Positions 1 through 64,000 of a stretch of 64,000 nt of DNA are shown one piece after another. The notes under the pieces are model-generated. The model did not search any database. It was not told the DNA's origin and worked only from the letters and a program-made list of their open reading frames with translations. A program made the translations under genes and the position numbers. This DNA is from Paragordius varius (taxonomy: Eukaryota; Animalia; Nematomorpha). The first letter of the stretch is position 1; every line of letters starts with the position of its first letter. The stretch is taken from NCBI GenBank assembly GCA_964247055.1, contig OZ176054.1:7006001-7070000 (forward strand), in the 5' to 3' direction.

Positions 1-104
1 AATGGTTGTTTGTGCAGTCTTAGTTCTTAAATCTATTAATATATATTTTAATGCCAATATATTTTTCAAATGTGGTCCGCGAAGCCATATGTGTTGGACA
101 CCTG
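1..104. mobile_element. Right end of a hAT-type MITE (CAGG(G)GTGTCCAAC-end family), left part not resolved
   Basis: 72-104 GTGGTCCGCGAAGCCATATGTGTTGGACACCTG resembles the end of the copy at 37126-37158 (CTACCCGCAAAGCTATTTGTGTTGGAACCCCTG); flank CTTTAGAT resembles the NNNTAGAN-type flanks of other copies. Confidence 0.6.
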
Positions 105-510
105 CTTTAGATTTTTCATTTCTAGTAGTTAACATTAAAAATTATTGGTTTATATCAAATTTCAACACGAGGCGACTGTATTTTCTTTACACTTTCAATT
201 ACATATGTAACTAATAAAAATCGATACATACCAATATGGTAATTATTTACCTCTTTAGCCAATCAAAATATCGAAATCGTCATTAATAGCTATCATTTAT
301 AAATATGGGGGAATTAATGTAAAAACCAAAAATTTTAACAACAGATTATTATCAATATTTTGTCTAAAACCATACTTTTAAATATATCATGTATTAGAAA
401 TAATTAAAAGTGAAAATAAAAAAGCTTATTATAGCACCCAAATTTAATATTCAAAAAGCTATCTAGGGCATAACTAACACTGACCCATGTTCGGGTAAGT
501 ATTACTTGCG

Positions 511-620
511 TCCTTATGCTTAAATCCTTATGCTTAAATCCTTATACTTAAATCCTTATGCTTAAATCCTTATACTTACGTCCTTATGCTTAAATCCTTA
601 TGCTTACGTCCTTATGCTTA
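511..620 (+). repeat. Subterminal 14-bp tandem array of the foldback left arm
   Basis: About 8 copies of TCCTTAT(G/A)CTTA(AA/CG). Confidence 0.95.
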
Positions 621-1705
621 CATTTTTGAATAAAAATAATACATTCATCATAAGTCTGCTCCTAGTAGACTTATTAAAATTTCAAAGTGGCATAACTTTA
701 AAAATATTGTGAATTTTTTAATTCTGTAAATTGGAGGAGGAAAAGTAAGGTATATTTAACAAATAATTTATAGGTTTGAGTAATGTTGCTTCAATCTTTT
801 GGCATTAAAAGGGGTTTTTCACAACCCCTGTTAAAAAATAGAAAATTCCTAAAACATGCATACAAAATCAAAAGTTTTTAGAAGAAACAGGTATGCATTT
901 TATCCAACTATATTTTTTAGATTTATTTGAGTCATGGAAAACGAAATATTTGCATACTTTGTGAAATAAAAAAATCTATCCAGTTTTTCAGATTCTTTAA
1001 ATTGGAGGATAAAAATGATGTATATATAACAAATTATCCATAGGTTTTAAAAATCGAATGATCGCATACACATCTTAGTGAACTAAGCTTCTTGAAAAAA
1101 TATATCTGGAACATACATGTAACACCCAAAGTTTTTTAGGTGCAATTGATTTAACCATATTTTTTAGATTTCGATGTCATGGCGATCGAATTATCTGCGC
1201 ACTTTTTGCATTTTGAGGATGAAGCATTGAAGAATCTACTTATTTTATTGGATTTTCATAAAATTTTTACTATTTGATATATAAAATATATATTTATGTT
1301 TATTATCAATAAATATATATTTTGAATTTACTTTAGTTGCAAGCGTCTAAAAATCATTTTAATCCACAGTGCACAAAATCGGAGGCTATAAAAAATATTA
1401 TGATCAATCAAATATAAAGTATATTAGGAGTATCATGGTGCTTGGTTTTAGGTCTAACGAATAATATTCAGGTATATCCAATTTTGTGGTAATTGTTCCT
1501 TATCGAAAGGTTGCAAATTAGGCAAACTTATTTGGAGTCTACGCTTAAAATTCTAAACTTTATTTTGGTTTTAAAATATAGTTTATAATTAAATGATATT
1601 ATTAAAGGAAATTAAACTTTGACCAAAAAGACCCCTAAATATTTCCCCAAATTTAAAGCAAAAGCTAATCAAAATTTTGAGTCGATAGAAATGTACATCA
1701 AGAAA

Positions 1706-2912
1706 TCTATATATTTATAAAAATGGAAAATGCTGGCTTTGTGATCTGGTACAGGAAAACCGGTAGACTCAATCAAATCCAAATATCGATAAAATATAAT
1801 CATTAATAAATGTCCCGACAATAGCTTCGCCCTTTTTTTGAAATAGGCCCCCAGTTCGGGCCCACCCCGTATGAAAAACGGGTTTTTTTTGAAAACAGAA
1901 GTCCACAAAATCGTGTTTTTGAGACAATTTTCCGGAGAACGTGTTGGACCATTCAATTTCAAATATGATTTTTGTTTACTTATTTTCGATTGCGCCGAAC
2001 ATAGCCGAGCCACTTTTTTGATTTAGGCCCTCTTTTTACCCGCTCCCCCCGTAAAATGCCACCTTTTTCAAAAAACAAAGTCCACAAAAATAATTTTCTA
2101 AATCGATTTTTCGCCCTAGGTATGAGACCGTAAAAATTCTATATGGATTCCACGTATTCCCTGTTAAAAGGCAAAAATTTTAGTCCACCGTTTATTTGAT
2201 GATAGCTGCTGGGTAAGGAGCTACCCGCTAAAAACTGATTTTTCATATAACTTTGTGAACTGTTTCCGGAAAACCGGTGATCCCAATCAAATCCAAATAT
2301 CGAAAAAATATAATCATTAATGAATGCCCCGACAATAGCTTCGCCCTTTTTTGGAATTAGGTCCCCAGTTCGGGGCCACCCCGTGTGAAAAATGGGTTAA
2401 GTCAATTTTTTGGAGAACGTGTTGGACCATTCAATTTCAAATATGATTTTTGTTTACTTATTTTCGATTGCGCCGAACATAGTCGAGTCACTTTTTTGAT
2501 TTAGGCCCTCTTTTTACCCGCCCCCCCGTGAAATGCCATTTTTTCAAAAAAAAACAAAGTCCACAAAAATATTTTTTTGATTGTATTTTTTTGCCCACGG
2601 TATGAGACTGTAAAAATTCGAGAAAGATTTTTCGTATTGCCTGTTAAAAGGCAAAAATTTTAGTCAAGCGTTTCTTTGATGATAGATGCTGAGTAAGGAG
2701 TATCTATCATATGTATAGCATGTTAAAAGATATATGGATATTAATACATTATTGATGGTAATCTATATATTTATAAAAATGGAAAATGCTGGCTTTGTGA
2801 TCTGGTACAGGAAAACCGGTAGACCCATTCAAATCACTTCGAACCCCACCCCCCCTCCCCAGAAGTCCGAAGGACTTCCTCGGGCTGCGTAGCAGCACGA
2901 GATTCACGCTAG
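1706..2912 (+). mobile_element. Non-autonomous Helitron, copy A (nested in the foldback spacer)
   Basis: A|TCTATATATTTATAAAAATGG 5' end, 3' hairpin CGGGCTGC-GTA-GCAGCACG about 9 nt before CTAG|T; inserted between A1705 and T2913 with no TSD; internal ~510-bp tandem unit; second internal 5' end at 2762. Confidence 0.88.
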
Positions 2913-4096
2913 TTATATATAAAAAGGGTTTTTGTGATATCTTAAAGCACCATAAAATACGATTGCCAAAATTTTTAAAAAAATCTATTATATTGTCAAA
3001 TTCTAATTTATATGAAAAATATTATCACGCATCGGCTTTTTTAAAAAACTGGCCCATTTTAGAGAAATCCAAAAAGTGTTTTGTGGCCTACGCTTAAAAT
3101 TTTAAATTTTATTTTTGCTTTCGAATATAGTTCATATCATAATATAATGGTATTTTTAAAGGGAAGCCTTTAGCTTTCACCAAAAAAATTTATTTGTTTA
3201 ATTTGCAACCTTTCGATAAGGAACAATTACCACAAAATTGGATATAACTCTAAATTATTCGTTAGACCTAAAACCAAGCACCATGATACTCCTAATATAC
3301 TTTATATTTGATTGATCATAATATTTTTTATAGCCTCCGATTTTATGCACTGTGGATTAAAATGAATTTTAGACACTTGCAACTAAAGTAAATTCAAAAT
3401 ATATATTTATTGATAATAAACATAAATATATAATTTTATATATCACATAGTAAAAATTTTATGAAAATCCAATAAAATAAGTAGATTCTTCAATGCTTCA
3501 TCCTCAAAATGCAAAAAGTGCGCAGATAATTCGATCGCCATGACATCGAAATCTAAAAAATATGGTTAAATCAATTGCACCTAAAAAACTTTGGGTGTTA
3601 CATGTATGTTCCAGATATATTTTTTCAAGAAGCTTAGTTCACTAAGATGTGTATGCGATCATTCAATTTTTAAAACCTATGGATAATTTGTTATATATAC
3701 ATCATTTTTATCCTCCAATATAAAGAATCTGAAAAACTGGATAGATTTTTTTATTTCACAAAGTATGCAAATATTTCGTTTTCCATGACTCAAATAAATC
3801 TAAAAAATATAGTTGGATAAAATGCATACCTGTTTCTTCTAAAAAACTGATTTTGTATGCATGTTTTAGGAATTTTCTATTTTTTAACAGGGGTTGTGTA
3901 AACCCCTTTTAATGCCAAAAGATTGAAGCAACATTACTCAAACCTATAAATTATTTGTTAAATATACCTTACTTTCCCTCCTCCAATTTACAGAATTAAA
4001 AAATTCACAATATTTTTAAAGTTATGCCACTTTGAAATTTTAATAAGTCTACTAGGAGCAGACTTATGATGAATGTATTATTTTTATTCAAAAATG

Positions 4097-4207
4097 TAAG
4101 CATAAGGACGTAAGCATAAGGATTTAAGCATAAGGACGTAAGTATAAGGATTTATGCATAAGGACGTAAGCATAAGGAATTAAGCATAAGGATTTAAGCA
4201 TAAGGAC
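4097..4207 (-). repeat. Subterminal 14-bp tandem array of the foldback right arm
   Basis: About 8 copies of TAAGCATAAGGA(CG/TT), the reverse complement of the 511-620 array, with variant units in a different order. Confidence 0.95.
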
Positions 4208-4447
4208 GCAAGTAATACTTACCCGAACATGGGTCACTGTGTGTAGGGTCAATTTTTAAACGAAATTTTTTTTCATGTAGCTTTTAACCAGTGAATTCAT
4301 TTGCCGCAAAAATTTTAATTTGCTGAAGACTTAGTTTTTGAAATATTGAGAAAAAATCGAAACTAAGCAAAAGGTTAAAATAAGATTATTAGGGATAACT
4401 TTAAAAATAATGATAAATTTAAGATATGATTTATATTTTATCAGATA

Positions 4448-5644
4448 CTAGCGTGAATCTCGTGCTGCTACGCAGCCCGAGGAAGTCCTTCGGACTTCTG
4501 GGGGGGTTCGAAGTTTGGATTTGAATGGGTCTACCGTTTTTCCTGTGGATCACAAAGCCAGCATTTTCCATTTTTATAAATATACAGATTACCATAAATA
4601 ATGTTTTAATATCCATATATCTTTTAACATGCTATACATATGATAGATACTCCTTACTCAGCAGCTATCATCAAAGAAACGCTTGACTAAAATTTTTGCC
4701 TTTTAACAGGCAATACGAAAAATCTTTCTCGAATTTTTACAGTCTCATACCGTGGGCAAAAAAATACAATCAAAAAAATATTTTTGTGGCCTTTGTTTTT
4801 TTTGAAAAAATGGCATTTTACGGGGGGAGCGGGTAAAAAGAGGACCTAAATCAAAAAAGTGACTCGACTATGTTCGGCGCAATCGAAAATAAGTAAACAA
4901 AAATCATATTTGAAATTGAATGGTCCAACACGTTCTCCAAAAAATTGACTTAACCCATTTTTCACACGGGGTGGGCCCAAACTGGAGACCTAATTCCAAA
5001 AAAGGGCGAAGCTATTGTCGGGGCATTCATTAATGATTATATTTTTTCGATGTTTGGATTTGAATGGGTTCACCGGTTTTCCGGAAACAGATCACAAAGT
5101 TATATGAAAAATCAGTTTTTAGCGGGTAGCTCTTTACCAAGCAGCTATCATCAAATAAACGGTGGACTAAAATTTTTGCCTTTTAACAGGAAATACGTGG
5201 AATCTTTATTGAATTTTTAAGGTCTCATACCTAGGACGAAAAATCGATTTAAAAAATTATTTTTGTGGACTTTGTTTTTTGAAAAAAATGACATTTTACG
5301 GGGGGAGCGGGTAAAAAGAGGGCCTAAATCAAAAAAGTGGCTCGACTATGTTCGGCGCAATCGAAAATAAGTAAACAAAAATTATATTTGAAATTGAATG
5401 GTCCAACACGTTCTCCGGAAAATTGTCTCAAAAACACGATTTTGTGGACTTGTGTTTTCATAAAAAACCCGTTTTTCATACGGGGTGGGCCCGAACTGGG
5501 AGCCTATTTCAAAAAAAGGGCGAAGCTATTGTCGGGACATTTATTAATGATTATATTTTTTCGATATTTGGATTTGATTGGGTCTACCGGTTTTCCTGTA
5601 CCAGATCACAAAGCCAGCATTTTCCATTTTTATAAATATATAGA
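4448..5644 (-). mobile_element. Non-autonomous Helitron, copy B
   Basis: Reverse complement of copy A: CTAG at 4448-4451, 5' TC at 5644 flanked by A on the minus strand, internal second 5' end at 4588. Confidence 0.88.
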
Positions 5645-5917
5645 TTTACAATTTGAAAGCCTAATATCAAATAGTTAGGGTTTTAGATTATAAAAGCGTG
5701 TTTTTACTTTAACATACTAAGTATGCAAAAGAATTTGTTACTATATTAAAAAGTTGTTAACAATTTATTAGCTAAACTCTCTATTAAAATCTTAACACTT
5801 TTGTTTTATACAGTAAAAATAACTTATATATTAAAATAAATTAAATAAAATATTGTTTTAATTTTTCATTGTTTGTCATCTGGTTTATGAGACAATAAAT
5901 TTACTGTTGTTTTTTGG

Positions 5918-6112
5918 AATCTTACATGAGCGGGAAGAACAAGGCATATAAATTAAATACAAAATACGAGTTACAAGAAGTGGAATATTAACCAAAAATC
6001 CGTACAAACCCCCGTAACAATACTCGGCTTTGTACGGATTTTTTGTTGATATTCCACTGCTTTTAATCTACTTGTTTTATATTATATATGTTATTTCCGC
6101 TCAAGTAAGATT
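5918..6112. repeat. ~195-bp imperfect palindrome, MITE-like
   Basis: AATCTTACATGAGCGG...GTGGAATATTAACCAAAAATCCGTACAAA pairs with TTTGTACGGATTTTTTGTTGATATTCCAC...CCGCTCAAGTAAGATT around a ~20-nt centre; no clear TSD. Confidence 0.7.
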
Positions 6113-6452
6113 ATGGCATTATAATTTAATGTCACTTTTGATCACTTTATACTTTTTCGCAATAAAATTTTCATGCATCTATTTTTTATTAGGTTAAAAT
6201 TTAAAATTCTCCGAATAAAAAGTTGTTTCAGGTTGTGTACCGTTTCCATCATTTTGCAATAAATTTTAACAGCAAACTATGCGTTAAAAAACTATTATAA
6301 TGCTTAAGGTGACCAGATTTTTTGAAGGAAAAAGCGGGACAAATCTGAGAAGGGGGTGGGTCATTGGGGGGTACAACCAAAAATTTTTATACAAAAAATT
6401 TATTGTAATATTTATTTATTTTTAACAAATACATTATAAATATAAAAAAATT

Positions 6453-7262
6453 TGTACCTCACAGGTTGTTTGTACCTTATTCAATAAATTTCCATGTGCA
6501 CGAACAAAGGGTGAAGTGATTTTAATATTCTAGAAAAAAATAATAAAGACGAAATCATTACAAAGTGCGCTGGGTGATGCAAGAAGCGGGCAAAAATATT
6601 TTTAACAATTTAGCGAATAATCTTAATCAAAACATTATTGGCAGATACACAACGTTCAAACAACTGATATGTTACCCCTGGATGTGGAAAATATAGATGT
6701 TAAAATGCTTGAATATTGTAGAACTGTTGGTTAGCTCTTTTGCCAGAGATTGATTTATTTATAAAAATGTGATCTCCTAGAATCCTATTTTTTACCACAG
6801 GACAAAGGTCAAAATTCCAAGTCAAAAAAGGTTAGATAATAATTTTATACCATTACCTAATCGCAATATTATAAAGCATCCAGAAAAACAAGGCTCAATG
6901 AATAGCAATATAAAAATGTTTTATACAAACAGAAACGATTATTTGGAAGACAAGACGGTGTAATGTGACACTTTTTGATGAAGTCTCATTATTAAATAAA
7001 TATATTGAGAAAACTTATATTATGGCCAACAGAAAAAAATACATAGGATAGAAATGTTAAAATAATCATTTTTAAACAAATTATGTTCCATACAATATTA
7101 TTTTAATTGTAGAATTTGCATTATTTTTACCTGAACCACTGCTATTGAACGCGTTTTTCCACAGTAAATTAAGTAAGGACACGGAATCAAATTTAAATGT
7201 TGAATAAAAGCCATTTTGTGTGTTCAAATATAATTTGACAAATTATGAAGACTTATACAATA
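6453..7262 (+). pseudogene. Inverted, internally deleted and diverged copy of the element's own transposase gene
   Basis: Colinear blocks complementary to 8838->7378, e.g. TGTACCTCACAGGTT (6453), ATAATCTTAATCAAAACA, TTACCCCTGGATGTGGAAAAT, AAAATGTTTTATACAAAC, and a 21/21 match 7224-7244 vs 7398-7418; about 650 bp removed in at least seven deletions. Confidence 0.9.
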
Positions 7263-7313
7263 TTTTACGTGATTTTGTTTATTTTTTTACACAAAAACTT
7301 TAAAGAAAATATT

Positions 7314-9156
7314 TTATTCTTTGGTATATTTTTTGTTTGAGTGAATGCGTTTTAGCAGATTGTCATCATTTTTTAAAATTGTAGAAGTCTTCACAAGAAT
7401 TTGTCAAATTATATTTGACAGATAAAACGGCCTTTAAAGTTTCAACATTTAAATTTGATATTTCCGATGTCCACACCTGATTTACTGTGGAAAAAACGCG
7501 CTCAGTAGCAGCGTTGGTTCTAGGTAAAGATAGTGCGAATTCCACAATTTTTAAAATATTATTGTATGTAATATAGTTGGTTTCAAAATGATTAAATATT
7601 TCCAACCATTTCTTTTCTACTGTATATTTTCTTTTGTCCATAATTTAAGTTTTTCATTATTAATATATCTTTTAACTAATGATACTTCAGAAAAAAGATC
7701 ATTTTCTGAAAGATTACTTTTTGATAATTTTTGGGAGCAGATATAATCAAATGATTTTTGAACATCGCACCAATTAAATTCTGATTTTAATGTTATCCAA
7801 TGAAAATGATCAATTTCATTGAATTGCGTCGTCCAGTCTTCCAAATAATCTTTACAGTTTGTATAAAACATTTTTATATGGTACAGAATATTTTGGCGAT
7901 TTATTAAGCCTTGTTTTTGTAAATTATTTATTATATTGCGGATGGTTAATGGTATAAAATTATTTTCTAACCGTTCTTGACATTGGAATTTTAGGTTACT
8001 AACTTCATTGGCTACTTCGATTGCCGAAATTTTGTCACCTTCTATAAATTTAATAACATTTTGAAAGAGAGAAGCTTGATTATGTAAGAATTCTAACCGT
8101 ATTTTTGAACAATCACTTTCAAAAAACTTTTTTAAAGTTGTAGGACATTTGTCCTGTGATAATAAAAAAGATTTTAAAGGATCATACATTTTTAAAATTC
8201 TTTCGATAGCTGGCATAAAAGCTAACCAACGAGTTTTACAATATCCAAGCATTTTTTGATATTGAACTCCTGCATTTTCACAGAATTCTTTAAGCGTTTC
8301 AACACTACCGTGTATATATAAAAATAGCAATATAATTTAACAACTACATTTTCCACATCTAGGGGTAACAAACAGCAGCTGTTTGAATAGCGTTGTGTAT
8401 TATATGCGCTGCACACCCAACGCCAATTTTGTTTTGATTAAGATTATCTGTTAATTTATGAAAAATATTTTTTTGTTCCTCTCCTTGCTTTTCCACCAAA
8501 GTTCATATTGGTGTTGTCAGCGCAATATACGATAATTTTGTATTTTAAATTATTTTTTGCATTATTGAAGTGAATATTATTTCGGAATACCGGGTAGGGA
8601 AATTACATCTAAAATTTTAATTTTTACTCCGGTTTCTGAATCAAAATATCTCATCAAAGTGGGAAATAGTTTTGTTTCATGGTGATTTGATGCATCAGAG
8701 TATAGCGATATGGAATTAATTTTCAGCAAATCTTTTTGTATTTCAGAAAATGCATGTGGGGAAAGGAGATTGCACACAATGGCTTACGGGCACATGTAAA
8801 TTTTTTATAGAATAACGTGCGAATAACCTGTGAGGTACAGTCCATAAGAAATGATTGTGATTAACGGCGTGAAAAGATAACACGCCCTCAGCTAGTGCCA
8901 AATTCTTTTCTTCCTCTCCAAAAGGGGTTTTTGGAAAAAAATCGCTCATTTTGTAAGATGATGCCCCCATATCTAAACATTTTTTATGCTTCTGTGTTTC
9001 CATATGCTTTGTAATATCATGCTTGCCGCCATGTGCTAGGGTGAATTCCCTCTCGCATATAAGACATTTAACAAATGATTCATTCTTCGTTTTGTTAATA
9101 AAAGGAAAATCCTTCATTAATTCATCGTTGAATTTACAACCTCTTTTTGTGCTCAT
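7314..9156 (-). pseudogene. hAT transposase, broken by several frameshifts
   Basis: N-terminal CxxC...GGKHDITKH Zn-finger; YSDASNH (catalytic D); YCADNTNMNFG (second D, ~8490-8530); CAAHIIHN (CxxH); KTRWL; LSLPRTNAATERVFS (catalytic E / dimerisation region). Motifs fall in different frames (ORFs 8743-9156, 8577-8777, 8222-8416, 7617-8330, 7366-7641). Confidence 0.92.
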
Positions 9157-9169
9157 ATTTATAAACTAC

Positions 9170-9445
9170 TATTAGTATAATAAATATTATATTACCTTAA
9201 TTTTCTGTGATAAACGTGTAAGGTACCGATTTGTAGTATCAATTTGTCTTTTAAGCTACCGATTTGTGGTATTAATTTGGCTTTTTAATAATGTTGGCAA
9301 GTAATAAAACTAAAATATTAGTATAATAAATATTATATTAATTTAATTTTGTGAAATAAACGTGTAAGGTACCGATTTGTGGTATCAATTTGTCTTTTAA
9401 TCTAGAGATTTAAGGGTATTAACTTGGCTTTTTGATAATAATGAC
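9170..9445 (+). repeat. 146-bp direct duplication immediately upstream of the transposase ATG
   Basis: TATTAGTATAATAAATATTATATTA...TAAACGTGTAAGGTACCGATTTGT(A/G)GTATCAATTTGTCTTTTAA starts at 9170 and 9316; internal TACCGATTTGT sub-repeat occurs three times. Confidence 0.85.
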
Positions 9446-9851
9446 AGTAGTAGGAAGTATAGTGTATAATCACATGATATAAATTCGAAAAAAATAAATA
9501 TTTTTGATTTAAAATAAAAAATTTTAATTTAAAATTGAATAGATTTTAAAGATATTTAATGATAAAAAATTTAAACGGACAAAAAAAATTTATTTGTATT
9601 AAAAAAATTTTTTTTTATATAATCGTGAAAAAGCGGGACATTTAAAAACGTAGCAGGAAGCGGGACAAAGTGTGAAAAAGCGGGACTGTCCCGCCAAAAG
9701 CGGGACGTCTGGTCACCTTAATAATGCTCCAATCTAGTATATTTCAATACAATCATTGTTTTTTGATTATAGATTACAATTACTAAAACATAGGAGCATT
9801 TGGCTGTTCCTAAAAATTTAATTAAATGTGCTAGAGTTTGCGATTTTCATT

Positions 9852-10102
9852 CAAAAGGCGTAGCTAGAGGGGGAAAAGGGGGGCTGATGCAGGGGCGCCA
9901 GATTTTAAAAAATTTTGATATTTTTTCAAAAAATAGGTAAAAGTTATCATTTATAATAATACATAAAAAAATCACCCATTTATGAGTGGTCATGATCACG
10001 GTTTGAATTTTATATTATTTTAAACAAGGTGTCGCATGGAAGGGCAGGGGGCGCCATCACGGATTCATGCACAGGGCCCCAGAAATGAAAGCTATGCCTC
10101 TG
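9852..10102. mobile_element. hAT-type MITE (251 bp)
   Basis: Imperfect TIRs CA(A)AAGGCGTAGCT / CAGAGGCATAGCT and perfect 8-bp TSD TTTTCATT (9844-9851, 10103-10110); GC-rich CAGGGGCGCCA motifs near both ends. Confidence 0.85.
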
Positions 10103-11090
10103 TTTTCATTATTTGCGTAAAAGTTGTTATAACTTTGTATGATTCACAGGCTTATAATCAAATGCCCATGAAAATTCTGAGCATTTCAAAATAAACTTTA
10201 GATTTGTTTAATTCAAAGGAGTATATTAATATTTAAAAGTTATATAGTCCTTAGCACGATTTTTAATTTGAAATATTACATATTTTAATATTTGACTAAT
10301 TTATATTATTCAAAAAAATTCTTTCCATTTAGTAATTTATTCCATCATCCTTTATATCAGGATTTTTATTTTTTTAGCTATGTTCAATACAAATTCCTTA
10401 ATTTAGTCAATTTTCAGTGTTAACACCTAATTCAAGTAATCAAAGGTTTAAAAAATAAACGAATTTTAATAATGTTTTGCTTAAAACATAACATTCTTGA
10501 CACCCCTACTCTTTGGGCCTAATACATCAAATCTAAAATTTTAAATCTATAGAAAAATCTTTTATAATTACCAATTGCTTGAACATATTACTACTAACAG
10601 TATTTTGATTTGAAGCTTCAACCACCCTGAGATATAAAATCAATGTAAAGTAAGCTGGTATTGTATTTTGAACGCAGCAAATCCACACTAAGTGCCAAAA
10701 TATATATTATGTGATAGGGTCACAGAAAATGCGCTTCTCTTTAAGAAAAATCGGTAAAAATTTACAAAATATTAAAGAAAGAGTTAACAACACTTTTTTC
10801 TATATATAAGAATTTCCAAATTTATTAAAACGATAAAATATTTATATTAAATATATGCTTTTATTGTTCTTAATCTTATAAAGTTCTACAGCCGTTTATT
10901 TAAAAAAGGATCAATTTTGTATAAATAAAATTATTCTAAAGAAATTAAATTAAAATAAATTAAATATTAGACTTATTGAGAATGAGAAAGCTCCAACTTT
11001 TACCAGGAAAATGTTAAATTCAAGCTGTATCATCATGCTTTCATCCTCTGGATTAAAACATTTCAAAATATGTTAAACGAAATCAGATTA

Positions 11091-12425
11091 TCTATATATT
11101 TATAAAAATGGAAAATGCTGGCTTTGTGATCTGGTACAGGAAAACCGGTAGACCCAATCAAATCCAAATATCGAAAAAATATAATCATTAATAAATGTCC
11201 CGACAATAGCTTCGCCCTTTTTTTGAAATAGGCTCCCAGTTCGGGCCCACCCCGTATGAAAAACGGGTTTTTTTTGAAAACAGAAGTCCACAAAATCGTG
11301 TTTTTGAGACAATTTTCCAGAGAACGTGTTGGACCATTCAATTTTAAATATAATTTTTGTTTACTTATTTTCGATTGCGCCGAACATAGTCGAGCCACTT
11401 TTTTGATTTAGGCCCTCTTTTTACCCGCTCCCCCCGTAAAATGCCATTTTTTTCAAAAAAAAAAACAAAGTCCACAAAAATATTTTTTTGATTGTATTTT
11501 TTTTGCCCACGGTATGAGACTGTAAAAATTCGAGAAAGATTTTTCGTATTGCCTGTTAAAAGGCAAAAATTTTAGTCAAGCGTTTCTTTGATGATAGATG
11601 CTGAGTAAGGGGTATCTATCATATGCATAGCATGTTAAAAGATATATGGATATTAATACATTATTTGATTTAGGCCCTCTTTTTACCCGCTCCCCCCGTA
11701 AAATGCCATTTTTTTCAAAAAACAAAGTCCACAAAAATAATTTTTTAAATCGATTTTTCGTCCTAGGTATGAGACCTTAAAAATTCAATAAAGATTCCAC
11801 GTATTCCCTGTTAAAAGGCAAAAATTTTAGTCCACCGTTTATTTGATGATAGCTGCTAGGTAAGGAGCTACCCGCTAAAAACTGATTTTTCATATAACTT
11901 TGTGATCTGTTTCCGGAAAACCGGTGAACCCATTCAAATCCAAACATCAAAAAAATATAATCATTAATGAATGCCTCGACAATAGCGTCGCCCTTTTTTG
12001 GAATTAGGTCCCCAGTTAGGGCCCACCCCGTGTCAAAAATGGGTTAAGTCAATTTTTTGGAGAACGTGTTGGACCATTCAATTTCAAATATGATTTTTGT
12101 TTACTTATTTTATCGCGCTGAACATAGTCGACCCACTTTGATTTAGACCCTTTTTTTACCCGCTACCCCCGTAAAATGCCATTTTTATCAAAAAAAAACA
12201 AAGTCCACAAAAATAATTTTTTAAATCTATTTCTCCCCCAAGTAAACAATAAATTAGTATGAATGCACCGTTTTAAGATTCCTATGAAATCATAGCTATT
12301 AAATAATTTTTCGAAATAATCCACATATGTAGATCATTTTATTGTCCCTTTTTTCAAATAACCCCCTCCCCCCAGAAGTCCGAAGGACTTCCTCGGGCTG
12401 CGTAGCAGCACGAGATTTACGCTAG
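11091..12425 (+). mobile_element. Non-autonomous Helitron, copy C (mosaic)
   Basis: A|TCTATATATTTATAAAAATGG at 11091; hairpins plus CTAG|T ending at 12425; internal units shuffled relative to copies A/B; long 3' end shared with copies D/E. Confidence 0.88.
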
Positions 12426-13100
12426 TATATTATAAATATGTAGTGATTAACAAAAAACTTTAACACAAAAAACAGTAAAATAAACCAAGATTATAATGGT
12501 TTTAATTAATCAGTTATACATGGATAGTGTATTAAGGCATAATTAAATCGAAGATAAACAAATTTTGCGAGCATTCAATATTTCATAGAAATGCTAAAAA
12601 ACAAATTTAAAAAAATAGAAAAATTCAGTTATTATACATGAGCAAATTAACGGATTTAAAATTTAACCCCCTGTTTAGCCTAAGACTTTTTAAGTCCCCA
12701 TAAAAGTGTCTTTGAAAATTTCCAGAAAACGTAACATTATTCAAATCCAGTCATGTGGCCAGGTATTTTATTTTTAAATCGCGGAGTCATCGTTTTACCC
12801 CATTTAGATGAAACTGGAGCAAAAAATGGATCGGAATACGGATAGAGTTTTAAATTTTGTATTGGTTAAGAAAAGATTATTATTTTGCACAGATACATAA
12901 TTGGAAAATTTTCATTATTAAATATATGTGAAATAGTCATCTGCTTGTGTTGCTTTAATGTTTAATCTGTTTTCCAAAGCATTGACATAATATTTCCTAC
13001 CATTTTTTGTAAAAATAAAATGTTTTAGTTTTAAATTCTAAAATCAGTTCCCGACAACCGCCATCATTTACATTTATACACGCAAATGGAGATTTCGCTA

Positions 13101-13319
13101 ATATATATATATATATATATATATCAAGGTTTTGCAGTTAAATAAAATTTTTTTAATATTATTAAATTATAAAATCGCGCCTCTCTTTTATATCGATCAA
13201 TCACAAGTAAAGTAATTATTAAATTTAATTGTTAAATGATAAATTTACATATAATGTTGAATTTATTATTTCTTATATATATATATTTACATTATATATA
13301 TATATATATATATATATAT
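13101..13319. repeat. (TA)n microsatellites (13101-13124, 13293-13319); similar tracts at 17820-17840, 19959-19983, 20510-20534, 26628-26660, 44826-44851, 57059-57074
   Basis: Direct reading of alternating TA runs. Confidence 0.95.
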
Positions 13320-13404
13320 TTGCAATCCTTTTTAAAATTGACCAATCAGTAATTGCAAATTCCGTCTAAATCATATCGCTGAGAATTTTAGTATTCGGGA
13401 AAAC

Positions 13405-16400
13405 TTATATTTCTTGTAGCCAATGTGTGAGACACGTAACAAATGTTTTAACAGTTTCGTGTTTAGAAATATTATCCAAGTTTTCGCAAAATTGATTCAA
13501 ATTATCAAGAAATTTTTTGGCATTCGTATGTATAAAGGATGTGTTAGAGTTTCGTTTCTCCAATTTAGGCGCTTTGAAATGTTCAATAAACGCCTTGTTA
13601 TAAAAATTTAAATCTGAAGATAAAATATTTGTTTCATTTTTTATATCTGAACCCATATAGTCTGGATTAAAAAGACATTCATATATAAAGGACCGATACA
13701 TGGGCAACATTTGGACTGATGTAGAAAGAGCAGATAGAATAAGGTCCCTTATTACCTATTTAATAAAACAATGGAATATAAATTTTTATAAAAAATCATT
13801 GGAATATAATTAGATAAAAATATTTAAGTAAATAATGTATGGATAATTTGTAATAACAGTTTTTAACAACGAAACTAGTGTGCGATTACTATCGACGAAA
13901 GGTTTCACCTATCATTTAGTATTTTCAAGGTAATAAACTTCAATTTAATCTTCATATAATTTTCAGTTAAATTTTCGTTTATATTAATTATTTTCACGAA
14001 TTTAACCACTATTACAAAATGATATATTTAATTTTTACAGACAAAAATTAAAATTTACATCTAGAAATGTATTTAATCAAGTCAAACCTGGTCAGACTTT
14101 GAGAATTCTATCGTGGCATATATATATTCTTGTATCCACTTAAATAGCAAAATGTATGCTATAATGAAGGGCTGATGCTTAGGAAACCAGACATTTTTTG
14201 TATTAATTAAGTTCATATCATTTTTATCCATATTATTATCAATGTTATTTGGTAAAGTATACTTTTTATCGAAATTGTAACATGCGCTGCTTTGTAGAAC
14301 TAATGTGACAAATTTTTTCAAGCATATTGATTTTGGATCACTTTTATTAGCCAAACTTCTATCCATATGACGAAGTAAGTGTGTCAAAACTGTTGTAATA
14401 AGGGCATTTGAATCTAAAATAATAAAAAGGACGCCATTTTATTGGAAATTTAATTTAAATAAAATTTAATTAATTTGGATACCTTAAAAATAGAGAGCTA
14501 AATCAATTAGGCTTTTGTTGTACGATTTCAAAAATATATTACGTATGTAATATCCTAATCACTAACTTTAAGCATAAAAAACATTCATCTATTAAAATAT
14601 TAATTAATTTAAATCGATATCAATTACCCATAACATTTATAGAGATATGATCAGTATTTGAAGCAGTTGGATGACAAAATATGGCTTTTAGAATTTGTGA
14701 CATAATCCCAATATTTTTTTTGTCCAAAAATAAGGAATGCTTTATTTCCCTGTCGCTGTCCTGCTCTAGGATTTGAATTATATCCAAACAATGTTTTGAC
14801 AAAGTCATGTTTGTTGAGGTAGATGGAAATATATCATTGGATAATTTTAAATCTGAAAATTGATATAATTGTGCCAAATTTTGGTTACAAAGTTCTTGCA
14901 ATAGTTCTAATTCGAGTTTTTGAATTGACGACGAATTCTAAGAAAAAGATATCATATAATAATATACGCTAATAAAGAAGGATGATAAAAATTAAGTAAT
15001 TTTTTGAAAAATAAATAAATTCTGATGGATATATATACAAAATAAAATTTAATATAATATTTCTGGATTGCCAAAAAATCATAAATGATATGTAACAATC
15101 ACAAGAAAACCCAATTTTACCGTTTGCGTGGAATTATGTTGAGAGAAAATGTTAGTGGTAAGATTCTGAAAACATGCATATTTATGCAAATCCAACCATT
15201 TTTTAGTTCTATTTAATGTCTGATTCGATGGTACAACAGTGAAATTATATTTTGAACTTAAATATGTGAGATTATGGATCCACAAGTAGAGTATTTCACT
15301 GGAATCAATGAAATATTGAATAATATGAGGTTCCCGTTTTTTAAACTCTGATTTTTCTTCCAAAATCAAAGGAATAATCCATAAATGAGCAATGTTATAT
15401 ACGATATTATTCAAGGTGGTAAGATTAAGCCGTAAAAAATCGCAAAGATTTGCATCTTTTTGTGATGTTTGTTCTTGATTTTCATAAATATTTAAAGTGT
15501 TGGTTTTTATGAAATTCGAAATATGTTTTCCAAGTGGGTTATTATTCGTTAACAAATATGTTAGGAAGATGTGTGATATTAATTTTATAATATTTCCACA
15601 TAATTGGGTAATGTCATTGAAAAAGTTTAAAGGATCAGTAATATTTTGTTCAGAACGATTGGCAGCATAATGATCATGTGTGGTAATGCCGAATTTCATT
15701 ACATATTTGCGGACTAAAAATAGAATTAAATTTTAAAACTTGTGAGTATAATATGCTTAAAATAGATTGTAAACATTTATATTTAGATAAAATTGATAAA
15801 TATTAAAAAAACTCCATACACATGATAAATACTGTTATTTACAGTAATTTTTACTGCTTTTTAATTAATTTAAAAATAAACCATTGCATTGGTTATAAGA
15901 ACCCTAGTTTATATTATGAATGCTTTACCGTTTTTAACATAAAGTTCAAATGATATAGGCTTGGTATACATTGGATAATTTAATGCTTTTTGTATTGACT
16001 GGAAAACACTTGATAGGTAACTCAAAAACTTCTGGAAAATTAAAAAAATTTGATAATTTTTTGAGTGTTTCAACCAATTTTCAAATAATTTAAGCATAAT
16101 GTGTAGAAGTTTAACATAATTTCCCAAATTCTTTAGATCAGCACCATTTAACATATTGATGGCAATGATGTTCATTTGAGTTATTAATGATTCAGAATTT
16201 TCTATATTGTAGCTTGCATTATTTACAATCTTACATAAAGACTCAAACCATTTACCAAAAGGATGCTCCGATAAATTCTACAGTTATATTGATATATACT
16301 TCTAATAAAATATTTATATCGTTGGTATTTGAGCGATTACGAGCCTTGTGATAATCATAATTATCATTTGATTTTTGTATAACAGTAAGTTTTTTGGCTT

Positions 16401-16497
16401 TAATAACTGGCTTGGTCACATTTCCTTTAAGTAGTTTTTTACCAACACGCAATTTAACTTTTTGAAAATCGCAATTTTTCTTTTTGGATTTTGCCAT
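13405..16497 (-). CDS. TEX10: TEX10/Ipi1-like Rix1-complex subunit (pre-60S processing), ~708 aa, 6 exons
   Basis: N-terminus MAKSKKKNCDFQKVKLRVGKK matches the TEX10/Ipi1 signature DFQKVKLKVGKK. Phase-consistent GT-AG exons: 16497-16300, 16277-15929, 15713-15121, 14937-14628, 14413-14088, 13755-13405. C-terminal half too diverged to confirm by eye. Confidence 0.75.
13864..13915 (+). repeat. 5'-truncated copy of the hammerhead-like dispersed repeat (in a TEX10 intron, antisense)
   Basis: AACAACGAAACTAGTGTGCGATTACTATCGACGAAAGGTTTCAC matches 59982-60030; keeps GAAA but has G at the cleavage position. Confidence 0.7.
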
Positions 16498-16559
16498 CTG
16501 ACAAGTGGTATAGTGAGATGACAAATAACTAGCTGTTCAACTAATATTTTTGTAAAGGC

Positions 16560-16890
16560 GTTTTTTTTATAATTTAACACTTGCATACAACACATTCCTA
16601 TCAGTGCTTCGATTAAAATTGGGGTAGTTGGATACCCCAGACGTGGTTAAAATTAATTTCTTTACAAAACATGGAAGGAATCGAAACCATGGCAAAACTT
16701 TGCACTTATATAACATTAATAAACCGAAATATATAAAATATTTTATTCAAAATACTTGATATTTTTTATTTTAGGCTAAAACCGAAAGGTAAAAATTTCA
16801 TTAACGTGACATGTGTAAAATGGTAAAATTAAAAAATAAATGTTTGATGTAATTTATATAGGAAATTAGCTTTAATTTTACCCTTTATAT
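16560..16890 (+). repeat. Dispersed AT-rich repeat family R1 (TGGGGTA-N6-TACCCCA hairpin core)
   Basis: TTCGATTAAAATTGGGGTAGTTGGATACCCCAG...ATGGAAGGAATCGAAACCATGGCAAAA...CACTTATATAACATTAATAAACC recurs at 48125-48530, 48860-49200 (+) and 40225-40770, 46670-47115, 47590-47790 (-). Confidence 0.8.
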
Positions 16891-16926
16891 TAAATAAAGA
16901 CGATTTTTTGCAAAAATTTTGTAGAG

Positions 16927-17781
16927 GATCCTGCCAGTAGTCATATGCTTGTCTCAAAGATTAAGCCATGCATATCTAAGTGTAAACTTACTCAAAGTGA
17001 AACCGCGAACGGCTCATTAAATCAGTTATGGTTTATTAGATTGTTAATTACATGGATAACTGTGGTAATTCTAGAGCTAATACATTCTAAAACATCGAAT
17101 CGTATGGTTCGATAGCTTTATTAGAACAAAAATAACCGCTTTTGGTGACTCTGGATAACTTTTTGCCGATCGCATGGTCTTGTACCGGCGACGTATCTTT
17201 CAAATAGCCTTATCAACTCTCGATGGTAGGTTATATGCCTACCATGGTCGTAACGGGTAACGGAAAATTAGGGTTCGATTCCGGAAAGGGAGCCTGAGAA
17301 ACGGCTACCACATCCAAGGAAGGCAGCAGGCCCCCAAATTACCCACTCCCAGTTCGAGGAGGTAGTGACGATAAATAACAATGCAGGTCTCTTATGAGAA
17401 CCTGTAATTGGAATGAGATCACTTTAAATTGTTTAACGAGGATCCATTGGAGGGCAAGTCTGGTGTCAGCAGCCGCGGTAATTCCAGCTCCTAAAGCGTA
17501 TATTAAAGTTGTTGCAGTTAAAAAGCTCGTAGTTGGATCTCGGGTAACGGGAAGAAGCCCGTTTAGCTGCGATCGTTTTCTTGTCCGACCTAAAATCCGT
17601 CCTGTCTTAGGTGCTCTTCACTGGGTGTCTTTAGTTAAAAAACGAAACGTTTACTTTGAAAAAATTAGAGTGCTCAAAGCAGGCTCGATGCCTCGAATAT
17701 CTGTGCATGGAATAATGGAATAGGACTTCGGTTCTATTTTGTTGGTTTTCGGAATCCGAGGTAATGATTAAGAGGAACGGA
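16927..17781 (+). rRNA. Orphan 5' half of an 18S rRNA gene (probable pseudogene)
   Basis: Begins GATCCTGCCAGTAGTCATATGCTTGTCTCAAAGATTAAGCC (lacks the first ~9 nt), contains CAGCAGCCGCGGTAATTCCAGC, stops abruptly after GGTAATGATTAAGAGG; no ETS/ITS/5.8S/28S nearby; substitutions at normally invariant sites (e.g. GTGTCAGCAGCC at 17466, GGCCCCCAAATT at ~17331). Confidence 0.95.
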
Positions 17782-18309
17782 TCGTTTATTTTCAAATTTT
17801 GGTAAATACTTTTTTGCAGTATATATATATATATATATATTATATTTTTTCTGTACCATATTTACATGTGTAAACTAAGTAACAGTCACCAATTATAAAA
17901 ATTACATTGGCAAATTATGCTTAATAACTTGTGCATGAATCAGGCACATTAAGTATTCATAAGGTGCAATAGAGGGTATACAATAGTTTTTTTTTCAAAT
18001 ACTATGTTTGCCTTTAAACTAAAGTTGCGTATATAATCATTTGATATGCATAGTATACTACGTTTATATAATATACCTACTTTTCCGAATCTAAACCGAT
18101 CGTCTGCTTTTCTGACTCTAAGCGAATATCTGGTTTCTGGTTATTTTTCAATTGCTTATCCTTAATTTAGACCTTCGTCGCTTTACTTTTCCTTTCATCT
18201 GTTTTAAACATCCACCACTTCCAGATTATCCGATATCCTCGTTGAAATAATAAGGTCATTTGTTTGGCCTACCTTACTTCGTCATCCCGACCTCCTATGC
18301 GACGTCGGT

Positions 18310-19770
18310 TAGCCGTAATTCATCCGCACGCATGTTTGCGTAAGGTTCTAACACCATTTACTGTATATGAGAGTACCCCCGTTTTTCCACGATTTTACCT
18401 TTCTCCATTCCGGAATGCTTTAAGTTAGGTCCACTTTTAATCCGATGGGAATTTATTGGGTAGGATATCGCATCTAATTGTTGCGAGTATGTTCCTATAA
18501 TACATGAAAATGTAAAATAGTTCTTTTTACGGATAAATTATATGGACTTTTTGGGGCCCTATACATGCGGACTGATAATCCTATAGAACTTGATAATGGC
18601 TGTGGGCGACTTAGAATCACGTATGTAATGTGCTTTGATAAGGAAATAACACGTTAAACCAATCCGCAATGGTAGGGACCACTGATAAAATGTTTAATAT
18701 TTTCCGGTTGTAACGTTCCTTCAAAATTTTATAATGAAAAATATGAAGATTATCGGTAGCTCGTATGGGGGGAAACCCATGCCTTACACACCGAATTTCT
18801 ATTCAAATCACCGTATTTTCAGATAATTACATCTTAATAACTAAATTAAAGCTATCTTGAGAGCTATCGATAGCCACCAACCAATAAAAACGTCCATGCG
18901 ATCGGCATCTAGGTGTACACGCTCCCAATCACCCGTATTGAATTTCCATTTGTAAGGGTTGCAAATGTTACTTTGGTTTAACTGACATGCAAAAATATTC
19001 ATAACTCTTAATGTCTTGGTTTATGCTTGACCAAAATCACCATCTTTGCACACTTATGCATTATTGATTGGGTTTTAAGTACTATCGGCTTTTAATGAAA
19101 ATTTTATATTTCCTTTTATATACAGTTAAAAATGCCGTCCGCAACGCATTTTGATAGGCACCGCTAATTTTAAAGAAACACCAATCACTCTATTTTGATA
19201 TTATTTTAGTTTCGATCATTTACCATCTTATTCGCAAAGATTTGAACGACTGATTGGTGGAAATCATGTATTTAGGTTCATTCTTCCCAAAAAGCCCCTA
19301 CTTGGATTCCGTAAACTGATTTTCGCTAATTTATTTAAAATATGAGCTCGAACAGGCAAAATGTTTTCAGCATATTTATATAATCAGGCAAAATATCCAA
19401 ATTTCAGTTTTAAATGCGCTTTTATATAAAACTCTTCGCCAAGCCTAGTCAAGCCTCCGAGTTAGACGAAACGTTAATTTGTGAATCAGCCTAATCATTT
19501 TTTGATTTCAGCTCGACTATAAACGTCCTTCCTAAGAATGTGTATCCTTGTTTAATTAATATTTTGTCGTATGTTTTATAAAAAACGAAAAATGGCTTGG
19601 ATTCATGTTTTTGCAGCGGTAATTTTATAGGGATCTGGTTTAATTAGAGGAAATTTTAAGTGCGGGCTGTGCTCGGTGCATTCATAAAGAATATATATTC
19701 CTAAAAATCAACTTAGCCGTTTTCCGGGAAATTTCTACAAAGACATGATTTTCAGGGGCTTGCGTTAATC
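18310..19770 (-). mobile_element. Decayed Ty3/Gypsy LTR-retrotransposon pol remnant (RNase H + integrase)
   Basis: Manual minus-strand translation with stops/frameshifts: CTEHSP (~TDHKP), GLTRL (~ADALSRL), WSSINQDIK..ACQLNQS (H2C2 Zn region), WERVHLD (18908-18927), FYWLVAIDS, HGFP...TDN, IKHFISGPYH, YRIISPH, RADELRL. No LTRs recognised; absent from the ORF track. Confidence 0.78.
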
Positions 19771-21322
19771 CAAAATGTTCGGAATTAACCATTATGCTTA
19801 CATTCTTTCCTAAAAATTAGCTTCAAAAACAACATTTCCCAGTTTAATAAATATATGGATTTAAATTATTGTAAAAAAGTTAGTCTTTTTAATATATGCC
19901 TTTAATAATTAAAAACAGGTCAACAAACGGTGCGCTAAATGCAAATTTAAATGAATTTATATATATATATATATATATATATAGATTGAGTGTTTAGTTT
20001 ATTTTTAACAAAATTTAATTTAAAAAGCCTATGCCACAACAAAATTTTGGCATTTGCTCTTAAACGTACTCATTGGAATAACAGTTATAATCTTAAAAGT
20101 AATTAAAAAAATTAAACTAAAAAATAGATATTATTTATCTTTTTAGCATCCAAAATATTTTTGTAGCAACTTTAAATCAATTATATAGTAATATTCTTTT
20201 TAATAATTTTCCGTTAGCGTCCCTTTTTTGTTTTGCACTTATTTTAAGTTTTTTTATACGAGAATAAAATATCTAAATTAAGTATTAAAGGGATCCAAGA
20301 GGCTATCATATCATAGCTCATCTTTATTTTTGCGTAATATCTTATCAAAATTATATGCATTCTACCAATTTTTACAGGTACACTGGAATATAATTTTATT
20401 ATAATAGAAAAAAATAATAAATATCCCTCTTGCCTTTTTGCCATAAATATATATTATAATAATAATAAAAAAAAACAGGTATAATATTTTTTTTGTAAAG
20501 GTATATACTAGATATATATATATATATATATATAGGTTTTAGAAAATATAAACGAGTGGCAAAGCTCACCAGTATTTTATTGTGTGTGTCTTTCGCTTTC
20601 TTTCTCAATATTTGATTTTTATTGTTAAAAGTAGATACTACCTGTATTTTTTCTTGATTTTTTTTTCATTACAAAATGAAAGTATCCATTTTTAAAAAAA
20701 TCACTACTTATTGTTATATGGATGGAATATTTTATGTTTAGGCGTTTTTTTAATATCAAAATCACTTTTTATTTTTAATTTTTGGTTGGGATATCAGTTT
20801 ATTAACACGAAATGAATCTTCTGAAAACGCTGATGAAAAGATCACTTTGTTAAAATAATTATCGTATTATATTCCTGACAGAGTTAACACAATTTTTATC
20901 GACACACACAAAAAATATATATTTAATGAAGCAAAACAACGAATTTACAATCTGTAATTGTGGAATGAAATTACACACAGTTAGTTGTTAAAATATGAGT
21001 AATTCATCTATCTATATTCATTCAAAGTATATATATATATGTCACATGAAAGCTAATCTATATCTAAAATCTAGTATTTACCTATAATTGTTCATCTAAA
21101 ACATATAATGATAATAAAAATAATATATTTATACCTATAATATGAAATCACAATCATTAACTATTCTTCCTTTCTGTCTATGAGAAATTTATATATATAT
21201 ATATTAACCTAAAATGATTTTAAATAAAAATTCATGAGGATATTTCGGCATTCAAAGGATATTTTATCACTGTGCGATTTTTGGCACACCTTAATTCAGA
21301 AAGAGGAGATTTAATCCTTATC

Positions 21323-24300
21323 ATGATGGTTTTATTCCTTAAATTCATTCTCCAAATCATAATATATAAAACTTATGTAAAGCATAAGAGTGACGCATGG
21401 GGATTTTCTCAGACCCACAAAAGCTATAATATTAATAATAACATCATTAATCGTTTACAATATCATGGTAAATAATAGTTGTTTTATTACTTTATTTTCA
21501 AATACCATTTTTAATTTTATATAACTTAACTGTTAATATTATATTAGGGTATACTTTATTCATTACCTTTTGCACAAATTCTTTAATGAACCTCTCGTTT
21601 TCTTATCAGCTTTTGAACCAAATATAATCTTAAATCACTGTTAATTTTAATAAAAGGGAATTTCATTGATCCATAACGTATAATCCGGTTCTTACCCTTA
21701 AATTAAAATAGTAATAAATAATCTAAACTGTATATAGATATAAATGTATATAGTTTTAATTATTTCATTTCTAGGGTCGCCTGTTCAGGAGATGGAAATT
21801 GAAAGCACCAGTCAACAAGCTATATTAAAAGATAATACTCTCATGCTTATGTGCAATATTAAGGATGGTAATAGTGATTACACAAATTTTCATCAAACAT
21901 CTACAGATACACCATTAAATATAACATGGTTTAAAAATGGACAACCTTACAAAAAGCCAGACACAGTATCAGAGTCAGCTCTTCCTAATTCCTTAACCAT
22001 GTCTCACATTTTGCGGATAGATCGTGTGAGCGTATCGGATTCTGGTAACTATGAATGTGTTGCTAAAAATGTATACGGTATTACCCGAAGTACTACAGAA
22101 ACCGTCAAGGTCGTATATTTAATGGATTTTAAATCGGAGGCAGAGTATGAAAAACTAAAGACGACGGATGTTAATGATAACCGACAGATCCCCAAGTTTA
22201 ATTCTTTTGTCAATGGAATTAAAGAAAACACGAACGCTATCGTAATAAATTATAAAGGGCTGCAAGGTAAACACTCTTACAGCTTAATTAAACCCGGATC
22301 AGATGTTATACTTATATCGCCAGTAATTAAAGGCTTCCCCGAAATAACATTTTCTTGGAGGTTAAATGATACCTTGACTTTAGTTTCAGACGATCGAAAT
22401 CACCATAATTCAAATCCATTGACTTATAACACTCATGTTATTGGAATGTATGATGAATACTCACAAAAAGGACAATCTATCTTGGTAATTAAGGGAATTA
22501 ATTCAAATCAGTTTGGTAGTTACATATGTCAAGCATATAATGCAATGGCATACGAATGGAAACAAACCCCCCCAAAATCACCTATAACACTCAAAAAAGA
22601 TGAAACAATACATTCTTCTAGTCAAACTAATTTTAATTTTCAAATCTTAATACCCCCAAGAAACATTACTATAGCAGACAAACAGCATGAGAAAGTCGAT
22701 TTCCATTGTATAACATCGAGTGTTAAAACAAATACCTACTCACTTTCTACAATCAATCATGGCAAATCAGTCAAAGTGAATTGGTATATTAACAATCGAT
22801 TGGTATCACTTATAAACAATTTCCGTTACGAAGTTCGAGGGCCCTATCAAGAAAAGTTAACTATACGTAACCCAACCCAGGACGATTCCGGAGAAATTAA
22901 ATGCATTGCAAATTATGAGAATACATTTGCTAGTGGTTCTGGCTTCCTTAATGTTATAAGTATAACCTACGATATTTTATAATAGTAGTTAATCGATAAA
23001 GCGTATAATTATTTATAATAATCTATGTATATGATTTCTAGTTAAACCTGTTGCCAAAGAGCCCAAATATCACATAATAGATGTGGATTATGGAGTCTCT
23101 TCCTTAAATTTAAGCTGTAACATGGATACCATTAACCCAAAAGATCAAACAAATTGGTATTTTAATGGAGTCAGTCTCAAAGTAAGTTATTATAATTTCC
23201 AGTTTATTATTTGCCATACATATATTGTTATATTTAATTTTTATATTTAAAGAATGAATCATCCAATGATCTTACAATTAACAATATAACATTTGCAAGT
23301 GATGGAATTTATCAATGTATTATTTCGAATATTGCTGGTCAAGCCTATACAAATTATTGGGTAAAAATCCGAAATTTCCCACCAATATTGACATCATCGC
23401 CAGAAATATCAAATGTTGTAAATAAAAATAATGATAAAAGTATAAATTATCCAATAGAAAGAAGAAATGAAGAAATTTCAACCTTACCAGGGAAACTTAT
23501 AACTTTAAACTGCACGCATTTTTCCAGACCCAATGCTATTGTTAATTGGTTCATTGATGGTTCACATGCTTTTAGCACAGACCTTTCTCCTGAGTTATTC
23601 ATATTTGATTTAGCTAATCATACTCAATATCACGAAGGTAGTATCATAAATATCACTTGTAAAGTATCTAATCCCCTGGGTTATGTTACATCTACCACGT
23701 TCGTCAAATATATGGTTAAAACTCAAATCCTTAAACCGTCACCTATTAATAACGAAAGGAACAATTCTTCAAACATGATAAGTGCTTTACTGGGTAACAC
23801 TGTTAATTTGTCTTGTATAATACGTAAAGATAATTCAATTCACCCCAAAATTTCATGGTTAAAAAAGGATACTAGAACAAACGAAGATGGAATAACAATC
23901 ATTAAATTTGATGATGGGCAAAATGAAGAACATAAGGACAACAGTAGAAAATTCGACAATCTCGATAATCGTTACAGATTTTTCTATCATATCATGCCAA
24001 ACAATAAAACTAATGACAATTTCAACAGCCTAATGAAAGAATATGAAAATAAAAAATTATTACAATTTTCCGGGGGCACATATGAAATGGTTGAAATAAT
24101 TTTGCAAATCAACAAAATACGGAGCTCTGATAAGGGCATTTATATGTGCGTGATTGAATCGTTAGCGGGTAATGATGACATGGCATACCAACTTCAAGTT
24201 TTAGGTAAACCAATTAACTTTATATTCATAGACAAAAATATATATTATTGCAAATTTATGATTTTACGGTATAGGTTTGATCAAATAAATCGAGATATAT

Positions 24301-26625
24301 AAGTTTGTTGGTGGTAATTAAGAAAGTTAAAATTTAAAAGACACATTTGATTGAGTCAAAGTGTCTCATATCGAATTTTAAGTAATCAAGAGTATATCAA
24401 TATCCATAACTATATATTTTACCGATTAATAAATAGAATTACCGTTTCCCCCCACCAATATTAAGGTTGAGTTGCTAAAAAATAATGGAAATTCGTTGAT
24501 GGATTATAGTAGAGTAAATGGTAATAAAATACCACAAGCGATCATGACATGGAATCCATCTTTTGATGGTAATAGTCCGATCCTTGGCTACGAAATTGAA
24601 TTCAAAATTGTCGATATGGAAACAAACGCCATAAATAAGGGTACATAACCGAATCATTTATACATATAATCTCAAATATAAATTATATATTTTTTTTGAT
24701 TTTTAGATACAAATTGGTTGCCATACAATGTCACCCATTCCCCACACACCTTTTATGATGGCAGTAATACGTATCGCCCAAATTTTGGAGGAGAAAAAAG
24801 TACAACTTACGATTACAGCACTGGAACGTATCAATCCTATTCATTCAACAAAAATTTTGTAGAACTAAGCGATTTAATACCAGACACCCATTACATATTC
24901 CGTATGAGAGCTGTCACTTCCATCGGCAAAGGTATTTGGAGTGCATCGAGTAATGCTGTGAAAATACCGCTCCTAATTCCTAAAACTAAACCATTGTCTC
25001 TATTTGTGATAAATGCATCTTCAAATTGGATCAATTTGGGTTGGAGGGTATATATGTTTATTATAATGTTACCTACCCTATATAATTATATTTTATGGAA
25101 AAACGCGTCCTTGGAATATTGGTGCGAAAAAATTACAATCCATAATTCACACATAAGCTAATTAATATTTAAGAACAATTAATTAATTTTAGGTGTATGA
25201 TAAAACCGTTAATAGGTGTTGTTCGGTTTATTGTAGATACCTGTGGATTCTAGGAATCGATTTCTCCTTTTTTGGTGAACTAAATCAATATATTAGTTAT
25301 AAATATTATTTAAGAAATTAAAATCAACCTAAAATTTATTAAATAAATTTATTAAAATTATTTATATTTATTATCCACAGGTCAATACACCTGATCTCAT
25401 AAAAAGCAAAATATTGGGCTACTTGATTGAATATCGAATCACCGGGTTCACAAACGATGTTTATGGATGGGAACAAATTAGGTTTTTGGATTCCAATATC
25501 CACCAAGGAAATATTACGAGTCTCATCCCTTGGAAAGAATATTCCTTCAGGATTTCTATGTTCAATAAAGTAGGTGTTGGGCCATACACTGAGCCAGCGC
25601 TTAATGTTTGGACAAAACAACAAGGTATGTTAAATATTGAACTATTCTATGATCTTTTATTAAACATGATTAAAAAAATTATAATGGAATCCTTTCAAAA
25701 TAACCTGAATTTTCGGAAATATACAGGGCTCAATATCCGCATCATGACCCTTTAACAAGATAAATTAAATTTTATTTCAATTAGTATTCAGTTTTTTCTG
25801 ATATTTTTTTAAAGTTGTTTTTAGCTTATTCTCAGGGCTTTACGAATTAAATTTTTGATCAGAAAAATTGATAATCATCAAGTCTTGGCCAGTATTTCGA
25901 ACAGCTCATTATAAGGGGCAGGAGAGGTTACTTATGACATAATTTTATTAATATACTGTATTTTCTATTTTTATTTTGACAAAACAAAGTGCCAGATGTT
26001 AGTCCTACTGAATTAACTATTCGACACATAAATCCAACCTCTGTGAATATAAGTTGGAACATACCAGATCCTCAGCTTACTAACGGTCAAGTTTTAGGTT
26101 ATACGATTTTGTTGACGAATCTCAATAACAATAATAAGATAAATAAGACATTAGGACTACATGAAATAAAAATTGAACAAGCCTACCCAAATTGGTATGT
26201 GTGCCGTGGATTAACCCCATTCAAAAATTATTCGATACAAATTAATTGCTTCAATGAAGCTGGACAAGGACCGTATTCTATGCCTCCAAAAAATTTTCAA
26301 ACTTCGGAGGATGGTATTATAAATATTTTTTCATAATCTAAGCAGTGGTATTGGCTCAACTATTTTAAGTGTGGTATTAATCATGTAATGAATTCTGTTA
26401 TTGTAGGGAAATTAATATATAAATTTGATTTAGGTTAACGTCAATTTTTTTAAAAGCTATATTATGTGTTCCTGCGTTTTACATATTTTTTTCTATAAAT
26501 TATGATATAGTTCCATCTGCCGTACGCAACTTTACCGTCTCTTATGTAATCGATGATTCGGCCAAATTATCATGGAATTACCCAAAAGATATAAATGGAA
26601 TATTAACTGGTTATATATATTATAC

Positions 26626-26665
<40 letters not shown>

Positions 26666-29600
26666 GTTTTTACGACATTTTACTATTTTCCAAACTTTAA
26701 TAATTTTGGGCGGTATAAATGTTAATTACGTGTAAATAAATTAGATAATTCTCAACTTTAAAAGTTTCATTAAGAATGGGTCCAAATAATGTTTTTTGTA
26801 ATCATCCGTTTTTGACATATAATCAACTAATTCTCAACCAAAACATACGAAATTCGTGTGGATCCGAAATATCTTGCGTTAGATTTATGCGAAGTTTAAT
26901 CTAAGATATGTCCATTGTTTTTTCATTTTAAGAGTTTTTTAAAATGATCATTATAAAAAGTTCACAAATTGCTTTGCGGGTCGCATTTTTGGAACCAAAA
27001 ATTTGGGGGCCTGATTTAGAAAATATATGGGCATTAAAAACATTTTATTAGATTTTAGACTTAAGATTGCAAAAACAACACTATATTTTAATATTTTTTG
27101 CTAGTTCATTGCCAAAATTCGGAAAGATTTATCATAAAATTGTTAAAGAAAATATTTTTTTCTTAGATTTCGTAAAATTTGCATTTGATTTCCTCGCGGG
27201 CCGTAGAAATATTTTAGAGGGCCGCTCGGTGTACACCCCTGGTTTAAAGCAACGTATACAATTTTTTTACTGATTAAACGGTTTTATAAATTTACAATGG
27301 CTTTGGGTTATCTTGTATTTTAGCGGTAACAGAAGAGTTTTAAGTATAATAATGTCAATTTCAAATCTATTACCGTAGATATCAGTCCTAAGCATCGCGT
27401 TCTGAATTGTTTACCAGTCTAACTATGGCTCTCTAAGTTTATTTATGCCATAGATTACTTAAATTTTTACAATTAATAATTTGCAGACCATGATCAGATA
27501 GAAACCCGTTTTTGTTTATTCTAAAATTCTTTTTATTATATCATATGCAGGTTATCAATTATTACATTCTTTAATGGATCCTAACATTACTCATTATCCA
27601 ACGCAAGAAGTTATGATTAATATATCAAAAGATGCCTTAAGCCATGAAATAACTAATTTAGGGCACAACAAAATTTACAAGGCATACATTCAGGCCCAAA
27701 CTAAGGCGGGATTTGGCCCAAAAGTATCGCTTGAATTTGAATCAGCGCCCAAACCAAGTAATATTTGCAAGAATACTTAATGGATCATTTCAAAAATCAT
27801 TTGATCAAATTATTTTTCAACGATTTATTTATGTAACAATGTATGTCATTATCAAGACTTTAATACTCAATAATTAAAATTGTAACACATTATAAATCAT
27901 ATATCTACCTTTTTTTCTAGTTATTCCTAGTAAGCCTCAAATTAGAAGTTGGCAATATAATGATAAAAACTTCAGTCTAACCATCAACTTTCATATTGAC
28001 AATATTGGTTACACAATTCTTAAATCAATTAAAATCAATGCAAAGTATAGTTTTCGATATCATCCTGAAACACCGCCATTTATGAATGATAATTTTAATA
28101 ATGAGTCCATCAATGATGATATTTTAGAAACAAAAAAATTTGTTTTGCTAGATGAAATATTGATGGACAAAATGGAATATACCCAAAATTACACGATTTA
28201 TATCAAATTGAAGTTTGTAGTTTACCTATGCTATTTAAATTATTTTTTCCATATTAATGAGAAATTTTAATAAGTGAAAAAATTGACATTTTTTACATGT
28301 TTTCTATAAGAAATATAATCTAAAAGTTTATTATTTTATAAAATATAATAGACCATACCATACTTATCGCTTATGTGTTGCCGTTACCAATAAAGTTGGT
28401 ACAAGTCTATGCAGTGATTATTTTCCAAATTCAAAAATTAGTGATAAAAATCTTATTCAAACATCGCCATCTATACCAGTCAAATCTCCAACGATTGTTG
28501 ATTTTACATGTTTTAGCGGAAAAGGGAGCTGTATTGTAGTTTGGGAACCGCTAAAACTGGAAGAATGGCAAAACCGACCAGGATCATATAATGTTCAATT
28601 ATTTAGCATTGCCATAAACGGCTTTGGGTATATATATCTTTTTCCATTGTTACAATATAGTATTTTTAAGCCACAAATTGTACACTTAATTATTATCTAT
28701 TTGATTGGTTTAAAAAATTATTAGAGAGCCCGAATCGGCTTATATGCTTTGATGCAGTCGCGTTATTTTTTTGCAATATTGTTAATAAAGTTTCTCCATA
28801 GAGTACGGTTTTCGCTCTGGTATCAAGTTTTGCCAAGGGGTTAATATTCTATTAGCAGAACATAAAAACGCTTTTTATCATTTTTATATATAATTATTTC
28901 GACTTTCACATTAAATCGAATTTGATAGAAACAAACTTAGCCAATATATGCGCAGCTGGGATGAAACTTATGTCGAATTAACCGGTTTACAATCATTGAC
29001 AAATTACAGTCTTACCGTTGTGGCAGAAAATGGACCTTTCAAAGCCAACAAAGCTACTCTATTTAATTTTACCTCCTATATAATGGGTATATTTCACAAT
29101 TTTTTATATTTTTGCCTATATTCACACCTATTTTAATATTTTCTTTTGCAATACGGATCAGTACCTAACATTGCACCAATTATGTATGGAGTCACCAATA
29201 TAACTGCATCTGGCTTTGAAATAAATTATTCTGTCAATAATGAAGCAATCAAAGCTCAATTTATTAAACTCAATATCAAGGTATATATATATTTTGATAT
29301 TTACGAATATCTGTAACATAATTTGTATACATTAATGCATTTTCAAAAAACATTTTTTTTGATGCCAAAATCAAAATTAACATCCTAATATATTTAACAT
29401 TCTTTAGGTAAAACTAGAATATAATTTGATTTGCAACAATAAAACAATCACGGATTACAGTGTTTACCTTTGGGATGAAAATTTCCGGAGTATAAAATTA
29501 TCAGAGTTACAAACTCAAACAACTTATACCATATCAATGTGTTTCATGAATGAAGTCGGCCAAGGTCCTTGGTCAAACCCTTTAAACGTGTCCACTTTAT

Positions 29601-32600
29601 CAACATGTAATTTGAATTTTTATCTAAATTAACGCTCATATAAATTTAATATGCACAGTAGTTATTCCTCATAATGACTCAACATTTAACAAAAATCAAA
29701 ACTGATCTTTCAATTAAAATGTAAATTTTTACTATTTCAAAAATTATTGTTAAAATTATTAGAACAAATAATCATCTATTGAATTTTTGATAAGTGGTTT
29801 ATACTGACAAACCAACTTAATTTAAGGGAAGGTATCCCCTTTAATACTTGTGATAAAAGTTGATGTGAGGTAGGGTTATATTAAATAAAATTAGCAATTA
29901 TCAGGTTTACAAAATTATATATTTGTAATATATTTTAGTGCGTGAACCTCCGAATTTTCTAGTCATAAATAAAGATACAAACGGATCCTATATTCTGGAA
30001 TGGGAAGGAGATTCAAACCATTTTTGTAACGAAAAGTGTGATAGAAAATTCAACAATTTTATGAAATATGTTATAAAGTACAAGCGTTTAGAATCAATAC
30101 ATTGGACATGGCTAGAAACTGGATGCCATAGTATTCAGGTATAAAAATTTGTTTGAGGATATCTTAATATTTAATTGTTAAATCATGCATGGATTTGGTA
30201 ATAAAAAGTTAGGATGTAAGTTAGCCTGGTCACAGGAGTAATTAAGGATAAATCACTGAGGAAATCTTATAAATTATTTTTCAGTTGCAAAAAATATGTT
30301 TCAATATTTATTTTTTAAAACCTTTAATTTTATTTGCGACGGTTTTTGTTTTATTTATAAAATACATATTTTGTTTTAGCTATCAAGCCTGTTGCCAAAT
30401 GAAAGTTATGAATTATCCATATTTTCAGAAAATTCGTGGGGCAGAAGTCGCTCAAATAATATTAAATTCTTTATACCTGTTTTCCAAGATATGCCCCTAA
30501 AAAGTATTTTTACATTTTATTACCATTAACATTTCACCCTTAAACATAAATCCACCCTTGATTTCAATTGCATACACACTTAAATATTTCAAATTTACCT
30601 TTGAAAATCACCATAAAAATAAATTATGTTTGGGCTAATATAACAACTCATTGATATAAAATAGTTTGTTATGGCATAGTTATTCGTTTTTTCGGTATTA
30701 TGTAAATTTTAAACATAGTTAAATTTTTGAAATTATTTAAAAATATATTTAATATGATTTCCAAAAGCACAATTTATTTTTAGTGTATGTTTTAAATTTT
30801 CGAAGGTAAATTTGAAATGTTTAAAGGTGTTTAAAATGTGTAAAGATAAAAGTCTTAATTTGAAGTGTAGATGGTATATATTAAAAAATTTAATTATTTA
30901 ATCACCAAATACATTATTTTTTTAGCATATACCTTTTTATGACTAATTCAAAACAGATATCGACCCAGAAACAACAATTTATTCAATTTCTCCATTCAAA
31001 AATGACTCTAATTTGGTACAAATCTCGATACATCCAATCATGAATGATCCCTATGAAACGATAGAAAACAATTTTTATGACACAGAAAATTACCCGTATG
31101 GCAGTCATCATGTTAGCAAAAGAAATATAAATTTGCAAAAGCCACCTCGTTTCTATCAAATCACATATGTACCCGTTAGCGATGATAAAAGTTTATTAAG
31201 GAATCAAATATCGAATATGAAGCCCACACCATTTTATAAAAAATTTTCATATACAGATGGTAGCACAGTTATTAGGTAATTTCATTTTGGCCGTTTAAAT
31301 TTTTTCGATTCGTTTTTAATTTTATAAATATTGTAGATTAAATCCGTCACATACCTATGAAATTCAAGTGTTTGCTGTTTACGATTTCAATGTTTCGTTA
31401 CCCGTTGCTAATTTACAAAGAAACAAAATTACAGTTATTAAAACTCCAGGACAACCTCCATCAGGGCACCCCCAAATATTAACTGTCTCTCATCAATCGA
31501 ATCATAAATTAAAAATTTTTTTTAAGGTAATTTTATTTAATATATCTTATAATATCATTTTATGTCGCTTAATTGAAATTAAATTTAATATATATAAATA
31601 TTCATTTTAATATAAAGCCCATACCTAAAGAATCATGGAATTTTGGATCTGTAAACTATTTTCTTCTCTATAAAATTATACATCAATGGCACCAACCTTA
31701 CCAATTTACATCCAATCAAATATCTATGAGCCTAAGAACTTTTGAAGATAAATTAAGCGCTACAATTTTCGAAAACAAAAAAATGCCGTTATTAAATATA
31801 AAATCTTTTTCAATGCAAACATCGCCGGAAAATGAGATGAGTATAATTAGCAGTGGAGAAATTTCAAACTTTGCCCCCCAAAATTATGATTTTAACAAAG
31901 ATATAATCATATTAGCACTTGTGGTTGAAAATGAATTGGGATTTAATAACTCCAACATATCTCCAATCCTGATGCTAAATTTAAGTCACACAGGTAAGCT
32001 ATATGGAATACGATTCAGTTATATAAAAATGAAATATATTATAATTACAGTATAAATTAAAACTATTCAGAAAAATGTAAAATACTAAAAGACAACCATA
32101 CTTCATTAAACTTAATTTTTCTTGCATAAACTATATACTTATAATTTTAATTACATAATTCAGTGTTTTACCAATTTACATCTCTAACTTCCGTTTTGCT
32201 AAAAACGATAAGTATTTAAAATCAAGATTTAAAAAATATGGTTGTCTTTTTTATAATAAATTTTGTCTTTTAGCTATTTTTTGTCAATATAATTTCAATT
32301 TTTACTGAAGAATTTTTATATTTGTATAAATATATAACAATTTAAATGATTATTATCTAATTTGATTGAAAGCATATTTTGTATGTTTGATTTTTTTCTT
32401 TTATAGAACGACTCAGGGCAACCCAACCATCACCCATTCTTGTATATAAAAACGCAACCTCAATAACCATAAAAATACCAATTGCATCCAACCACAATGT
32501 TTTTGCCCATAAGGTATAGTAGGCAAATTGTATTTTGTTAATTTTTTTCCAAAATTTTAACTAATTTAATTATAAAATAAATATGTGTTTTAGATCCAAT

Positions 32601-35600
32601 TTCATCCAAAGGATAACAAATTGGTCAAAACTCAAATTATTGATAGTTGTACCACGTGTTTTGATCATAAGAGGGATAATTTTATGGAATCCAAAATTGT
32701 TAATCTTAAGCCATACACAACATATGTTATTCAAACTTTCCCAATTACTTTAGCGAATTTCTATCACGATGAAAATGTAGAGTTTGTCAATTATATGTAT
32801 GAAACCAAAAATTCAGGGATTGAGCCATATAGCCAATTTAATACGAAACAGGAAATTATAGTCACAACAGATGAATACAGTTATATATTATTTATTGCTA
32901 TAAGAATAAAGAAGCAAAATTTTAATATAATAATTATTTTTAAACATTTAGAGTCAGATCCCCCGCGCGATTTAAGAATCCAATTTTTATCACTCAACAG
33001 TATTCGCGTTTCGTGGAAAAGTCCATTATACATCAATGGGCAATTATTTGGATATCAAATAACATATCAATCTGGAGGTCAGTTATCTTTTTGTTTAAAT
33101 TTGTTCAAAATTATGACACTGCAGATTTATTTTAAAATGTTTAATAATATTTCCACAGAATCATTGGTTGAAAAATTTGTCGAAATCGATGAATTCGCCC
33201 AAAACCAATTCAGTGTCAATATTTATGATCTCCAAACCTTTGCGACTTATAAAATTGGAATTGCTGCGAAAAATGGCTATGGTTTGGGAACACCTATACA
33301 AAAAACAATTTTTATAGGGCCAAATAAAGGTAATAAATTATATTGAAATTGAATAATATATATTTGTTATAATGATAGCCTTTAAAGTGAATAAACTTCT
33401 AAACCAAAAAATTTTACACTTATTTTATGCAGACTAAGGAGATAATATGTTTATTTTATGAATTTAAAATATATTAACCCGGATTGATTACACCGTGTCT
33501 ACAAAAAATATCCTGATGAAATGTATATATCTGATAGGAAATTGTACCAGGATTATAATGGTGCTCTTGGTTTTAGCCTTTACGTGTGATTTAAGAAAGT
33601 TATTCACACTATTATGGTATCTGCTCCATATCATAAAATGGCGAAATCGGCGCATATTTTGAATAATTTTTTTGACGAAAGTTAAATGCTTCCTAAATAT
33701 ATTATTAAAATATATCAATAAAATATCCAAAGCAAAACAATATTTTTAATTTTAATTTTACTTGAGCCCCGAAAGCCTTACATTTTGCCCTTAAAATGAC
33801 TAGTTCGCTTAATATAAACCTAAATTTTTAGCGATTTTCGAGCAGACATGATACTTTGAGGCATGATGGAAACGCTATAACAACCCTTTTATATATATTT
33901 CGATTATGCTAAACATTTCTATCACCTCATAATTTATCAAAATATACCTTCGTTCTCAATTTATAAATATAAATTGTATTTTAACAAACACCAATATTTG
34001 AAAGGAAACAAACCTTATAAATTAAAATTCTGAAAGGATAGAAATGTTCAGCACAATTAAATTTTATAGAAAAAGTGTTTTTAATAATTTAAACCGTTTC
34101 AATACCGTTTCCATCATGCCTTAAAATAGTATGATGCTTCAACAAAATTTTGCTATAAATTAAATTTTTAAGCAAATTTTCTATTTTTTCAGAAAATCAT
34201 TTTTTGGTGTCAAAATTTAGCATCTATTTTAAAATTTTATCGCGCAATCTCGGCATTTTTGCGTTTATTTTTTTAGAACTAGCCCATTAGGCGAAAAAGT
34301 TTATTACTTTAGGAGCCCAGATCTAAAAAATAAAATTTTATAAAATTGTTGTTTTTTTTATATGTAGTTAAAATATTTTAGTTATATTTACCGGTATGAA
34401 GCATTTAGCTTTCACCAAAAAAAATTATCCTACAAAATGTGCGTAAATTCTGTCATTTTTTCATATGGAACACTTACCACAAAAGTGTAAAAAGCCTTAT
34501 TTATTAAATCACTCGTAAGGGCCAAAACCCAAAATACCGTGATAATACTGTACATTCATCAGAATATTTTTAAACCCCCGATTTAGGACTCAGTGTTAAG
34601 CACCAATTGTTAAAAATTGGATATATACGGATTATTCGAAAATAGTTAAATGCATGTTATTCAATTCTATAGACTCTCCACCAACACCACAAAATATGTA
34701 TGTAAGTCATCATAACGGACAAGATTTTCTCCAACTTCACTGGTCTTTCCCAATTTTAGCGTTAAATAGCAGTTATGCTTCTAATTTGGGTTTCATTGTG
34801 GAGGGTGCGTTTCTCCCTACTTCCAATAGCATTATACTCAATGACAAAATTTTTTTAAGTACCCTAAATTATAATGCGGTAAAAACTAAGGCTAAGGATG
34901 ATGGCAAAAATAGGCTAATGCACAAACCAAATTATGTGTGGAATCATATGGTAGATTTTTATTATTGATTACAGTATCTTTTGATATTTTTATTGGTGTA
35001 AAATTACTATAAAAAACTTTTTTTAGAATTCAGAATAAAATAAATAGTCCGTAACATTTAAAAATGTAGTTTAATTTGACCAAAATCTATTTCCTTAGTT
35101 GACCATCCAAAACTTAACAATACAGCGGGGATTAATGGTCCATCAAATCCCCCTGAAAGGATTAGCTCCCAATTTTCAGTACATCTTCCGCATATTGGCT
35201 TACAATGACTTTGGTATCAGTAATTACTCTGAATCAACAATACCGTTTGGCGTTACACAAGGTTTATTTTTAATTATTTACATTTCATTCTGATTATTTA
35301 AATTTTTTTTAACTTTTAATATTATTTTGCTTAATTTCATGTAGAAATGGTGCTTGAAACCGGAATATTTGATAATTTTTACAATCAATGGTGGTTCGTT
35401 GTTATTGTGGCTATGGCATCTACCATAATATTACTCCTTGTGGTATCGTACCTGTGCTGTAAAAGTCGGGATCTTAAATACAAAAGTTTTATTTTATCAC
35501 ATAAACTTTTTCAATAATATGTATGATATTTTCTAAATTAAATTTTTAATTTTTAAAAAAAACCGAATAACCGGCTCTTAAACAAAAAGGCCGCGGTCAA

Positions 35601-37884
35601 GAATGACTCGGAATATCTTTAAATAGTCAGATTTATAAAATGGTTTTAATTTTTAGGAACCGTACTGAAAATGATAATTTTGGTTGCGGTCAGTTCAAAA
35701 CTTTTTTAAAAAAATGTATAATTTTTAGAAGACTTAATGCTTGTTAAAAATTCACAATCAACCAACGGCTACACACATTGTGGTACTATCAGTAATGGAC
35801 CGCCACAAGATCCAAACTTATTTGGTACGTTACAATCGACTCAAACTCAATTAACTAGCAATAACAATACTGATCGAAGCTTAGGATTTTACAATGTACC
35901 TTTGCAAACACTAACACCGACCATTAATTCCATTGATCAATACGATGCAGTGATTAAGGATACGAGTTTGCACAAAAACTATAATTCGAATTTGTATATG
36001 GAAAGAATTTGTAATAGTGAATCTGGATCCAGATATGGGCACCAGCCTACTAACTTGTCCAATGCACTAAACAGTGGAGAAGAAAGTAGCCAAATCGCTA
36101 CAGTAAGAAAAAGTATAAGGCGACAATCACTGCGGCCAAAACGACCACGGAGAATTAATGCCAGGTATAAAATTTTATAATTTCTCTTAATTAATTTTTG
36201 ATAAACTTTGTGTAATAATACAATATTATACAGGAAATTTTTATTTTTAAACTGTTTTAGTTCTTTAACATTCTTAAATCTAATTGCGTTATATAAACTA
36301 ATTTTTAGCGGACTTGAATCCGATGGATCTATAACACCATACCTATATGATGAAACTGAGGCAAATTTAGGTGGGTACAATAGCGAAACTGCTAAATCAA
36401 CTATGCAAAAGGGTCGCGTTTTACCTCCCCATTATATGCAAATGCAAGATTTTTCACTCATTCCCTCCCACCCTAATTATCAAAACATAAATTTTTTGAC
36501 AAATACACCTAGTACCCAAAATAATAATAATGAACAACGGTATTTTGATGAGCGTAGACGAGGAATTGTTAATGAAGCATTCTTGAGGAATAACAATAAT
36601 AATGGTTATAATACAGCATCAAGTTCATTAATATCATACTCATACAAAATGGATGATAAAACACAACCTAGCACATTGGCTCAAAAATCTTGTGATGAAA
36701 ATATTAAAAAATTTATTAGTTATGATAATACGACTAATCATACACTCATCGATCCGATTGAATCTTTAAACAATAATACAATCATAGGAAAAATGCCTTT
36801 TCCTAACAAGGTATAATTAATATATTAAATTTTTAAATACCTAAAATTTAGATAAAACAACCGATTAATTTAAAACACTTCTACATGGTCGCGCGGTGAG
36901 TTTTGGGAACATGATTTAGGTTTTAAAAACATATTAATCTCTTTTAGTGTAGATCAGGTGTGTACAACTCGCGGTCCCCCAAAATATTTACTTAGCCAGC
37001 GAGAAATTTTAAAAACAAAATTATACGAGATTTCATTAAAATTGTTTTTCGTAAGCAAAGTTTCTGAATAAATTCCGAATTTTGGAATCTAATAAAAAAT
37101 TTAATGACCATATATTTTGGCAATGCTACCCGCAAAGCTATTTGTGTTGGAACCCCTGGTGTAAATCATCATTTTTTACGACAACCGCTGTTTTGCCTAA
37201 ATCAATCTTTGTTTCACCTTCAATATATTTTTCTTAACACTTATTTAATCAATTGCTGTGACATATTATTGACTTAAATTTGAATAACTTAAGGATTTTT
37301 TATTATTTAATTTATTTTTTGCAATGGTTGAATTTTGTTATTCATAATTGAATAAAGTTTTGATATTATAATATGTTTTTAACATTAAATGTGATAAAAA
37401 ATTTATTTTTACTTTATGTTACGATCGAAAATAGTTGGAATCAGCTGTTTGACTGTTCTTGCTTTGGCCACTTATATGGAATTTCCATTTTTAAAATAGG
37501 ACACTTTGTTTTAAAATTAAAAATATTCTGTAAGGATGTCACTATTAAACATAATATTGTTTAAAATGACGATTGACAAATAATATTTCAGTGATTTATT
37601 TTATGTTTCAGATAAATCAGCAAAACCCTCCTAGCGGTAATGAAGAAAGTAATTGCGATAAATCCTCTTCTTTAGTTAGTCATTATGCTAGCAATTCTCG
37701 TTTTCCAATCGCTCAACACGGTGGATTTTATGGGAACAATGTTAACCAAAATATTAATCATGTTAGGAACCCCATAAATGCCAGCCATAAGCTCAAAGAC
37801 ACGAGATTGAAGCAAACGACGGATCCCAAATTGCTCAGAAACCCACAAACTTTTTTAACAACTTTTGGCGCTTTAAAAAAATGA
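21323..37884 (+). CDS. sdk: Sidekick cell-adhesion receptor (6 Ig + FN3 array + TM + cytoplasmic tail)
   Basis: Six Ig domains incl. Cys-lacking Ig2 (VILISPVIKGFPEITFSW); FN3-1 SFDGNSPILGY; FN3-2 LIPWKEYSFRISMFNKVGVGPYTE; TM exon 35345-35485 FYNQWWFVVIVAMAST...KYK; cytoplasmic SLVSHY motif. Phase-consistent exons include 21775-22959, 23042-23181, 23253-24204, 24437-24640, 24707-25047, 25381-25624, 25990-26313, 26511-26609, 27551-27757, 27921-28212, 28929-29086, 29162-29280, 29408-29606, 29939-30138, 31337-31526, 31618-31993, 32407-32513, 37612-37884. First exon 21323-21467 is tentative. Confidence 0.92.
26960..27241. mobile_element. hAT-type MITE copy in Sidekick intron (one end degraded)
   Basis: Ends GTGTACACCCCTG; internal CACAAATTGCTTTGCGGGT, AAAATATATGG, CCAAAATTCGGAA are colinear with the reverse complement of 36955-37158. 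Confidence 0.7.
33800..34600. repeat. Inverted pair plus R1/foldback-related repeat inside a Sidekick intron
   Basis: GAGGCATGATGGAAACG (~33858-33874) is inverted relative to CGTTTCCATCATGCCTT (~34106-34122); 34395-34600 resembles 3165-3360 of the foldback and 48780-48880. Confidence 0.6.
36955..37158. mobile_element. hAT-type MITE (204 bp) in the last Sidekick intron
   Basis: TIRs CAGGTGTGTACAAC / CAGGGGTTCCAAC; 8-bp TSD GTGTAGAT vs GTGTAAAT (7/8). Confidence 0.8.
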
Positions 37885-38397
37885 CAGAATCTACCAAATA
37901 CTAAAATTGTTTAGATCGAAAAGGGCATTTAATATAGGAAGCATTTTACGATCAACACCAATATGAAGCATTAAACGATGTATTTATTTAATATCTCGAA
38001 AGCCATAAATTCTCATTTATCTGTTTTTATGATTCCAAAATTGTATTATTTATTTGATAATTTATTTTCACATAAATATATTATCATAATATTTTGTATA
38101 AAATATTTTATATTCTTATAATTATATAGATTTATGTTTTTTTGATAGAATTAAATTTGTATTGTGGTAGTGTGATTGGAAATATTTTGTATCGTATTAT
38201 TTTGTACGAATATAAGACGTACTTTTTTTGGCAGGATTGTGGTAACAACCTTTAGTCAAATTTGATTCTTTTCTTTTTGTAGGGCATTGCTTTTGATTCT
38301 TTTTAATTTTTCATAACTAAATATTATAAATTTTTAATTTCTAACGATGACTACAATAAATAATTTAATTGATGAACTTTAAATTTTAATAATAATC

Positions 38398-41300
38398 TTA
38401 CACATATCGACATTTTTTATTGCATTGACGGGGACAGCCTTGACCAATGGTTATTCCATCGGTTGTGTTTAGGCGGCAGCCATATGTTCTGTAATATTCA
38501 TCGCATTTGCTCCATATGTTTTGGCACATTAAATCTACAGATCAATAATATCAAATTCACCCTTAAACATTTCAAATTAAAAAATAAAACATGCGTTTTA
38601 GGGATATTTTAAACCAATATTTATATGAGTTATTTTTATTAGAAAATATCCAAAAATATTGGTAATTTTTATTTTTAAAAGCACAATAAGGGTGAATTTG
38701 AAGTCAAGGAATGTAAGGTGTTAATGGCATTTTATGCACGTAAAACTATATTCATTTTTTAATGTTGTTGTTTTCATTTATATGTTTTAGAGATAAATTG
38801 GTATATTAAAAAATAATAAGTTAAAAATAATATTTATAAACCTCTAATAAACCTGCAAGTAATTTATGATAAGACGGTATAAACTACCACTAGCATATAA
38901 ATTAACAAATTTTATAGAAAGCAAAAATATTACAACGAATTAATATGGGCATCGTGCTGAGATGACAAAACATCATATTCTGTAGAAGTTTCTTATAGTT
39001 TGAAATTTGGCTAAAAAAGGAATAAGTGTTTACGTATTTTTAAGCGATGTATATTATTTTAAAAGGGTTTCTATAATTTAACCGCGATTGATAAAGTACA
39101 GGAAGGATTTAATAACATTATGGTTTTTGCGCTTCCGAAACATCGTGCAAATAAATGTATTAATCTGTGTTTTATATTAAAATTAAATGGTTTTATAAGC
39201 CATCGATGGTGGTAATAGAAAAATGCATGCCGAATCTTTTTAACGAGAATCGTATTTTTTTAAAAAAACCCCAGATATAAGCAGATATGAGATCAAAGGG
39301 CCAGTCAATAAAAAAACCTGAGCATTTGGCTTTTATTATGAATTAAAAAATAATAAAAATAAGCCATTGTGGTAAGAGTAACGAGAGTAATTCGTTATGA
39401 TTAGGGCTGCACAGCCTGGTTTTATTTAAAAAAATTGAAACCAAGCCGATTTCAACTGTTTAGGAAAGCTGGTTACTAATATACTTTTTTTCGGTCAAAG
39501 CCTTGCTTATAATTAAAATTCGAACGAATCATTTGATGTCATTATACAAGCTGAAGATAGAAAAGGATGCTTAGAAATCAACCAAATTATAAAATCATTA
39601 TATGTATAATGACTTTTAATTAAAATTATAAATAATAATGTATTCATACCACAGCGTTCAAACAGTTTCCCCGAAAATTCGCCAGTTTTGAGACAAGATC
39701 TTCGAGCATCTGGACATAATTTACAACTCTGTTTGCGACCGGCTATGTAGGGATAATCTGTTTCTCCATTTATATTTCCTCTATTTAAAAATAAAATATC
39801 AAAATACATCGTATTTTTGCGTTGATTTGCGCCTTAAGAGGCTAAATTTTTGATGGTTTTCCAAAACAAAAATTTGTAAGGAACGCCATTTAAAATAAAT
39901 AAATTAATTTTTTATTAAATGCGCATAAATTAAATATTTAATAGCTTTGAACCTTAAAATAAAATATGGAGTGCTTTTAAAATTCGCAGTAATAATATTA
40001 AAGAAGACGTTTTTGGATTTTTGCTAAATTTGGCCATGTTAAAACTGTCGCAAACCTCGGTCAAAATTTTGAAACGTTTTAAATACGAAAGAGCCGATTT
40101 AAGCAAAATTCTATTTAATACTTCATGACCTTTTAGGGTATTTTATCTCAAGGCCATTTAAATGTCTAAAAAAATATTGGGTCAAATATAACACTTCGAT
40201 TCAAATTAGGGTATCTAGGGATTTCAGACAATATTTAAGTTGATAGTTTTAAAAACTACCAAAGAATAAGTTCTAATTTATATGCTTCTATCCTATAAAA
40301 ATTATATAAATAAGCCAAAATATCGAAATTAAATTTAGAAAAAAGTTCCATATCAAACTATTTCGATGCCATTTTTATTTTGCAACATTTTTTCAATGTG
40401 TTTATTTGATTCTGCTAAAATTAAAGCTATTTTATTTAGATCCCAAAAACTTACAATATAAGCAGAAAAAGTGGTTTATTTTTCATTATTATATTAGCTA
40501 ATGCACACATTTTATGTCAAATTTTTACCTTGATGTTTATCCATAAAATATGTAGTATCATAATTATTAAAATGATTTTGTTACATTTTCGGAATATTAT
40601 ATAAATGCAAACTTTTGCAATGGTTTCAATTTGTTCCATATTTTTAGAAATATTTGATTTCAAACAGGCCTGGGGTCCCCAAAGACCCCAATTTGAATCG
40701 AAGGAAAAGAATGTGTTGTATCCAATTTAATATGCTTTCTTTAGATTTTTGGGCGTATTTAAAGTTTTTTTGATACAGGAGAAGAGGGAAATAAATTTTA
40801 ACCAAAACAACTTTCAAAATAGTAGGTTTATTACTTTAAGATCAGGGTCAAAAACTATCCCAAAATTTTATCGAGGACAAAATGTTTAAAAAGTAATTAA
40901 GTGTTAAAAGGGTTTATATTACCGAAATTAAAAGCTCCGATATTAAATTCTTGCCTAACATGATCCAATCATGCAAAATGTAATTATTTTACACAAAATA
41001 AATTGTTAAGAAAAACAAAAATACTTGGGACAATAATTGCAAACCCAGTGATATGTGTTGTTGTATGGATCGTTGGGACACATAGCCATGGCGCAACCAA
41101 CATATTTTGTAGAGCTCCACACCAACTTTAATGAGAAAAAAACGAAATAATTAATGCGAAAACGACTATAAATGTCAGTATATTGCATAGTAAATTACTT
41201 GGGTATAATGTTTAATAGGCAATCCTGTTTGAGGGCCGCCATAAAAAAAGTTTCGCCCTTCAAGAAACCACATAACAATTATATCGTCCCAACCACCAAT

Positions 41301-42640
41301 GGTCGGAGTGTAAGCAATGTTTTGACCGCATCCAAAAACCTTAAAAACTGTATATTAAATCGATATAATAAAATAGTATAGTTTTGGCAAAGTTCAAATA
41401 TATCTTTATTTTATAATTAACATAAGTAGTAAACAAAAGTCTAAAACAAAATCAATATACTATCTTTTACTTTCTGGCGTTCTTTCGAATTCTTGATCAT
41501 GTCCTTTGTAACATTGGCTCACTCTCTGTTTAGCTAAATCGGCAGCCTCTTCTAACCACATCTAAAAATAAATTAAAATACAAATTACGATATATCGGAT
41601 TGTGACGGCAGGATTGTGATTTTTAAAAATAACATATATGCTAACATTTGATGTGTAACATCGTTATAGTACTCATCAATTGATTATCATGGATGTCTAA
41701 ATTTTTTCAAAATTAACCTTATTAGATATCGATTATGGGGAAAAGCATAAATATATAACATTGTCATAATAATATTCAAATATTGGCTAATCTTACCTTT
41801 TTTATTTGTTTTAAAAAGTAATTTGTTTAGGTATTAAACTAATAGGTTATCATGTTTAACCAAATACATACGAAAAATTAATACTATGTTGAGGTTCATT
41901 TTTTGAATTTCATTTTCTGTCATTCAATATAACAACAACTTGAATCTCAAAAACATTATTTTTATATTTTATTGTTAAAATAACGAATTGCTAACGGTGT
42001 AATATAAGATGAATTCCAAATGTTCTCGACTTTACGAAATTAAGTTAATCTGTGAGTTTTCAAATTAATTATCATTTTGATTTGAAAAAGCATTGTTATT
42101 AATGTAAGGGCTATTTGTAGATTTATCACAGTCTTTCAACTATTATAATTTTTTGGCCAAGATGGAAATAAATTGCGATCCTTTATAATAAAATATTTTT
42201 TAGATTTTTTGTTTTTGCTTTATGCAAAAATTGTTAAGTTTGTATTTTTACCAATTGATGCATATCAAGGGCTGGTGGTGTAACTTGACATCGATAATGA
42301 TTGTGGCTTCTAACAATTGTATCCCGATCTATCTCGCTTGTTTCAATCAGTTTGACACCGTTCTCATCCACATCGAATTTCTATATTGTAAATACACTTA
42401 AATTATTTGACACAATACATATACCTATATGATAATATTTAAAAAAGACATCTAAACCAAAATTAGACCAGAGAAAAACAATAAAAATGTAAAAGTACAA
42501 GAGTCCATCAAAAAATTTTGATCAGGTATTGTTATATTGATTTTTGTCATACAATAATCAAAATGTCGAATAACATGATAATTAGTGGCATGTAGGTCAG
42601 CGCTAAAGAGCACGGAGGTAAAAAGGAGAACTAGGGTCAT
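38398..42640 (-). CDS. Secreted CAP (SCP/TAPS, venom-allergen-like/CRISP-like) protein with Cys-rich hinge and ShK-like domain
   Basis: Exons 42380-42252 (IVRSHNHYRCQVTPPALDMHQL), 41561-41471 (MWLEEAADLAKQRVSQCYKGHD), 41347-41199 (GQNIA...WFLEG...HYTQ), 41125-41025 (LVWSSTKYVGCA...VCNYCP), 39780-39650 (GN...CKLCP..C), 38534-38398 (CQNIWSKCDEYYRTYGC...CPRQCNKKC*). All junctions GT-AG and in phase; the signal-peptide exon (within 42458-42640) is ambiguous. Confidence 0.88.
40225..40770 (-). repeat. R1 family copy in CAP-gene intron
   Basis: Colinear with 46670-47115; contains CCTGGGGTCCCCAAAGACCCCAATTTGAATCGAA. Confidence 0.75.
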
Positions 42641-45580
42641 TTGTGTTCTTTGCCAAGATAGAGAATCATGTCATTATTTTAATACGGTAAAGTATTAATC
42701 TGGAGGCTAAAACGCTATTTTGGACCAAATAAAAATTGGCACTTTATTTTATTTTAAATTACCTAGTGATTCATATAATTTTAAGACAAGTTCATATTTG
42801 CTCCAATGACTAAAAACATTAATATCGCAAACATGGCTATTTTTAAATTATAAAAATGATAGTTACTGATATATCAGCAGCATATCTGGGTTTCCATTCA
42901 AAAATGAGTTCTTTACTAATGTTAAATTGAATGTATCGATTAACTGTCCAAGATTTGGCTTTAATACCTAAATACAGTATATTGGAGATTTGATAGATTT
43001 GTTGAATATAAAGGAACAAATATATATATTACCTAATATCGCTTCTAGTAGAATCCAAAGAATTAGAAACCAGCCAGGATATTTGAAAAGCAGATTATTA
43101 GTATTTCGTATAGATGGATTAGGGATTCGATATACCATGTGCATTATTGTCGCTCGATTAATTTGCATAGGATTAATTAAATAGAGTACATTAGCAGAAA
43201 TGATTTGTGCCTCACAAATTTGGCAATAATAAATGGTCGAATATATATTCTAAACGTTGATTTATCGCTGGCAGTAAAATTCGTTTTTATTTCAGATTAA
43301 AAGTTTTCTTTGAAATTATTTTATTTAGACCTTAAGGGCTCTGTGGTGGTGTTGTCGGTATCTTTGATTTATTTATAACTCATTTATCTCATATAAAAGA
43401 GAATCGTGGTTATTAATGTTTTACATTTTAACATGGGAAAAGCCAGGATAAAAAGGTGGCATTTTATATTTAAATGAGCATGCGATTAAGGAGAGAGCGA
43501 AAAAAAACGCAAACTTTAATGAATTTATACATATTTATGATTCATTAAGGGTTTATCTTTATGTGATAAATGTTGGTTGTCATATCCATAAATTATTATT
43601 TTATACAAATGTGTTGACCCCTGTCAAAACCCGTTTTACCGTTTTTATCACACAAAAAAATAAAATTTATTTAACAATGTTTCATTTGTAAAGCAATCTT
43701 CTCGAATTCATAAAAATATAATTTGGAAAATTTTTATATCTATATTAAATAGTTTGACGACAACGACTAAAATTTTAATAATGAGACTCATCATTAAAAA
43801 TTACGTTATTGTAATTATTATAGTAAAACATAAGAATGAGAATATGGATATAATTAATGATATACTCATAAACATCATTTCAAAAAATATGTCCAAAACT
43901 CTTACATATTCAGTTAAATTCAAGTTTTTTCAATATAATATTAACTTGGTCAACCGTGTTTTTTTAATAGATACTATCCATGTGAATTAACACGATAAAA
44001 GTAGCTTTTCTCATTAGTTATAATATTTTTCATGATATGTAACTATATATCTTACCTTGCTATCATTTTAGTTAAATATACTCATATTTTTGGAAATTTG
44101 GCTTAAGGATACAAGACACATAAAAAGTAACAAAATTTGTCATAAGTATAAAAGTATAACCTTATTATCAAAAATAGGTATAAATTTGTTTTTGAAGTTA
44201 AAAAAACTATTTTAATTCTCCCAATGATTGTTAGACTTTTGGGCTTATTTCTGTCACACATCTCCGAATTTTGGGTAAATACTTGAAATTCCTAATTTTA
44301 TATTCAAGGGCTAGACTGAATGTGTTTGAATAATTTTTTTTAATAACTATCAAGTTAGTTGGTTTAGGTGTTGAATAACATCATAAAATTTTTTCTTTGA
44401 TTAGTTTATATATGTATGTGTGTGTGTTTGTGCATAAATTAATTTACAAATATGCTAAAAATATATGAATAAAGAAGGTACTCGAAAACCACCTTCATAG
44501 CATATTTCTTTGAGGCAAATTTTGACAGATTTTTTCGTCAAAACAAATGGCAGTGTCGCATTTTAGCCGAAAGGGAAAAACATTAAATTTTTATACATGC
44601 AATAATAATTTTTTTATTGTATATATTATATTTATGCTTTTCAATACTTTGGTGACACAAAAATTATAATATTAGATATTAATTAAATTTTAAAATATAT
44701 TTATTTCAATTTTTATAGTTGACATTTCAATTCTGTTATGCACGAACCAACCACTCTTTTAATTTTTTTTATCATGTATGCATTCAAGGATGATTTATGT
44801 GAATTAGGTTAATAAATGCTAAGTGATATATATATATATATATATATATATTTTTATAATGGCCATAAATGTACTCCAATATCTAAACAATGTAATAGAT
44901 TCGTCTATACTTAACGAATATGTACAAATAAAAAGTAAACCTCGATTTTATACTTCCAAAAAGCGGTTTTATTTAGATATATATTTATATATACATATTT
45001 GAAAAGGTGCTCTAAATATTAAACTAAAATAATTATTCAATTTTTTGCCATTGGCATTGAACTATCGGATTTTTCGCACATATCCAACTAAATATCTTTA
45101 AAAGAGGAAAGCGCAGGTAAATTTTAATGTTTCTAACAAAATAAATTTATTGTGCTTACAACCTTGATAGCCTTTAAGAATTCATGCTAAAAATACCGCC
45201 CCGCTCATATTTAAATAGTTTTTGTGCAATTTTGGTTTGATGTACGATTCCGGAAAACTTATGGGCCTTATTTGTTTCAATAGTGTACATTTTATTATTT
45301 CGCCAAAAGTGACTAAGCCCATTTTCGAATCCCCCCCGAGTTAGCCCCGCTTTGTGTGGAAAACGGGCTTTTAAATAATATTAACGACGTTGAAGCAAAT
45401 TTTAAAGGAGCGTGAAGGCCCATGCAAATTCAAAAGTGGTGGTTTTATATTTGTAAATCGACGATGACCAAACTATTTTTTAATTATCCCCTCAGTCCAG
45501 CCCCACCCTAAAAATTGGTTTCAAATATTGCTTGTTCCCGAAAAACTTAGAGGACTATTCGATTTTTGTGATTTTTTTAA

Positions 45581-46161
45581 TATATTATTTGCCCTTCAAG
45601 AGTGTCCGTGAACACTTTAAATTGGTCCTTAAAAACTTTAAATTGGTCCTTGAACACTTTAATTGGTCCTTAAGTTTTAAGTAAATTGACTATAATTTTG
45701 TATTAATTTTATTATCTTATTATATTTTAACCAAATTTTATTTATTATATATTTATTCATTTAAAAATAAAAATTTTATTAAAAAACCACTTTTTTGTTT
45801 CCAATTAATTTTTTCCAATTAACAAAATTATTAACTTTTAAATGTTTTCAATAAAAAAAACTTATATTTTTATTCGTGTTAAAAGCTTATAATTATCTTA
45901 AATAATTTTAAGAAATTAATAAAGGTATACGGTTTCTAAATGATTAAAAGTTGATATTGATTCAAAATATAAATAATAGCAAATAGAACAATAAAATACA
46001 TGAATGATATACTTAATTGATAAAAGTTAAAAACAAAACAAAAAAGTCAAGGGACCAACTTGAATTGTTAAAGGACCAACTTTAAGTGTTCAAGGATTAA
46101 CTTGAAATGTTCAAGCACCAAATGAAGTATTTAAGGACACTCTTGAAGTGGAAATGGTATA
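45581..46161. mobile_element. MITE with TATA-flush ends and 21-bp subterminal tandem repeats (copy 1)
   Basis: Ends TATA(CC/TT)ATTTGC(A/C)CTTCAAGAGTGTCC in inverted orientation; arrays of TGAACACTTTAAATTGGTCCT-like units; interior homologous to 60904-61379 in the opposite orientation. TA duplication suggests a Tc1/mariner-type partner (inference). Confidence 0.8.
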
Positions 46162-46669
46162 GTTAACAATTACACCGAAATTTATCAAATCCATTTTTGA
46201 ATTAGCCCTTCTCAGTCCTGCCAGGAACACAATCAGCCCCTAAAAGTGCAATATTTAAAAATTAGAAATAATATATAAAGGAGGCACAAGCGACCGAGCT
46301 AGAATTTTCCCTCTATTCATCCTAGCCCGTGGGAAAAAGGTTTCCCATAAAATTTTGACTCTAAAGCTTTTTCCCGCAAAACATATAAAGCCATATGAAT
46401 TTAACAAAAATGCCAATGAATGTAAAGAATGAAGCTGAGTATTATTAAGAAATTGTTAAATAAGGACATCATCTATATAAAATACGTCACTATATAAAAA
46501 TAAGGTGGCTTACAGCAATTTTTTAAAGACCGACCAATATCAATTAAATAATAATTTTTTGGTCAATTGTGAACCTATTATAATAAAACAGACCAATATT
46601 TTAACCAAAAATCTGAATATTGATTTGTAACTTAATACCTCAATTATAATTGGTATATTTATTGGAAAC

Positions 46670-49200
46670 TCCAGATCACATTTAAATTATTATAGTTAAA
46701 AGACTACTGAAGGATCGGATTTACGCTTCTACCCTAATAAAAATTATACCAAAATATTTTTATAAAATCAAGTTTGGAAGAAAAATCTCCATATCAAACT
46801 GATTCGACGCCATTTTTATATTATTTTTTGCTATTCGTATTTTTTAATATTAACCATAAAATTATAAATATTAAATTTTATCTAACATTTTTATAAACAG
46901 GAAAAATGGTTTATTTTGCATCAATTTCTATTTAGATAATGCATTTGTGGTGTTGGCTTATCCATAAATTAAGTAATATTTAGTTTTTTTAGATAAATCT
47001 TTTTTTTCGGTGGATCAATTTTATATAAGTGCAAACTATTTGCATGTTTTTAGAAATAGATTTTAAACAAGCTTGGGCCCAAATGCCCCAATTTGATTCG
47101 GAGGTTGAAATAAATATGCTCATTAAAGAGTTTTGATATACAAAAATACTTTTTAAGATATTAGAATAAACACTCTGTCCTAAACTAAAGCAAATAGAAG
47201 GAACTTATTAAATGTCATAATCTAAAAGTGAAACAATATTTAAATGTGCCATTTTAGATGTACCAAAAGCAAATTTTGGTTTTTTCTAAAAAAAACAAAA
47301 ATTCAAAGAAAGCGCAATCATTTTAAATTAACGAACTAGACCAGGGGTGTCCAAAACGGCCCTTTAAAATAGATTTGCAGCCCGTGAGATATTTTTAATA
47401 AAATCTCATAAAATTTTAGTAGAGTTGATTTTTTAAGCTTTGCATAAATTTTTCCGTATTCCGTCCATGACCTGGCCAAAATTGTCAAAATAAATAGTAT
47501 TTTACAGTTTTATGATTGAAATTTAATAAAATTATTTATTAATGCAGATATACAATTCGAATGCGGCCCGAGGGATTTTCCGATCCATAAATGCAACCAA
47601 TTTTTTTTATATATTTTGGTTTATTAATGTTAGATAAGTGCAACATTTTGCCATGGTTTCGATTCCTTCTATATTTTATAAAGAATTTAATTTTAAACAG
47701 GCCTGGGTTATCCAACTACCCCAATTTGAATCGAAGGACTAAAATGAGTGTGTTGTATCCAAGTGTTAAATACATGAGAACAATGTTTGATAATTAAATT
47801 TTAATTAAAATACTTTCAAAATTGTAATTTATTTACATGGCGCTCTTGGATATAAAACTTCCCCGATATCGCGAACAAAAAATAATAATGTGAAGTCTTG
47901 AATCAAAATTTGAAGTTATAAAAATATTCAGCATCATTGATTAATATAGAAAGGGGTATTTATGATATCTTAAAGCGTAACCGTTTCCATCATGACTCGA
48001 TATGATATGAAGTAATTTCAAAACATTTTAATTAAAATTCAAATTTTTTGAAAAATATTTAAAAATATTTTAGTTTATCTCAAAATTTAGCATATATAAA
48101 AATTTTAAGGGCACTATCCCGCATTTTTGCATTTACTTTAACACTTAGATACAACATATTGTTTCAGTTCTTCGATTCAAATTGGGGTTGTTGAATACCC
48201 CAGGTATGCTCAAACTAAATACTTCGAAAAATATGGAATGAATTGAAACCAAAAGAAATTTTTGCTATATATAATATTAATGAGCAAAATAAAAAAATTC
48301 ATTCAAAAATACTTGATATTATTTATTTTAAGGTAAAAAGGTAAAAATTAAATTAAAATGAAATGTGTGTAGCTAAATTTAATAATAAAAAATAACCACT
48401 TTTCTGTTTCTATCAAAGTTAGATGTGATTTAAATAAAAAATTAGCTATTAAATAAAAATGCTGTGAAATAAAAATGGCGTCAAAATAGTTTGATATGGA
48501 ACATTTTTTTACAAACTAAATTTTATATAGTATTGCTTATTTATATAGTTTTTATTAGGATATAAGCATGTTAAATTAGGACCGTTTCTTTCAGTACTTT
48601 TTTAATATTAAATTATATATTCTAGGGTATTTAGATACACCAATTAAATTCGAAACGTTAAGATGACTAGCCCATTTTAAATAAGCGAAAAATTTTTTAG
48701 AGTCCACATCTAAAATTAATTTTTTTTGAAAATATTATACTGCTTTTTTAGATGTTTGATATATTTTAGTGATATTTCTTGCAATGGAGCCTCTAACTTT
48801 CACCAAAATTAATTATAAATTATGCGAAAATTTTGTCATTTTCTGATATGGAGCACTTACCACAAAGGTTTAACACTTGGATACAACACAATCATTTTAG
48901 TCCTTCGATTAAAATTGGGGTAGTTAAATACCCCAGGTGTTTAAAATTAAATTTTTTAAAAAATATGGAAGGAATCGAAACCATGGCAAAATCTTGCACT
49001 TATATAACATTAATAAACCTAAATATATAAAAAATTTTATTCAAAAATACTTGATAATACTTATTTTAAGCTAAAACCGTGTAATTTAGTCAACGTGACA
49101 TGCGTGCAAAAATTAAAAAATTATACAAATTATTTTTCTATTTCCATCAATGTTAGATGTAATTTAAATATAAAATTAGCTCTACTATAAAATATGAAAA
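46670..49200. repeat. Cluster of four R1 copies (46670-47115 -, 47590-47790 -, 48125-48530 +, 48860-49200 +)
   Basis: Repeated TTCGATT(C/A)AAATTGGGG...TACCCCAGG core and AAAATGGCGTC...TTTGATATGGA flank; first and third copies form an inverted pair. Confidence 0.75.
47342..47600. mobile_element. One-ended hAT-type MITE copy
   Basis: Starts CAGGGGTGTCCAAAACGGCCCTTTAAAAT, matching the end of 26960-27241; flank AACTAGAC; other end not found. Confidence 0.65.
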
Positions 49201-49710
49201 GGATATATTAAAAATAAATTGTCGTTAATATTTTATGATATTTTTAGAATTTTTTGGATAGAAGCATTAGCCATATTACCGGAAAAGTGCAACTTTTCAA
49301 TATTCGTAAGGCCCAAAAAAGCACTATGAACCTAATACATTTTCAATCAGAGATATATTTTATCAGGATATTTTTTTACCCGATCTTTTACTCAACGATA
49401 TCATGGATAAATTTCAAAATTTTTATGTAAAATCGCCCTCGGGTAGAAAACCAAATCAAGAGGATTTTAATGCTAACAAAACTGAGGAAAAAAAGAAAAC
49501 TTATAAAAAGATTTTTGTTAAAATTAATATTTAATAACTTGTAATCAAAAAATTACATTAATAGATAATTTATACAAAAATAAAACCATTTAATATAAAT
49601 AATTAATGAGCCAGGGTATAAACTACCCTATATCGCAAGTCCACAATAGGCTTATATCGATTTTTTATTATCCGAGAAAGTCAGCTGGAAGTTAAAAAAT
49701 TTAGTTATCC

Positions 49711-51806
49711 ATGGACGGAAAAGTTGATGACACAAATATTTTTGGGGTAATCCCTGGGACTGACGGAATTGATATAATATCGTCAGATAGCGATGAAAGT
49801 TTATATGACAAAGAATATTTGTTCCAAAAATTTTGGACCAATTTTCAATTAGCGGCCATCTCTGTATCCCGTTTATATAAACGTTTGTAAAAATATTTAA
49901 TATTTATATAGTTTCTGAAAATTTATCCAAAAATGCTAATGAAAGTAATAATCTTTATAATCAATTTCAAAATGCGTCGGAAGCTCTAACCAACCTATAT
50001 ACAGGTATAATGAATTTTTAATATTGTATTAGATGCAATGGACGGCCAAAATAAAAGATTTGAAGTCGGTTATATTTATGGTCAACGAAGGCGTAGTAAT
50101 GACATTAGGAAATGGGTAAATTCCCAAAAATCTATCATGAGGAGGTTTTATTTTAAACATAAATATGGATGATTTAGCATATATTTACGTAATAATTTAC
50201 ATATATATGACATAAATGTTTAAATGATAACAGACATAAGAGAGAAGAATTGTTGACATATCTGGACTATTTGGATGCTAAAGTTGGTTGTAGCAAACGA
50301 TTCAAAAAATATTTATTAAGCAATAATTCTCCAAACTCATACCGGTCTTCTCCCAGGTAAATATGCGTTTATTTTTAAAATCTATGTTTTTGACTTCCTC
50401 AGCAATATCTGATTTCACATAAATATTTCAGGGGCAGTGCATTTTCTTCATCACCGAGTCCATCTCCAAAGCACCATATGCGCTATACCGATAGGAATGA
50501 AGCAAATTTCATATATCCATCCGACAATAATAGTACCGCGATAACGTGTAACAAGAACAAAAAGCATGCAAAGCTCTTCACTACCTCATCAAAAAGTTTG
50601 TTGGATCGTAATTCTTCCTATTTACCATCGAAACATCAAAACAAAAATACTGTTTTTGCTCAACCCAATTCTTTGGTCAATGGTGTGGGCGATGATATGC
50701 ACAATAATTTTGCCAAATCGTTGAATATGGAAGGTAATACCTAATAGCATTATCACCATTATAAAATAACGCATCATCATTTCATAGTTTAAATAATAGT
50801 TTTTTTTTAAATTATGAAATTCCGTTATATACTCAGCTAAAACAAGAAAAATTATATGAAAGTGTTAATCGAAATATTATATTATATGTGAAACTTCTCC
50901 TGAATAGTTAACTTAGACTAGTTTTGTGCTTGTTATCATTCATAATACACATCTATTTTACTTGAGGTTTTTCTTTATCAATTTAGTATTGTACTTAATG
51001 GCCGCTTGGGTATTGTTCAAATTTTCAGTTTAACTTTTAAATTGATTAAATTTTTATTTAGTTTCTTATTACCGATTTCATTTATGACAACTCAAATCAA
51101 TTAGTTGTGCCGTACTAAGTGCTAACAAGCACCAGACTGCGTTTACTATTGATGAATGGTTTTACATACCCCTAATATTTTCATGAACAATCTTAGTTTT
51201 TAATCTGTTTATTTTTTATGACATTATGAAACATAATTTCATTCATAATAATTCTGATTTTGTCATAATTCAGTTAGTTAAAAAATGTTTCGATAATTCA
51301 AATTTCATTTTATTAATAAAGAACATATTATTTAAAACAAAAACTTGAATGTTAATAATGTTTACGTGATTTTTATTGCCTATGTGGCAGTTTCTTGATA
51401 AAAACAATAATAAGTTGTTACCTTAAAATTTTTCTTTTATAAGACATAAAAACAAAGTTGTAATAATCATGTGATATCAAGTAAAATACATAAAAAATAA
51501 AAATTTTGTTCTTTTTTGGATAATTAGGATTTTGTTATTCATACGGTACAATTTCTATTCCAAGGTCACTACTTTTTTTTCGGTTATAAAATAATTTTTT
51601 AGCATACTTTTATTTAAATATTACCATTATTTAATCTAGAACTAGGTGAAATGGTTGATGGAAAACGAAAAAATATGTCATCACAACAAGATTGTGTTTC
51701 AATCAATTCTAAAAATATTGAAAAAGAAGAAAATTTGGATGAAACTCTCCTTCATAATGGGAAGACTTTTGATGTGCCCCTTGTGAAAAGACACAAACCT
51801 TTTTAA
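49711..51806 (+). CDS. HAPSTR1: HAPSTR1/C16orf72 (UPF0472) homolog, 322 aa, 6 exons
   Basis: QKFWTNFQLAAISVSRLYK, FQNASEALTNLYTDAMD, RFEVGYIYGQRRRSNDIRKWV, REELLTYL and C-terminal KRK...PLVKRHKPF match the family as I recall it. Exons 49711-49882, 49912-50004, 50033-50144, 50234-50356, 50432-50733, 51640-51806 sum to 969 nt in frame. Mostly missed by the ORF track. Confidence 0.85.
51102..51170 (+). repeat. Degenerate copy of the hammerhead-like dispersed repeat (HAPSTR1 intron)
   Basis: TAGTTGTGCCGTACTAAGTGCTAACAAGCACCAGACTGCGTTTACTATTGATGAATGGTTT; stem II GTGCT-AACA-AGCAC intact, core deleted. Confidence 0.7.
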
Positions 51807-52761
51807 AAAACATTAAATTAATTCATGGCAACATAAATGTCAAATGAAGGATAACCGACCGTGTTAATTTCATAATAACTTTATTATAAATAAATAATAC
51901 TTAACTAATATTTAATGGGTTTTTTTGCCATCGCAATTTATTTTAGTTTAATAAATTATTAAAACATTTATTTATTTTATGAATGAATTATTTTAGAGAT
52001 TAGCTTAAAATTTGTGATAAATGATAGGTTGAGATTTAATTTATTCATATTTAAAATTTTTTGTAAAAAAATAACTTTAACTATAATATTGGATTGTACT
52101 CTTGTTATATATATTATATAAAAGATGTTTATTTAAAAAATTCTAATTTAGAATACGTTAACCCCTGTGATAATTTAAAATAAAATCGGATTAGTTTATA
52201 TTGATTAAATCTTTGTTGGTTTTCTGCTGACATAGATAGTTAATAATAAAATTTTTTTTCAAATATTAACACGTTATTAAATATAAAATATAAAAACGTA
52301 TTAACACTCTATTTTAGGGTAGTTTTATATCCCAGAGCTATTTAAATTTCTCATTGCCTAAAATTATTAAATTTTTTCCTTAAAAATAAACAATATATGT
52401 GAAATTTTGGATAATGGTGGATAGAGTATACCAAATAAATTCAGAAACCTAGGTATTTTAATTAAATTGTTATAACTTTAGAGCCTATTCATTTTAGTAA
52501 AACAAATAACGCAATTTATATTGGATATGAGTTATCTTTTTCTCGTCGTCCAACATATCAATTGAATATATATTGGGATATTAAATAAAATTTTCCAATA
52601 ATATTATAAATAATTTATTTATGAGTCTAATTTCATATTAATTAATATATCTATTTGTTAAAAATATATTAGCACTGCAACAATTTCTAAATTAAATTAT
52701 CGATTGCAAAATTTGGACTAAAAATCTTTACCATAAAAATATGAATTTCGAAAAAATTATA

Positions 52762-55700
52762 TTATTTTAATTGTTGGACATAATTGGTGTTTCTCAATAT
52801 TTGAGTACTGGTTTTTGCTGATATTCCTTCGGCTTTCAATCGATTCAGAATGGGTTTATAAAATTCACGTTGCATCGGTAGAACTAAGCCTTTCTCTTGA
52901 ATTTCACCTGTTATGATAAAATAAATCATAATGCAATGAACCTTTTAATGGTCGCTTATTTCACACTATAGTAGGGCAATTTGCAACACAGGAATGTATG
53001 GAAAAGTCAACAAAATGTTTTTCCATAAACTACTGTGTTAAATTGCCCCTGCTATAGTGTGAAATAAGCAACCATTAAATTGCATACTGTATCTAATACA
53101 AACATGAACGTTATATGGTCAATTTTTTTGTTAACTGTTTCTTCTAATCGTTCTAAATAGCCGGCCCAAACTCATATGGTCAAAATTATTTTAAACGTTA
53201 AGTGTTGCTTCTAATAGTTCATATAACTTTAGCCAAACACATTATTTAGTCATACCTTCTAAAATCATTTTTACAATGATAGCGCATGGGAAACCAACGC
53301 ATTTTGCCATTGCCGTATGTCCATTAGGATCCCCATATACAATCAATGTGACACTTTTTTCTTGCTATAAATGTTATGTAAAAAAATGATAATGTTGTTA
53401 ACATGGATGTTACGGGTTTCGATTTAAGTAAAATATGTACTAATGCATTTGTGGTATGCAGTTCTAATTATAGCAATTTACGCACGAGAACGAGAGATAT
53501 ATGATTTGCTATATGTTTTTAGGTTCTCATATATTATTATAAAATTACTAGCGCAAATCTCGTGCTGCTACGCAGCCCGAGGAAGTCATTCGGACTTCTG
53601 GGGGGGGGGGGGGGGCTATTTGAAATAAGGGACAATAAAATGATCCACATATGTGGATTATTTCGAAACATTATTTAATAGATATGATTTTATAGGAATT
53701 TTAAAACGGAGCATTCATACTAATATATTGTTTAATTGGGAGAAAAATAGATTAAAAAAATTATATTTGTGGACGTTGTTTTTTTTAAAAATGGCATTTT
53801 ACGGGGGAAGCGGGTGAAAAGAGGGACTAAAAAAAAGCGAGAAACTATGTTCGGCGCAATCGAAAATAAGTAATCAAAAATCATATTTGAAATTGAATGA
53901 TCCAACACGTTCCCCAGAAAATTGTCTCTAAAACACGATTTTTGTGGACTTCTATTTTCAAAAAAACCCGTTTTTCACACGGCCCGAACTGGGGGCCTAT
54001 TTCAAAAAAAGGGCGAAGCTATTGTCGGGGCATTAATGATTATATTTTTTTGATATTTGGATTTGATTGGGTTCACCGGTTTTCCGGAAACAGATCACAA
54101 AGTTACACGATGAATCAGTTTTTAGCGGGTAGCTCCTTACCCAGCAGCTATCATCAAAGAAAGGCGACTAAAATTTTTGACTTTTATCAGGGAATACGTG
54201 GAATCCATATTGAATTTTTACGGTCTTCATACCTAGGGCGAAAAATGGATTTTAAAAAATTATTTTTGTGGACTTTGTTTTTTGAAAAAAATGGCATTTT
54301 ACGGGGGGAGCGGGTAAAAGGAGGGCCTAAATTAAAAAAGCGAGACGACTATGTTCGAAATCGAAAATAAGTAAACAAAAATCATATTTGAAATTGAATG
54401 ATCCAACACGTTACCCAGAAAATTATCTCTAAAACACGATTTTTGTGGACCTCTGTTTTCAAAAAAAACCCGTTTTTCACACGGGGTGGGGCCAAACTGG
54501 GGCCTATTTTAAAAAAGGGCCAAGCTATTGTCGGGACATTTATTAATGATTATATTTTTTCGCTATTTGGATTCGTTTGGGTCTACCGGTTTTCCGGTAC
54601 CAGATCACAAAGCCAGCATTTTCCATTTTTATAAATATATAGATTACTTATATATTTTCCTAATTCAACAATATTTTTTTATCGATAGTTCTGAACTAAC
54701 AAATTATAAAATAGTTAATGTTAATATTATTACTATTTCTTGAGATCCGTTGTATGGGTCGATCGCATTAAAATTGTGGCGTAATATAATTAAATCCTTT
54801 TCTCCCTTTTCTAATTTTGAAAAAATATAGATTATATAAAAAATAACCTAAGCATTTAAATAAAATTTAGACCTTGTCATAATTTATGGGCAAAATAATG
54901 ATATAACTTACTGTAAGATAATGTTTGAGCCAGGTAATGAGATATACTATCAATAAGTGACCCCTTTTTCTCCACCTCAGTGGAATCGGATAACATTCCT
55001 AATCTATAAAATATGAAAAACAAATTATTTTACATGAAAACAAAAAATTATAATATAAATTAATTATAACTATAAAAGTTTGGGTATATTGGCAATCGAA
55101 TTTTGGCACAATTATTCATATTAGATTATAATAAATTTTTGCAAATTAAAAAATATGAGGTTCATTAAGATTATTAAAGTTTTTTAAGGTAACTTAATTT
55201 GTTACTTTGTTAATAAAATAAAAAAAACTGGCGTAAATTAATAAAAAAAACCAATTATCCAATTTTCCAGATTTTAAAAATAATTTTAACAAAGTTTTTT
55301 ATTAAAATAACAGACATAATAATTAATTAAAAAGTTAGATTTTTAGTAATAAAATATAACTTTTCAAATGCCAGAACACGATTCGAGTTTCTGCCAACTT
55401 TTTCATAAATCAAGTTTCTTAGCGTATCGTCCATAATATCACCCGGTTTATTGAGTAAATTGCACATTAGCATTTTCTGACACGTTATTTTAAAATAATT
55501 GAATAAATTTTACCCAAAAAAGAAAAAGATTAAATTATGAACCCAATTAAGTTATAATTTAAAATACAAATTGCATAATAGCTTTTTTATGGTATGTGGT
55601 CCTGGAATAAACTCTTTTTATATTAAAATAATCAAAAGTTATAGGTCTTTGTTCTTTGCTATTAGATAAATTGTATAAAGTAATTTTATGTATTAATTTA

Positions 55701-58700
55701 CAAAAATATCAATTAACGATTCCAAAACTTGCATAAATTTTTTTCAAGAAAAAACCATCAAACAAAAGTATGAAAGTAATTTTTGTATGCTTTATACTTA
55801 CCCAGCTTAGAGAAGGGGAAGATTCACCAAGATAAGGTAGCTGTTTGGAATCAAAAAGCCCCAAAAGATGAAATCCTTTAATAACATCGCAAAAGCCCTA
55901 AAAGATAAATGAAATATAGTTATAATCCCTACATTCCACTCTAAAAATGAATATATTTGTGATTGTGCCACGTAAATTATAAAAAAGTATGAACAAAATA
56001 AACATAAAATATGCATTTTCAATTAAAATATGAATTTTTAAGTTAATACAATTATTCCAAATAACTTATTACCTTGTACCGCAATGTTCCACGTATTAAA
56101 GTTTTGACTTCAGGGATCCCATATTCATTGATGTAAATGGTGGAGTCTCGATTTGGAAAACTTTCTAAATTGAAAGCTGGTAATTCTTCATAAGGCCATG
56201 GATTATCCATTATAGCACCACCGGCTGGGATCTCATATACCTAGATTTTATTTAAAAGGCTAAAAAATATAAATTAAATTATGAAATTTTAGGTTTTATT
56301 TATGTATGGAATAAAAATCTCAAACCTTTTCATCAAGCAAATATTTGGTTGCTGATAACGAATTTAGCAATACTCCTTTGGGATACCAACTAAATGTTTA
56401 ACAAAAATGTCTTTAATCAATATAATAGTTAGGACAACTATAATGTTGGAGCCATTATTATTCAAAGTAGTAGTGTTATTTTATAAAATAAAATTAAATA
56501 CCTAAATTTATAATGTAAAGGGTTGTCGGCATATTCAGGAGCGGGGAGACCACCGCAAAACGATTTGAAAGATATGATCTAAATTATTATTATTTGATTA
56601 AAAAATTGATAACAAAATAAAAGGAATGACAAAAAAATGGTATATAAAATGATATTCATAAATTTGATTTGGAAAAAAGAGTTATATTAAGTATTTCTGT
56701 CTGCTCAATATCAGAACATATTTCTATCTACTTGTTTTCGGTTTTCTCGTAATTCGTCAATCACTTCCATAGCCAGCATATGATCTATACCAGGATCCAA
56801 TCCACACTCATTAACAATGCAGATGTTAGACTCTTTAATTCTATTAAGTGCCAAGAAATATAAGACGACTTAGGAAGTTGTATAAAATTAGATAAATATA
56901 ATATATAACTTTGGTTCTAAGAGACGCATATCATTGCTCAAATAACTGGTGGTCACCATATTTTTTCCATGTTTTATACATAATTGAGCCACGTTAACAT
57001 GATAATTGTAGGGCAAAAGACTAAACATTCAAAAAAATATATTTTAAAATCCAAAGATATATATATATATATATAGGGCGCATTGGGTTGAATTGAAATA
57101 TTACGATAAATATAGATATTTTGATGGAAATATATATCAAAATTCTCGTGGTTTGGCTTTGAAGCTTACAAAATAAATTATTTACAAAATTATATTATTA
57201 TTAGTTGCATAAAAATAAAAAATCAAAATATTATTTCAATTTTTTTAGAGAAACTATATGCCAAGCAAAAGTACTATCTCATATAATAAATGTAAGCAAA
57301 TGAATTTTTCTATATAAAATTTTTATTCTTTATTTATGGTACATTCATATAACACATTTGAGAAATCTCCTCATAAAGGCAGTAAAAAAGTCAAGGGCGA
57401 TAAAATATGATAACAATGCATCTATGTATTCAGAAAAGAGTGTGACAACCATGCTTCTTACTGCAACTGTCCACCTGGACGCTCCTTATTCCTATGTTTC
57501 GGTAAAATCAAAAGCAAAAAAACTAAATAACACTTTTTTACACAAATTTGCTACCAAAAAATATTTAACATAATGTGCAATTAATTTGCAATTTTTTGAT
57601 CAAACCTAATTACAATCAAAGTTAGGTTGATTTTTGTATAAATGACATCAGGACCCCAAAACTAAAAAAATCCATGAGACCTGATCCAATTTATGATGTT
57701 TTATGTGGTGCATATAATATCAGCATTGGATACAAAATACAAAAATTATATAATTTATATTCTTTTACCTAACCACAATGCTAGCCTTGCTAATCAAATT
57801 TTCAACTTTGGCCGCATCTTTATCAATGTTAAGAACGTGAGGATTTATTAAAGCTTGTTTTTCCGGATCAGATCCCACAAGATGCACAAGCTTATCGAGT
57901 TCTCGCCTCCAAGGACTAACTGAAAAAATTTAATAATGGTTAAAATTTTTATAATTAATATAAGAGATTTGTCAAACATAATAGCGGGTTCAAATTTTTG
58001 CAATATTCAAAATACCTATATTTAATTCATATTCCTTGTCACGTGTGAGATATTCCACCACCGGAGCACTAACATAACCCGACCCCAAGATTACAACATT
58101 GGGACGTTTAGATGTTCCAGTACGCATAAAACTTTGTCTAAAAAGCGATTTTAAATATATTTTGTCGAATAAAAAAAAGGTGAATTACAAATATATTGTA
58201 TAAAAGCAGAAATAAATGAGTTGTAATGGTAATGGAAAAAATAACAGTTTATAATAATATGCCGTTAAAATAAAAAAACACGGCGGTATTGATGTAAATT
58301 TTAATTAAATAAAATAGAAATCAAAAGCTAAGCTATAAATCATGTATAAAGCTGAATTAAGGCTAATGGTCTAAAAATCACAAATTTACGTGGTATTATG
58401 GAATAAATTCCTTTTTACTAAATAAGCATTACGCATAAAGGAAATTTAAGGCAATGACACCTTAAAAGAGTTCCGTTTCTAAGAAATAAATTTTCTACAC
58501 AACGTAACCTAATAAACAAAAATGTATTAAAGAAAATAAAATTTCTTTTATATCCAACAGCAATTTGTTTATTTAAACCGTAAACACAATCTTTTAAGAA
58601 TTTACAACATATCATATGTACGGTAACAAGAGCTATTATAGGCCGGCCATTTGGCTATTTTAAATGGCTAAAAGGCGATTTAATTTGCATGTCTGTTGTC

Positions 58701-61700
58701 ATGTATGAAATGTTTTAATTAATTATTTACAACTTAAATTATATATTTATCAACAATACTAGCGTAAATTTCGTGCTGCTACGCAGCCCGAGGTTCGGAC
58801 TTCTGGGGGGGGGGGGGGCATTTAAAAAAAGAGACAATAAAATGATCCACATATGTGAATTATTTCGAAACATTATTTAATAGCTATGATCTTATAGGAA
58901 TTTTAAAACAGTGCATTCCTACTAATATATTGTTTACTTGGGGTAAAAATAGATTCAAAAAATTATTTGACTTTGTTTTTTGGAAAAAATGGCATATTAC
59001 GGGGAGCATGTAAAAAGAGGGCCTAAATTAAAAAAGCGAGCCGACTATGTTCGGCGCAATCGAAAATACGTAAACAAAAATCATATTTGAAATTGAATGG
59101 TCCAACACGTTCTCCGGAAAATTGTCTACACAATTCTTATGGACTTCTGTTTTCAAAAAAACCCCTTTTTTCAAGTGGGTCCTAACTGGGGGCCTATTTC
59201 AAAAAAAGGGCGAAGCTATTGTCGGGGCATTTATTAATGATTATATTTTTTTTGATATTTGGATTTGAATAGGTTTACCGGTGTTCCGTAAACAGATCAC
59301 AAAGCCAGCATTTTCCATTTTAACAGCAATGCTATAATTTAATAAACTGAAATTTTTAAATGTCTCCGAATTCGAATTCCCCTTTAAAGTGGACTTATTT
59401 GTTATAATTAGTGCAAAATTGTGAGATAACATTTTTAATGCTAAATATTGACAACAAAAATGTCAACAAAGTCCTATTGCCACCTCCCCGTAGTTGTGGA
59501 ATGAAAATGCGCTAACGGCAAAGGCCAGTTTTCTAATGATCTATAAAATCATTAGTTGTACACAAGGGCATGTGTAACATAAAAAACTCGCCTCAGATTA
59601 CCATGAAGCATAAATATTATGAATATGAATTACTTTGGGCTACGAACGAAACCGGAGTCTTATCCTTTATGCTGATGATGATTAACTAATAAAAACATAA
59701 AATTTCATACATGGCAATAGACTTCGAAATAAAATTCCCATTTATAGTCAATTTAATTACGAAAATGGCCAATAACAGCTCTCATCATTGCAATATATAA
59801 CAAAGTATTCATCAAGAATTATGAAAAGCGCCCAATATATTGTTATGATTTTATGTGATTCAACTATAAATGTGTATTATGAAATATAATAATTAAAAAA
59901 AAGAGCCATAATAATAACCAAAAGTTGCCAAGCTATATAACTAAAGTTAAACTAAATAGTTGTGTCGTACTGATGAGTGCTAACAAGCACCAAACTAGTC
60001 TGCGATTACTATTGACGAAGGGTTTCACATATCGTTTATAATTTCTATTTATACTTTCATTTAATTATATTTATTCTCCTTTATCGTTATCTTACGGATT
60101 TTAACAACTGTTATTATAAATTAAACTCTTTTTTTGGGGTTGAAGTCTAAATACGTATGGTTGGCGTAAATTCTAATCATATTAACAGATATTGGCAAAA
60201 AGCAAAAATATCTGCACAATTTACGTTTTTTATATCTACGAAGTCATAAAAAATACGTAAGAATATCCCATATATTATATTAAACCATATTTTTACACAA
60301 TTTTGTGGGAATCCAACATTTTTCCTTTTTTAATTAGGATGTAAGATGTATTTTGAAAAAAAATCCATCGTTGATAATGATATTGATAAAAACTGGTTTT
60401 TATCCACTAACACATTAAAAAGAATATTTTTGTTTTATATTTTGCGATTACTGCAGTTTATTTCTAATATATTTCAAATCCAATTTTTATCTAATTTGTA
60501 GATTATATAAATACCTTTTGGTCCTCCTTAAAGTATCTATGTAGGCGAAATTGGGAGTTAGGCTACCATTTGAAGCAATTATAGCCTGTTTGTTTTTGAT
60601 TGAAATAAACATAAAATTAAAAATTTCACATTTTCACCAATATACCATATTTCAGTCAAAGGCAACAATTTTTCAAGCAAACGCAACATTATTTCTTTCA
60701 CATGCAACATTTTTTCGACAAACAATTTTTTATGCAAATGCAAGATTTTTTTAAGCAAAGACAAAAAATGTTGCGCTTGCCAGAAAAATTGTTGGGTTTA
60801 GCTAAAAAAATGTTGCTTTTGACTGAAAAATGGTGTATTTGATTACATAATTTATAAAAGTATTCTAGAATCAAACAGGAAGAAAAATGGATAACGTCCT
60901 TAATATACCATTTGCACTTCAATTGAACACTTCAAGTTGGTCCTTTAACATTTTTGTTTTGCTTTTAACTTTTATCAATCAAATCGTGTATCATACATCT
61001 ATTTTATCATTTTTAACCTTTTTTATTTATTTTACATCTGCTTTTAGATCAATATCAAGCTTTAATCATTCAAAAACCGTATATTTTTATTATTATAAAA
61101 ATATTTTTATATTAATATGGTTTTGACATTAAACTAAAAATAAAGTTTCTGGGTTATTAATTACAATTTTTTGTTAAAAACATTTATAAGGTAATATAAA
61201 TGGAAAATATTTGGAAACAAAAAAGTGGTTTTTAAATAAAATCTTTTATTTTTAAATGAATAAAACCAAACTTGAAGTGTTCAAGACCATCTTAAAGACC
61301 AACTTGTCAAGGATCATCTTGAAGTGTTTAAGGACCATCTTGAAGTGTTCAAGGACACTCTTAAAGTGCAAATGATATATCTAATCTAACCCGTTAAAAA
61401 TTATTTTGAAATAACATTTATATATTAAATCCATTTTTGCGAACGCTTAATATTAATAAAAACACATAACTTACATTCACTATTATCGGGTTTGTTTTGG
61501 TGGATATCTCTTCGAAAGGAAGATTTGCATCTAGTTTCACCTAGAGGGTTTAGAAATTATTTGATTAAGCTATATTAATTATAGAAAAAAATACAGACTA
61601 TTTCTTCATAATATCGTATACTAAAAAATATGTCCATATTATATAAAATGTACAATCTGCAATTAGATTGCATAAAAGATCTAACAAGCGTTTCAATGGA

Positions 61701-63961
61701 AATATTATAATATCCTATGGTAAATCAAAATCCATAGAAAAAAACACTAGCCTAAGATATGCCTCACTAATGTTTTACTTTAGAGATAGGTTCTTTAAAA
61801 CTGTATCCAAGGATTTACCATTAACAAATTACATTTTTTATAATTATATACATCCAGAATAGTTTTTAAAAGTTACGAATAATCATGACTTCCCATCAAT
61901 CCATTTTATAAAGCCATTTTAATTAAAGTATTTGTAATAATTAAATAGCTACGTTTGTTTTATATAATCTAAGTTGTTGTACATTCTTTTACAAACATTA
62001 AACATTCACATTTTAATGACCTTAAATTTAAGTAAACTTTTATATTTTTGTTTACGTTTAGATGACACCTGTTGGCAATCTATCGTCATTGCCTAATGAT
62101 CCCAAAAATATAATTAAATCATATAGTACACCTAAAATTATATCCATGCTTATAAATAAATTTAATAATTAAACGTCAAAATTTCAAAATTTTATGGATA
62201 ATAGGGATTGGAAATATCTTTGAAAAAAATCTCAAAAATATTTTATACCTTTACTCAAATATTTTCATCACTTAATTTATTTATAAGAGCATACCAACCA
62301 TGTTTGGTATGAATGGTAACAAGAGTCCACCAAAAAAATCAGTCGCTTCCAAAGGTAATTGTGTCGGCATGTTATCGATTGAACATACCAGGACCCCATC
62401 TCCTGTAAAACTATCATTGTAAAAAATTTTTAATACTTTTTAAGTAAATTTATTTATACCCCAAATTAGATGATTTCATATCTTAAAAAAGCTTAACTTG
62501 ACAAAGGTATAAAGTGACTTTAAAAACTTTTTATAGCCATAAAATAAAATAATCAACAATATATTTGTAAAGCAATGCAAAACCATTAAAAAGAGTTTTC
62601 ATCACACATACCATACCTTTCTGTATTTTTATTTTGATCAGCATCGTAAAGGCAAAAAGGTTTATCTATCGTGGTACATTCACTCATAAATTCAATACTT
62701 CCACCTGGATCAGCTGATATATCGCAGATGGCTAAAAGTCTGTGTGGTAAATTGGGACACCCTGGAATTTCTAAAATGCATATAATGCGCATAAAATTAT
62801 AATTCAATTCAATTTGTTTATGGATTCTTAAAAAGAATTAGTATTAAAGCAATTAATTTTTTGAGAAGGGGATATTTTTATCATATTGCCAAAACAAAAA
62901 ACTTTTGTTCTACCCAATTATTATCATATCTCCAACCATTAATAACGTTACAAAACTTTAATAAATGAGAAAATATATAAAATTACAAACAATATTGCAA
63001 TTACTGATCATAATTAATTTTTTGCTTTCTGCCTTTAAGTTATATAAAGTTTTATACCAGTTTTAAGCGTATTAGGAGTGGAAGCTTTTGAAAGATTTTC
63101 ATCAGATGAATTAGGAGTGTTGAAAGGATTCGTTGAATCAGGTTGCAAATTTTGCTTACGTGTAAACATAAAAGATGGTAGGGTCATACTCTTAGGGTTG
63201 TTGAAATTATTTTTTCCAAAATAAAAATGATTCGTTAAAGTGTGATAAAGCTTTTTATCATATTTCGTATCACCTTTATTCTGTCCATTATTATTGTTTG
63301 GTTGATCATAATAAAAGTATTGCTCAGGGGCATCTGTAAGAGATGAGCGACCATAATATTTTCGAAAATCCAATCCTGCATTAATATAAAAGTAATGAAA
63401 TCAGATTTTCTTAAGTAAAATAACCCTTAATCATGATGTATTAAATTTTTAAAATTTATATACGAGTTAATGCAATGTACAGTTATAATTAAAACGCCTT
63501 TCCAAAAACTATTTACTTTATATTTTATGTATATTACACAAAAACGGAATGAAACATGTGTAGGACAAAACAATTTGATCAGAAATTTTTAACCCACTTT
63601 TTTAACAGTTAAAACAATTTAAAAATCATCAATATAAATGCTTTATAAATTTATGACAAACAAATTTTACATAATGTTACGCTGGTTAAAATAGAGCAAT
63701 CAATTTTTTTAATATACATTTTTGTTTTTACATACAAATACCTTTTACATACAATAAATTTAAAGGGTAAGACAGTGGTGAGGAAAACAACATATTTTTG
63801 TTCATTATAAATTTTTTATAATATTTGTATAACTGACTCTCTCGATGCGGTATATGATCGCTGGCTTGGAGCAATGTTTTAGCTGCTGGGATAGTTATCA
63901 GTTTGGGTGAATCGGGAGCCCAATATATCCCGTTTATAATAACGTTTGCGTAGGGGGCAAT
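52762..63961 (-). CDS. AASS: Alpha-aminoadipic semialdehyde synthase (bifunctional LKR/SDH), 5' part outside window
   Basis: [14 protein letters not shown] (63961-63838); [42 protein letters not shown] (62770-62617); [16 protein letters not shown] (~62300-62415); AIIASNG (~60510-60586); [17 protein letters not shown] (~58020-58140); SLLPY; [15 protein letters not shown]; FCGGLPAPE; PNRDS...RGTLRY; [15 protein letters not shown]; RLKAEGI, stop at 52762-52764. Confidence 0.96.
53548..54643 (-). mobile_element. Non-autonomous Helitron, copy D (AASS intron)
   Basis: CTAG at 53548-53551, double hairpin, 5' TC end at 54643 (TTTATAAATATATAGA|T); A/T insertion site. Confidence 0.87.
58759..59321 (-). 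mobile_element. Non-autonomous Helitron, copy E (5'-truncated, AASS intron)
   Basis: CTAG at 58759-58762 with hairpin; homology stops at GCATTTTCCATTTT, lacking the TCTATATA 5' terminus. Confidence 0.82.
59964..60006 (+). ncRNA. Minimal type I hammerhead ribozyme-like motif (G12 to C variant, probably inactive)
   Basis: Stem I GTCGTA/TGCGAT; core CTGATGA (59970-59976); stem II GTGCT-AACA-AGCAC; CAAA in place of GAAA; palindromic CTAG loop closed by the A-U pair; GTC cleavage triplet ending at 60000. Confidence 0.72.
60904..61379. mobile_element. MITE with TATA-flush ends and 21-bp repeats (copy 2, AASS intron)
   Basis: TATACCATTTGCACTTCAA ... AAGTGCAAATGATATA; AAGGACCATCTTGAAGTGTTC array at 61270-61360. 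Confidence 0.8.
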
Positions 63962-64000
63962 CTATAATTAAAAAAATATAAAAATTCATAATTCGCCATG

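Follow-up and report, generated by a model that had tools for sequence, protein, structure and literature searches.

An old, decaying inverted copy of the transposase gene within the mobile unit of a hAT transposon family in Paragordius varius

We found that a hAT element of the nematomorph Paragordius varius carries, inside its own termini, a condensed inverted copy of much of its transposase gene (the arm), and the structure was confirmed as a family-wide, derived, old, and decaying feature. The element, 3416 bp (~3.4 kb) in length, spans positions 6305 to 9720 of the window, the 64,000-nucleotide stretch that was analyzed (assembly GCA_964247055.1, contig OZ176054.1, positions 7,006,001 to 7,070,000 of the forward strand). 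The original prediction, made from the letters of the window, had described this architecture and had proposed that the arm is a module by which the element silences itself. The architecture held up in nearly every detail; a self-silencing function, though conceivable, is unsupported by the evolutionary evidence.

The boundaries of the element were as first described, with a perfect 13-bp TIR (TAAGGTGACCAGA) at both ends and an identical 8-bp TSD (ATAATGCT) on both sides (Table 1). Twenty-six other copies of the family have this TIR, as does a relative, L031, on a contig of Ladona fulva. Features of the hAT superfamily that are present are the 8-bp TSD, short TIRs, and a hAT C-terminal dimerization domain (PF05699) that was matched in the ORF at 7366-7641 with 28.8 bits against a cut-off of 21.4 and was matched also in the relatives L032, P0004, and P0006. 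The RNase-H-like DDE core matched neither a Pfam model nor a PDB sequence. The Blackjack label given in the original prediction is tentative; for this subgroup, the literature yielded RepeatMasker class labels only. Homologues of the transposase numbered 4166 and were typically ~620 aa long; an exact product of the window ORF was not found in public assemblies. The copy in the window sits amid tandem-repeat blocks, with no gene visibly around it, and is adjoined by further large inverted blocks.

Table 1. Parts of the hAT element and of its inverted arm, in window coordinates
Feature	Position	Strand	Remarks
Left TSD ATAATGCT	6297-6304		8 bp, identical to 9721-9728
3'-end TIR TAAGGTGACCAGA, 13 bp	6305-6317	+	Perfect inverted match to 9708-9720
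3' subterminal region	6318-6452	-	One AAGCGGGAC motif; homologous to the 3' region of arm-less L031 and L032
Inverted arm	6453-7264	+ (sense reading)	Shortened, non-coding duplicate of transposase codons ~109 to ~602
Blastn block 1	6453-6502/8839-8787	minus	81% identity
Blastn block 2	6548-6704/8518-8336	minus	68% identity
Blastn block 3	6702-6833/8255-8125	minus	75% identity
Blastn block 4	6811-6964/7992-7823	minus	76% identity
Blastn block 5	6971-7264/7697-7375	minus	77.5% identity, E 5e-60
Potential hairpin loop, 110 nt	7265-7374	-	Last ~20 codons, stop 7314-7316, 49 nt of 3' UTR
Transposase gene remnant	7314-9156	-	ATG at 9156, stop 7314-7316, five frames
Partner of the arm	7375-8839	-	Transposase segment including the hAT C-terminal dimerization domain; blastn and PF05699
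5' non-coding region	9157-9707	-	146-bp tandem repeats at 9170-9265 and 9316-9411 (repeat search)
AAGCGGGAC subterminal motifs, four or five	9631-9706		Within the 5' non-coding region; repeat search
5'-end TIR	9708-9720	-	Perfect pair of 6305-6317
Right TSD ATAATGCT	9721-9728		8 bp, identical to 6297-6304

A blastn comparison of positions 6300-7340 with 7341-9725 returned five collinear minus-strand blocks with 68 to 81% identity, which together pair 6453-7264 with 8839-7375 and reproduce the proposed inverted copy of transposase 8838-7378 at 6453-7262. The similarity of the arm to the transposase is far above chance; at the level of the family consensus, the largest arm block reached an E value of 9e-143. 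The arm starts at codon ~109 (CTSQV) of a 622-codon ORF and ends ~20 codons short of the stop. Within the element, about 147 to 148 nt separate it from the 3' end, and 880 nt lie between its partner and the 5' end. The spacing between gene and arm, given earlier as ~50 bp past a stop at 7314, agrees with the 49 nt of 3' UTR that follow the stop codon. Two minus-strand AATAAA signals lie between the end of the ORF and the arm: the one already noted at 7278-7283 and a second, at 7313-7318, that overlaps the stop. Neither reading of the sequence nor a repeat search of the window revealed internal TIRs at the boundaries of the arm, and the ORF list contained no open frame of at least 60 aa on the plus strand of 6453-7264.

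Shrinkage of the arm by at least seven deletions had been proposed, and the deletions listed were reproduced at the family-consensus level, where eight gaps spanning 12 to 216 nt (216, 23, 19, 84, 152, 12, 116, and 58 nt) are accompanied by small ones. The arm has 23 deletions, ~700 nt in total, against 3 small insertions, and ~45% of its length is gone. The perfect blocks shared by arm and ORF, expected at 15 to 21 nt, were found as well and comprise a 23-nt block, a 21-nt block, and several of 15 to 19 nt.

A DNA search of the genome from which the window was taken (110.6 Mb, 44 contigs) showed that the family is abundant, with hundreds of copies. Near-full-length copies number at least 40, are 89 to 96% identical, and are spread over 10 or more contigs. 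With the best-conserved block of the arm (6971-7264), 640 first-look candidates were obtained, and the 40 that were scored were 95 to 100% identical. The arm was present in 30/30 copies fetched, these being 30 of several hundred, a sample that rare arm-less copies or subfamilies could escape. Perfect private 8-bp TSDs were found in 21 of the 28 copies with both TIRs, which shows repeated transposition of the complete unit with its arm. Thus, the arm is not peculiar to the window copy, and the view that it belongs to the mobile element and is fixed in the family was borne out in every copy examined. When the genome was queried with the end of the ORF and the 3' end of the arm-less L032, all 40 scored matches were 74 to 76% identical; 28 of them had an inverted arm match a few tens of bases downstream, and no arm-less lineage was seen among the 40.

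The arm is missing from four relatives in other organisms (L031, L032, L034, and L035). They resemble the window family in having the same or a near-identical TIR, an 8-bp TSD, and a transposase of 622 to 626 aa with 62 to 79% identity to that of the window family, but differ in that the stop leads directly into a 3' region of 125 to 280 nt and the TIR, with no inverted arm in any of the four. L031 is internally deleted and has an identical TIR, the TSD CTTTAAGA, and 192 nt from stop to TIR, and L032, from a Logan contig, has a 3' region of ~125 nt that ends in the TIR. The ORF is intact in both L034 (626 aa, 3' region of ~280 nt) and L035 (623 aa, ~125 nt). With the arm subtracted, the 3' region of the window element (49 + 147 nt) resembles that of the Ladona element in length and architecture. 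These comparisons indicate that the arm is a derived feature of the Paragordius varius family. The left 147 nt are homologous to the 3' end of the arm-less relatives, which makes the left terminus a true 3' end and rules out, as had been argued earlier, that the element is made of two 5' ends fused tail to tail.

The consensus sequences of arm and ORF were compared with the outgroups in an alignment of 738 shared columns. The arm was 83.3% identical to its own ORF and 73 to 74% identical to L031 and L032; identity between the ORF and these two outgroups was 78 to 79%. Since the arm is nearest to its own ORF, it is a duplicate of the gene of its own lineage that arose after the split from L031 and L032, and the alignment places it as sister to the family's own transposase. 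Capture of the arm from a different subfamily was considered and, within the limits of the sampling, rejected, because none of the outgroups matches the arm as closely as its own ORF does and because the 40 scored genomic matches to the end of the L032 ORF are all equally distant (74 to 76%).

Changes polarized with the outgroups numbered 89 (10.8%) on the arm branch and 34 (4.1%) on the ORF branch, and the arm has changed ~2.6 times faster than the ORF. The 28 full copies differ from the consensus by substitutions at 1 to 5% of positions; against the ~11% change on the arm branch, this makes the arm several-fold older than the sampled insertions, and the claim that it predates the insertion in the window stands. 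One argument that had been offered for this age did not survive. The arm was said to keep a family-typical reading, CARTKGEVI, that the main ORF had lost, but the main-ORF consensus of the family reads CARTKAEAIV and only the window copy is frameshifted there. Dead copies of the family have a deletion bias of ~5:1, the same bias as the arm, and a condensed arm is the outcome that neutral, deletion-biased decay would predict. Changes on the ORF branch were distributed 14/6/14 over the codon positions, which suggests weak purifying selection, so the contrast between a constrained ORF and a free arm depends mainly on the 2.6-fold difference in rate.

The history of the transposase itself was read from a majority-rule family consensus, which was used to count open frames and to polarize changes. 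Two open frames, of 523 and 110 aa, are present in the consensus of 28 copies; between them is a 1-nt deletion in an A-run that is common to 16 copies, including that in the window, and absent from 12. With the state of the 12 copies, the consensus ORF is 622 aa long and runs from MSTKRG to KKYTKE-stop (relatives, 623 to 626 aa); the arm-bearing ancestor was very probably autonomous, with a complete 622-aa ORF. In the window copy, the transposase is broken into five frames; this copy is a member of the younger subfamily, whose consensus is likewise split into five frames by shared indels, at least four of them frame disrupting, with subfamily-shared 1-nt indels at consensus positions 1339, 1876, 2019, and 2670. 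Since these frameshifts are shared throughout the subfamily, its founder was dead already, and at least 14 sampled members were mobilized in trans; the shared indels indicate that the window copy was non-autonomous by the time it inserted.

Shared and singleton variants, compared in an MK-like test, showed no codon-position bias within the family, even in the ORF, as is expected for trans-acting transposases. Open-frame values of up to 624 aa were not accepted as intact genes, because the same loci have internal stops and the value for L013 conflicts with the ORF count. Assembly error was also rejected as the source of the broken ORFs, given that the indels do not concentrate in homopolymers and show a deletion bias, and that substitutions are 3 to 4 times as frequent.

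The account that we favor, and hold to be probable though well short of certain, is that the window contains a dead copy of a family whose ancestor gained the arm once, and that the arm is a decaying passenger whose latent hairpin is only a by-product. The common ancestor of the family would have acquired, in a single event, an internal inverted partial duplication of the transposase (codons ~109-602), located in the 3' region, immediately after the poly(A) signals of the gene, perhaps through fold-back or template-switch repair or through an inverted nested insertion with subsequent trimming. From then on, the arm has fared like non-coding passenger DNA and was carried with the element into hundreds of sites. 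A transcript passing through the loop, by read-through or from outside, could form a bulged duplex of ~670 bp, and each copy might then be a latent source of hairpin RNA that host RNAi could use against the family. Such a source would be incidental; it would not be a feedback device that evolved and is maintained.

The fold anticipated for a read-through RNA was recovered in our predictions. For minus-strand RNA spanning 8900 to 6400, the predicted structure is a long hairpin with bulges, in which 668 base pairs join arm and ORF and uninterrupted helices reach up to 23 bp. The predicted MFE was -817 kcal/mol, compared with -481 +/- 7 kcal/mol when the arm was dinucleotide shuffled (z about -46). 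With two AATAAA signals before the arm, the normal mRNA probably ends short of it, so formation of the hairpin would need read-through or outside transcription. The relatives also have an AATAAA at the position corresponding to the signals that precede the arm.

Among the natural triggers of de novo transposon silencing, those best understood are transposase genes duplicated in inverted orientation. To our knowledge, silencing duplications of this kind are rare, stationary accidents. Mu killer (Muk), a single stationary rearranged locus, silences MuDR in trans (PMC3440606). It is like the element described here in having an inverted partial transposase duplication able to yield a long hairpin RNA by read-through (PMC3440606); it differs in that our arm lies inside the mobile unit, occurs in every copy examined, is old (~83% identity) and condensed, and is known from sequence alone. 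Composite insertions of the maize hAT elements Ac/Ds, which are made by alternative transposition, contain fractured transposase inverted repeats that give rise to dsRNA and to 21- to 24-nt siRNAs silencing Ac (10.1101/2020.01.07.897926). These belong to the same superfamily, and alternative transposition is a plausible origin for the arm as well, but they are de novo chromosomal rearrangements at single loci and not a heritable part of a transposing family. The element thus shares with both maize systems an inverted duplication of transposase sequence; where those systems have a distinct, non-mobile locus that acts in trans, it has an arm inside every mobile copy examined. In our literature searches, no hAT, Blackjack, or myxozoan element with an arm built into it came to light.

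A bolder alternative, conceivable but doubtful, is that the family is a mobile Mu killer. An autonomous lineage would long have borne an anti-transposase hairpin, its non-autonomous descendants would have spread the hairpin to hundreds of loci, and the family would throttle itself by small RNAs; or else the fold would render the insertions harmless to host transcripts.

The central interpretation of the original prediction was that the arm is an evolved, element-encoded negative feedback, in which a read-through hairpin would be cut by Dicer into siRNAs against the transposase mRNA and copy number would be self-limited. We regard this as unlikely. Inverted duplications of hAT and Mutator transposases do trigger silencing in maize (10.1101/2020.01.07.897926; PMC3440606), and the genome contains Argonaute genes, at two Piwi-domain loci; no RdRP match was found in the genome that could amplify a weak trigger, which is weak evidence, as the control genomes were likewise blank. 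The predicted hairpin is very stable and includes the 23- and 21-nt perfect blocks, but blocks of this size would be about what chance yields at 83% identity over ~740 positions, and the arm is preceded by two poly(A) signals. In the reconstructed ancestor, the arm was present alongside an intact ORF; it is fixed in the family and has persisted for long. Retained in an active lineage through ~11% change, it could have been kept by selection instead of chance. The family nonetheless grew to hundreds of copies, and the window copy could not make its own transposase when it inserted. Moreover, selection for self-restraint in a trans-acting DNA transposon family is theoretically weak on population-genetic grounds, which counts against feedback.

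The alignments gave no sign of selection for complementarity between arm and ORF. Subfamily-diagnostic differences are equally frequent in the arm (~1.0%) and in the already dead ORF (~1.1%). Of the 10 arm positions diagnostic of subfamilies, 0 have a change at the partner position in the ORF as well (the closest change in the ORF was one base from a paired site), and the diagnostic arm changes all lower complementarity. Together with an arm that outpaces the ORF and shrinks with no excess conservation, these counts leave the proposed feedback unsupported.

It is very unlikely, in our estimation, that the hairpin instead acts at the level of host pre-mRNA, where a self-folding transposon would be better tolerated in genes, by intron compaction or by an excision like SOS splicing, and palindromic elements would be favored. 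Inverted-repeat pairing of DNA transposons does trigger SOS splicing in animal mRNAs (PMC12779559), and large inverted blocks flank the element in the window. Pairing within the element, however, is limited to 6453-8839, leaving ends of 148 nt and 880 nt unpaired and the boundaries not joined, and the window copy lies among tandem-repeat blocks and not visibly in a gene. Although inverted duplications are common as mis-assemblies and as products of alternative transposition (10.1101/2020.01.07.897926), a composite of two elements (tail-to-tail, with two 5' ends) or a locus-specific assembly artefact is already refuted by the multi-copy evidence, the same structure recurring at 40 or more places across 10 or more contigs with perfect private TSDs in 21/28, and is opposed also by a left terminus homologous to the 3' end of arm-less relatives and by the lack of internal TIRs at the arm boundaries.

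The architecture is here an inherited part of a successful mobile family, and the arm-less relatives are natural controls. If small RNAs come from the arms, the family would be a tractable case of a transposon that distributes its own silencing trigger, and it would inform the debate on whether transposon self-restraint can evolve. If the arms yield none, the family would show how long a large palindrome within an element can hitch-hike and how fast it erodes, with ~45% of length lost per ~11% substitution.

Very long inverted repeats in a coding DNA transposon are also found in Galileo, a foldback-like element with long TIRs (PMC3688188). The repeats of Galileo are terminal and contain transposase-binding sites, whereas those of the Paragordius varius family are internal, stop 148 nt and 880 nt short of the termini, and are made up of coding sequence and a decayed duplicate of it.

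The hAT copies L026 to L029 lie within ~55 kb of contig C2 of the Paragordius varius genome (11.20 to 11.26 Mb). All four have common flanks, lack a private target-site duplication (TSD), and carry the same internal duplication in the 5' region; they represent a segmental or tandem duplication of one rearranged copy rather than separate insertions. On contig C3, fragments of the hAT element are clustered in alternating orientation (table below), an arrangement that looks like the outcome of nested or alternative transposition.

A relative of the window's hAT element, with an internal deletion, was found outside this genome in a Ladona fulva contig (KZ308794.1; L031:5865-7410), where it adjoins a TEX47-like gene. 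Its presence in a dragonfly assembly, with an identical 13-bp TIR and 77-79% nucleotide identity, suggests horizontal transfer across widely separated animal lineages, or else contamination.

The whole P. varius genome yielded just two loci with a Piwi domain (Argonaute family), and a whole-genome search for RdRP gave no match, with control genomes equally blank. The RNAi toolkit predicted from these searches is small for an animal.

Within the window, the hAT element is flanked on both sides by blocks of a ~0.5-kb tandem repeat, and the blocks at 477-5647 are in mutually inverted orientation. A small, "near-perfect" palindrome (5948-6089; 69-nt arms, 74% complementary, 4-nt spacer) lies ~220 bp to the left of the element and could be a MITE-like hairpin. 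At 47603-49034, inverted repeats measuring 97 nt and 69 nt are 93-94% complementary, lie ~1.1-1.2 kb from each other and probably bound another TIR element.

Coordinates of repeat, fragment, and Piwi-domain features
Feature	Location	Detail
Inverted tandem-repeat pair	window 477-1526 vs 4240-3193	97.5%
Inverted tandem-repeat pair	window 1703-2924 vs 5647-4436	95%
Direct block, same ~0.5-kb repeat	window 11090-12242	
hAT fragment cluster	C3:1903064-1907720	query (window's hAT element) parts: 6-726 (+), 2673-3421 (-), 5-551 (-), 714-3421 (+)
Piwi-domain locus	C2:3353388-3355921	
Piwi-domain locus	C1:12319268-12327742
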